Shown: one piece after another, positions 1-64,000 of the stretch
Position numbering within the stretch: position 1 is the first letter of the stretch
Layout: each line of letters begins with the position of its first letter
NCBI GenBank assembly: GCA_010093605.1
Contig: MU004181.1
Span: 1,612,001 to 1,676,000 of the forward strand
Reading direction: 5' to 3'
Source of the DNA: Lophium mytilinum
Taxonomy: Eukaryota
DNA: 64,000 nt
Program-made: the position numbers and the translations under genes
The notes under the pieces: model-generated
Told to the model about the DNA's origin: nothing
What the model saw: only the letters and a program-made list of their open reading frames with translations
Databases searched by the model: none

Positions 1-525
1 TGCCACCGGTTCTAGAAAACTACGACCTAAGTATGTACAACGAGGTATACAAATTCCTTCCCGAGTTATACATTGGTTACAGCCAATAAAAGTGGCACGT
101 AAGTATGCAACATTGACAATAGCATGAGAACGTCTAAAGTGCTCGTGAAGTGCAGGAGTTCATACTGGGCATAGACGATTGTAGACAACGGTAAGTTTTG
201 GAAGGACATAAGCCATAGGTTACGGATTAGTCTTATCTCTCATACGGCGCCACTTCCGTCGACGATAACTCGCCAAGGTATCTTGTCCATTATCTGCTGA
301 CGCTCAATCGAAAGAGCCTCTGCTTCAAAAATATCGCCGTTTCTTACAATTTTCCACAATACGAAGCATCTCAGGAGAACGCGGCTAGTGAGGGCTATAG
401 GATTCTTGCCCTACCAAGACTTCGATATCCAACGCCCTCTCCGCATCGCATTCGCCTCTTCTCTTTGCAAAATCCCTTCTCATACAGCTCATCCCCAGGC
501 CTCCTCATCCGCTTAGTGAAACCTC

Positions 526-1235
526 CTACCCTCGTCTCCCCATAGGAGTCTCATGAAACGCACTACCAGGAGTCCCATATCTCCTCCGGCTCCCAGGTGT
601 TCCCGACACCCCGCTCCTGCTCCCAGGCGTTCCCGACACGCCCCTCCCGCGCCCACCCTCACCACTCCTCACCGCGGTAATCTTTCCCCCAGGGCCTATA
701 ACCCACGGCGCGCTGGAGAGAGCATACGGTGACAGTCCCTCTCGTATCATCTCATGAAACACCTGAAAGAGCTTCGTATCATAGAATTCGCCGCGATGGT
801 CAACTACCCCCCATATCTTGTTAGCCCACCATATTCAACTCTCTTTAGATGCTTTCTGATGATGCACGAGACTCACGCTTCGCTTGTACAACCTGCACGT
901 TATAGTCCGGCACAAAGCCCCACCGCACCGGGCGCTGCGCCGTCGGCTCCGTCATCACGTCCATACCGTTGGCTTTGTAGGTCGTGACGACGTCGGCGAA
1001 GAAGGCGTCGAAGCGGGGGTGGAGTTTGAATACGTAGCGGTCCCTTTGGTTTGGTTGGATTAGCGACGTGAAGAGGTGAGCTAGGTTTGGGGGAGGGGAA
1101 GTGGGCGTACCAGTTTCCGCGCCTGGAACTGGCGACGATGGTCCAAGTGATATCCTGCTGTGCGGGAGGAAGAGCAGAGGCGAGTTGGGGCGGGCCGAGA
1201 GCTTTCCATTTCTCTTTGTAGGAGATGCGGGCCAT
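526..1235 (-). CDS. Hypothetical protein, 3 exons, C-terminal GTPGS repeats
   Basis: Introns 1044-1110 (GTACGC..GCTAAT..AAG) and 804-876 (GTGAGT..GCTAAC..TAG) join MARISYKEKW...GNWDRYVFKLHPRFDAFF...QAKLDHRGEFYDTKLF to ORF 526-762 in one frame. Confidence 0.7.
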
Positions 1236-1581
1236 ATTTTGGGATGACTAGTGAGGTTGGCGGTGGTTGTGTAGGAGAGGCCTAGTAAAGAAGCGTAGTA
1301 GTATGGAGGTTGGACCGTGGTGTTGAGTAGTTTTTTTTTTGGCTAGGTGGTGAATTGCAATTTCTCTTTTTTACATCGCGACGTCACCGTCTATCACCGG
1401 ATCTTGTCAGAATTTTCAAAAGACAACCTCGAAGAGCGAAAGCAAAGCACTAACTCGATACTTACGACTAGCCAAGTACGCTCAGTAGCCAACTTACTAA
1501 CCTACCGCCTGTTAAGGATCTCCGACACCCGTCTGATCCATCTCGTCCAATACTGAACATACTCCGCCATCCATCTTCCAA

Positions 1582-4230
1582 TCACACTGCAGTCGTCGCC
1601 CTCCTCGCCGTAAACGCCCTCACCGCTTCCGCCATCCGACTGCCTTCCCCGCGTCTCCACCTCCTCCCCTTACCGCGCTCGATCGTGACGTTCGGGCTCA
1701 GTACCACAGCCACGCCGCCATGGGCCTTGGAAACTGGCGTTGTGTGCTCCTCGCTGTTGACCATTACCCCTCCAATAAGTGCTTCCTCTTCATCGCGAAC
1801 AGAAGCGGATCCCCCCAGCTCCAACTCTCGCGTAATGGCTCTCATTCCACCTTGTCTTCCCTGGAACGGATCAGACGCGCTCTCATGCTGCGACTCCGCC
1901 GCATCTATGAACAGCTCAGTGCCAATCTCAACGCCACCAACAGTAATGGAGTGCCCATGGGAGAAGGAATCAGAGCGTGAGGACGAGGTAGAGTCCCATG
2001 ACGCCTCATCTAAGTCCACTCTGCAGCGGAGCTCGCTGAGCATCCCAAACGTAAAGCTCGCCGGTGGGCTACGACCGTGTTGTTTGGATTCACGGGTCGT
2101 CGTGCGGGAGAGCTCGTGCTCGAGGTAAAACGGGGATGGAGAGGGCGATGCGGGATAACGAAGACGACCTTGGGCATCTGACAGGATGGATGAAGAAGAT
2201 GTGGAAATCGAGGAGGAAGGGTGTGGGTGCGTAGAGTCAGTGGCGCGACAGGCGCGTTTCGAAATATTATCGGAAGGTTGAGGGTGCTACAATGGGCTTA
2301 GTTTGGATTCCTGAGTAGTGTGAAGTAACAGGTCAATCGAGAAAGAAGACTTACGCGCTTGCAAGGGGTTTCATCGCCTGTTGAGAGGAAATAATCACCA
2401 CCTCGTAGCCCGTTGCTCCATCGATCGCGTATCAGTCGATCTTGCGTTGCTAGCCCTAGCCACTCCGCTGTCTCCGCTGGGTGGCGCAGAGGCTCGAATT
2501 CACAGTGCTCGTGTGCGCACTCGCCTGTTTGCACTTCCTTCAAGTGATTGACGTTGCTGGCATGCTCTCTATACTTCTCCTGTGCGCTAGCACATTTGTT
2601 TCGTCGGCCGTTTGGGGTCCGGCTCTCCAACTCGCACAACTCTAACCACTTTATGATGGATTGTTCAGCGCCTGCATTGGGGTGCTCTGGGGGCAGCAGC
2701 GGATATGTGGGTTTAAGTCGTAGTGGATTACGGGCCGGGAGCGCTGGGGAGGTCACTTAAGGTGGCAATAAAGTTAGCAAATCTTTCGAAATCAGGGTGA
2801 GGAACCCGGTATTGATGACAGGTGATGCTGCGTGAGACACTCCTTCAGGGAGTTCCAAGACACCACTGTTGGGGGTAGCCTGACTGCTGAGGAGGCAATC
2901 AGTCAAGAGGCAATCTAATCTGCACTGCTTGAAGTTTGACATCGCCCTCGAGTCTTCGAACCCCTGTGGGGGTACCCCAAGCAGCGGCGTACTAGTGGAC
3001 AGCGGTTGCCTTGGAATACTCCCTGAGTAGTTTTTTCAAACAGACATTGCTGGGAAACTTTTTATCTGTGTTGGGGGCTTACGTACTCAAGAAGGTAGAG
3101 TCGCCAGACCAGGTTGAGGATGTGGGGAGATGAGGCGGAGAACCTTGAGGCATGAACGAATTTGGCGGTGGTTGTGGCTGATGGAGTAGCTGGAAAAGAT
3201 ATTTGGCTGCGATTGAGTGCGGTGCGTCGGCAGGAACTGCGCGGCTGGATGGCTTTTCGGAGGTAGATTGGGAGGTTTCCTGGGGAAGTCTATGGGTTTG
3301 ACGCTGCCGTGCATCGTGATATTGGGGAAGATCACCGAGGGAGCTCTTTTGACTGGGCTGACAATCGCTGCCAGGCACGTTGGCCGCAGAGGCTCGGCGA
3401 TTAGGGGCGTCATGCTGAGTCTGACCCTTGAGGTGATCCATAGACTTAGTTTTTAGTTGCATTGGCTGGGCCTGAGATCCAGCTTGAGGCTCGACTCCTG
3501 TCCTACTTGACGTCTTCTCCAGCAGTTCAGGCGGTACCCGGGCTGATATCCCACCTCTTCTCCACGGGGGCGACAAAGGCCGCTGGTAAGCTTCACTCTT
3601 TCTCCATGACTTGCGCAACGGGCTTTCGTCGGTATGCAAGTCTGTGAGCTTTCGATTCCAAGGCGCTCTTCGAGGCGCGGAATCTTGGATTGCAATGGAA
3701 ATTCCTCCACTACTACCAATGCTAGAATTTTCAACGCTTAAGTTAGGACTCAAAGAGTCTGTTGTAACTTGGCTAACCTGTCGCTGGTTGTGTAGCGGGG
3801 TGCCGGTAGTGCCCAGTGAGATTGCAGATACGTCATGCTGCAAACCGTTTTTAAACGGGGTATGTAAGGTACTTTGCTGAGTCCTTGGAGGAGCATAAAA
3901 CAAAGGAGTGAAGTTTTCTTGCCGAGCATCACGAAAGACCTTTCGCATTTGTGTGGAATGGCTAGGGCGGGCAGGGCTATCGAGGACGCGGGCATAATTT
4001 CGGCGGCTAGTACAAAGATCTGAATCTCCATGCACCCAGCTGACCCTATTATGTTCACTTAAGGGTGGTAGCGAATGCTTCAGAGTCTCCACGGAGCATA
4101 CTTCCTCGAGAGACTCGAGGTTGTGCGGCTGGGCGACCCCATGGTAAAGACTATTTTGATCCGGTGATTGGAGCCAAACACCACCCGGAGGTGATTGGTT
4201 ATCCTTGAAGCTGGGTGGATCAGGCGACAA
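1582..4230 (-). CDS. Hypothetical Ser/Pro-rich low-complexity protein, 3 exons (~750 aa)
   Basis: ORFs 3079-4230, 2298-2756 and 1582-2043 are joined in phase by introns 2756-3086 (GTACGT..GCTAAC..AAG) and 2287-2354 (GTAAGT..CTAAG..TAG). Confidence 0.65.
2859..2997 (-). repeat. Copy 1 of a 138-nt dispersed structured repeat, inside a 331-nt intron
   Basis: Its reverse complement aligns to 27371-27508 with about 15 substitutions and 1 indel (manual alignment). Confidence 0.85.
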
Positions 4231-5000
4231 AACTTGCTGGTCTCGGGACGACAGTGGGCCCCTGGAGTTGCCATCCTAGAGATTGTGTAAGCGTCTTGAA
4301 GATAGGATGGTGCCTCTTGAGTGAACGTGGGAGGGAGGACTTACACCAGAGAAACCAGACGTGCCAAATTTTGCCATGACGCAAAGAGGTACACCTGCAA
4401 TTGATGAATCGGGGAGCATAGACATGCGCTGGGATAGATGCTGCTTTGGATGATCTGAGGCGGGATAATATCCAGAAATGAAACGCCGCGATGAATTCAA
4501 AACGAGTCGGTCGAGTAGTTGAGGGGAGTATGGTCTCTCTAAGAGCATGAGCATCGCGTGAAGAAGCCGTCAGCGACTTGGTCGGCCGCAACTGCTTCAC
4601 AAAGCCACAGCAGGAACATCGAAGGACCCACAGAGTCTGGTAATCACATCGGGAAGCGCGATGAGATTCATCGCTACGATGCCCAGACTGCAGTGAGCAG
4701 CACGTGAATGCCACCGAAACCATTTCGTGGAAAAGACTTGAGGCTAATCAAATGTGGTGAAATCATTGTGAAATAGGTATAACGGAGATGAAAGATGACT
4801 AGTCAAAGAGAGCGCGAACTGTGGACGAGACACTAAAATCATTGTCGAAGTTGAAGGAGCATTCCAACCTTGGAAGTGAAATGTTCCCAGGTGCCAAAGT
4901 GAAAAGAGCCACATTTGGGGTCCCAGCCCGATATTTCGCTGGTCCTAAGTAAGGGCTTAAAGAGTAAATAATTTTGGCAGGTCTCCAATCAATGTATTCA

Positions 5001-5237
5001 GCAGCTTCCGGTCGGTCGCCACCCTGGGGGTGTAAGCCATACGTTGCCTGTCGCCGAGGGTTCGATTCCCGAAGTAGTCAGAGACGGACAAAATGTAATT
5101 GCACTTGATAAAAGGCTGCATGGGTTTCGTAGTGGAGGCGGCCCGATCCTGAAGTGATTTAATGGGGTCCGCTACGACAGTCAGGGTGGGGGCTGTCTGA
5201 GAGGTAAGTCTTATTTTGGTAAGTTATTTTTCTTTTT
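5001..5237 (+). ncRNA. Candidate structured, possibly Pol III, ncRNA (unidentified)
   Basis: B-box GGTTCGATTCC at 5059-5069; nested helices CCACCCTG/CAGGGTGG, TCGTAGTGGA/TCCGCTACGA and GCAGCTT/GGGCTGT; T-runs at 5227-5237. Confidence 0.4.
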
Positions 5238-5985
5238 GCCTGGATCAGGTTGGGACGGAAGGGTAGCGATGATGTGACCTTAATTCACCGATATAGTCAC
5301 AGACTGAGGTGAGTTCTCGGCTGCTAAATGCGCTTCTGGTAGCAGTGCTACCTATATACACGGTTGAGAACGAGAAATACGGTCCGTTACCGCTGTAGGA
5401 CGAGTTGAGGTCAGATACGTCGGAGCACAAACCCCGAAGAGCGGAAATGAGATGTACTGGTGTTTCTGTTCCGAAGGTTGTTGCAGTCTTACAGCTACGG
5501 TATCCCCAGCTGCATCAAGACTAGAGGCTGGATAAGATGGATTTCAGGAAGAGACGTGCAGCAAGGACGCTGTGCGAGAGATGTGGTCTCGGGGACGTGC
5601 ATAATTCGGCGATCCCGCTAAGGGCTCGCGACTATTCCAATCTTGGGATGCACAGAAGGTACACAACACAGGCACTGGGCATTGATAATCGAGACGGATA
5701 TAGTTGACCAGGTTTGTACCCATTGCACGCGGAATAAAGTGTGCTTTTAGACAAGAGCATGAATCCCCTACTCTCCGTTTACTCAATGGAATTCTCTCTT
5801 TCTTCACGTGACCTTCCATACAGCTCCTGAGCCAACTATTTCATGTTTCCAGTACGCGTGCTTACTTGCACGCCTACGCAGAACCTTCTGCCAATCGACT
5901 CAACTCAATCAGTAATCCATGGCAGAGTATTGGGCTCACAAATGGAGCTGCAAAGACCACGAATAGGGAACTATAGTAAGATTCA

Positions 5986-6233
5986 CGGATCGATGTAGAG
6001 ACAAACACGCACGACAGCTACGAGATGGAACGAAAACCCGCCGTTTGAATCTATTATCTTTCGAAGAGCACATGTTGAGAAAGAGCAATCACAGGGTGTT
6101 GTATCCCGCCCTCCCCAACGCAGCATTAGCGACAGTCATCGCAGGCGTTATAGTCGCAATGTTTCCAGAGGATGACCAGGTTAGCAGTAGTAGTAGTTGC
6201 GAAGGAGGTTAGTAGGAGTCAAGATGCCTTCAT
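5986..6233 (-). pseudogene. Possible relic of a small secreted Cys-rich protein gene
   Basis: CCACCATG context; MKAS*LLLTSFATTTTANLVILWKHCDYNACDDCR*CCVG, then a frameshift to DTTPCDCSFSTC. Confidence 0.3.
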
Positions 6234-8742
6234 GGTGGTAGTCACTAGAGGGGATGACCCGAGAAGCCTCGGGATGTGATTGAGCTACCTGCTCTTGCCG
6301 AGCGTTGAAGGCCCCTCTCAAAATCAAATTTCCACAGTGAAGCGAGATGAGGCTCTGTCGTATAGGAAGGAAGTGTTTCGTCGAAGACCTGATCTGTCAC
6401 AACTCGGCGCATGAGCCTATGAAAAACCTTTGGACACAATTCGTAATATCAGATTGGATATAGGAGGCGGACGAAGAAAGATACATGAGAACAACAAGAA
6501 CGGCGATTACGAGGGACGCCTACCTGCCACGTGCCTGCGTCATTGCGACTGTACATGAGGGGAGGGGAGAGTAGCCGGATGTCAGATCCGAGAGTTGTGG
6601 TCAATCCTCCTTCCAATCAGCAGCAAGCGTGGGAAGATGAAGGAACTGCAGTTCACGATGAGGTCGTGATAGCGGTCTGCATCCTGGTCCTCCGATTGCC
6701 GTGGGATCCCGGGCTCGTCATACGAATTGTCCGGAGGAAGTCGCTATTCATAGCTTGTCCCGATGACAACATGCGATGAATTTCTTCCGGTGGTTTGAGA
6801 AGAAATGAGGAGAGCGGAACGTGTTCGTCGGCGACGAGGGTGGCTTGTTATTGCAGGGCTTGAGCGAATAAGACGCAGAATCCTGGCAATCTGGCGAAGT
6901 GCGGGATGCTTCACAGTGGTCCTCGTGCAGCCGTCCCCGCTTTGCATCTGGAGACCCGGATGGCGGTGAGGGCGCGGGCCCGTCGAGGGACATGTCGTGA
7001 AGATAGCCGTCCACAGCAGCATCACTGTACTCTCTTGCTGGGTTGTAGTTGCACGGTACCGGTGTCCGTGGCAAAAACACGAAGCACCAGAAGGCCGATT
7101 CATGGGGAGGCCGTATCGAGGCCGGGGACATGCTACATAGACTGCACGCACGGCCGGCCCAGGCTCAGTCATCTCGCCGTGGCATCAACTCCAGACACGC
7201 CAGGCTGCCTGGCTATTTCGGGCGCAGGAGAGGCAGGCCGATGATCAGAGAGAGCGACAGTAGATGACTGGGTACGATGTCGACGGTGGTTGCGCAACCC
7301 AACGGCGTGCTCGGGTTGAGCCCGACCCCACAGCGGCCTCATCGCGGCGTGCCTCTGGTCTTCTTTCTTTCTTCGGGATCGTCGTGGCCGGCTCCTCGTG
7401 GGCGGGCGTGGTGGCGGATGCGTTTCACCAGTGCTCGCGGCTTGGCCTATTGCGGGCTACGCTCGACGGGACAATGCCCCTGGAGCGGGCCCATAACGCC
7501 GTCGCCGGGACTGCCTCGCTTCAAATCTGCCCAAGCGTCGGTGGAGACGTGCTGCGAGCTGGGATTGATGCCCGTGCGCCTGACCGAGAGATCGCGGCCT
7601 TCAGCTTGACCCGTTGGCTGTCTCCTCTCCTTTGCCGACAACCTCACCTCCTCCCTTACCACGGCACCTGGAGGCCACTGGGACCACGGGCTTGACCCTC
7701 TTCTTCTCGCGACCGTGTCGTTTCTTCTTTTGCCCCTCGTTGTCCATCGCCTCCGCAAGACTGACCCAGGACCTCCCCTACACCAAGCAAGTCTCCCAGA
7801 ACCACGACGCCTGTCCGCGAACTTCTGCACCCACAACTCAATTGCCTGCCAGCTACCGCGATCGCCGAAAGACAGCCCTCCGACACCGCGAGTTTGACCT
7901 GACCGAGGCCCATGCCATGCCATTGCTGTGATCGCGTACGTTGACTACTTTTTTCTGAAACCCGCTTTTGGTAGTCTGAAAGCACTTTTTGCAACAACTT
8001 CTGTTACAACCACACGGCACCAACCTACCTACTGCACTCCCCTTCTCTTCCCCGTTTTTCGCCGTGAACTCCTGCAAGCCACTCCGATCCCACCAGTCTC
8101 AACGCGCTCCCAAATTGCCCTATCATTCCGGGAATGTCCAATGGACCCTGCTTTATTCTTCTCCGCTCTAAGCCAGGCATTATTTTCTGACCACGATAGG
8201 ACGTTGCAGCTTCCAACACCTCCCGATCCATACCTAGGTACACTGCACGCCACAGTCTCCATATAGTCGATTTCGCCTCGTCTGAAACCCAGTCCACCCG
8301 ATCGTCGTCGGTCCTGGATCCTATTATTCGCGCACTGTCCCGAGCGGTGCTCTAGAGCTCTATTGCTTACCTACATCCTGTAGCATTCGCTGCGCCGACG
8401 TCCATTTCATGCCATTGCGTTGACAATCGCATGAAGCTTCAAATTCGCCGGACCATTTGGAATACCCAACACAATTGAACGCGCTGGACGAGTCCTACGG
8501 AACACCGCTCTTCCTTTCGTACCCACTGTACATTTCCACGTCATTCGTTTGTCCGCTAGCGGACGCTCCCTTTGGATTGAACGGCTGGATACATTTTACG
8601 CGACCGACAAACGACCGCAGGATCGCCCGCTGCAGCTGTGCGCACACAGTCCTGTCTCTCGCATACCCATCATTACTCCTCAACCCACTGACTCTGTGTC
8701 GGTCGACAGACACAATCTTATCCACGATTCCTTCCAGCTTAG

Positions 8743-11481
8743 ATGAGTTATGACCGGCAAGCAGACATGCCTTCGGGCAGGTCTGCAGCCAACCAAGATG
8801 CAGACGGAGCGACGAGGGGGGGCTCTGTACGGGCTGCTCGGGAAAGAATGCTAGCCGCACAGCGTCACCAGGCTCCAGGGGGGTCTCCGGAACGATCACG
8901 CATCGTGGGACTGCCAGCACGACCAAACCAGTTGGTGTCCCAGTTCTCTGTGCAGAAGCCACAGCAGATCCCAACTCCACCCTCGAGCAGCGAAGGTCTT
9001 GCTACGGCAGTGTCACCGACGCCACAATGGCCATTGCCAAACGATGCCGAAGATGCCACCATTAGCTCTGCGTCCCAACCACAGACACGGGGCACAGACC
9101 GTGGTCCTCCTCCTCAACGGCCGCCGAGGCCGAGTTATGTTCCAGACATAGTGAATCATCCCAGACCGACAGACCTACCTATACAACCGCCTCAGCCAGT
9201 TCCTATGGTCCCGGAACTGACATATCAGGATGAGGATTATCTTTCGCCCTCATACGGAACGACGTCGTCAAGTTCGAGACCCTTGACCCAATCCTCAGCT
9301 GCTTCGGAAGCTTCCTCATTAGGCTCAATACCAGACTTCCCTGTCCCTGCCCAACCGCTTCCTCGGCGGAGTCCAAACATTGGCCCACCACCCTCCGCTC
9401 GTCGAGGACCATCGTCGTACTATTCGCAAATGTCATATGTCTCGCCTATTGTGGAAGAGGCTGAGACATACAGGTCACATCATGGCTCTTATGCGTCGAG
9501 TAATGTAATACCATCGAATGTACAAGATTTTTATTTCGACGAGGACGCGTCGCCTTCCGACGACGACAGACCAATCTCGATTGAGAATGGACGTGAATCG
9601 CGAGCCGGCGACCATGACGAGCAAAGTGGACTGGTTCGACAAGCAAGTATTGGCAGGCGAACGAAGCCCTCTCTGACAACAATCAAGTCAGGTGACAGTC
9701 TCCGAGCAGACGAACGTGCTTCTAGCAAACGCAAGGCGGAGAAAAAGAAGCAGGGGTTAGTTGCGCAAGCTGCCATCGCTGCGGGTGCTACAGGTGGTGC
9801 GTTTGCGGCCGGTATGGGTGCAACACGAGAGCAGCAAATCTCCCGAAATTCGTCGCGGGGCTCTGGAGGGCCCGGGAGTGATTCGTTGAGTAGTGGAACG
9901 GGTCTCCTCGATCCTTCATCTTCATCCTCTTCCGAATCTCTGGACTCTATGAATCCTAGGAAGAACAACTCTGCAGGAGAACTAAGACCCATGCCAGCTC
10001 AAGCACGATCCCGCTCTCCTCTAGCTCCCCACGACTCGAAGCCGGCCCATAGCCCTCGCGATTACGAAAAGGAAGACTTCGACTCTCCAATTCACCCATT
10101 GCAGATGCCGACGCGACAGCCGTCGTCACTGGCGGAACGCGTTGGAAAACGCAGACCTCCTCGCCTAAATGTCGACGCTGTTAGAGAGGCTGAGGCACGA
10201 GGCAGCTTGACCAGTCTTCCGGATCTCATCAGACGTGCGACTCGCCTCGCAGCGAACCTTGATCGTGGAAAAACAGCCAGTAGACTAGGAATGGACTTTT
10301 TTGCCGCGTCTGACCTGGAGAAGAGAGACGGGGAGCACCGCACATCTGGTTCATTATCTGATATACTTGCATCATTCCCGCCCCCTGGCCTAGCAACTCC
10401 TGATGGCGGTTACTCTCCCCACAACCGGCGCATGTCAAGATGGCCATCGGGTCTAGCCATGGCTGAGGCCGCTTCGATGGGCGACACAGAGCCTAGGAAA
10501 TCTGAGCGTCGACGCCGACGGTGCTGTGGTATGCCTTTATGGGCCTTCATCCTTCTTTTGATCGTTTTGTTGCTCCTCGTCGCAGCCGCTGTCGTCATCC
10601 CAATCGTTCTTATCGTCCTTCCGCGGATGCGAGACAATAAGCACTCCGCATCCAATCCAGGAACCACTAGCCAAGCCAGCCAATGCGCCGCATCTCTCAC
10701 GTGCCAGAATGGTGGTGTGGCAATCGTCAACCCAGACGCCTCGTGCAGTTGCCTATGTACCAACGGCTTTACTGGTAAAACATGTACCAGCGGCACCGAC
10801 TCTGGCTGTACTACCCAAGACGTGGATGGCATCAAGAGCGCTACTCTAGGCAACGCTCTACCTCGCTTATTGGAAGACTCGCAAACAAACTATAGCATCC
10901 CTCTGAACGCTTCGCTCCTCCTTTCTCTCTTCTCCTCCACCAACCTAAGCTGCACCTCGGAAAACGCTCTCGTCACGTTCAATGGCCTGTCCTCCCGCTC
11001 CGTTGACGTTAACCTGCCTCTGCTCGATACCTTGGACCCACCGCCTGCTTTATCAGCCGCAATCCCAACCCTGACGCCACGTGCTGAGGCCCGTCACATC
11101 CAGGCCCGTCAAGATCGCGCTACCAGTAACGGCCTCATTATCGCGGCTTCTGCAACCTCACCTCCCACTTCAACCCGCACTGGTGGTGGGTCTCCAGCGG
11201 CGACCGGGACCCTCGCTACCGTGAACAACGCCACCGCGCTCGACTTCGCCCGTGTAGGTGTACTTCTCGTGCTGCAGGAGTCTCGTCAAATGGACACGGC
11301 GGTCGCGGCGCAAGAAAACCTGCAGACCTTCTTTGAGGGACGCAGCGACAACAGTGACAACGCTGGCAGCGTCGATTTGGGAAGTAGCTTCTCCATTGAC
11401 CTCGTCAATCTCACGATCAGCCTAAGCAACGGGACTGTAGTTGGCTCCGGAGCCGCGGGCAACGCCACCAAAACTCGGTGA
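8743..11481 (+). CDS. Single-pass membrane protein with long disordered N terminus and EGF-like Cys module
   Basis: 912-aa intronless ORF; RRRRRCCGMPLW followed by a long hydrophobic helix, then CQNGG..CSCLCTNGFTGKTC (EGF-like). Confidence 0.85.
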   Translation: MSYDRQADMPSGRSAANQDADGATRGGSVRAARERMLAAQRHQAPGGSPERSRIVGLPARPNQLVSQFSVQKPQQIPTPPSSSEGLATAVSPTPQWPLPNDAEDATISSASQPQTRGTDRGPPPQRPPRPSYVPDIVNHPRPTDLPIQPPQPVPMVPELTYQDEDYLSPSYGTTSSSSRPLTQSSAASEASSLGSIPDFPVPAQPLPRRSPNIGPPPSARRGPSSYYSQMSYVSPIVEEAETYRSHHGSYASSNVIPSNVQDFYFDEDASPSDDDRPISIENGRESRAGDHDEQSGLVRQASIGRRTKPSLTTIKSGDSLRADERASSKRKAEKKKQGLVAQAAIAAGATGGAFAAGMGATREQQISRNSSRGSGGPGSDSLSSGTGLLDPSSSSSSESLDSMNPRKNNSAGELRPMPAQARSRSPLAPHDSKPAHSPRDYEKEDFDSPIHPLQMPTRQPSSLAERVGKRRPPRLNVDAVREAEARGSLTSLPDLIRRATRLAANLDRGKTASRLGMDFFAASDLEKRDGEHRTSGSLSDILASFPPPGLATPDGGYSPHNRRMSRWPSGLAMAEAASMGDTEPRKSERRRRRCCGMPLWAFILLLIVLLLLVAAAVVIPIVLIVLPRMRDNKHSASNPGTTSQASQCAASLTCQNGGVAIVNPDASCSCLCTNGFTGKTCTSGTDSGCTTQDVDGIKSATLGNALPRLLEDSQTNYSIPLNASLLLSLFSSTNLSCTSENALVTFNGLSSRSVDVNLPLLDTLDPPPALSAAIPTLTPRAEARHIQARQDRATSNGLIIAASATSPPTSTRTGGGSPAATGTLATVNNATALDFARVGVLLVLQESRQMDTAVAAQENLQTFFEGRSDNSDNAGSVDLGSSFSIDLVNLTISLSNGTVVGSGAAGNATKTR

Positions 11482-12505
11482 CACGTCAAGAGAGGAGCCC
11501 GTATCGAACCCCCAGTTCTCATTTGTCTATACCCCGGACCTAGTAACCCATATTTATACCCGATAACCTGCTCCGAGGAGCGTTCTTATCCAGGATACCC
11601 GCCATCCATACTTCATCTACATTCCCTCCATACCTCTTTACTTTCTTCTATCTACCACTATTTTGTTCACTTCACAACTATCCTTCATCATCTTACCATC
11701 TAGCGCGCAGCTCGCGTCGCATCAACGAGGCCTGCCTCATCTACCTGCTTTCCTTCGCATATCTCATTTCTCATTTAGCGTATCTAGCACTGGCGGCGCG
11801 TGATGCTTCGCGCTTACACGCGCTTGAATTCAAGTATCCCGTTTCTTTGCAAGTCTTCTGTTCTACTCCCACCGCCTGTCTTGATGACGGGACGCTGGTC
11901 TTGTTTTGTGTATTTTCTATTAGGGCTGGGGAGGTAATGGCTGTGCCTTGCTTTGCGAAGAAGAGGAAGACGAAAAGAGGCGTGCGCTGCGACACGAAGT
12001 GTAGTGCGAATTGTACATATTACGAGATCCCGCCTGTCTCTTGGATGCGGTAATGCCGAAATACAACGAGCAATATCATATCATATGAACCTTACGGTCC
12101 CACTTCTCGTGAGAACTTGGATATCAGGTGCGATGTAAGGATGTTTTGGGGCGCGTTTTTGCATGCTGAAGCACCCCGGAGCTATTTGCTTTCAAATGAT
12201 TCCGGCCTTGTGACTCAGTACTCGCGATTCCTAGCCGAAATCGCAAATCTTTTGCCGTCAACGTGGATATCAAACCGCAGATTTTTGCTTGGCGAGCGAC
12301 CTCCATGCATTGTAGACTCCACACTACTTGGTGCGCCAAGGAGTGCCATTTTGGGCGAGATCAGGAGAGAGACATAAAGCCAAGCGCCAGTATTCATGAT
12401 ACGACTTCCCTTCGACGTATATCTACAATCCTTCTGCTACTAGCCCTTCTCTTCCTCTAACACTTCCTCGCCTTATTTCGCTTCCGCACAGCCTCACGCC
12501 TCTAC

Positions 12506-14351
12506 TCACACCGCCTCCCTCCTCTCCTCCCCACTCTTCTCTTGCCTCAGCACACTCTCCCGATGCGCATTCGCCGCCGCTACATCAGCAGGGCGTATAC
12601 TACTCGCCCTCCTGACCTCTTCCTCCTCCCGCTCCACAAACGCTTGCGGCCGCTTACTCACGACCGCGTCCTTGTCCCGCCATACGAGGAGGGGCGCGTT
12701 GCCTGCGAAAAAGCGGTCCAAGTCTTCCAGCGAGCGGCCCGCAGTCTCAGGGTACAAGAAATAGACGATAGGCACGAAAGCGGCGTTGAAGACGGTCCAG
12801 ATGATGTAGAATTTCCACTTTAAAGACGAGATCCCGGGAGGCGTGATTTCGACCACTTTAGAAATTAAGGCTTAGTGTGAGTAAAGAAGAGGGCGGGAGA
12901 AAGAAAGTCTCACCCATGAAATTGAAAATCCAGTTTGTTGCTGTACCCAATGCTGCGCCTTTTGTGCGCATGCTCAGACTGTTGATCTCCGTCGGGTACA
13001 GCCATGGCACGCCCTGCCACCCGATGCCGAAGAATATGTAGTAGAGGAAGAAGAAGCCGATGCTTGCTTTCGCCCACGCGAGGCGGGTTGGCCCGGAGAG
13101 GGTTGTGTTTTCGTTTTGCGAGATGGTGATGGTGATGACGAGGTAGCAGAGGGCTTGGCCGGCGGCGGCGTACATCATCATTTTGCGCCGGCCCCAGCGC
13201 TCGACGTTGGGGATGCCGATGAGCGAGAAGAGGAGGTAGGAGACGCTATTGCAGGCGGCGAGGAGGCGTGCCATGGTGTTGGTGAGGTGCACGGATTGGA
13301 TGAAGACGATGGGGAGGTAATACGATGTTACGTTTATGCCGGCTGGAGGGGGTCAGTGGGTGGGTGGCTTCTGGCGGGGGGGAAGTTACGCACATAGTTG
13401 CTGCATGGCCTGCGTTCCCATTCCTAGAAATAGGCGTCGCATGGTGTGGGTTCCGCCTTGCCCGCCAGTTCGTCCACGGAGAAGGTCTCGCCAGGGAACA
13501 GAATTTTCGCGCTCGTATTCCACACCCCATTGGATGTCTTTTGATTGAGTGATGATGAAGGGGTCGTCGATGTCTGTGGATTCGAGGTCTGCTAGAATCT
13601 GCTCGGCCTCGTCAACCTTCCCCTTAGCAATGAGCCATCGAGGGGACTCCGGAAGCCAGGGGACAGTTGCGTAGAGGATGAAAATGAAGATGAATTGGAA
13701 GGCTAAGGGGAAACGCCAGGCGACCGGTCCGCCAACAAAGGAGAACCCGTATGTCATCCAATTGGAGAGCGAGAAGCCGGCAATGTTCATGATCATTTCG
13801 ATGACAATGGGTTTGCCGCGCCAGCTGGCTTTTGAGGTTTCGCCTTGCCATACTGGGGCGGTGGACGTGTTGATGCCATTGCCGATGCCTGCGACGATCC
13901 TATAGATAGGGATGAGGCGGACGTTAATGTGTATATGTTCGAACTGGTTTCTTACCTGCCAACGATCATTTGGGGAACGCTGAACGCGGAAATTTGAATG
14001 ACAGCCCCAACGCTCATGATGGTGGTTCCAAGTAGAATAGACTTCTTCCGTCCTAGGGGGCCACCAATCATGATGGTCAAAATGGCTCCAAAGAAGCATC
14101 CAATGTCGTATAGCGCCGTAACAGTGCTTTGCAAAGTAGTTTTGCCATTGAGATCAAGGGTGTCCAGAAAGTCTTGCGTGACGAGAACACCACCTGTTCG
14201 AGATATCAGCAAGTGATAGATGGGGCTAAACGAGTTTGCACTACTGACCAAAAACACCCTGATCATAACCAAAAAGCGTCATATCAGTAGCACACGCTAT
14301 CGTAACCCAAAAAGTAAGCCATGGCCCTTTTAATCCAAAATACGGTTTCAT
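12506..14351 (-). CDS. MFS sugar porter, STL1-like, multi-exon
   Basis: MKPYFGLKGPWL..LFGYDQGVF, GRKKSI, WRFPLAFQ, LPESPRWL, MQQL, ERWGRR, WLYPTEI, YPETAGRSLE motifs across spliced ORFs. Confidence 0.93.
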
Positions 14352-14756
14352 CTTCGCGGAAACGGTTCACAGCACGGCTACACTTGAACGTGGATGGTGA
14401 GACAGTACTCAACACTAACGGCGACACGGCAACGGATATAAACACAAACGGTGGCACGCGCACAACTCTTGGAAACATAATGGGCATCATAGTGCACCGC
14501 ATGCCCTTTACGACGTTTGCTCCCTATTGGCTGGTCGGTTCGAGATGACGGAAGGGTGTCGTCCACAGATGCACCCCGCAAGACCGTCGCAACGCTCCCG
14601 CTAGCCTGTAACGACACGATCGTCCGCCGAGCATTGATCGGACTGGTGCTACATGGCGGGGGCGGGACTGGGAAATCGGACCGTGAGATCGAGCGTGCAT
14701 GATGATCCGACAGACTCGCCGAGCTTTCTTCCACAGGCGAAGGTTAAGTAGGCACG

Positions 14757-14998
14757 GCTCTTCATTATCGAAATAAGCGGCCGATTTGAGGCACATGCAA
14801 CACGACACGACAACAAGCAAACCTCTCCCAATTTCCACCCAAATTGAAAACTCTAAGCTTGCAGCTGCAAGCCAGACTATGAGGCTTTAATCTTTTTCGA
14901 CTTTCTTGAAGTTTGGCTTAGTTTTGGGAGAGAATCGTGTGTTCTTGTATGGCGGTGCTTGTGCCTTAAACGGGCCGCTTATTTCGATGACGAAGAGC
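14757..14998. mobile_element. Foldback/MITE-like element with ~43-bp imperfect inverted arms
   Basis: 14757-14799 matches the reverse complement of 14956-14998 at 37/43 positions; weaker similarity continues inward; no clear TSD. Confidence 0.55.
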
Positions 14999-15431
14999 AC
15001 GGGTGGTATATGAAGCTATCCCAAGGGTGTATCCCATCAATGCGCGTAGTAGGGCGTCATTCTATGAGAGATTGGATTAATGAAGAACGTGGTATGCTAA
15101 TCGGAGGCGCTGATCTAAGAAAGTAAGATTTACTAAATCATGTGACTTGTCACGTGGGCATTGAAGCATACGAAAAGAACTGGGTTTTTGTTCGCCCTCA
15201 ATTTCAATCCTCGAACTATTATTCCATTTCTAATTTTTCCTCGCATAAGAGGACGATATCATTCTTGAAATCCGGTCATTTAATTCCGCCAAGGATCCGA
15301 AGCCAATGGTTTAGAAGCCCGCTCCCACGTTCTCTCAACCTTCATCTAATCGCAACGCTTTTCATCGCGCTCCACCAACGCCTCCTGCTTCGACATGTTT
15401 GCCATTGAATACTCTTCCCGCTGTACGAGAG

Positions 15432-17094
15432 ATGCAATATGCACGATCCGTCACCGCGACCGCTCTTGTAGTGTCTGGCGTTGCACTCGCGATGATCCTC
15501 GTGGTTGATGTGACTATGTTCTCCTCAACCTACTTTTGGCCATTGCTACTCCTACCTCACGCCGCTGCACAATCTACTGCTAAGTTGAGCTGGCACCCAC
15601 CCGTTGCGTCTTGGATCACCAATCTGTCCGACATCATCAACGGAACTGGCACGCACGGCTTCATCTTCAACTCCTCCAAACTGCCTCAAGGCACAGAATA
15701 TGCCGGAACGTATAACTGGTGTAATATGCCCCATGCTAGATTGGAAAGCTATCCGGAAGTCTCCCAGAAGTATGAACTTGACTACGTCGAGGTGGTAGGT
15801 CAATCTAAGTCCCAATACTAGCATAAAGAATACTTAATAACGAAGCATATCGTACATTAGATCCACCGTCACCACAAACGTATATTTCCCTTTTATATAT
15901 GCATTATCCATATTCATATTAATAAGTAATTTAATAGGTACCCCATATGAGTCGAACCTCTTCCCTCAAGAGGTACCCCCTTGGTCCTGCACTGACACGG
16001 CATTCTCATACGCCTCCGGTCCCACAGGCCCGCAAGCCCACCATCCCGCGGATACATCCTTAGAGACCTCTTACCACCCCTCCAATCCGTTCATAGCCCC
16101 AGTGACCACCAACTGGACTTGCCAGTTCCCACAAATTACACACGGAGGTCTTGAAGACTCCTATCAACACGGCCGCGACCTCTACTCCATATACCATGGC
16201 AAACATGCCTTCCTCCCCGACTTGGATGACCAATTCATCCAATTTCGCGTCACAAACAATCGTATAACCAGCCAAGTTGCCGGAATGGTCATTGCAGGAA
16301 TGTACGGTTCCGACTCACTGCAAGACCTTGATCACTCCCTCGGGGTGCTGCTCCGCGTCCAGCCTTACCCAATTGACAGCCTCGAGCCCGGCTACCCTTG
16401 CCCTACCGCCGAGGACGTTTACTCTACATATGCTGTCGGTAGCAATAACACCGCCTGGATCTCTCATCTCTCCGCTGCGAAGCCCGTATTCACTACTCTA
16501 GACAACGCCTCCAAAATCGAAGCGAACGACACAGATTGGCACGTATCATTTGACCACTACTTCGACAACCTCTCCGCGCGCCAATGCCACAGCCTCCCTC
16601 TACCCCCCGGGATCTCTCAAGACACAGCGAACGCAGTATACCGCCTTGGGCAGCACGAGTACAGCCTCATCTATCGCGCGCTCGAACCCAGCTTGGAATT
16701 TTCGGCAGGTAGTTACGGCGTTTGGCTCGCGGAGCTGGCAGACAATATCGAGAAGCGCTGGCACAGAGAGAGCAAAATAAGGTTCAGACATAACGTGGCA
16801 CATGATGGGTCGATTAGTAGGCTGTTGTCAGTTCTGCAGGTAGAAACTATGGTGTGGCCTGGCATGGGCGCGGAACTAGTGTTCGAGGTGTACAAATTGA
16901 GGAGTCGGGAGAATAAAGACATGAGGAACGGGAAGAGGTGGGTGAGGGTTCTATGGGGCGGGCAGGAGCTGATTAGCTCAAACCCAGTCCTGGGGAAGAT
17001 GCACTTGGTAGAAGCGGAGGTTTTCTTGGATTACATCTACGCCTTCACGGGAGAAAAGGCGGTAAAAGTGAAGGCTTTCTGCGAGTCAAAGTAG
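15432..17094 (+). CDS. Secreted histidine acid phosphatase family protein
   Basis: Hydrophobic N terminus; RHHKRTP catalytic motif built by a 19-nt microexon (15861-15879) between introns 15795-15860 and 15880-15937; C-terminal AHDG motif. The start could instead be ATG 15516. Confidence 0.88.
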
Positions 17095-17217
17095 CCTCTG
17101 AGGTCCATATCCTTGAAAAAGTGGGAGTGCCGTATGAACACGCAGGATAAAGCCATTGATCGTACATGTCTTTGACCTGTCAGTGGCCTTCCACCTATGG
17201 AACTGATGCATACTACA

Positions 17218-19239
17218 TCAACGCCTCCCCCTCACCAAGATCTCCGCCGCACGCTCCGCAACCGCATAAATCGTGCTCGTCAAATGCCCCGATACTTGCC
17301 CTGGAAGCACACTCGCATCCACAACCCTCACATTCAGCGTCCCATACACCCTCAACTCGTTATCCACCACCCCTCCCAACTCCCGACTCATCATCGCCGC
17401 CGTGCCCACCGGGTGGTAGTTCGGCCCAAATGTCCCTTTCAAGAACTCGATATACACCTCATCCGGTCCATCTGTTGGCACGGTAGTCGTATTCGGTATC
17501 AACTCGGGCCCAACAAGTGGGGCGAGAGGCGCCACGGTGTACGACTTTCGGAGATACCGCGCGATAGCGGTCTGCGCGAGCTGGTCAAACTCAAACTGGA
17601 AGAAATTGGGTTGGATGGCTGGATAGGCGGTTGGGTCGGTAGACTGTGTGTGCACGCTTCCCCGTGAGAAGGTCTGGAGGATCCAGAACGGGGTGATGAG
17701 TTCGGGAGAACCGGCGACGGGGACCGAGAGGATCTCGGCGAGGGGGGTGGAGCTGTGGAAGATCACGTCGGCTTGGAGGGAGAAGATGGTCTCGAGGGCG
17801 GAGGCGTTGAGGGCGTTGTTGGAGGTTGAGGCCACCGCCGCGGCGTAGGAGGGGATGGAGCGCCGGAGGGTGGCTTCGATGGTGCTAGTTGAAGAGCCGA
17901 AAAGGTCGGCTGCTGTGGCGTGCGAGACGTAGGGAGGATAACCGGTTGTGTTTAGGGAAAGGGTGGTGGCGAAGACGTTGTTGGGTTGGTCTTGGAGGTT
18001 TTCGCCGACGGAGGGGAGAGCGACGCGAACGGGGATGGAATACTTGGCTAGGATGCTATGGAGAGAAAATGTTAAGTTTGATGTCATGAAGGTAAGGGAT
18101 ATCCAGAAAAGACTTTGGAGTTTGAACTTGGGAAGAGGAGCTGGGGCTGCTAGGAAAGTTGAGCTAGATGTAGTAGATGGAGATTGCACATACTCTGGGT
18201 TCCCGATACCTGAGTGTTCCAAGAAGACAGGAGTTCGCAGAGATCCGGCCGATACGATCACCTCGCGAGTAGCAGAGATATTAGAGACTACCCCTCCAAC
18301 GGTTGTGATCTCAACTCCCGTTGCAATATTTTTATCTTGATCGCCATTCCATAGCAGCTTGTTAGCAACCGTATTCAGATACAGGTGGAGATTTGGGCGT
18401 TCAGCAGCGAAGGGATAGTAGTAAGCTCGCGCTGCGTCCTGGCGAATGCCCTTCCCACCAACGCTATTGTTCAGCGTGAATGGCCAGACAGAGAAGCCGC
18501 GTAACTGGCCACCGTTAACGTCCGCGATGTACGGTAATCCGACGTTCTGCCAAGTTTCATTGAGGATGGAGTGAGCTTCACCCCCCATCAGGGTCGTGCT
18601 CCATCCAACCGTGAGTCGACCATGGAAGCCATGATAGTCTTTGTTGTATGCTGCTCCTTCGTCTTGTTGCTGAGCGTTTGGTATTTGGAACTTCTCGCTC
18701 TTCTTGTAGTACGGCCTAGGGTCATCAGACCCGGTGACATGAAAACCTGAGGACTTCTACTCACCATAAAGAATCCCAATCCCAGCCGTCGTTTCCTAGC
18801 TTTTCCCAGGTATCAATCTGGGCAGCTTCAGGACGTATATATGTCATTCCTGTAAACGAGTCAACGCGTTGACCGAGCGCGTCTAGCTGAGATTGAAATA
18901 CTTACCATTGATGGTACTAGTCCCTCCCAATGCTTTCCCAGAGTTATACGTCAAAGTACGATTCGAAGCATACTTCTGAGGCTCGGCTGGATACGCCCAA
19001 TCAATCGCCGTTCCTAAAGCTTGCCCAAAGGCTGCCGTGTCCGTAACATTGGGATTGTTAAACACCGAATCTCCAGCCTCAATGACCGCGACTGTAATGT
19101 GCGGATTCTCCGACAATCTATTTGCCACTACAAGTCCAGCTGTCCCTCCGCCTACTACAATGTAGTCATAGCAAGGCGTACTAGAGGAACCGCAATTGAT
19201 AAAGACCGCGTGAAGCAGCAGAACGAGAAGAACGAGCAT
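17218..19239 (-). CDS. Secreted GMC oxidoreductase (glucose oxidase/dehydrogenase-like, AA3)
   Basis: Signal peptide; VGGGTAG FAD motif; GKALGGTSTING; SAGSLRTP; VGENLQD; YHPVGT; RVVDAS; GHL. Four exons join in frame. Confidence 0.93.
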
Positions 19240-21118
19240 GGTAGAAATGGAGAAGTTTACGCGAGTGAAAGATTACTGGCGAGGAGGAGAAAGGGTGCGT
19301 TGTGGACGTATATTAAAGCCGGAACCTCGCGTGATCGCGTGTTTCCCCATAATGGACTAAAGCATGCACTATTTGGTCATCTTCGAGGGGTACTGCGGAG
19401 ATTCTGGGGTTGGTGGTTAGACTGTACCTGGAAACAGTGATCAGCGGCTTACGAGCGGGACAAATGTATACTTCGGTATTAGCGTCTGTGTTACCTAGAC
19501 ACCCTTGCGTAGCATTCTCATTGTTCATACGAGGTAGCATTATGATGTAGAAAGTATCTGTTGCTGTGTGTTTGCGTACTTATGCATGCACGAAGAGAGG
19601 GGTGGCTAAAGAGAAGATGCCTGTTCACCGAGTCATTAGTCTGGTTTCGTCACAGATGTGAAAGCTTGCTAATGAGATTGGCTGTGGGCTACACGAAACA
19701 CCAACAATCATCCACTTCCTCCCACCTGACATGAACGAAGAAGCGTCTTCACGATACCGGTCTCTTGGGTATGTGTCTTCTTATTTATAGGCGAGTATGT
19801 TGAAAGCATTACGATGCTCAGCGCTGTTTGATTTTTTTATAACCTACGACGCGTAATCCATCCCGGCCTTTGACCGTGCAACTGCAAATGCGCGTTCTTT
19901 GCCGGCTAATAGTGCGGATTCCTATTCCTCTTCCTCCAATGAACAGGCTCAGAATTTGGCTTCATGCCCTTCCAAACAAGTCGTTGCTAATGCTTGCAAA
20001 GCATCGAAAGAAGTGAGCAGTTTGTATGGACAAACTCCTAGCGCAAGCAACCGCCTCCGCAAGCATGATTAACACTTCTTGAGATGTTTGCAAAGCTTAA
20101 GTGCTTCCTCATTTACCTCTCATTTCCCGCTTTGAGCTCTTATAAGGATAGACTAACAATACCCAGATAGACAGCCGGGTGGTGTGAGGGAAGATTTCAC
20201 AAGGTATATCACGCTCCCGTCTGCCTGATCCACCACGCTGGGACAGTTCTACATTATCTCCCACTGAATTGCTCGAACGAAAGGTGATCCAGATTCAGAA
20301 GAGGATATCCAGATCGCCACGGTCTGCGCAGCAATCCCGGCGTCGACGATGACATTCCTCTTTGTAGCTTCTCAACACCAGGGAGTGCTCGATGCGTTAG
20401 CGTCGACTACTCTACCAACGCGGAGCCTGAGCCAACTAACTCGTTTTGGTGCGGTAAGCCTGCTTGGATTGAGATCGACTTACCCAAGAAAAGCACTAAG
20501 GGATTGCGTATCCAGAAAAGTGCGTTCATTGGGTATCCATGCCAATGCCTTAAAAAACTAATACACTGGAAACAAATTTGAGATGCTAATTGGCGGAATG
20601 ATAGTGAGCGGCAATTCATTCGATGCTTAGGATATGGGAGTATTGATTTGTATTCCTGATTGCCTCATCGTCAAGCTGAAGGTACCGAATCCTTCATGAG
20701 CACGAAGTGCTTCGGTGAGTAATCATGGAAATAGTTACTACAAAAAGCATCAGCCTACTCACAGCTTCAATTTCACGGCGTCGACAAACAAGAGTAGGTA
20801 CGACTTGCCGAAGCGAAGCAACTTCCACACCAAGCCGCTTTTCGGAGCTGTTAAAAGACAAGGTAGCCGATGACATTCGGCAATAAGCGTCAAGTGCTTC
20901 GCCGTCTCGGTGAATTATTAAATAGTCGAGCTTTCGAAGTATACTCTCGAGACACCTTCTGATAACTTCCCCCGGTCAATCCCAACAAAACCTCAAGCAT
21001 TCCACTGCCTCAGCGTCTCCAATTGCAACGACACCTCCCATTATTTCAATACTTGTTTATATATCACTACTAGTAAGAACCCTCACGCTAAGGAGCCGCA
21101 TCATACACGTGGCAAACC

Positions 21119-22781
21119 ATGCCAAAACGGCGCAGCTCTAGGTGGCCGTGGTAGCGGTTCTCTGCCCCACTTGAAGTACCGTTCGAGCCACTCCAAATTG
21201 AAGGAGGCGATGTCCTTGTTTGCCTATTTGAACGTGACTCCGATATGCTTATACCGTCAAGCTCTGTTCTCCGCCGTATTCCGTGGTTCGATGCTCGCCT
21301 GAGCTCGCGCTGGGATCCAGATGAGGTACGAAATGGCACGAACCCAGTCACCGGGGAGCAAATTAAGATCTGGACTTATGGCCTCTGCTACTACGAAGAA
21401 GGCAACTGTTGGTTGCTTGGTTATGTATGTAACACCATTGCTTCAAAGAGACTAGAACGCCAATATTGACGATCGCGTTAGGATATCAGCCCCAGTTACA
21501 GTCCCCCAAAAAACAGAGAGCTTGTTCACGACTATTATTCCAAAGATGAAGCGTTCTATCTTTCAGAGTATGCTTCCGGCTTCGCCGACTCTCGTTGGGG
21601 ACGCGAGGAAGTCCTCATCGATACGACATGGTACCACTACGACGCCATCCGAGACCATAAGGTCCTGTTCGCCCTCATGTATGGCAAGGATATCGATCTG
21701 AATAGTATTCCAATCGGCGAGGCGTGCATATGTCTAGCCAACACTATAGCGTTTTTCGAGTATTACTGTTGCTTCCCAGAAATGGTTGGCCGCATAATCA
21801 CTGCCTTGCGTTCACTTTCTAGTCTATGGAAAGATATCCCTAAGCGCAAATGGTTCTACCTCTCCCTTTCTATCAAGCTCCGGGACTTCAAAATCTACGC
21901 GGAAGCGATACGACACATTGTGGGGTCGGATAGCCTCAACGATATTCCTTCTGCGGTAGTTGAAGCCATTAGGGTTGTTCGAACATTCAAGGGGCTGATA
22001 CTCGAAAAACGAGAATACCTCTACGATCTTGCCACCCATCTTAGGTGCTGCTCCGACACATAAGTATACCCAAAAAGCAAGGTGTTCTTACAAGATGGAA
22101 GGCTGTTCCGACTGTGATTTCATCCCTCGGACCGTGGACTGAAGATCCGGACCTTGACCAAAAGTGGACGGATGTTGAGAACATCGCCAGATCTGTTTAT
22201 AACGACTGGATCTCCCGCTACATCCGTATTAGTGATGTGGGTTACCAGAATGAATCAGGATATCACGTGTAGGTCTCGCTTCTCCCGTTCTACCTGTGCA
22301 CTCAAGTCAGAGTTCGTGCCTCTAATTCAGCGGCAGATCCATTAAGGGGGTATGTTCTCGCATAATCGAGGCGGACCACAACAAGGATACGAGAATGTTT
22401 ACGCGGCGGATCAAGTTCGAGGACTTCGAAGAGGCTTCCCCAGAAGAAGGTCTCAATTGGGCGCACGGGCTTCCAATGCCCACTGCAGTAGAAATGCTAC
22501 ACGAGAAGCTCTTGCTCTGTTTGAAAGAAGCTCGGGAACAGATTGAGTGGATGATCACAGATGAAAATCCTCCGAAAGCGCGCTACGACGAAGTCATTTA
22601 TTTCACGTATACTCATGTCGACGAGGAAGATACCCCATGGTATGGAAAGACTCCTTGGAAGGAGGTCACGTGGCCCAAGATGGACGATTGGGAGCCTGCG
22701 TCGCTGATGTGGCTGGAAGCGATGAGGCCAGATACCATCACCTTAAAAGCTGTGGCAAAAATTGCGCAAAAAACCGTTTGA
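21119..22781 (+). pseudogene. Disrupted fungal hypothetical gene (N terminus loosely BTB-like)
   Basis: ATG 21119 is in frame with GGDVLVCLF..VLRRIPWF but interrupted by TAG at codon 12; intron 21425-21481; frameshift near 22043 between ORFs 21677-22063 and 22045-22272. Confidence 0.55.
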
Positions 22782-22787
22782 CTATTT

Positions 22788-24772
22788 TCATCTTATCCAA
22801 AAGTCCTCATATTCTTCTTCGCCAGCTTCGACGGCCCGAACGGCCTCACCACGCATGGTCCGAGGAACGTATGCTTCTCCGAGCAGAATGTACTGATCCC
22901 CTTCTTGCCGAAGTACGACAGGAACTGTGCATCCTCGAAGCACACAAAGCTTGTCTCCGGGCGCAACATCTTCCGGGCCTAATCCACATTCTCCATGAAT
23001 GTGTCCTTGAATGTACCGGACTTCAGGATTCGGGCTTGGTTTCATCGTCGCCGGCATGAAATAGAACATACTGCGGTGAAAGTGTATGGACATAAGGTTG
23101 TCGATCAGATGAGGGTTATATTCCGCCTGGCAGTTTTGCAAGCTCCCACTGCCATCAGCGTGCAACCAGCTCGCCAGCTCCGAAAGTGTTGGTCCCCTCG
23201 GTTCTAGCCAGAACGCGGCGATGAATCCAAGCGTGCTCGGATACTCTGACAACAAATTGAATGACTGCCATGCCAATCTAAAATGAGCCATCCAAATCTT
23301 GAAGTCTAGATCCGCCGTGGGCTTATCTAAAACGAAGAGTTCATTGCCAACGTTGCGAGGAGGGGAAGAAAATGATGGTGCCGTGGCTTCAATGGTCGCG
23401 ACCGTCTTTCCTCTGACATGAAGCACTGTACCATCTTCAGTAAAATCAAGGACACTTGGAAGAGATCCTCCGGCGCACCAGTCCCCTGGATTCTTGTCTT
23501 CTATAGCACTAATAGTACCTAGAGTCCTGCTAGAAACTGTCGTAGGTTCCATCAACGACCAAACCCACGAAGGTATTCCATACTTAGGGTCGTAACCCAT
23601 TCGGGGGCCGAGAAGCATGTCCAATCCTTCTTCTTGTATCAGTAGACGCATCATGGAATTGATGACTTCAGGTAGTGTCTTTGAGTAGTCCACTTGGATT
23701 TGCTGTCGAATAGAAGGATGGAAACAACTGTAGTAGCCAAAAACCTTGTCTCTTCGATCCGTAGAACGCTTCAGCTGTGCCGAACGCCACTGTCGCAAGC
23801 TCAGGTGTTTACCATTCCTTGCTGCCCCGCGAGCTGGTATGACTTCATCAATCATCAGGTTTGTTGAATGCGCCAGAGTTGCCAATAAGTAGGTTTCCGG
23901 ATCTACCGAGCTCTGCGGTATGGCTTCCACGTCTTTGGGTGACTTTGCGAAGACAGCGCATATTTCTCGCATACAGGCGAAGAATTCATCGTAGCCAAGA
24001 GTATGTTGACCATACATTAGAAGCGCTTTATCAGAGAAGAGGATCTCCTGGACGACCCAGATTCTCTTCCAGTATTCTAGCTTAAAGATACGATTCATCA
24101 TGCTCAGGATCCCCCTCTTGACACTAGTGTTTTGAGTAGTGAATCCTGTTCGCCATACGAGTCGATCAGTCTCTGTGAGCTCAGAATAAGACTTCAAAAG
24201 CTCGAATGTGAGACTTATCAGGTCGTCTGTCGCCTCACCCAGCCAGATCAGCGTTGATGTTGCGTTCGCATAGACATCAGACATCATTTTGACTTGTTCA
24301 TTGCGCTCTTCTATGTGAGTCTGATTGATTGCTACGGCATCGGCCCAAACCACGCGAAAGCTTTCTGAGAGGCGAAGGCGCGACAGAGCGGAATGCAGGT
24401 TTGACGTGACATGCCAAGTGACTTCGTCGAGGAGTATGGTTTTAGGTTCATTCTGACTGCCCCCTATGATGTACTTAGCGCCTACATCTAATGAAGTTAA
24501 AGCTACACATACTTACAAACATATGACAAAGCCTCATAGTCTGGTAGGTCTCCATCATGGACACTGAAACTCGAGCATTTAACTACACTTGGCTCGGCTC
24601 CAGGGTGAATCTTGATCAGACGGAGCTCCCTGCTCGCAAGCTGTTTTCTGTAAACCGTTTTTGCAGCATCCGAGTTCAGTTCTCCGAGTGTAGCTACGAG
24701 CTTTGGTGCTGATACTGGCTGTTTTGGAGATGCACTGCAAGCCGGCTCAACAGAATCCAGCTCTTGCTCCAT
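22788..24772 (-). CDS. HET-domain heterokaryon incompatibility protein (HET-6-like)
   Basis: LRLIKIHPG, YEALSYVWG (across intron 24464-24516), WADAVAINQ..ERNEQV..M..VY..A, WLG, YWKRIWVVQE, TDRRDKVFG, PSWV, GDKLCVLRGC..PVVLR..LLGEAYV..MRGE. Confidence 0.93.
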
Positions 24773-26160
24773 GGAAACAGTGATGTTCGTTGATACTAGC
24801 GCCAACTACTGGTTCAACTCTTGTTTCTAGTGAACGCACGCGGTGAATCTACCTACGTCACCCGACGGAATTTGGCCACTTGTGGAGCTCTGATTGATGA
24901 GCTAATCCATAATGCACTTTGTGGTGCAGTTACTATGTATAATTTAGTGCAGGTGCGGGGTAGTCGGTGGCACTAATCTCAAGAAGCCACGCAGCTTTCA
25001 AGTGGAATATCTTGTTTAGCCACAGGATCTTGAAGGGAAACCGACCTAATGTAAGACTGGAAGTTACCCTGAATATTAACGTCGAGTTGTGGCCTGCGTT
25101 AAAACTAACGCTAAACGCTGTCTATAGCCAAATCCACCCAATTTGTCGACTCTGGAAGAATTGTTCATTGGCGAAACAGTGCCTGTGCGCCCTCAAGTTT
25201 TTGCCCTCTTAATCACTTCCCCGTCCTTGAGCTCATTTGGCTTACAACTCAACTACTGTTTAATCAAGATGGCTCTCCGGTACACCTCTATCTAGGCCAC
25301 CAGCTTGTTCGTCTTCGCCTAGAATAGAACCCTAGTCAGGACCCCAAGTCTCCACGTTTGTTAAACAGGCTGCATTGATAACGACACCTCTTAGATTGAA
25401 GGGCGGGTCGGCAATTGATGGAAATAATGGCGAAGAAATAGAAAATCCGGCATTTACGAAGACTCTCACTGTGGACTTTGATTGCTACTGGCTTCAGGAT
25501 CTTGTAATACACGAAACAGACATGAGGCTCGTCACCTCACCTCACTACACCAGACTTTCTACGTCTTCTATCCAGACTACCTAGTTCTTCTACAATTCGT
25601 CCACTTATTTCCTGCCTCATCTCGCCATCCTTTAACGATCATCATCCTTATTAATCATCACCACCCGTCCACCACTATTTCTATGCATTGATACTATAGA
25701 GGATTCCATTACCAGCGACAATGAGGCCACCACGATCGAGTTGCTGCGAGAACAGAACCAGAAGCTAGAGTTTGTAGCCAGTTTGCCCATTTGAAACCGT
25801 ACTGACTCCACAAAAGGAACTCGTAGTGCTTGCGATTGCCAGCAACGTACTCCAACAACAATTGCTAGACTTAAGTTGCGCGAGCGCGACGCGATCGGCA
25901 GCATCAACAACGGAGATCTTAGATCTGCCCGCGATCTCTCAGAGGCCGTTGCTACGGGGATCCAAATTCAGCAGCGCGTAGCGAATGTTGGAAACATGAG
26001 TGTGGTGGAACAAAGAGAAGTGCCGTGACGCGCTCTGTGGGGAATGTTGTGATTTGGTACGTTGAACAAAAATGCTGATGAAGACTCGACTCTAGTCATG
26101 AGCTGTGGATTATGGGAGGAGGGAGAGCACAGTGGATGTAATGGTGCGGGTTCCCAGCTG

Positions 26161-26881
26161 CTACTTGACGTACTCCTGCTTGATCCAGGAAATCTCCTCG
26201 TCGACCGGGATGTGGTACGTAGACTTCCGAGCGTTGGCGCTGCGGCCCGGTGCGGTGTTTACGCATTTGTCACACGGTGACTTGCAGGCGATATATTTGC
26301 CGCTCTTGATTTCGGAAATGGCCTGGAACTTGACCGCCAGAAGATGCTCCACCACATTGAGCGCCAAACCGATCTCTTTCTTGCTGCACTTCTCTAGGAT
26401 TTCTGCAGGCATTCTTCCCAGGAGCACGAAAGTAGACGACACACCCTCCTGCTTCCAATGGCGTGAGTGTAATGACTTCCCGGTCTGATAGTGCCTTTGG
26501 TGGTATGTGATTCTTGCATACACATTCTCCGCCTGGCCGACGTAGAGTCGAAACCACGCAGGATCGTCACCTTTGGTGTGAATATTTATATCCCTTGGCT
26601 GGTCGCATTTGGCTCTACGATATCGATAAGAATACAACCAATAGGAAGCTTCAAGTGATAGGATCTGCAGCGAAATACTTGAGCAACACCTGCCCCCTAG
26701 GCTTTTCGTACACTAGCCTAGCACCGCCTGGGGTTCTGTAGTACATTATAAGAGATCGGAAAAGGTCAGGCTTAATAAGACTGAAAGCTTTGTGAGCTAC
26801 CTTAAACGGTGTCAGACTGTCCCTGTACACAGTGTTCAACAGAAATTCCGAGGGTTGCGCCACAACGGGCCAAGGGAGCAT
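26161..26881 (-). pseudogene. GIY-YIG endonuclease-like pseudogene
   Basis: FRLYVGQA..ARITYH..LNVVEH core; the upstream SQGI* lies in another frame, consistent with a frameshifted GIY motif; a second frameshift near 26655. Confidence 0.6.
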
Positions 26882-27345
26882 TGCACTCCGCCTCGCACAT
26901 CACTCCCGTTCAAAATGGGCTGCTGCGATCCTCCATCGCTCGTACACTCTGTGCCCTAACCACCTCTGGCAAAAAACCCAACATGCTCTCCTATTGTGTG
27001 GAAAGTGAAAGTTCATTCGGCCTCCACTAGGGCGCTTCAGCCTATGTTCGGATCCATGACCCTTCACCGAAGATATTTCCCAGCCAGCGGCCTCGAACGC
27101 GGCAACTATCGCCTCCCATCTCAGATTTGGATTGCAGCCGGACCCATCTCCGAATTTGAGGATACTGTGGAGGTCCTCGAGATGCTTGCCTCGCCTGACC
27201 TTGTATAAGACTCCGTTTGGTTCCACGATGTCGTCTTCGTCGTCGTCATTCTCGGTTTGGTCGTCATAGTTCGCGAATGGTAGTTCGGCAAACGCTGTTT
27301 TGGTGTCTCGAATTGCCTTCTTTCTCTCCTTTACGTTTGTTAGTA

Positions 27346-27571
27346 CAGTAACAAGCCACAAGTCTAGGCACACTGGTACGCCACTGCTTGGGGTCCCCGG
27401 CATGGTTTCGAAGACTTAAGGGCGATGTCAAGCTTCAACCAGTGCAGATTAGACTGCCTCTTGACTAATTGCCTGCTCAGCAGCCAGGCTACCCCTAACA
27501 GTGGTGTCGAGTGAGCAGATTGGAGATAAACGGGATTCAGTCCGTGTGCCCAGACTTATGGCCTAGTACTG
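27346..27571. mobile_element. Tc1/mariner-type MITE, 226 bp, TA target duplication
   Basis: TA(27344-45)-CAGTAACAAGCCACAAGTCTAGGCACAC ... GTGTGCCCAGACTTATGGCCTAGTACTG-TA(27572-73); 28-bp imperfect TIRs starting CAGT. Confidence 0.8.
27371..27508 (+). repeat. Copy 2 of the 138-nt structured repeat, inside the MITE
   Basis: About 88% identical to the reverse complement of 2859-2997. Confidence 0.85.
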
Positions 27572-29835
27572 TACGTGCAAATCTGTAACTGAAGCTGCAG
27601 TTGGATATATTGCTGGATGCACGGCTGTTGGTACGGCGGCATAGACGTCCTCGTTGCGACGCCAGACCTGAATCTGGTGCCAGAGCTGCTCGTTGGCACT
27701 GGGTAGTTCTTTGAGGTTGGCTTCTAGGAAATCAGGGGGAGGGCGGGCAGCGGGAGAAAGCAATGATAGTGGCTGGTTGTCTGGGAGCTGTCCAAGTCTA
27801 TCACTTAAAGTGTAGTGTATTCTAAGGAGGCATAGAAGCCGTTCCGCTGTTGTTTTGATAGCAAATGTCGAGTGGTCGACATTCTTGGTCTCTTGGAGGG
27901 CGTGGACGAGGGTTTCTGGGTATAAGCCGGCTCCTACCCTAGCATTTGCGATTGCTCTGACAACTAGAGATAGTCGGGATTGGTTCGGGATGGATGTGGT
28001 CTGGTATAGAAGAAGGTCATCCGAGAGCCGGTTGATGTACTCAACTGTCCAGTACCAGAGCTCCGTTACTACCTCCTCGTTGCAGGCGGTGCTTCTTGCG
28101 AATAGATCATACCAATCGCCTGAGTCAATAGTGGCTGCAATAGTGTGGAGTTGACGGTATAAAACAGCTTCGTCTATACCGTGGAAGATCTGGTCTATAA
28201 CCGCGACATCCGACGATAATGGCGTTCCAGCTGTGGCTTCCTGTACAAATGTTCTCATGTCTTCTCCGTTGCGCTGTAGGTCTAACAGAAAGTCTGCACT
28301 CTGCCGCATTAGGGTTTCGAGGGTTATTTGGATGTCTTCAAGTGGTGGCCATGTCGGCATTGTGCACGCGTTTGGAGTATGTCGGGGGAGTCGCCACGTT
28401 GGGCTGCGGTGTGATATTTCCGAAGGTGAACAAATGTCAACAGCGATGGTCGCAATGTTGAATATTACAATGTATATGTTGTACTGCGCCCTGAGTGCAA
28501 CTTCGGCCACGGTGAAGCACCAAATATCTTCGTCTGTCGTAGGATCCTGAGGCCCTTGGATAATCTACCCGTATGCGAGGGGGTTGAATGAAACGTGTAG
28601 TTGTTCTACAGGCGTAACAGTAGTGAGCTTGTCCCATGCTCACTCATATTGTCGTCTATCGAAATCGAGGAAATCTGTTGGGTGACGAGACATGCGTTCG
28701 TGTAGTAGCTCGAGGAAGGTGTTACCAGAGAGAAGGGATTTAATGGTGATATTCGAGTTGAGAATCATAAATTCCGCGGAGCCTGCATTGCCCAAGGGAC
28801 TAGTCATATTTGCGGTGCTTGCAATAGTCACGACGTCCCGGTATTCTGCAAGGATACCTCCGTCTAAAACACCCTGCACTGCTGATTGTTCAGATACAGT
28901 CTTAACGATATGCTTGCGCTCTGCAGGACTCGTTGACTTCCCCAACGCCTCTTCCACTTGCTTGAAATTGATTCTGCATGTTTCTTCGTTTACTTCGTGT
29001 AGCCGGACCAGGTGCGTCGTGATTAATGAGGCGGCCATCTCGGTTGGTAGGTGTTGGCGTTTGTTCGTTGCACCCAACTTCTCGCAGACTAGGCACTGAT
29101 GCGTCATCGTGGAGACGAGACGCTACGCGATGTTATGAATTGCTTTGGACTTGGAGGTAGTTGAGGGCTTACTGCGGCGCGGGGCTGTGAATTGCTGTAG
29201 ACTTGGGGTGATGAAGGGCTGGTAGCGGCGCAGCCTCGTGAATTGCGGCTCTCGGTTGCTTCTTGCAGTTGTTGCAGGCGAACAATCACTAATTTCGCTG
29301 CATCATCAGGCGCTATCCAGGTGTTGTTCTTCGGGGAATGAATCCGTCGCAAGAGTTGTAGCGGGAGGTCATGATGGATATGGATAAGCGGGGGGTAGGC
29401 GTATGGCTACGCGCTACGACAGGGCGGACGAGGCTGCAAAGCGACGCGGAGTAAATTGATCGAAGTGGTTCCCGGTGTGAGCCGTTGCCTATGCCGCGAC
29501 ACTTCACCAATGGTTGGTCTACCGATTACCGGAGTATCCGGCATTCGAATAACGATAATGAAGGGTCTCAAAGGATAAAAACCTGAGTTCAAAACATGCG
29601 TGTGGTGATGAGTGTTGGTAAACGTGCACTGAAGTCCCCGCCTCTAGCGAGGCCCATTACCCACCTGCAGCTTTCGTGGACCACAAAAAAGCGGAGACAC
29701 TAAGCGGCGCACCAAGCGTTCTTTGCATGTGAAATCCTGCAAGTTTCACAGCATGGGTGTACAGGAAAGTGCAAGTAGCAGTGTGAGTGCTATAGAATAT
29801 ATACTCAAAAATTGATACATTCCTTAACAACAACA

Positions 29836-29982
29836 TCCTTGATGGTCTAGTGGTCATGATTTCCGCTTGTCAAAGCAGTCTGCTTAACAAGCGCGGGAGA
29901 GTAAGCAACCACCGCAGCCATTGCCTGATTATCAATCATGCTAACGGATGTCACAGCCAGGGTTCGATTCCCTGTCAGGGAG
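29836..29982 (+). tRNA. tRNA-Asp(GTC) with a canonical 19-nt intron and a 56-nt spliceosome-type intron
   Basis: Acceptor stem TCCTTGA/TCAGGGA with G73; anticodon stem TCCGC/GCGGG, GTC at 29869-71; intron 29873-29891; T arm CAGGG-TTCGATT-CCCTG; insert 29901-29956; T5 terminator at 29992-96. Confidence 0.92.
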
Positions 29983-30686
29983 TAATTATTCTTTTTGCAT
30001 TTTGATTCAATTTTTTGATTCGACTCTTATAGAGTGGTGGGAAGGCTGGGTCCATGAAACCTGGACAGGCAGTGGGCTTTTGGGGTCTGTAGGGTCTCTA
30101 GGAAGCATGTTTTAGGGCACGTTTTTCTTTTTCTATGCTTATTTGCACTGAGGAATCGAATTTCACACTGCTTTGTCTCGAGTCATGGTTGTTGCATGAT
30201 GGGCACGCTTGATGAGTTTCAGACGCAACACTTAGTGTCTGATCCCACAATAAGTTCTACACTGGAAGGCTGCAATGTACACAGAAAGACAAAGAATGTA
30301 TCGAAGTTCGCAGGTCGTCATAGTGACTATCAGATCGGGCCGCCCATGAGACACCTCGCTTTTCTTTCTATGTATGGAATAGACTGATGCAGGATCTGAC
30401 CCCACCCGCTCACGTCGATTGTGGCGACGGAGGAAAGACTTTTCAGCATCCTGATATAGAGACAAACACATGCAAAGTTGGTTTGTAAAACGTTTTTTAA
30501 AAAAACTGCTTTTGGACGTGCAGGGAGATTTTGGTGGTTTCGAGGAAAGAACTTCGCTGCTCCACCGAGAACTTCGCCAACACTCTAGGGTAGGTATTAA
30601 GCAAGTATTGAAGCATACCATCTCAAGGCTAGTGAACATGCAGCCCTAAGCTTATACTTTCGCAGAAAGCAACACCTACCTCTACG

Positions 30687-31691
30687 ATGAATTCCAACGC
30701 CCACAACTCAGGGCCTACGGCTCATACCTCGGCCCCGACGCCTGCCAACAAATCAACGTCATCGCAGCTGTTCACACTGCAGTCCATCCCAGGGCAAGGT
30801 AAAGGTCTGGTCGCTTCACGTGCTATCACCCCGGGCACGCTCTTGATCAGCGAAGCCCCCCTCTTCGCCATCCCCTCCGCAGCCAGCGAGCGCGATCTAG
30901 CAGCGCACCTTCGGACTCTCCCCAAAGAATCCCAACGCGCCTTTCTCTCTTTGCACAATTCGCGTGCCGGCGCTGGAGAGCCGCTATCCAACATCGTCCG
31001 CACGAATGCGTACCCCCTCGGTCCTGGGAGGGACCTTGGGGGCATCTTTCCACTCATCGCCCGCATCAACCACAGCTGTCGTCCGAATGCGCAGCACGCG
31101 TGGAATGGGAACGACGGGGAAGAGACTGTGTATTCGGTGCGTGAGATCAAGGAGGGCGAGCAGCTCTCGTTGTCGTACCATGAAGGAGGACCATCGAGCG
31201 AGCGGCGGAAAGCTCTGAAGGAGTTTTTTGGCTTTGATTGCACGTGTGAGATGTGCGAGATGCCGAAGGATCAGCTTGCCACGAGTGATGAGCGACTAAG
31301 GCGGGCGAAGGTATTGGATAAGGCGATTGGGGAAGCCAAGCGCGTGCGTATGACGCCGGAGGACGCGTTGAGGGATTGCAGGGAGCTGGTAAGGATCTAT
31401 GAGGAGGAACGAATTGCCGACCTTAGGGTACCGAGGTTGTACTATGACGCGTTTCAAATTTGCGCAATGCATTCTGATAAAGCACGAGCGAAGGTGTTTG
31501 CTAAGAGGAGCCTTGAAGCACGGTTGATGTGTGAAGGGGAGAAGAGCGAGGAGGCGGAGGTAATGGCGGGACTAGTGAAGGATCCGGCAAATTTTGAGAA
31601 TTTTGGGACGACGAAGAAGTGGAAGATGGAGAAGGTGCCTGTAGGGCTTGATGAAGTTGAATTTGAGAAGTGGCTGTGGAGGGAGATGTAG
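30687..31691 (+). CDS. SET-domain lysine methyltransferase (SET5/SMYD-like)
   Basis: GKGLVA..I..GTLL, RINHSCRPN, EGEQLSLSY, FGFDCTCEMC post-SET motif, helical C terminus. Confidence 0.93.
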   Translation: MNSNAHNSGPTAHTSAPTPANKSTSSQLFTLQSIPGQGKGLVASRAITPGTLLISEAPLFAIPSAASERDLAAHLRTLPKESQRAFLSLHNSRAGAGEPLSNIVRTNAYPLGPGRDLGGIFPLIARINHSCRPNAQHAWNGNDGEETVYSVREIKEGEQLSLSYHEGGPSSERRKALKEFFGFDCTCEMCEMPKDQLATSDERLRRAKVLDKAIGEAKRVRMTPEDALRDCRELVRIYEEERIADLRVPRLYYDAFQICAMHSDKARAKVFAKRSLEARLMCEGEKSEEAEVMAGLVKDPANFENFGTTKKWKMEKVPVGLDEVEFEKWLWREM

Positions 31692-33684
31692 AGAGCTTGA
31701 TGAAAGGAAATGGCTGGAAGTAGCTGCTTTACCTGAGATGACAAGATGGGCATGAGTCTACATGAGAAGGATAGACCTAGAGGTTCGTTTCATTTGATGA
31801 GTTTTCTTAGCTATTTCAGTGCGAGAATTGGGGGGGTAGTGCGGAGTAACCTCCGCGTTTGCAAGGATCGAGAGATCCCGTCGGCTTCGATAGTGCAGCG
31901 AAATAGCGGAACTCAAATGCATGATGAAGTATGTAAGCCAAGATCATCTTTAAATATGTTCGACTCTGTAATTATGTATATTATTGTTTTGAAAGTGGTG
32001 TATTGCAAGCAGAAGGGCGCTTAAGCAGTTTAGACTAGCTTGTTCCTGTTCAGGGTTAGGCCGTGCATCCCAAATATTCTGTTTCTCCACCCTCCCAGCT
32101 GGCCTTCATGAACACGGTGAAAGTTCAGAAACCTAGGTTGGAAATGCGTAGCTTTCTTCTTCAACTTCCGGGTGCGGTGAGGTTACGTGCAGACTCGCAG
32201 GATTCAAGGCCACCTAGGCAGCTTAAGGCTTCCCTAAGGTCAGATATGCGGCACGCTGAGTTGCTTTTCAGAGTGCAACATCGCGCGTCTATCTACACTG
32301 GATGGTCGACATGTACATTCATTGAAGCTGAGCTGTTACGGAAATAGACCAAAAATAGAGCTGATATACAGACCTAGATCGACTCTTTAGAGTTCTCAAT
32401 CTTATAGACCTTCAGGGGCGGGAACGGTAAGTCTAGAATTTAATTTTTTCTGAGTCTGCTTGTGTCCCAGGAGTTCAATCGTCTACCAGTCTGAGAATTT
32501 CCCTCATCGCCGCTACTCTAGCACTCTTGTCTCACTGAATCCGCACCTTTCCTATCCTGTCAGCAACACTGTTTTCTTACCGAACGAGGCCACACTCATC
32601 GAGTTTGAAGTTTCGGCGAACGAGTGCATTTGCAAAGTATTATCATCTAGCGCAGTCAATCATCTCCATGTTGAAGCTATCCAGATCTGTTCAAATAACA
32701 AAATCACCCTCTGAGTGGCAGAATCTGTATTTGACATAGATAGATTCACAAAGGATTATTTCTTAAAGACGTACTCCATCCAGCCCAACCTAAATGAGAG
32801 ATAATTTTATACGACTGACGATAGGAATGGGAGGTCCTATGACGGTGACTTGAGCTCGAGGCCAGAAGTGGGGCGCGGTCAACTAATTTGCGCCGCAACC
32901 GCCTCGATCTACAAGAAAGAAAAGAAATACAGAGACCCTGGCCTTGGCAGAGGGCTTTGATGGCTGAGCATGTTCACTTGCTAGAGCGTTCTGGCGTATC
33001 TGATAGCGCAGATAGCGAGGCAGAGTCGCGAACAAATACTACGTTTCCGATTCGATGTTCTGGTCGTCTCACTGCCGCGTGTGCCTCCCAGGTGCTGCTG
33101 CCTGTCTCGCCCAAGGCAGCTCGTTTGTGAACCTTGGGTACAAAACTCATGTGCGGAGCCTCGTGGGCGATCCCTGGCCGCTGCTGCCAATCCAACGCGA
33201 GATTTGCCGCTAACGCCGTATGCGGCAGTGGCTAGGCGTTTCCTGGCCTAGACCCCCAGCCTTGGCGGCAGGACTGTGCAGATGTCAAAAGTGAAGTTAT
33301 CTCGCGACAAGACCCGTCAAGAAAGCGCACAAAATTCGGGCTGCTGCTCTCGTAGACGGCCTCGCAGCCAGGCTCTGCGCGCGCAGTTTGTTGTTGTTGA
33401 CCGGCGCGGCGCGGATGAGGCAGGCTGTTCGTTGCGGCCCCTGATGAAGCCGGGTGGCGCCCTGCTAGCGCGCACGGGCCTGCCTTCTGCACTGGCAACC
33501 AATACTTAAGAAAGTGCTAAAACTCTCGGAGCCCGCCTTCCTCTCGCTCGCACCAACCTGGCCGCCCCTCCGACTCAACACCGTCACGTGACCAGTCCAC
33601 CAAACCCAGCCAACGTTGCATGCATGGCTCATCACCCACGGAGCACGCCGCGCGACATTAATTGACATCCCGCGACACGCCCCC

Positions 33685-36600
33685 ATGGCGAGCAGGTATG
33701 TGCCCCACCGCTCCACTCCCTGCGGCCCTGCACATGCTAACAACAATTCCAGCGGCACGCGGCTCGACCGCTTAGTCACGTAAGTAATGTTGTTTACTCC
33801 ATCTTTTATGCGCTTGAGTGACGTCTCGGGATGCATGTCGCTTGTCACACCTGCAGCCCGTGTGGCTGGCCCGTTTGGGAGATCTGCTCTCACCCCTCAC
33901 CGAAGCAACTCTCCACTGTCACATTCGTCCCCGGTGCTTATCCTTGTGCCCTCGCCACTTGCAGCACACGCATCTGTCGTGCCCTGGAAATGCCTCTCGT
34001 CCCGCTAACCCCGATCCAGCCTCCTCGAAACCGGCAGCACTGCGCTGATTCGCAACACCGCCGCCGACCAGCTCGCCGACGTTCAGAAGCAGCACCCCGA
34101 CGAGCTCTTCCACTTGCTTACCCGCGTTGTCCCGTACCTCAAGAGCCGGAGCTGGGAGACGCGCATTGCTTCTGCTAAAGCCATTGGCGGTATCGTCAGC
34201 CATGCGGACAAGTTTGACCCCAATGCCGACGACGACGTGAAGCCGGAGAGCAATGGCCATATCAGGGAAGACGAGGCCGGCACGAATGGCTCCTCCATCA
34301 AGGCCGAGAACGGCGATGCGAACGGAGCTCTTCCCGTGCCAGAGGACCAGCTCGACCTTGCGACCCTCGACATCAGTATGATCATGAAGTATGGCAAGAC
34401 TCTCGCTGGCAGCGGCGGCAAGGAGTATGACTACAAGCTGAACGGCATGGACCCTGCTGCCCGCTTCGCCCATCAGAAGAAGAACCTGACTCTCCGTCTT
34501 GGCCTTGGCGGAGAGTACATGGAGGACGACCTCGTGACTGAGAACGATGTCGCTCAAACACCGGGCCTCCACCCTCCTCCTATGCATCGTCTCGACACGT
34601 CCGTGGCTCGCCAGGACAGTATTTCCTCTGGCGCTGGCTATCCCTCCCACTCCCCACTGGATGGTACCAACACTCCAGTGGATGGTGAGAACGGTGCGCC
34701 TGCTCTTAGCAAACGACAGCTCAACGCCTTGAAGCGCAAGAGGAAAGACGAACTCAAGAAAGGCGCCAACAAAGTCCACATAGTAGACCTAGCCGCCCGG
34801 CGAGGAAGCACCTTCTCGCAGACTCCCACTGCTGCTCAAGCACAGCCGCATCCAGTCAAAGTGGAGCCTAAAGAAGAAAATTCCGAGGAAGGAGTCGGCG
34901 ACTACTTCTCCCTGGATCGAAAGGGTGAGGATGACGACCGCAAGTTTGTCAAAGAGTTCAAAGGTGCTCCTATAGAGGAAAAACCTGCTTTCTTGACCGA
35001 GGCTGAGGAAAGCGGCCTGGAATGGCCCTACGAAAAGCTATGCGAGATCCTCACTGTCGATATATTTGATCCGAGCTGGGAGAACCGACACGGCGCAGCC
35101 ATGGGTCTTCGAGAAGTGCTCCGAGTTCATGGAGCAGGCGCCGGACGATTACACGGGAAGACGCGCGCTGAGAACGACCTACTCAACCAACGATGGCTCG
35201 GTGATATGGCGTGCCGCATATCCTGTGTTTTCATGTTAGATCGCTTCGGCGACTACATCTCAGACAACGTCGTCGCCCCGATCCGCGAAACCGCTGGACA
35301 AACCCTTGGAGCCATGCTTCAGTACCTGTCCCCCGAGAACGTCATTCACGTCTTCAAGATCCTGCAACGCCTCGTTATGCAAGAAGACTTCGACACGAAG
35401 CGAGTATGGCAGGCTTGCCATGGCGGCATGATCGGCATGAAGTATCTCGTGGCCATAAGGAACGACCTCCTTTTGCAAGACTCGGAGCTTATGGATGGAG
35501 TGCTACTGGCTATTATGAAAGGGCTGTCCGACTATGACGACGATGTCCGATCTATGAGCGCGTCAACCTTAATACCTATCGCTAGCGAAGTTGTGGAGCT
35601 CCGACCGAAAGCCCTCCAGGAACTGATCAACAAAGTCTGGGAATGCTTATCAAATCTGCAAGACGATCTCAGCGCAAGCACTGGCTCTGTCATGGACCTT
35701 CTTGCGAAACTTTGCAACTATCCCGAAGTGCTTAACGCCATGAAGGAGAATGCCAAGCTCGACCCCCGTTCATCTTTTGTTGAATTGGTTCCCCGTCTAT
35801 TCCCTTTTCTCCGCCATGTCATTATCAGCGTTCGAGCTGCAGTTCTTCGTGCTATTTTGACCTTCCTTAACATTGAAGGCCGAGAGACGGACGACTGGGT
35901 TGACGGCAAGGCACTTCGTTTGATCTTCCAGAACATTCTTCTGGAACGCGATGAAAAGGTACTTAAGCTCTCCTTGCAGGTCTGGAACGCGCTTGTCGAG
36001 CGTTTGAGCTCTCGCCGCAACAATGCTGGCATCGAAGTCAACGAATTGCCGGAACTTTTCGCCTCACATCTTGACGCCGCAATTCCTCTAGCAATGACGC
36101 CTATCGGTGTCCTCCGTCACCCGATTGCTATGGAGTACTCCCTTTTCATCAGGCCGTCTGGTCAATTTTTCGCCCCACCAAATCATGTAAGCACCCGAAA
36201 GGTAACCCCACCCGGCGGAGCAGAGCCAGCTAAGAAGAGGCGGAAGTCACAGCACAAGAAAGAGGAAATGGCGCCTCCAGCATCTACCTCCCACAATGTT
36301 GACGGGCACATGATGAGTGGAGACGTCGACCTTGTTGGTGTCGACGTTATGATTCGCTCTAGAATCTACGCTGCTCGGGCACTAGGCAAAATCATCGCTT
36401 CATGGCCGTTGGAATCGCGACGAGGGGTGTTTGAGAAGCGTCTTGTTGAATACTTGAAATCAACACATTCAAGTACGCAGCTCACAGCAGCTATGGTGGT
36501 CGAAGAGTTTGCCAAAGCGAATAAGGCCAAGGACGAATTGACACAGAGCCTTGCATCAGTTCTTCTTCCTATTGTCGTAGGAGAACGACCTGGTGCCTAC

Positions 36601-39600
36601 GAGGATCTGGTTCCCAAACTCCAGGTTGTTCGTACGCAATGTCAGGCGCTTATCAGCGCGTTTAGAGACGCCCACGTTACAAGTCTGCCACACCTCGCCG
36701 TGGTTGTGCAGGGCGATCCGGGCGCTAGCGTGTATGCCTTCTCCGTCCTTGATGGCGAGAAGCTTATCGGAGTGCAATTTGACAAGGCTAAGAAGGCGAT
36801 GACTCCTGCCCAGCGCTTGGTGTCCTTGACCAATCTAGAGACCCTCAGACTGGATGTGGAAAGCTCCCTCAATGAAATCAAGGATATCAAAGAGAGCCGC
36901 GACATTCGCATCAAATCAGCGGCTGCAGGTGCCCTTGTAGCACTGAACCAAGCGCCAAAGAAGCCGGCCCTGGCCATTAAGGCCATTATGGATAGCATCA
37001 AGAAGGAGGAAAATGCCGAGCTTCAGAGACGCTCTGCTGCTGCGGTGGCTGCGTTGATCAATCATCTTGTGGAAACTGGGAAGCTTACCATCGTCAACAA
37101 GGTCGTGGGCAACCTCGTCAAATTTTACTGCATGGAAACTGCAGAGACGCCGGAGTTCCATGCCAACGCGGGTATCGAAACGGGTATCCTGTCTCTCAAG
37201 AAAGAGGAGGACATCCGAGACCATCCGGATGCCGCCAAGTTCGAACAAGATGCTCGTGCAGCCCGCATTCAGAAGCGTGGAGCCAGGGAATCCCTCGAGC
37301 TGCTAGTAGAAATATTTGGCAGTGGGATCTTCGAGAAAATCCCCAAGCTTCGTGAACTAATCCAGAATCCTATTGAAAAAGCATACGAGCGCGAAGCGTT
37401 GCCTACCGACATCCTCGAACCAGACAATAGCTTCGGGCAGGAGGTTATCGATGCATTATCGACACTGCGAGCTCTGGTTGGCAAATTCCATCCTGATGTC
37501 CTGGACTTCGTCAAGAACCTCCTACCTCTCATTGCCAAGGCTCTGCAATCTCGGCTGTACGTGCTTAGGTATGCAGCAGCCAAATGCTTTGCTACGATCT
37601 GCAGCGTTATGACCATCGATGGTATCACTATGCTGGTAGAGAAGGTTCTCCCATCTATCAGCAATCCTATCGACGTGCACTACCGACAAGGAGCCGTGGA
37701 ATGCATTTACCACTTGATACATGTCATGGAGGATAGTATCCTGCCGTATGTCATTTTCCTAATTGTTCCGGTGCTTGGTCGGATGAGCGATTCAGACAAC
37801 GACGTGCGCCTCCTTGCGACCACGAGCTTTGCAACTTTAGTCAAGCTTGTTCCTCTTGAGGCTGGTATACCCGATCCGCCTGGGCTATCGCCAAAGTTAC
37901 TTGAGGGCCGGGATCGGGAACGTAAATTCATCGCACAGATGCTCGACGCGAAGAAGGTCGAGCCTTTCGAGATACCCGTTGCGATCAAAGCTACTCTTCG
38001 TTCGTACCAGCAAGATGGCGTCAACTGGCTTGCATTTCTCAATCGCTACCACCTTCACGGCATCCTGTGTGATGATATGGGTCTAGGCAAGACACTTCAA
38101 ACTTTGTGCATAGTTGCCAGCGATCACCACCTACGAGCAGAAGAATATGCCAAGACTCAGGCTCCTGATGTCCGCCGCATGCCCTCCCTTATTGTTTGCC
38201 CTCCCACGCTTTCTGGTCACTGGCAGCAGGAAATCCGACAGTTTGCGCCGTTCCTCACCGCTGTGGCATACGTCGGCCCCCCTAACGAGCGGTCGAAGCA
38301 CATTGAGAAGCTCGGCCAAGCCGATGTTGTCATCACTTCCTACGACATTTGCCGCAACGACATAGATATCCTTGCGCCGCTGAATTTCAACTACTGCATC
38401 CTAGACGAGGGCCATCTAATCAAGAACGCCAAAGCAAAGACGACCTTGGCCGTTAAACAGCTGAACTCTAATCATCGCCTTATTCTGTCCGGTACTCCGA
38501 TCCAGAATAACGTCCTTGAGCTCTGGTCTCTTTTCGATTTCTTGATGCCAGGCTTCCTCGGCACTGAGAAAGTCTTCCAAGATCGCTTCGCCAAACCCAT
38601 CGCAGCGTCTCGTTTCTCCAAATCTAGTTCGAAAGAGCAAGAAGCTGGTGCACTTGCTATAGAGGCGCTGCACAAGCAGGTCCTACCTTTCTTGCTGCGT
38701 CGTCTCAAAGAAGAAGTGTTGGATGATCTGCCACCCAAGATCCTTCAAAATTACTACTGCGATCTTTCCGACCTGCAACGGAAGCTCTTCGAAGACTTCA
38801 CCAAAAAAGAAGGCAAGGCTCTTGCCGAGAAGGCTTCTGGTGAAGACAAGGAGAGCAAACAGCACATCTTCCAAGCCCTTCAATACATGCGCAAGCTTTG
38901 CAATTCCCCCGCTCTTGTCATGAAACCGGGACATAAGCAGTGGGACACTACACAGAATTTCTTGAAGAGTCATGACACTGACATTCGGGATATCGCTCAC
39001 GCACCGAAGCTCACAGCTCTCAAGGATCTCTTGGTAGACTGTGGCATCGGCACCGAAAGCGCCAGCACCAGTAACGGAAATGCAGGTGCTATGCCTGGCG
39101 ACCTCCCTGAAGCCGTGTCTCAGCACCGCGCGCTTATCTTCTGCCAAATGAAGGAAATGCTGGATATGGTGCAGGTTGAGGTGTTGAATAAGCTGCTACC
39201 ATCGGTGCAGTACATGAGACTTGACGGCAGCGTCGAAGCCTCCAAACGCCAGGACATTGTCAACAAATTCAACTCCGACCCCTCCTACGACGTCCTACTC
39301 TTGACAACTAGCGTTGGCGGTCTCGGACTAAACCTCACAGGAGCCGATACCGTCATCTTCGTGGAGCATGACTGGAACCCGCAAAAGGATATCCAGGCCA
39401 TGGACCGCGCTCATCGCATCGGTCAGAAGAAAGTCGTCAACGTCTACCGCATCGTCACGCGCGGCACCTTGGAGGAGAAAATCCTAAAGTACGTAGCCCC
39501 CTTCCCATCCCCCATTCATATACCTATCTCTTCACAACACGTATACTAACATGCCATCCCACAGCCTCCAACGCTTCAAAATCGACGTGGCGAGTACAGT

Positions 39601-39865
39601 TGTTAACCAGCAAAACGCCGGCCTGGGCACCATGGAAACGGGCGAGATCCTGGACCTCTTCAGCCTGTCGACCGACGCCAACGAGGGCGTGCCGGCGCTG
39701 CCCGGCGAGAACGCCATTAGTGAGGAGGATGCGGTGGATGCGACGGGTGAGCTGCGCGAGAAGGGCAAGAAGGGCTTCTTGGATGAGCTGGGCGAGCTGT
39801 GGGATGAGAACCAGTACGAAGAGCAGTTCGACCTGGATGGCTTCCTTAAGACTATGAAAGGGTAG
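33685..39865 (+). CDS. MOT1: TBP-associated Snf2-family ATPase Mot1/BTAF1
   Basis: MASSGTRLDRLVTLLETGS from exons 33685-33695, 33753-33779 and 34020 onward; HEAT region; DDMGLGKT, DEGH, SGTP, QAMDRAHRIGQ; last intron 39489-39564. Confidence 0.97.
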
Positions 39866-41127
39866 TAGGAGCAGCGGGAGGCAAAGCTAGCGTGGACGTG
39901 TGCGGAGATGGGGGATAAGAGAGCGTTGGCTCTGGATCCATCTTTCTTCTGGACGGAATACGCTTTTACTCCCCACCTACCTATGAACCTGGTCCGCCCG
40001 ATTACATTCACATACTTCACTTTAACGGACTTTTCGGCGTATCAGGCGGGGAAAAACTTCACGGGGGAGGGAAGCTGGGAGCTTGGGGTTGGGCCATGGG
40101 TTTTTGTACCTTGCGTTTTTCTGCATCGATTGCTTGAGCGTGGTGTTACGGATTGGGGGCCCTATTTGAGCATTTAGGCTCGAGGTATTGAGAAGAGGGG
40201 TGGGAACCTCGGGATTCTGCTCTCTCTTTCGGCTTCGCTCTGGATAGGTAGATGTATGCATCAGTGGGTTCGAGTTGAGCCCATGAGCTGCCTAGGTAGC
40301 AGCGCTTCAAAGCGACCAAGTTTGTTTATATATGGCTACTTTGTCAGTATCTTATCGTGACGCTTATGTTGCGCGTAGCAGATGACGAAAAGGAGCTGCT
40401 GGGATGAATGGTTGCGAGAGGAGAGGTGTGCTTGTCTTGTCTTGCTGTTCTATGATTGGATCCCCCCTGTCGATGGCGTAAGTTGGAAGACGCCTTTCCC
40501 GCAGCAGTGTTTTGGCGAACAGAGAAAGATCAGCCATTGAACCGGTTAAGGGACAGCAGTGAAATAAATGGGCCCAGCTAGCAAATCAGATTCAGGGGTG
40601 TGCCTTCTCGACATGGGAGTCCATCAAGTAAAGTAGTCCACCAAATAAAAAAGCGTATCAGATTCAGGTTAGATGATAGGTCTCAAAAGATATTAGACCC
40701 ATGAGAGAGAGCATTAGAGGTAGAACAAACAAGAACGAGTTCTTCAAGGCTAGAAAAAAAGTAGTTATATTTCCTCAACTGCTAATTGATTGCCTTCCGC
40801 GCCATCTCAGGCCCTCCTCCAGATACCAAAGGGGTTCAAGCATCTGAAGAAAAAAAGGAGATTTAAATGGAGACCACACAATAGAAGAAGAAAGGATTTA
40901 ATCTTTTCTTTTTCACCGCCAAAAGTTTTCAAACTGTGCGACTCAGATTCCGTCCTGCCGTCGCCCGCCGCTGCTATGATCCACCGAATATACCATTTTT
41001 ATGTAAAGGGGGGGTTGTGGGACACCGAAAGTTGGTTACCAAACGCCTCGCTTTCAGAGAGTCAATCCTGTACCTGTTGCAGTGGGTAGAGCGGAAGGAC
41101 TTAAGCTCGTAGTGGAGCTTGCTGTGG

Positions 41128-42514
41128 CTATGAGCCCAGGCTGGGGAACGCCGTGGTGTCCGAGAGGTTGACAGCAGCGGACTGGCCACCGCGGCCGCCT
41201 CTGCCACCACGGAAGTCGCCACGTCCCTCGCCGCGACCGCGTCCACCACCTCGTCCGCGTCCCTCGCCTCGGAAGCCGCCCTCGCCACGACCACGGCCAC
41301 CACGACCACCGCGTCCGCCGCGGAAAGAGTCGCTGGGCTCCTTGTGGAGGCGCTCGTTGTCGAGCTCGACAATAGTCTTCTCCTTGCGCTGGCGCTCGCG
41401 CTTGGCCTTGCCGCCGGAACCGGCCACGTATTCCTCCTCTTCCTCCTTGGTGAGGGGCTTGCCTTCGGGGAACTTCTTCGTGCTGCCTTCGTTGGCCTTG
41501 CGCACCTCGGGGGATCCAAGGTTGAGCTTCTTCTCCGCCTGCTCGGCGAGCCACGCCGTGTACGACTTGGTCTTGTCCTCCTCAGGCTCCTCGGCAGGTG
41601 CGGCGGCTTCAGCGCCAGCGTTCTCGTGGGCGAAGGGGTCGGCGGGCTGAGCGTCGGCGTTCCAGGCTTGGTCGGATGATACGACGCCCTCGGCCTTCTC
41701 CTCCTCCTTGGCAATAGCTTCGCCAGCCTTCTCGTCGGCCCATTCATCGCCGCCGGTCTGGCCACCCCAGCCGTGGGCAGTCTGCTTGTCGTGCTCACTG
41801 CGAGATGAAACGTTAGCGTACCCTCTGGATAAGTTATGGCGAGATACATACGCTATGCCGGTTCGGCTGTGACGGTCTCCATTACCGCCGCGACCGCGTC
41901 CACCACGGCCACGTCCACCGCGGCCACGATATCCAGACTCGCCAGATTCTATTGATGTTTAGCGATTGATGCAGGGATGAGGGCGCTGATATAAGGTACC
42001 TCCAGATGCCCTGCTGCGGTTCTGGTTGCCGTCACCTCCTCGATTCCGGAAACCTGTAAACCAAGCATGTCAGCGAGAGTTCTCGCACGACCTTTCGAGG
42101 CCATTGTTTCTTTTATTGAGCTGCCAAGGCGGTCTCCCAGCACGTACCTCCATCATTGGAGCCTCCTCGGCTGGCGCGGGCGTCACGGACAGGCGGTTCA
42201 GCGGGCGTGTTGCGCTTGCCGGCTCTCGCGACAGGCTTCTCAATTGCCTTGGCTGGTGGATCGGGGGCTCTGTCGGGGTCGAGCTCGGGGTCGTTCCCTA
42301 CAAACGAGACGTGTCAGATGGAGCTGCGAGATGGAGCTGCGGTCCAGTGTGATGGTGAAATGTACCTAGGAGCTCGAACAGGTTCTGCAGCGCGGATCGT
42401 CAGTACCAATGCGTCTTGAGAGGGTGGTAGATGAGCTCTGTGATGCTCAATGGCGGCAGCAACGGCTGCGAGACCATGGGGGCGTGGACTGACCTTGGAT
42501 GCGATGCCCGACAT
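41128..42514 (-). CDS. STM1: Stm1-like ribosome/G4-binding protein with RGG boxes, multi-exon
   Basis: MSGIASK-NLFELLG N terminus, DRHSRTG, GWG, RGG repeats, C-terminal DTTAFPSLG. Confidence 0.85.
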
Positions 42515-43524
42515 GGTGGTGGAGTTCAAGCGCCTTCCGCGCTCTGCCCTCTAGTCGCGCAATCTGGACGGGCTCGTCGTTGGTGAGCGAGAGCTGATCC
42601 TAGGAGATAGGATCGGAACTCTCAAGGACGGAAGATGGGTGCAGGTAGTGATGGCGATGGGGAGCGTCTTGGTGGTGAAGCCGCGGTGAGCAAATTCATT
42701 TGTGGACGGGCCTCCTGCCGTCGCTTAGACTGGTTCTCTTTGTCCTGGGCGGCCTGCAGCGTCGCTCCTCCAGCCCTCTAGCCACAGCGCCCCGCCTCTA
42801 TGACGACTGGCGTTTTGCCAGAATCGAGGACTGGCTTGCAGCAGGCGAGGCAAACTTAAAAGATGAAGCTGATGGCCGCCGGGTCTGCGAAGTATCACCT
42901 GCATACCTAACCTAAGGAAGCAGCGGTAGACGCCATCTCACTGCTGGAGCCACTGATCTCAAGACGACAAGGTGGCTTCGATGTAAAATGTAGGGATATT
43001 GCTCCTAGCTATACGCTCATGCACCGCCTCAATGCTTGAGTATTCTAAGCATTATGCTACAAGGAAACGGCTTCACGTCTTATGCACAGTCACAGTGGTC
43101 GTACAGGTTCACGTCACAGTGCTGTAGCCTCTTCGGAACTCGGCTCGTTGCTTTTGTCTGATTTAGGATGTCTGCAACAGAGCTGCCTGCAGTCTTCCTG
43201 ACCGTGTCCGTCTCGATCCCGATCGGTACAGTCCTCGACTGCTCTGACTACTGCAAGAAACAAAACCAAGCAACATGCCAGTCTCATGCAGTACGCTTTC
43301 TCTAAGATGCCTTCAAATCCACGTAACTTTTCTCGAGCTACTTCCGGGCTGCCGAACCCTTCAAGAGACACTGTGCCGCCCCCGTGTCACGTCCGGAACG
43401 CCTGCTTGGTCAAGGGCCGTCGCCATCCGAACGCCCGCTGGAATTGCAAAAGAAACAGAAATCAGCAACTCATCAGACAAAAGTGGTCATCCTGCCACAT
43501 CGCTCATCACAATCCTTCTCTTGC

Positions 43525-45176
43525 TCACCTCGACTCATACGTGAACTGAGTCGGGAAGTGCATGCTTGCCGATAAGCCGAATGGATCGGCGTCCAGCATC
43601 GGGTCGTAAGGGTCGAAGAGGTGGTTCATGGTGCCGAACACGGCGCCGGCACCATTCGCATCAGCGGGTTGCATCGCGGTCGGGGACTGGTACGGCTGGT
43701 TCGGGGGGTTCTGGGCAGCGTTCTGCATCGGGGGCTGCATGCTTTGCTGCTGCATTTGCGTCGTCGGCGGGAACGTTTGCGGGAAGGGGCCGGGGCCCGC
43801 GGATTGATCGCTGGGATCTTGGTCGTCGAGCATATCGGCTTGCTCGTCGTACTCTTGCTCTGTACTCACGGAATCAATCTAGGACGAACATAGTTCTATG
43901 CCTAAGCGGGAAAGGAGGGGGCGGGTCAGCTTGCCGAGTTGATCCATATGACTCCTGAATGGAGACGTGTAGTAGGCGGGCGGGCCGCCGCTGGCACTAC
44001 CTGTCATCGCACTCCCTGCTCCACTGCCAACAGTGGACGCACTTGAAAGACCGCTCGACGGAGCGTGGTTGGTGATGACCGAAGGGCGCTGCGGGGCCAG
44101 CAACGGTGTATACTGGGACCTAGGCGGCTGTTGGGGCCGCAAAAGCTGCTGCTGAGGACCTACCGGGCCAAAGTTGGGCGAGATGGCGCTGCCAATTTGT
44201 GGCACAAAGTTTGGGGATCGAGTCGCGGTAGTGGACGGGGAGGACATGTGCGAGCTGGGGGTGGGCTGCGACAGTGGTGAACGGTTGGGAAGAGCACCAT
44301 CGGGCTGAAGTACTGGCAGACCATGCACACCTTCTGGCTTCTGTGACACGCCAGACGCGCCAATTGAGCGGCGAGCTGCTTGTTGGTGTCTGTTCATCAT
44401 GGCACGCTGGATTGGGGGCTGGTTAGGAGAGGCCGTGGTCGATGCAGGCGCTCGAGTCGGGCCCAGATTGGGGCTGCTCGTCTTTGCGCGCAGCTCAGCC
44501 TGCACATCGATGCCTGCGGAGGTATTAGACGCGTCTATAAAATAGAGTAGTGAAATAGAGCAGTGATTTAGGACATAGTTTGACAAGGGCGGCCAAGAAT
44601 AGCTTGAGGGTAGGGCGACTGAGAATGGCCGGGGCATAGGGTTGAGATCCCCATTCAAGCACGTAATGAAGCATGCTTGAGCATGGATTGAAGCACGTAA
44701 TGAGAGCTGGCTAAAGAGTAATGGCTGATGCTTACCTTTCTCGAGCAAGATCCTCTCGAGGAGCGAGTTCTTGTAGCGCAGCATCAGGCACTCATCGGCG
44801 GCGCTGCGGTGGCTCTGCTGGAGGTTCTGCAGCGCGTCCTCATGGTGCTTGATAGTCGTCTCGAGCTGCTTGATGTACTCGGTGCGGCGCTCTCGAAAAG
44901 CAGCCTGAGCCTGGCGGTTGCGCTGCTTGCGCTCCTCAGAGGTGGCATAGATCTTGCGACGCTTGGTTAGTGACATGATGGACATTGTGGGCTGCGCAGA
45001 TGTGCAATGTTGCTCACTGGCTTGCGGCCGCCCTTGCGCTTCTGCGTCTGGGGGTTCTCCTGGGTATATGTCTCGGCCTCTGGCTCAGGCGACGAGGCTC
45101 CGCTGCTGGTCGAACCATCGCGCGAGGCCTCAATCTTGCCCACGGGCGTCATATCTGTTACGCTACTATCTCCCAT
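43525..45176 (-). CDS. bZIP transcription factor
   Basis: KRKGGRKP|IYATSEERKQRNRQAQAAFRERRTEYIKQLE basic region and zipper; C-terminal DPMLDADPFGLSASMHFPT; several introns. The last exon boundary is uncertain. Confidence 0.9.
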
Positions 45177-46613
45177 CTGCAGGTACCCCTCACTGCCCCT
45201 CTGGAGGAGAGGTGCGGGCGCCAAGGTCGACGATAGACGCGAGCGAGTGCTGAGGCTGTGGCCTAAGCGCGCTCTGAGTGTCCCGGTAGGCGGGTAGTTG
45301 TGCAAAGTGTGTGTGCAGGTTTCTGATAATGAGAGATAACAAATGCGCACAGCACGAGGTGCTGGGTGGACGGGCAGTTGGCGTGAGGTAAGCTGTTGGC
45401 TAATGGAAACAGGAGAGTAGAGAAGAGCGAGGTCATGGAGATTTCAAATAGCACGGGCGGCGCTCCCCCGCTTGCACCTTCTGCGTGCCAGCTGTCTGTT
45501 CGTTCGTCTGGCCTGCTGGGGAGCCACGACGGCAACCGAGAAGCAGGCGACAGCGAGCCTGTGGTTGGAGAGGTCCACAGAGGGGCCGCTTGGCTGTGAA
45601 AATTTGACCAGCGTGCTCCAAACAGCGCCTCGCCAGCCTCGAACAGGCGAGCGCTGCCGATGGGACCTGTTTGCTGCTTGGGGCTAGCGGGAGAGCGCCG
45701 TTGCCATCTCCGCATCTCCTCGGTAGCCTCCGTGTTTAGTACGGTGGTCCATAGATATCTAGATATCTACAGGCTTCCCGGTCTTCCATGTATAGAGACC
45801 TCCCCATCCCAACTTATGGTTAGTATGAGACATGTTCAATTCTACAGTATCATGACCACACGTGTGCCGAATTTATGCCTGTGTAGAGGCGGCAGAGAGG
45901 GCGAGGCGGTCTGGAGTCCACGCTTGCGCCGTGGTTTGCGTGCTTTTTCCAGCCCATGCCGAAGTCGGCAAGTCACGTGCCCTCAAAACCCCGATCGATC
46001 GGTAAATCCAGCCCGACTATATCCCCGACTGCGACAGCGGATGCCTTCTCACGGCTCACCTTTGTCACTCCCGTCGTCTGGAGAGCGGCCGAGGCCGAAG
46101 CAGCAGCTAGCGACGGGAATGCCGTCTCTTTAAGTCCTCTTGTCTCGTCCCCGGATTGGCTGAGCAAAAGCAACGTGGTGTCTCGGACAACTCCTCCAGC
46201 CGCAATCATGGTGCTTGGCGCATGAACATGCAGCCATATTAGATCCAGACCATTCGCGGGCAGATCTCCAGAGCTGTTAGTCGCGTCCTGTGCCTAGACG
46301 GAGAAGAGGCATCGCAACGACCACCGCCAGGCTCTGCTGATACACGGTCCGCGGCATGCCGCGGCGCTCTCTTCTCCTTGCATCCACCAAGAAGGTAAAG
46401 CCAACGGCCAATTGAGCCATCAGGGACGCGTATCTCTATGCCGTCTTGTGAAGAGCTGCACACCTGACATGCGGCGAGTGGGCGAGCTGATGGTCAGGCG
46501 ACTGCATCGTGAGCCTCAAGTGGATCGCAGCTCTGGCCACTGCAATAGCGTCATGGTCGAGAAGACGACCAGACCAACTCCGTCCCCGAAAGTTCCTAGC
46601 GAACTCTCCAGAG

Positions 46614-46668
46614 GCGTAGGCGAATAGGGTGAGTAGACAGCGTAGGCAAATACGGTGAGTAGACAGCG
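46614..46668. repeat. Tandem duplication of a 26-bp unit
   Basis: GCGTAGGC(G/A)AATA(G/C)GGTGAGTAGACA twice, plus GCG. Confidence 0.8.
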
Positions 46669-47161
46669 AACGGTGGCCTGTCTCTCGGCATGCTACAAGA
46701 CGAGATGTAGAATTTGGATAAGCTACTTATGCCGGTTGTATGCATGAAGCGCTGGTGAGGATGTTAGCATTCTTCTTGAGAAGGAACGCTCTCCTACTTC
46801 CACTCCGCCTGCATATGCCTGTACGCATCTGTTCCTTCCTGTCTTCAACTTCCTCACGACCGCCGCATCTCATTCATGTCTGAACAACGCAATGCCACCA
46901 CCCGAGCGACTGAACATTCGAGCCTTCAGCCAAGCTACTTCAGCTACGTAACATGCCTGGCTGTCGCCAATGGTTTTCTCTCTTTTTCCCGCTGTAACAA
47001 ATCTCCAACGCCCTTCTCCAATTGTCCCCATGAAGCACGTCTAATGTGCTTTACTTAGTTGACGTCCAACCCGCTCGTTCGCGTCGCCAGCTTCGGCCTT
47101 CTCCAACCGAACAAAGCAATCACGGGTAATCGCATTACACAGCTGCAAGATTGCGGGTCCG

Positions 47162-49871
47162 ATGCTAAAATTTCCAGGCACACCCGACGAACCTGCTCCA
47201 GAGCCTCGCAAATCAGTGGACAGCATCAAACCTCAGTCGCCAATCCCGCTGCCCCCTCATACGCCTCGCAAAGACATGCCCAGTGTCACACTCGGTGTCA
47301 CCAATCAGATGAACGCTCCGCTCTGGTCCACCAAAGCACGTCCACTATCTGATATCCGAGAACTCACCGAGCCAAGCTTGGTTGAGATCCCTCGAAAGCC
47401 TTTGCCTGAATCGAGTATCGTGCGGAAAACATCCTTGTCCCGAAATCAATCAGTGAGATCAGTGAGATCAGTTAGATCAAATCGGCGTCCCAGCACAGAC
47501 AGCCACTCAGCTGAAAATCGGAAACCAGACGCAAAAGAGGCTGAGAATAGAGGGCAAGAGAGTGTCGGATCAGCGAACAGGGGAAGAGCATCACCTCAAT
47601 CCCCTCCACTCGGTGCCGACAACACATATTCAAGTGTCTATAGCATCCCTCGTAGCAGTGTTCCACCTCGCTCATCTTCCCAACCCCGACGAAGCACTTC
47701 TCGCCGAAGACAAAACCCAGCCCTGACCGAGTCTCCCGCGATACGCGGCACACCGTCAATTCCTGCACTACCGCCTCCTCGAGAGTCGGGCAATACTATA
47801 CCTGCACGAGGCCACACGAACTCGCCCGTCCGACAGATTGCCGCGCGGCTCGATCCAGTGAGTTGCGACACTACGCGACGAGTTCCTTCGAGGACGTTCA
47901 TCCGAGAGCCATTGACAGCCGACGTTCTAGAGTTTCCTACCCACAGACACCCGCGGGTAGCACTTGAGTTGGAACTCTCCGCTGGGCTGTTCGTCGGAGG
48001 AAGCTGTGTTGAGGGCACAATCCAAATTACTGTGGACGATGCGGTGCGCGTACGGCATAGACGGCCACTCGATATTGCCCGCATATCAGTTGATCTAGTT
48101 GGGGTCGAAGAGATGACGGCGAACAGAAGAGCGACGTTCCTCAACCTTGCTACTGAGTTGATTGACTCGGAACATCCACCACCGTATAGCATGGTTGAAA
48201 GCCAGGAGCAGGTAGCGCATGACGACCCCTTCTGGCATCTAATCTCATCGACGACAAACGTTCCTTTCCTTTTGAGTTTGCCCCTGGACGTCGGGCCTCC
48301 ACCATTCCAGTCCAAATCTGCAAGAATTCGATATATGCTCTGCGTCACTCTACTGATTCGAGAGCAAATGAAACAATATGTTGTCCGGACTTCTGAGGAT
48401 ATCATGGTTCTTTCGGTCTATGATCGTAAGTTTCACGTGCTTTGATCTGACCTTAGCTTACTGATATTTTTGAATAGCTGAAAAGGCGTTGATGTCGCTA
48501 CCGAGTCCTCTGACTGCCTCGGACGAGTACTCGCGACCGCGGGATAGCAACATAGAAGGCATCAAGGTGACGGCAGGCTTACATCGCCAGGTCTGGGTCA
48601 GCGGAACCAGCATCTACGTTGACGTTCACGTCGCGAACAACAGCCGCAAAAACATCAAAAGAATCGAGCTGCAGCTGGAACGAGATATCCTCTGCTATAA
48701 GCACGTCTGTTTCAAGCTGTGTTCAGAACTGATCCACGCAAAATGCTAAATAATTTCGTGTAGGCTGCCGCATCAACAGCCGAAAAATCCGCAAGCCAAG
48801 CCCGAATATTCGACAGTAACGAGCGTTCCATACTCAGCAAGTCTTCTATTAAGCAAGGAACCGCCGGATGGAATGGCATTGCCGCCCACACAACTCATAT
48901 TCGAACTTGCGACTTGGAGTTGCCTCGTGGACATGCCACTGTGAAATGCGGTAAGCGACTTTCTAAGCTCCATAGTTGTTTATTATGATACTAAGACCAC
49001 TCAGGGAAGTTTTTCGAAGTTCGATACTTCCTCAACGTAATCGTCAGCAGCGCACATACGTAGGTCGTCTGCGCCCCTTGCTCCGAGTGAGGACTAAACT
49101 TTCATCAGGAAGCTTGTCACTGTCCAGTTACCAATCGTACTTATTCACATGGTGAGTTAACCTCAGTGTTTAGCGAGGACTATCGTCGCGCATACGCTAA
49201 CGAACGATAAGAACTCGCTAGATGTGGTCCCCAACTCAGTTGCCCAAGTCGCCGCGGCCATAGAGGAAAAGCGATACCACCAGAACTTCCCCAAGAATCA
49301 ACAGTCGCCGGGCCAACTAGAGAGACGGCCTTCGCACCATTCAGTCCAAGGCCGCGCGTGGAATGCTCCGCGAATGCAATCTCTCGAGCGGATGCGCAAG
49401 CAGGCCGAAGACATAGAAGAGCTCGGCCAGATTCTTGATAACTCTCCTCGGAAATTCGGAACGACCCGCCACGCGTTCAACTATCATACGCCGCCATCCA
49501 ACCGCAAAGGCCGTGTCCTTGAGGGCGGCGATGCTGAGGAGGTCAAGCGCAGACTGAGGCATGTGCGGAGCAGCGAGACAGTTGCAAGCAAGAAGACTGT
49601 CAAGCGGGGATTCTCGCTTCGCGGGAGGCGGACAGGTGCTGGGAGTGCACTAGGCTTCTTCCGAGAAGCCGAAGTCCGCGAGGATATGGACCTCGGGGGG
49701 GTAACCTTGGGTGGGGACGGGAGTTTCCAATCTCGGCTTGAGGCAGCGCGGGAGAGACAGTACCAATTCAAGAAGAAGAAAAGTGTCGAACGGTGGAAGG
49801 GTATGGGGTGGATCAAGGGCGGCGGTGGTGACAAGGACAAGGACAAGGACAAGCCCGAATCTTGGATATGA
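47162..49871 (+). CDS. Arrestin-fold protein with disordered N terminus, multi-exon
   Basis: LFVGGSCVEG..SVDLVGVEE, PFLLSLPLDVGPPPF..ARIRY, GLHRQVWVSG..VDVHVANNS, GKFFEVRYFL, VQLPI across short GT-AG introns. Confidence 0.8.
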
Positions 49872-50514
49872 GCAGCTAGGGTCGGCGCGGTCTGGTGCCG
49901 TTTTGGATGCGACTTAGTCATCCGGAGTCTGGGGTATATTTGCTCCCCTCACTAATTGAGTTTACTACTCGTCTTGGGCTTACGCGATTGGTTGTCCAGG
50001 TTTGTCGTTGGAGTCTGCCGTGGGAATGTTAGAGAGGTATGTCAGCCACGTATTGCTAGCACCACATTACGTAGTTCGGTTGGGACTGGTACGAAGAAGT
50101 TGCAAACTTAGCTTCTTCTATGCTCTATCGTTCTATCAAAGTTCACAATGTTCTGCCGATCCTAGATCTCGGCCCAATTATGCATCGGACCTAAAGCGGA
50201 TAGCCCGCCAAGCCTGTGCTGATCTCCGTATGACGCCCGGCATCACGACAAGTCCGCTCGCAATTTAGACTACATGTTCTGAGGCCGCCGAGACACGTCT
50301 GACCGGACTCCGCGCAGTCCCAGCGTCGAAGCAATCTATCCTCTCCGGATCCATCTAACGGACCATCGAAAAGACGACCCAAAAATGTAGTATAAAGACC
50401 ACCAATATCCCCAACAATCAAATCACCACCAGCTTCATTCACTACAATCAACAAACCAACTACACCAACACCACCCAACAAACCAACCCTCCAAGCCCCA
50501 ACCCTCAACCAAAA

Positions 50515-50923
50515 ATGTCTATCTCCGTACAAAGCAAAATCACCGTCGCGGCCGAGAACGGCCCCAAGTTCCTGACAGCGCTGAAGCCCGTCTTCGACAA
50601 CGTCGCGACCAACCCCGCCTGCACCTACAGCGAGGTGTTCCAGGACACGCAGAACCCGGGTACCTTCCGCTTCATCCAGAACTGGAACTGCACTAAGGAG
50701 GACCTGAAGGAGGTAAATGATTAGCACCCCTCTATGTAGCCGGAATGCGAGCAAGCGAGCTGATATTAATGCGATTTGCTAGAACCAACTCAAGAAGGAC
50801 TACTACCAGGACTTCCTTTCTACGACTGAGCCGCTGTATGTCAAGCCCCGCGAGCTTGAGGTTTGGGACCGCCTGCCCGGCCATGAGTACGTCCGCGCGA
50901 AGAAGGAGAACTTCATGGACTAG
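50515..50923 (+). CDS. Small ABM (dimeric alpha-beta barrel) protein
   Basis: Intron 50713-50782; EVFQD..NPGTFRFIQNW..QLKKDYYQDF pattern; biased codon use; TATAA upstream. Confidence 0.8.
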
Positions 50924-51342
50924 ATGGGTTTGATGTGATGAAAAGTAGATTGGAGAGTGACGGGACGGGTTAGTGGCGGGATGAGCGGCTCGAGGCGCTT
51001 GAGGGCTTCCTCGGTATATTGAATAGCTCTTGGTTCTGGTAGAGGAGTGGAATATCAATCCGCTTTTTCTGGCTATTTATGAAATTCGATGTGACGGCTT
51101 GGATGTGAGATGTCGAATGTGATGAATGAATTAATGTGTTAGGGTATGAGGAGTGAAAATTCAGTGATGAACTAACAGTCTACTGATTTTGATAAGTTAT
51201 GAGAAAGGTGCAAAGAATATCTGTGTCTGCTCTTGGTCCGTCACTAATCTATATATTAGGCTGCTATGTGCCTGCGAGAAATGTCGCGAATCATCACCAG
51301 AAGATATGGTAGTGAAGGTATCCTTCAGCAGGATCAAAGGCC

Positions 51343-52212
51343 TCAATCCGATAAACAACAAAGAGTCCGAAAGCTGCTTAGCCCCTTCATAAAGTCTGCA
51401 AGCTCCGGGTTCCAGCCGTCGCCGGTCTGGACGTATTTTGCCAATTTCATAAACCGGTAGAGGTGGTTTCTAACAGCAAATGAGTCGAACCTGAGCTGAT
51501 TCGGGCGTCCGGGCATCTTCAAGTCCCAATGCCGCCCGTTTTTTTCGACGCAAATGATGTGCCACACCAGAGTAGCGGCAACGGCGTAGAAGAAAGGTCC
51601 GCAAGCGCCAGGGTCAACTGTGGCTGAGTCGTTCTGCTGTCCTTGCTTCGGAGTGTTTTTAACTTTCAAGTACGTGAACTTCTCACGTATTCCCAAAAGT
51701 CGTTGCAGACCGGCGTCCACATATGCTGCGGTCTTCCATAGCGGTGTCGCCATCGAGTCGATGTAGTAAGACTTCTTGAGGACCAAGTCGATGGCCAGTA
51801 GACACCAATGGGTTCCGTGGAAGCCCTCATCGTCAGAAAAGGTTTGTTCATAGCCGTCGTTGATTGGTATAAACACCCAGTGCTTGTCCATTAGGCTGTC
51901 CCTTACTTTCTCGAGGCCGCTCAGATCCTCGTGGCTGGATAATTGATCGTCTTTAATCCCTATTTGGCAAAGAGCCCTAGCATCGGTGGGGTTCATGAGG
52001 TAGACTCCCTTCTCATTGCAGCTGGTCCAGATGCCTAGCAGCTCAAACGCGACTGCAATAACGTTGTCTGAGATCCATCCATCTTCTCTGATGCCCTTGA
52101 GGATGGGAATATCCTCGTTATAAACAACCGAGTGCTTCAGTTCAAGGAAGGCCTCTCCCGGTCTTACCGCTGGTATGACAGAGAGCCAAAGGTGGTCCTC
52201 TTCCACTAACAT
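51343..52212 (-). CDS. Ulp1/C48-family cysteine protease (NEDD8/SUMO deconjugase-like)
   Basis: WISDNVI, VFIPIND, GTHWCLL, YYIDS, QQN..ACG; His-Asp-Gln-Cys order. Confidence 0.85.
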   Translation of the reverse strand: MLVEEDHLWLSVIPAVRPGEAFLELKHSVVYNEDIPILKGIREDGWISDNVIAVAFELLGIWTSCNEKGVYLMNPTDARALCQIGIKDDQLSSHEDLSGLEKVRDSLMDKHWVFIPINDGYEQTFSDDEGFHGTHWCLLAIDLVLKKSYYIDSMATPLWKTAAYVDAGLQRLLGIREKFTYLKVKNTPKQGQQNDSATVDPGACGPFFYAVAATLVWHIICVEKNGRHWDLKMPGRPNQLRFDSFAVRNHLYRFMKLAKYVQTGDGWNPELADFMKGLSSFRTLCCLSD

Positions 52213-52533
52213 TGTAGCACTTCTCTGGCTACGTACTGTTTACTAGATCTTGAATTTGCCGTAGAATGTAGTTGTGATTTTGTTAATCGCGGGAAAGTCG
52301 CTCCTTGCAAGTGGTATCCTGTCAAGAGATAGTTGAGATTCGAGGTCTCAAAGCCTTAAATCATGGGTACGTATGGCTGAACCAAGATGCAATTCAGAGG
52401 TGCTGACACGGAAGCGCGGCATGACTTCGCTTCGTTCGCTTTGTCGAAACAAAGGCACTCGTGGATGACCTTTGTCCAAGGAGTGCTGCACGGCTGTAAC
52501 AAGGTGACTTTGGCACAAAGAACCGTGCGAAGT

Positions 52534-54306
52534 CTACAAAGACGCTGTATCGACTGGCCGGTTCGTCCTTGACCCTCTCATAACCACGACTCTATGAGAC
52601 GCAAGTGCCTCGCGCATTTTTTGCATGAAATTACCAATCCAGGAATAAGATGGCATTCTCGACAGCTCGTGCATCGTTGTTACAAGTTCGGCAAACTCTA
52701 CTTCCGGATCTCCAGCAGTGTCGGCGGCATATTGCAAAGCTGAAGCAAGAGGGAATGAGATAGCTTGACTAGCAAATATCCCCGAGTCTGCTCGCAAAAA
52801 GTATTTGACGAATCGGGAGATGATGATAGCGTAGAGATTCGGATACGTCCTCGTTGGAAGTACAACCCGCGCTTGGTCTATCACGTGCTCCGATAAAGTC
52901 CTGATTGCAGTGTGCAGAAAGTAATAGGTGTGTAAACAAGCTGACCAATACAGAACGGCCGTATACAGAACGTCGTATCCCAGTTTTGCGAAATGCTCTG
53001 GTGAAAGACTTGTGGGGTCGGACGTGAAGGCATCGGCCATCAAACGCATCTCAGCTGGGGAATTTGATAGCTGACGGGAAAACCGTTGACTCCATTCTTG
53101 TAATTGTTGGTCTATTCTCCAGCCCCTCCTTACGAGACCTCGAAGTTTCGCCAACTCGGCGTGATTTGGGGCTTCTATGCTCCACTGAATGGTGTCGTGC
53201 TCCTCGAGAATGGCAGGTAAGAGCGCAAAGATACTGACCAGTTCGTCTCTGAGCGTCTTCGGAGTTCTTCCCCATGGCAGAGTACTCCATTCTCGTGTTG
53301 TAAGATATGTCGCCCTTCGGAGACCAACAGCAGCAATGACCTAGATGATTCAGAGCTCTGAAATCCAAGAGCAGAACACAGGATACATACCATTGGTATA
53401 CGTGAATCAATGAACATGACGTGCTCATCATCCGAGCAATGGTGATGTGGCCCTCGGAGTTCAATGAGCCGAGCTACGCCTTGAACATGGTTCATCCAGT
53501 TCTTACCCGGGGACCTCCTGTCTTTGGTACTGTTATGTTGCTAGACAGAGTCAGATTAGCTGATCAAAATGCGAAAAGAGGGCTCGGTATACTTCGAACA
53601 TTGCAAGTAATTTACAAGAAGCAAGCAACTCGACTCTTCTAGCCTGCTGCGGGTCTCTCAGAGCCCGGTTGAGTTGAGCGAGGGCTATCCCATAGAATTC
53701 GATTCCTTGCTGCATCATGGCTGCATTTCCGGTAGTAGATCCGATTCTTGAAGTGCTCACAGCGCGTAACGCAAACCTGTTCATCATCAGACCCAATGCG
53801 CCAAAACTATTTGACGGAGAATTAGACCTCAAGACGTCACAGCTAGAGCTGTGCTTTTCTACAGCCTCTACCCATTGTGACACTGCAGGAATGCCATAAT
53901 TTTGAGTACTACACTTGTGTGCCTCGGGAAGGAATTCGTTCCAGAAAAGCTCGAATGTCTTGGCTTCAAACGCTGAACAACCCAGGTTCTGTGGCAGAGG
54001 TTCAAAAGATGACGCTACTCGCAATTGCATGGCTGTCTGGTCTGATTTTGGCCTTGCAGTGGTTCGGCGTGACAGATCTGTACGACTTCTTGGTACGGGC
54101 ACGGAGGGATCATGCTGAATGATTGTGAGGTCTCGATTATAGCCGCCACATATGAGATTGCTGCGAATGCATTGGCCACAAGAAGGCCGCTGAAGGTCAC
54201 ACTACAACTTCTTAGCGTTCAGAATCCTTACAGGCTAAATACTCACTCCTTTCTTCCTCGTCCTGCAGGTTTTGCAGCCCTTGGAGCGACCGGGAACTCC
54301 AACCAT
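52534..54306 (-). CDS. Zn(II)2Cys6 transcription factor, multi-exon
   Basis: MVGVPGRSKGCKTCRTRKKG|CDLQRPSCGQCIRSNLICGGY; downstream YGIAL..LLAMFE..WMNHVQG..IELRGP region. Confidence 0.88.
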
Positions 54307-55239
54307 TACGCTTACTCGCCAGCAGTGGGTGACTGAGGGGCATGGCAGATCAGCTTACGACACGGCCGGGGGAGGCGCAAGGCGTGCAGCCTGCGTTCCG
54401 GAATCGATAGCGAGCGTGCAGAGAGCTAAGGGGTATGAAGGGAAGTGTTTGGAGAGGTTGCACGGAGCGTAAGGCGCATTAGTAAGCCATGGCGCTACTT
54501 AGTGCATTTTCATACCTTTGTACGCTGCCGGTCGGCGTACAGTCTGTCACTATCCGGAACCCCAAAACGAAGTACCTCTGACCAGTTTTTAACCAAACCC
54601 CAGGAATCATGCAGTAGTCCCATGCTTCCGACGAACAGATATAAAGGCAGCAGTGAGTATGACTGCGATTTACCTTCTCTGAACCTTCGTGTACGCGATG
54701 GATCGCCATAGACGAGGGCGGAATCTGGCTATTGTCGATGGGAGATTTGCAAGCTTCGATCAGCTTATATCGTATGGACCTGCAGGCCACTCTCAAATCA
54801 GGCCTCTCACGCTATCCTGACCTGGCATGGCAAGATAAGATACTTGCACCTGGTACAGCAGCGAAACGTTCCCTGATGCAGAGTGGGAGCTCCTTAGGGG
54901 CCTGATATGTTGCAAACGACTCCAATTTCTAACCGCGCGCCTAAGCCACTGAAGGTGACTATCTGCTCACCCAAGATCTCGCAGGCCCTGAGGGGTTTCA
55001 AATTTGCGGCGCAGTGTTCTTGCAAACGCCCTTTGGCAATGCCCTTCGGCGTCGCGAGGGGCTTATATAGTCCTCCCCTACATTATTTTTGTTCAATCAT
55101 CCACCTCAGCCAGCCCCTACCGTCCCCATCAATCAATCTGTATCTTTCACAACCGGGTCAGAAATCTGCAACCCTTAACTCCTCGCCAATTTAACACCCA
55201 TTCCCCCGTGCCACCACCAAATCACACGCCTTAGAAGAT

Positions 55240-56472
55240 ATGAACGACAATACTACCGAAGTCGATGAAATCTCCACTACAATAGAGAAGATCTCGGATT
55301 TATCTTGCAAAGACACCCCACATAGCGAGGGTGGTTCCTTGTCCTTTTCATCGACCCTAGCTGTCAAGAAGGAGTTCTCGCTGCCCCACGAGGTCGATGC
55401 AGCACTTTTCTCTGAACAGTCTTGGATTTGCAAGGCCGATTCAGTGCGCCACAGACTGCGAGGAATCCTCATTACACACGACACCTACGACCTTTTCCGT
55501 CTATCGTTCGAATCCGATCCAGCCGCTCGATCCTTTCTAGGGAAGCTCCTCGTAGCTATGTCAAGATCTGGCGAAATCAAAAGAATGTCAGAGCTGCAGC
55601 TCGAAGAAATAAATTCCAACTGGGATGAAACAGCAAGGCCTAGTCATCCGCAATTCCAGCCTGTCGATCTACCTGTCATTGTGGGTTTCAAAGTAATCTT
55701 TTCCCTTTCTTCTCGGTGGGAAATCGTTAAGACGCTCCACTATATTGCCCTATCTCAGGAAATTTTAAATACTTTATGTGAGGATGCGATTTGCAACTCC
55801 CCGCTCACCCCACTACTCGACGCAACATACTCGCCTATGGTGACAAAAGTTCCCTATCTCCGCGATTCTCAGCAACGGTGTTCTGCCGAACGCGAGCTTA
55901 AATCTGCCCTCGAACATAGCTCTCTTGAACAAGACGATAACTCTGGTATGTCTCTCAGTATATTCTTATTCAGCACGTGATGATTTGGAAGCTAAACTGT
56001 ATATGTAGTCTCCAGCATTATCCAGCGCTTAGTCGAGCTTGTTATGGTTGGACGACGGGAACGCTCAGAGCCATTTCTCAATCTTTCAGAAATCACTATC
56101 CCACGTCTACTTCCTCGGGAATCAATGGAAAATCTTTCCCGGGCGATTAAGGTTGCGTGTTTTCAAACTTCCAAACCAGACCAAAGCGCTTCGTTTGAAA
56201 CCCGCGGTATACGAGTTTTTCTTTTCCGCCGTCTCATTGGGACCACTGGTAAGGGTGGTCTTGACGAAGCGTTGACCAAATCGCTTCAAGAGACAGCTTC
56301 AGTCGACCACCTGATTAATAGAGGGAGCGCGCCTGTGATACAGCTAGACAAATATGCGGACGGGTTACTTGATCAAGCGAAGAAGCGCAATCTTAAGAAA
56401 GCTGATGGCGAGGTCCATAAACCCAAACCTCGAGGTATAGCAGAAATGATGTTCTCGGACTGGTTGAGATAG
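55240..56472 (+). CDS. Hypothetical protein, 2 exons
   Basis: ORFs 55240-55980 and 56044-56472 are joined in phase by intron 55946-56008. Confidence 0.6.
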
Positions 56473-57354
56473 AGAGAGAGAGGAAGCTTGAATGAGTTGA
56501 TTGATTGTTGTATTGTACGATGTACGTAGGCTATACAAATGAAAAAACGGAGGGGGCGGTTACGAGGGGGCTGGCTAGTACTGAACCGTCCAACCACCGT
56601 TTTTCAACAGGACTAATACTCAGATATCAACCTTGTGGTACACCGTGAACACGTATCGTTAAGTGAGTATGGTAAGCTACTATGGATGTATATACAGAGA
56701 CAGGTAGTACAACATCCCAATTTGCACCCGAGCACTTTTCTTTCCCGGTTAGGAACTGATCTGCTCATGCTCCAGCCTGAGCTGTGGCTGCGCTCGAGTG
56801 AGCGCACCCTGAGTCCGTAAGGACGATGTGAGAAGTATACGATACTCTATAATCAGAACGCCAATCATGAAGTACGCTGGAGAAGATTTGCGAGATGTGA
56901 GGTGAGGTTATGCGAGATAGACTGCTCGCGAAGAGAATTTCTCTCTGACATTAGTCGCCGGCCTGTTCATTACACATACTGTGACGCCTTGGACGGCACT
57001 CGACCACGAGTTCCAGATAATGAGAGGGAAAATTCCGAAAGATTGCGATAAGATCGGAAGTGATGTTCTATTTGGAGAATGGAGATGTGGAGTTGGAGCG
57101 GTGGCCGGGGGAAGAGGCGTCTTACAGCTCAACATGTGACATCCAACACTTGCAAGTACTTTTCATACGAAACATGTAATTTCGTATACGAGGTGTTGCT
57201 TCGAGTGCTGACCAATAAGCCATTTTGTCTAAGTTAATGTTTGGTAGACCCAATCAGAAGCTTACTCACACTAGGCCACTGCTCCATTCGCATGCAGATC
57301 GAGAACATGGTTGTGACTCTTGCAGGCAGCCTATAATTGCTTCACCAGTTCCAA

Positions 57355-58530
57355 TTAGACGCCCGCCCACACATCTTCGCTGTCATCGACGACTGTCGCC
57401 TTCCCTCTTCCCTTCCCACCTCGGCGTCCTCCACCCCCGCCTCGCTTCTTTCCCTTCCCACGTCCACCAGAAAACTCATCATCTGCTGCATTTGCATCCA
57501 CTACGACTCCTTCGGGCAGGATACCGGCTCTCATTAGCACTTCCCCGCTCCCTTTCCGTGCCTCGACCCTCTTGAAGAACTGGTAGCCCACAAATCCCTT
57601 GTCGTCACCCTCAGTGAGTATGACTCCGTTATCGCTTTTCCAGAATTTGATGCCGGCCTCTAATGCCTTCGTGATATCGATGTAGATGAGAATGGTTGAG
57701 GAATGCCGCATGCCTGATATGACAGGAGGACTTGTCTCTGACTCAGTCTCCGCAACTTCGTTGCTATCTTTGGTGATCGGCTCAACCGGCTTGAAACCCG
57801 TCGGCAGCCCTGACGCAAAATGTATGTGATTTCGTCCCATCCTTCTCAGACCGCCCGTCTTCAGGATTAGTGGCCACGCTGCGTTGGTTGTCCCATGGAT
57901 AACAATCTCCGGGGCATCTTCAGCAGTGATAGGAGTGAGGAGGTTCTCGGAGTCCACTTTGATAGAATGGCCTTGGTTAGCCCGGATCAAAAAACAGCTG
58001 GGGTCTTCAGAATCCAGCCCTTCCGGCTCAGCGATGGCCTCGGTGGCAGAGTCTGCAGCATTGCCAGAAAAGGCTGCAGCTGCGGGTATGAGGGAGAATC
58101 TCTGCTTGTCGTTGTCGGCGACGATGGTTTTGATCTCGTCGAATGTGACTCTAAGGCCTTTTATGCATTGTGTTCGAAGCTGCGTTTCGACTTAGCTTTA
58201 CGAGGATCGATGAGATAATAACTCCTGATGAATTCGAAAAATTTGAGCGCATGCTTCAACTCAATCTCTGAAGCGGGAGAAACTGGAGAATGATTGAATT
58301 TCGGTAGAATTTTTAATGACGAGAGAAGAAGTTTCAGACGAAAATACAGAATGTGGAAAAGGGCCACCTACTACATCCGCGACACTGACATAGCCCCCAT
58401 CGCCCAGCGTCAGTTTTTCTTGCTGTGCTCCATGTCTCAAGAGCCAACTAAGCTTCTTTGACACTTGGACGTCCCGTGGGAGCTCCCTACGCCCACCGCC
58501 TCCGCCTCGACCACCACGTTTGCTCGACAT
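57355..58530 (-). CDS. TPT1: tRNA 2'-phosphotransferase
   Basis: SKKLSWLLRH, DNDKQRF, IRANQGHS, HGT, RNHIHF, SGMR motifs; intron 58180-58371. Confidence 0.95.
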
Positions 58531-58961
58531 CTTTGCAGCGTCAAACGCCGTCCGGGAACGGAAAGCTATACTGAGGCAAGTCCGATTTCACCTTGCCACG
58601 ATGTGTGATGTGTCGCGATGGGCGGATTCAAATTTTCGATGATGATGAGGTTGCGGTGTTGGTGATTTGTTGGTCGAAGTGGATTTTGAGTTGTGGCAGC
58701 CTTACGATTTAATTGCTTTGTAGAGCTAGTGAGTCACGAAACCCTCTTTCCTGCAGGACTCATATTCACCAAGAATCAAGAGAACATCCAAATACAGTGT
58801 ACGGTAAAACTGATTGCGTTAGTATGCATTGCAAATAATAATTCATAACGTCGCAGTCTAGAAGACCATCATTTCATTTGCAGGCAGACGATTACATTAT
58901 TAGGGAGTCGCACAAGTCTAGCTATGCAAATAAAGCCCGGCGGCTTCCCTCCTTGGTTCAT

Positions 58962-61929
58962 TTATTTCAATAGCCCACACATGCACTGACAATCGGGAAC
59001 CGGGCACATTGCATGCCGTGCAAACCAATCCCTCGCATGGTGCCCATGAAATCCATGCGTACATCTCATACAAAATACCATCAGCCTCGTCTCCGAATCC
59101 TCTTCCGCAAGCGCTGCGGCTGCTCCTGGCTTCGCAGGATCTGGGCTCCCGAGCCACATCATACACAGTCCGCACCGAGGCATTTGAGCTCCACAGTTGG
59201 GGCAGGATAGACTTGTTCCCGCGTTCTGACGGCTGAGGAAGCGTTTGCTCGGAGGAGTGGGTTGGTGCGGGTCCGCAACGATATAGTCTCGTTTGCTCTT
59301 GTTATCGCGGCGTAGGGCGAGGTTCATCTGGCAGTTGTGGCAGCGGACTGACAATGCAGGTGATGAAGGTTTATTCAACGATCGGTTTTCGCGTGTAACA
59401 GATCGTAAATTGTGTTCTTTGATGAAATGAGTCCGTTCCAGGAATGTTCGCCAAGTCTGCATCTGCGACAAATATGTGTCTTTCCAGAGTGACCAACGGG
59501 AGTCGTTGATATACAGCGGATTGGTGCGTGCCATGGCAAGAACGGCAGTCTGTATGTCGCCGAACTTAGCAATGTAATGCTCGAAGATGTTCATCGCTTG
59601 TTCAGTAAGGCCAGTCAGGATCAGTCCCTCGACGTTGCCGTATACAATTGCTTCGCTCTGGGCAATGTGGAGGAAAGATCCAAGACGTTCGTCATCCAAA
59701 TATTTGAGGGCAACTCCAACGCGGTCAGTCAGGGATAATTGCTTCATATCAGTAACGGTGCTCCACTCGCCGCTAATGAAGTATGCCAGCAGCGCTTTCA
59801 GATATGGATCGTCTGTTTCCTCAGCCATCCAAGAGCACATGTGTCGTTGCTCATCATTGACCGAGTCGCAAGCAATGACAGCTGCAAGTCCAATGGTGTG
59901 CAGCAACTTCTGCTGTATGGCATATCTTAAAAGATCTAAGGCAACGTCCTTGTAACCTTTGAAAACGGCGAGGACGATGGCTTTGTGATATTCGCCCCGA
60001 TCCATAAGTGCCATGCACTTTTCGCGTAGCCCTTTCGTAGATAGGTTCCATCCGCAAATAGAAAGACAGAGTTGCCGATGCTCTGGAAAACTTGTGTGGA
60101 CGCCCTGAAATTCGGGAAATTCCATCTCTTTGCAGATAACCTTAACTGCTGTCACGAAGGTGGATTTTGATGGTTCTTCCACATCAATAACCCGTTGATC
60201 AATTGAGCCGAGCTTGTTGGACCATATCGAGCTTACACCCAGGTAAGTCAGATCGAGACCATTCGCTATCATGCCATCCTCGTATGCCAAAACATCCAAC
60301 CTTGAAATAAGGCCCCACATATCAACTAACCACGGATCGTTGGCAACAATCTTTTGGTTCTTTCGACAGTCCATGTTGTAGCCTTCTTGACATCTTCTCT
60401 TATGAGTCTCAAGCACCTTCAAAACATCTGAAAGCTTGACTCTCACATCTGGGAAGGCAAGAGTGAGCAGATCCTCATGGAGCTCCCTGCTTGAATGGTC
60501 AGAGGATTGAATATTGATCGCTGATGGTGTTCGTCTCGGCTGGTCGATGGAGAATTTATCTAAACGCTCAGACAAATTTTCCTTAGGGTTCGGAGTCACT
60601 GCGTGTTTCTCGCCCAGGGCTTTGTTTTGGAGGATTGTTAAGTCTTCCGCAACGGTCCCATGCCTCTGGCTTGGCTTAGCGATCATTTCACGGTTCTTGT
60701 ATATTTCATCGAGCACCGTCACGTTGATACGGGCTGCTGGAGCAGGAACCCTCAATAGCTCAACATCCCGGTTTGGGCGAAGAGCAAGTGCACATTGTCC
60801 GCTGATAGGACTACCCACGTTCATGAAATCACACGCTATGACGCGCGTGCCTTCGTTTTGCCCGTGTCGTTCGTCGTAGTATGGATATTGCAAATTGTGC
60901 GAAGTCTTCGTATAATGGGGAGAAGTCCATGATGAAATGCCCTGAGGAGGAATCTGCGTGAGATGGGACTCGATTTTGTGCGAATGTTGCGCAAGCTCGA
61001 CAACCTTCAGTTCTCCTGTATTTGATAGCACTCCGAAGGATGCTCTCCTTGTGCCGGAAAACCGAAGGCTCCAAATGGTTGCAGACTGGGTATTGTCTAC
61101 CACAGGTCGGATCTCGAGCACAGCACCGGTCTGCGATGCTTCTCCAGGGGTGCCCGGCGTGGAGCGTGTGGCGAAACGTTTATCCCAAACGCTTACAGCC
61201 GGGTCGCCAGTGGGCCCCGCTGATATGAAATAGTTCTCGTCGAGCGGATCTATCGCTACGTTATGGACTTGACGAGTTGGAAATTGAGCCGCACCAGATC
61301 CTCCGGAATCTACGCATTTCATGTCAGTTTTCTCGTGAAAGGCGCCTGAACAGGCGTGAGTAGTGGTAAATTTCAGCTAGCTTACCACGCAAATCGTACA
61401 ACCGAATGCATTGTCGAGAGACCCCTGCAATCAGAGTATCCGGCTGGCCAGTAAAGAATTTGATGCTTGTGATAGCTTCTGAGCTAGCCAGCTTCCTATA
61501 CGGTTCTTGTAGAGCCGCAACAGACGGAGTATTAAGATCATAGATATTCATACAAAAATCATTACGCACTCGATCCAAACCTGTTGCCAGGCAGTTCTTA
61601 GCGCTGAAAGCTATCGAGTTACACTTTCTTTGATGTTTGATGGAGAACGTATGAATGTACTCGGAATGCGGCCGGTCGGCATTGATCTCAACCACAGTCG
61701 CTTCACCAGACGCAGACCCCAAGGCGACGATATGCTCGTCTTTCTTGGACCAGTCGAAGGCGGTGAAGTTTGGGAGTTTATCTCGTTGACAAAGCTGCTT
61801 GTACTGTACTTTGCCTTGGTCGAAGGAGTCGATCTGACATAACCGTAATCGATTTCCCGCAACATCAATGATGAGAAAACGAGGTTTCTGCTTCGTAGAA
61901 TGAGGCGACCATCTGATAGCTGCTTCCAT
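58962..61929 (-). CDS. SEA4: SEACAT/GATOR2 subunit Sea4/MIOS (WD40 plus C-terminal zinc/RING)
   Basis: WD40 region with GLDRVRND; intron 61310-61385; GLILTG; CPNCG..PRCGLC..FCMRCTHGFHGHHARDWF..CPVPDCQC. Confidence 0.93.
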
Positions 61930-62236
61930 GTTACTGATATGTCACCGGGTGATTTGGGTCATCGGTGTTTTGAGGGGAAGGGTGTTGGGATGATACTGTT
62001 CATCTTAAAAACGCATGCTCGGCAGCCTCTGTGCCTTTAGAGGTGTATTAGGAGCCTGGACGAGAACAAATGCTTAGGAGTGTCGGGATCACGTTCGCGA
62101 TAGAGGCGCGTGTGAGGTTTGTGAGGTCTCGCCGAAGTGCGCGATGCGGGGTATGGTCACCCGTATGTTGCGGTAGACGAAGCGGGCGAATTAATTCTCC
62201 CCCAGCTCTCCTCCACTACAACCTACAATCGCAGTC

Positions 62237-63263
62237 ATGCCTCGAAAACGAAAGCTCCCCGAACTCAGTGAAGATGTCACGGCGACCGTGCCCTCTTTAT
62301 CCGACCCTGTCAAGAAGCAGAAGAGGCCTGCCCTGCCTGACCCTCCTGTGCAGGTCTCCAACTCAAAACCACGACCTCGACCATCCTACAAGCCGAACTC
62401 AAAACCCTCCGGCCCGCCAACATCGAATCCAAATTCCCTCAATTCCCTGAAGACTCGGATCCGAAACCTCAAACGCCTCCTCGAACACACTGATCATGAC
62501 AGAGGCTACAAAATGCCAGCTGGCGTGCGCATTGTCCGTGAGCGCGAGCTAGCGACCTGCGAGCACGATCTAGAGGAGAAGACAAGCGCTGCAAAGGACT
62601 CAAAACACAGGCAGAAATTGATCGGTAGATATCACCAGGTGCGGTTCTTTGGTAAGTACACCTTTTGCATTGGTATTATGAAGGGAAAGCCTTGTCTAAT
62701 GCTACCTAGAACGTCAAAAGGCTACCCGTGTACTGAAGAAGATTCGTCGCGAACTCGAAGCTGCGACTAATCCGGCAGAGAAAGAAGAGGTGCTCCGCAG
62801 AGTGCATGTCGCTGAAGTGGATCTGAACTACACGATGTACTACCCTCTTGTGCGACCCTACTCTGCACTATTTCCAAAGAACCAAGGCGACGGACCTACG
62901 ACGCGGTCATATCCCACACCGGATGTCGAAGAAGACAGCGCAGGGGGCCAGGATGCGAGGACTTTTGAAGATCGAAAGGCGGCACCGAGTACCAAAGGTG
63001 ACCCCACCATGTGGAAGGCGGTAGAGCGAGCAATGGAAGAAGGCACTTTAGATGCCCTTCGGAATAGCAAGCCCCTAGAACGGGTTTCTCAAGCGACAAA
63101 ACAGCTACAAATTGCAAAGAAGGAAAGCGATCCGAGGCGGAAGCATAGTCAAAAGGAGAAAGGACGGGATCCACGAGGGACCTACACGAAGCCCGGTACC
63201 GGGCGTACCACTGATGATCTTATTAGCGAGAATGAAGACAGCGATGGCGGGTTTTTCGAGTAG
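62237..63263 (+). CDS. EFG1: rRNA-processing protein Efg1
   Basis: LKTRIRNLKRLL, RYHQVRFF|ERQKATR (intron 62652-62709), EVDLNYTMYYPL..YSALF, DGGFFE end. Confidence 0.92.
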
Positions 63264-64000
63264 AGCGTGCGTGCCTTCATCAACGGTACAAAGAGAGCGG
63301 GTCGGCGCGAGCTGTTCTGGTCGGCGGAGAACTACTGCGGATTCGGATTGAGCGTACAGCACGCGGAACCAAGATCCACGGCATTCAGGCCTTAGTGGCT
63401 CTACGAGGGTTCGGGAAGATGCTGGGCTTCCTGGGCCCGCATGTTACTTGGTACTCTTCAGAGATGGTAGAACCTCAAACAGACAGGCTTCGATACCAAC
63501 ATCCATGAAAGCCAGAAAACAAACAATCCATAATTTGTTCATCAACATTGACAGCACGTGACCTTTTCCAATCGTCACGCTCTTCGATACATGAATGAGG
63601 AGACCTCGGGAGATGATAACCTGTGTAGTGAATGGTAGCAGAGCTCCCGTCTATTTATTGATATATGGGGACGTAGGATTACGGAGCACGCTTGCAGGGA
63701 GCCCATCATGTCACCGGCATTCTGAGGCCATGGTAATTAGGATATTCTCGTGGGAGTTGAGGCAGTGCAGCATGCATGGAAATTGTCTCATCATCAGCAA
63801 AGGAAACTGAGGCTGTGGAACGAGGATCTGGTCAGGGAGCGGGTGGCTTGGAGAATCGGAGCTACCTATCACAAACCCCAGCACCACCCCGGAATGTTTC
63901 ATCGCCAAGCTGCAAGCACAATCCTCGTCGGCGATGCTGCTTGTACCCTGAACTCCTACCTCCTACCGGCTCAGATGAGCACAGCAGCTTTCAGGGTCGC

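Follow-up and report, generated by a model that had tools for sequence, protein, structure and literature searches.

A spliceosomal-type intron in the variable loop of a fungal tRNA-Asp gene, and comparable GT..AG inserts in other tRNA-Asp genes

The tRNA-Asp gene and its surroundings

The window (the whole stretch of 64,000 nucleotides analysed here) carries on its plus strand, at 29836-29982, a complete tRNA-Asp(GTC) gene that can be read directly as three exon pieces separated by two introns. The parts of the gene and the elements next to it are as follows.

29791-29804, plus strand: TATA-like A/T stretch 32-45 nt upstream of the tRNA start, a possible upstream promoter element
29836-29872, plus strand: exon 1, tRNA positions 1-37, acceptor 5' strand and D arm (Rfam RF00005, ARAGORN)
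29843-29853, plus strand: A box, within exon 1 (sequence feature)
29869-29871, plus strand: anticodon GTC, within exon 1
29873-29891, plus strand: canonical 19-nt tRNA intron at 37/38 (direct reading, ARAGORN, fold)
29892-29900, plus strand: exon 2, positions 38-46, comprising the 3' strand of the anticodon stem and the first part of the variable loop (sequence, template scoring)
29901-29956, plus strand: 56-nt spliceosomal-type intron between positions 46 and 48, in the variable loop (sequence and X3 contigs)
29901-29906, plus strand: 5' splice site GTAAGC of the 56-nt intron (sequence)
29940-29945, plus strand: branch motif GCTAAC of the 56-nt intron; the branch A at 29944 lies 12 nt from the 3' end of the intron
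29954-29956, plus strand: 3' splice site CAG of the 56-nt intron (sequence)
29957-29982, plus strand: exon 3, positions 48-73, comprising the T arm, the 3' strand of the acceptor stem and the discriminator G (Rfam, ARAGORN)
29961-29971, plus strand: B box, within exon 3 (11/11 match)
29992-29996, plus strand: T5 run, terminator-like for Pol III, 10 nt past the gene end (sequence)
30011-30016, plus strand: T6 run downstream of the T5 run (sequence)

The shorter intron has the features of a canonical tRNA intron, given that it lies at 37/38, is short, and ends in ACAAG, which is complementary to CTTGT of the anticodon loop. Both direct reading and ARAGORN (after removal of the longer insert) recovered it as the separate 19-nt intron described in the initial annotation. 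The 56-nt insert begins with GTRAGY, carries CTRAY near its 3' end and ends in YAG, as a U2-type intron does, and rough arithmetic puts the chance that a random 56-mer combines GTRAGY, CTRAY 9-12 nt before the end and YAG at less than 1e-6. Its size had been said to match the mRNA introns of the window, and this agrees with the 50 and 76 nt of two neighbouring mRNA introns that were confirmed in RNA (see below).

In the ARAGORN drawing, the stems of the gene are fully paired except for one U-U in the D stem. The acceptor stem specific to this copy is TCCTTGA/TCAGGGA. The elements G73, GUC, C38 and G10-U25, which we take from work in yeast to be the identity elements of tRNA-Asp, are all present. 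The B box (11/11) and the T5 terminator at 29992-29996 had been reported as intact and were found to be so. The distance from A to B box is stretched to about 107 nt, and we counted this against the reading of the locus as a working gene.

It had been suggested that standard tRNA scanners could miss or misclassify such genes, and this was the case here. The gene went undetected by ARAGORN without introns, and a default-filter Rfam scan of the whole window gave no match, while ARAGORN with introns misread it as carrying a single 70-nt intron and a 9-nt variable loop. Under permissive filters, the Rfam tRNA model (RF00005) matched the gene at 33.2 bits (threshold, 29) over model positions 1-71 of 71, taking both introns as insertions. 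To place the longer insert, every deletion of 20-199 nt in the 3' half was scored against a tRNA-Asp template with a maximum of 36. Deleting 29901-29956 was the single best placement, scoring 36/36 versus 15 without removal, and no shifted 56-nt deletion was equivalent. The Rfam match and this unique best deletion, together with direct reading, uphold the initial annotation of a GTAAGC..GCTAAC..CAG insert of 56 nt in the variable loop of a tRNA-Asp gene. After removal of 29901-29956 in silico, ARAGORN reported tRNA-Asp(gtc) with a 19-nt intron.

The ARAGORN alternative, in which 29873-29942 forms one 70-nt canonical intron, was rejected; it would require an anticodon stem of 4 bp that contains a C-A mismatch, together with a variable loop of 9 nt, and the 29900|29957 junction in the X3 contigs also contradicts it. 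The fold of the 147-nt precursor was not unusually stable (z -1.43). We also screened for split tRNAs by removing in silico every GT..branch..AG candidate in the window and the metagenome loci described below (291 in all) and rerunning ARAGORN. This yielded 24 tRNAs across a join, all within Asp genes that were already known; 18 were typed as Asp, and 6/24 were mistyped (Thr, Leu, Phe) through another intron placement. No further split tRNA beyond the known Asp genes was found among these 291 candidates.

The gene downstream of the tRNA encodes a SET-domain protein (Pfam) with its ATG at 30687. Elsewhere in the window, a long open reading frame on the minus strand (22788-24512) contains a HET (heterokaryon incompatibility) domain by Pfam, which is typical of filamentous ascomycetes, and its Atlas neighbours are Ascomycota. 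The window has 52% G+C and many short GT..CTAAC..AG candidates, which together with the HET reading frame fits a filamentous ascomycete.

RNA-derived contigs and the exon junction

Contigs of three sequencing runs were compared over 29150-30650: X1 and X2, which are DNA from one sample that may have supplied the window sequence, and X3, whose record is not labelled as RNA. We took X3 to be RNA-derived because two neighbouring mRNA introns, one on each side of the tRNA gene, are removed in its contigs.

29123-29172, minus strand: 50-nt GT..AG intron of the upstream minus-strand gene (X3 record 15)
30590-30665, plus strand: 76-nt GT..AG intron in the 5' UTR of the downstream SET-domain gene (X3 record 17)

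Record 17 follows the window up to 30589, and its loose end is identical to 30666-30695, so that 76 nt of the form GTAGGT..CAG are skipped; in record 15, the aligned part ends at 29173 and the loose end agrees in every letter with 29093-29122, which leaves out 50 nt of the form GTAAGC..TAG.

The 56-nt insert was absent from X3 in the same manner. Record 17, which has the unique 3' flank of this locus, contains 11 letters equal to 29890-29900 and then continues directly with 29957 to 30589. Record 16, which has the 5' flank of a paralogue, runs through 29834-29900 and then directly through 29957-29975; it retains the 19-nt intron, and the 56-nt insert is gone. The X3 depth over 29901-29956 was zero, and the DNA contigs of X1 and X2 contain these positions. 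Records 16 and 17 share an overlap of 30 letters, which is what adjacent unitigs built with a word size of 31 would show, and jointly contain all 30 possible 31-letter words across 29900|29957. The two sides of the junction measure 19 and 11 letters, below the 31-letter criterion for a bridging record, and no joint was tabulated; the junction evidence consists of assembled contigs of one run. In these contigs, 29901-29956 is removed exactly from RNA in which the tRNA intron is still present. A spliced junction in RNA had been proposed as a check in the initial annotation, and records 16 and 17 show such a junction, joining 29900 to 29957 both at this locus and at the paralogue.

The contigs that carry the junction extend well beyond the gene. 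At the paralogue, the junction contig reaches at least 261 nt upstream of the tRNA gene, and at this locus it covers 633 nt downstream, through the T5 run and into the spliced mRNA of the SET gene. The RNAs in the X3 junction contigs are therefore probably Pol II-type transcripts rather than classical pre-tRNAs. The contig at this locus (depth, 348) passes from the tRNA exon junction through the T5 and T6 runs and is then spliced at 30589|30666 into the SET-domain gene. Either the 5' UTR of the SET mRNA measures at least about 700 nt and begins inside or upstream of the tRNA gene, or there is read-through from the tRNA; the contig is no proof of one molecule. On the upstream side, X3 cover ends near 29610 and is absent from there up to the tRNA gene (29611-29833).

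Depth in the DNA runs suggested that the gene is present in more than one copy. The DNA piece 29848-29975 (128 nt, with both introns) had a depth of 379 in X1 and 287 in X2 compared to 119-165 for the single-copy flanks, which implies that both introns are present in identical form in about two to three copies of the gene. A second locus has other flanks, its own T-run and two letters different on each side of the acceptor stem; its differences at position 6 and the partner position 67, as deduced from piece boundaries, fit a compensatory pair. The 5' part, 29842-29877, reached a depth of 527 in X1, implying at least one further copy that diverges inside the tRNA intron.

Inserts among metagenome tRNA-Asp genes

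A search of metagenome contigs for the exact exon flanks of the window gene with a 40-70-nt gap gave 0 matches. A second pattern, keyed on the 5' half of tRNA-Asp alone and blind to the 3' half, returned at least 115 metagenome loci, so that the sample comprises tRNA-Asp genes with an intact 5' half only. Together with the window gene, 112 of 116 sequences could be parsed, and the remaining four (L011, L029, L073 and L113) run off the ends of their contigs. Of the 111 parsable loci among the matches listed, 26 carry a second insert, 49-60 nt long, at seven sites other than that of the window gene; 85 of the 112 parsed sequences (matches listed plus window) have the canonical intron only, or none. 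The 27 insert-bearing sequences (26 loci among the matches listed plus the window) represent 21 distinct genes, and the 20 loci whose names are shown lie on contigs under 15 different record-name prefixes. The distinct sequences are distributed over the insert sites as follows, for the matches listed and, at 46/48, the window.

45/46: 4 distinct sequences
46/48: 1 distinct sequence, the window only
49/50: 2 distinct sequences
52/53: 3 distinct sequences
53/54: 1 distinct sequence
58/59: 5 distinct sequences
60/61: 1 distinct sequence
61/62: 4 distinct sequences

The apparent restriction of the inserts to the 3' third is partly an artefact because the design of the query excludes inserts in positions 9-45. 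Three of the loci with a second intron (L059, L081 and L098) also have unusually long canonical introns of 44-47 nt, giving genes of about 170 nt.

The inserts share splice signals. Among the matches listed plus the window, a GT..AG placement was possible in 27/27 inserts, each with 1-4 equivalent placements. Over the 21 distinct inserts, the 5' site reads G in 21, T in 21, A in 12 with G in 8 and C in 1, A in 19 with C in 2, G in 19 with A in 2, and T in 15 with C in 6, and the last three letters are CAG in 12, TAG in 6 and AAG in 3. CTRAY stands 9-12 nt before the 3' end in 23 of the 27, with variants in L015 and in L022, L066 and L097. As a control, we examined 75 distinct canonical introns among the matches listed: 2/75 start with GT, 69/75 end with AG, and 1/75 does both. 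The frequent AG ending of canonical introns arises because their 3' end pairs with the anticodon loop, and ACAAG was the commonest ending (28/75). The proposal of a spliceosome-type intron beside a normal tRNA intron is thus supported by the X3 contig junctions and, independently, by 20 further distinct tRNA-Asp genes with intact exons that have GT..AG inserts and branch signals at seven other sites among the matches listed. The insert of the window gene itself showed no clear homology to the others, its best match being 67% (L024) versus a shuffle maximum of 63%, where shuffling destroys the shared splice signals.

We compared the exons with the inserts that they flank. Once the insert was removed, the template score was 36/36 in 22 of 27 genes (matches listed plus window) and 35/36 in L022, L066 and L097; L067 scored 33/36 with a degenerate T loop and may be a decaying member of the insert-bearing class. 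Between pairs with an insert at the same site among the matches listed, the inserts are 49-83% identical and the flanks unrelated, and the mature sequences are 86-100% identical; in the nine pairs with the most similar inserts (59-83%), the mature sequence is 100% identical in eight. Splicing in silico gave the exact mature sequence of at least one ordinary gene for 16 of 22 distinct insert-bearing loci among the matches listed. Ordinary copies with the same mature sequence co-occur with insert-bearing ones, and the latter could be dispensable for this reason. One mature type, with acceptor TCCTCAA and T stem CCAGG, was seen only with inserts among the matches listed: in L046 at 60/61, in L059/L081 at 53/54 and in L063 at 61/62. 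For this type, introns could have been gained repeatedly within a single lineage, or the lineage could be one where every copy has an intron.

The putative transcription signals were retained as well. Among the matches listed, a run of T4 or longer lies at most 30 nt downstream in 19/21 insert-bearing genes compared to 68/69 ordinary genes, and the best contiguous B-box match was 8-11 of 11 with T-arm introns included. CATCAA, often as CCATCAA, occurs within 60 nt upstream of 10/22 insert-bearing genes, with 0.7 expected from shuffles, and of 30/69 ordinary genes, with 1.9 expected (both among the matches listed). The motif, which may be an upstream promoter or start-site element, is absent upstream of the window copy, which has the TATA-like stretch instead; in the source genome, the paralogue does have it in its 5' flank. 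Runs of T5 or longer were found in 0/21 inserts versus 8/128 pattern-matched background candidates in the window, a difference in the expected direction that was not significant. Judged from sequence comparison, such conservation of exons, terminators and upstream motif speaks for genes that are long-lived and expressed rather than for dead copies.

Interpretation, rival explanations and known systems

We consider it likely that the window contains a working nuclear tRNA-Asp(GUC) gene of a filamentous ascomycete with two introns of different kinds, the 56-nt one being removed by the spliceosome. The splice signals, the size of the insert and the exact junction together point to the spliceosome as the agent of removal. 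The gene would belong to a widespread class, given that about one-quarter of the related metagenome tRNA-Asp genes among the matches listed have an intron of this kind, with eight sites in all from position 45 to position 62. The most likely reading of this class is that of functional fungal tRNA genes that depend on the spliceosome as well as on the tRNA endonuclease.

In the pathway that we propose, Pol III would most likely produce the primary transcript, using the A and B boxes, which are both intact, and would stop at the T5 run. The spliceosome would excise the 56-nt GT..AG intron from the variable loop, and only then could the T arm and variable loop fold and RNase P and RNase Z trim the ends. 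The 19-nt intron at 37/38 would be removed last, by the tRNA splicing endonuclease with ligation through Trl1/Tpt1. RNA that lacks the insert and keeps the 37/38 intron fits an order in which the spliceosome acts before end processing, followed by the endonuclease and ligase. In this scheme, the polymerase, the order of the later steps and the functional tRNA product are what we infer. A bolder proposal, to which we give somewhat less than an even chance, is that fungi have a sizeable group of tRNA genes, hitherto overlooked, in which the Pol III transcripts have to go through the spliceosome before folding and end processing, and in which introns arose many times, with eight sites in tRNA-Asp alone. 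If this is true, every tRNA-Asp copy in some lineages may carry a spliceosomal intron, the supply of tRNA would be tied to the capacity for splicing, and gene counts from standard tRNA annotation would be too low.

We considered two explanations in which the insert is spliced from RNA and the Pol III pathway is not involved. The gene could lie within a longer unit transcribed by Pol II, here one that extends into the SET-gene mRNA; its intron would then be excised like that of any Pol II transcript, and any tRNA would be released by RNase P and RNase Z. Both X3 junction contigs reach far past the gene (at least 261 nt 5' at the paralogue and 633 nt 3' here), and the 3' contig, at a depth of 348, passes the T5 run into spliced SET mRNA, as this explanation predicts; the lack of X3 cover over 29611-29833 was also counted in its favor. 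However, a contig spanning two genes does not prove one molecule, long-RNA libraries would show such transcripts only and miss Pol III precursors, and the T-run terminators, A box, B box and upstream CATCAA are retained as in ordinary tRNA genes, and we regard this explanation as rather unlikely. We find it somewhat less probable still that the gene is a pseudogene inactivated by insertion, with the insert spliced by chance from read-through Pol II transcripts, no functional tRNA made, and ordinary copies supplying tRNA-Asp. Ordinary copies with an identical mature sequence do co-occur, L067 does have a degenerate T loop, and D- and T-arm insertions in eukaryotic tRNA genes are generally taken to mark pseudogenes, according to the available part of PMC4090602. 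An inactivated copy does not account for 21 distinct genes at 8 sites, of which 22/27 sequences score 36/36 after removal (matches listed plus window), nor for exons that stayed conserved while the inserts diverged towards random similarity. GT..AG is kept in all distinct inserts and the branch signals are conserved (CTRAY in 23/27, variants in the rest; matches listed plus window), terminators and upstream motif are kept, and the TCCTCAA mature type was found in insert-bearing form only, at three sites, among the matches listed.

In two further explanations, the X3 junction does not come from the spliceosome. If the DNA of the X3 organism simply lacked the insert, the X3 junction would not come from splicing, and the organism label of X3 does differ from that of X1 and X2. 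We hold this to be very improbable, given that there were 0 differences over 438 + 633 = 1,071 compared letters, that the insert would have to be absent precisely from GT to AG at two loci, that X3 contigs are also spliced at two other introns, and that the comparative evidence is independent of X3. Alternatively, the insert could be a non-canonical tRNA intron cut at a bulge-helix-bulge, as in Cyanidioschyzon, nucleomorphs and archaea, or 29873-29942 could be one 70-nt intron. Elsewhere, there are tRNA genes that have several introns, with sites in the variable loop and the T arm, as described in the accessible text of PMC4090602, and ARAGORN proposes the 70-nt reading. Against this, no bulge-helix-bulge was predicted at 29900/29901 or 29956/29957 in the minimum-energy and centroid folds of the 147-nt precursor (one folding prediction). 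GT..AG in 21/21 distinct inserts together with branch signals would be unexpected for endonuclease substrates, since canonical introns start with GT in 2/75 (among the matches listed), and the X3 contig that lacks the insert still holds the endonuclease-type intron. Removal by a tRNA endonuclease is thus extremely unlikely, and spliceosomal removal from a working tRNA-Asp gene remains our preferred reading.

This reading would have several consequences. Spliceosomal introns and tRNA introns are treated as unrelated classes with separate substrates in the available portion of PMC12530127, and a tRNA gene that needs both machineries breaks this separation. A tRNA would join the short list of non-coding RNAs that host spliceosomal introns, and many independent insertion sites in a 72-nt RNA would allow hypotheses of intron gain to be tested, among them the reverse splicing of introns into RNAs that are abundant. 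Counts of fungal tRNA genes are probably too low, given that three scanner settings missed or misread the window gene. It also becomes a testable question whether the spliceosome acts routinely on Pol III transcripts other than U6. Our literature search, in which subscription journals lay mostly outside coverage, returned no description of spliceosomal introns in tRNA genes. To our knowledge, textbook accounts of tRNA processing do not describe a spliceosomal intron in a tRNA gene either.

Collectively, our findings can be set beside three known systems. In eukaryotes, nuclear tRNA introns lie between 37 and 38 and are removed by a protein endonuclease, as stated in the available sections of "The life and times of a tRNA" (PMC10275265). 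The 19-nt intron of the window gene resembles these canonical introns, which are handled by the SEN endonuclease and ligase in the same sections, in its position, its length range and its pairing with the anticodon loop. In contrast, the 56-nt insert lies at 46/48, starts with GT, carries a branch motif and is gone from RNA that retains the canonical intron.

The second comparison is with multi-intron tRNA genes of the bulge-helix-bulge type. Eukaryotic tRNA genes with D- or T-arm insertions are taken as pseudogenes, and the exceptions named in the accessible portion of PMC4090602 are nucleomorphs and Cyanidioschyzon, with introns of the endonuclease type. The bulge-helix-bulge tRNAs that the same portion describes in Thermoproteales, DPANN archaea, Cyanidioschyzon merolae and nucleomorphs share with the window class the presence of more than one intron per gene and the tendency to be missed by scanners. 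As far as that text goes, the variable-loop and T-arm sites 45/46 and 53/54 are also common to bulge-helix-bulge introns and the fungal class. The two differ in what defines the intron: RNA structure recognized by a protein endonuclease in the former, and GT, branch and AG signals in the fungal inserts.

The third system is that of spliceosomal introns in small non-coding RNA genes. The available text of PMC5855946 names as hosts the U6 snRNA genes of fission yeast and other fungi, together with U2, U5 and U1 snRNA genes and rRNA genes, with tRNA not among the hosts named there, and its fission-yeast U6 snRNA gene is a precedent for a spliceosomal intron in a Pol III gene. As far as these introns are described there, U6-type snRNA introns are like that of the window gene in being short GT..AG introns with a branch signal in a small, structured non-coding RNA gene with Pol III-type promoter elements, and like the window class in their lineage-variable presence and several independent insertion sites. 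Unlike the U6-type hosts as portrayed in that text, the window gene is a tRNA that needs a second, unrelated splicing pathway for its 37/38 intron, and the spliced molecules of the tRNA-Asp gene were seen in long transcripts that look like those of Pol II. In summary, the inserts form a recurrent class in fungal tRNA-Asp genes, larger than one gene, that falls under spliceosomal introns in non-coding RNA genes.
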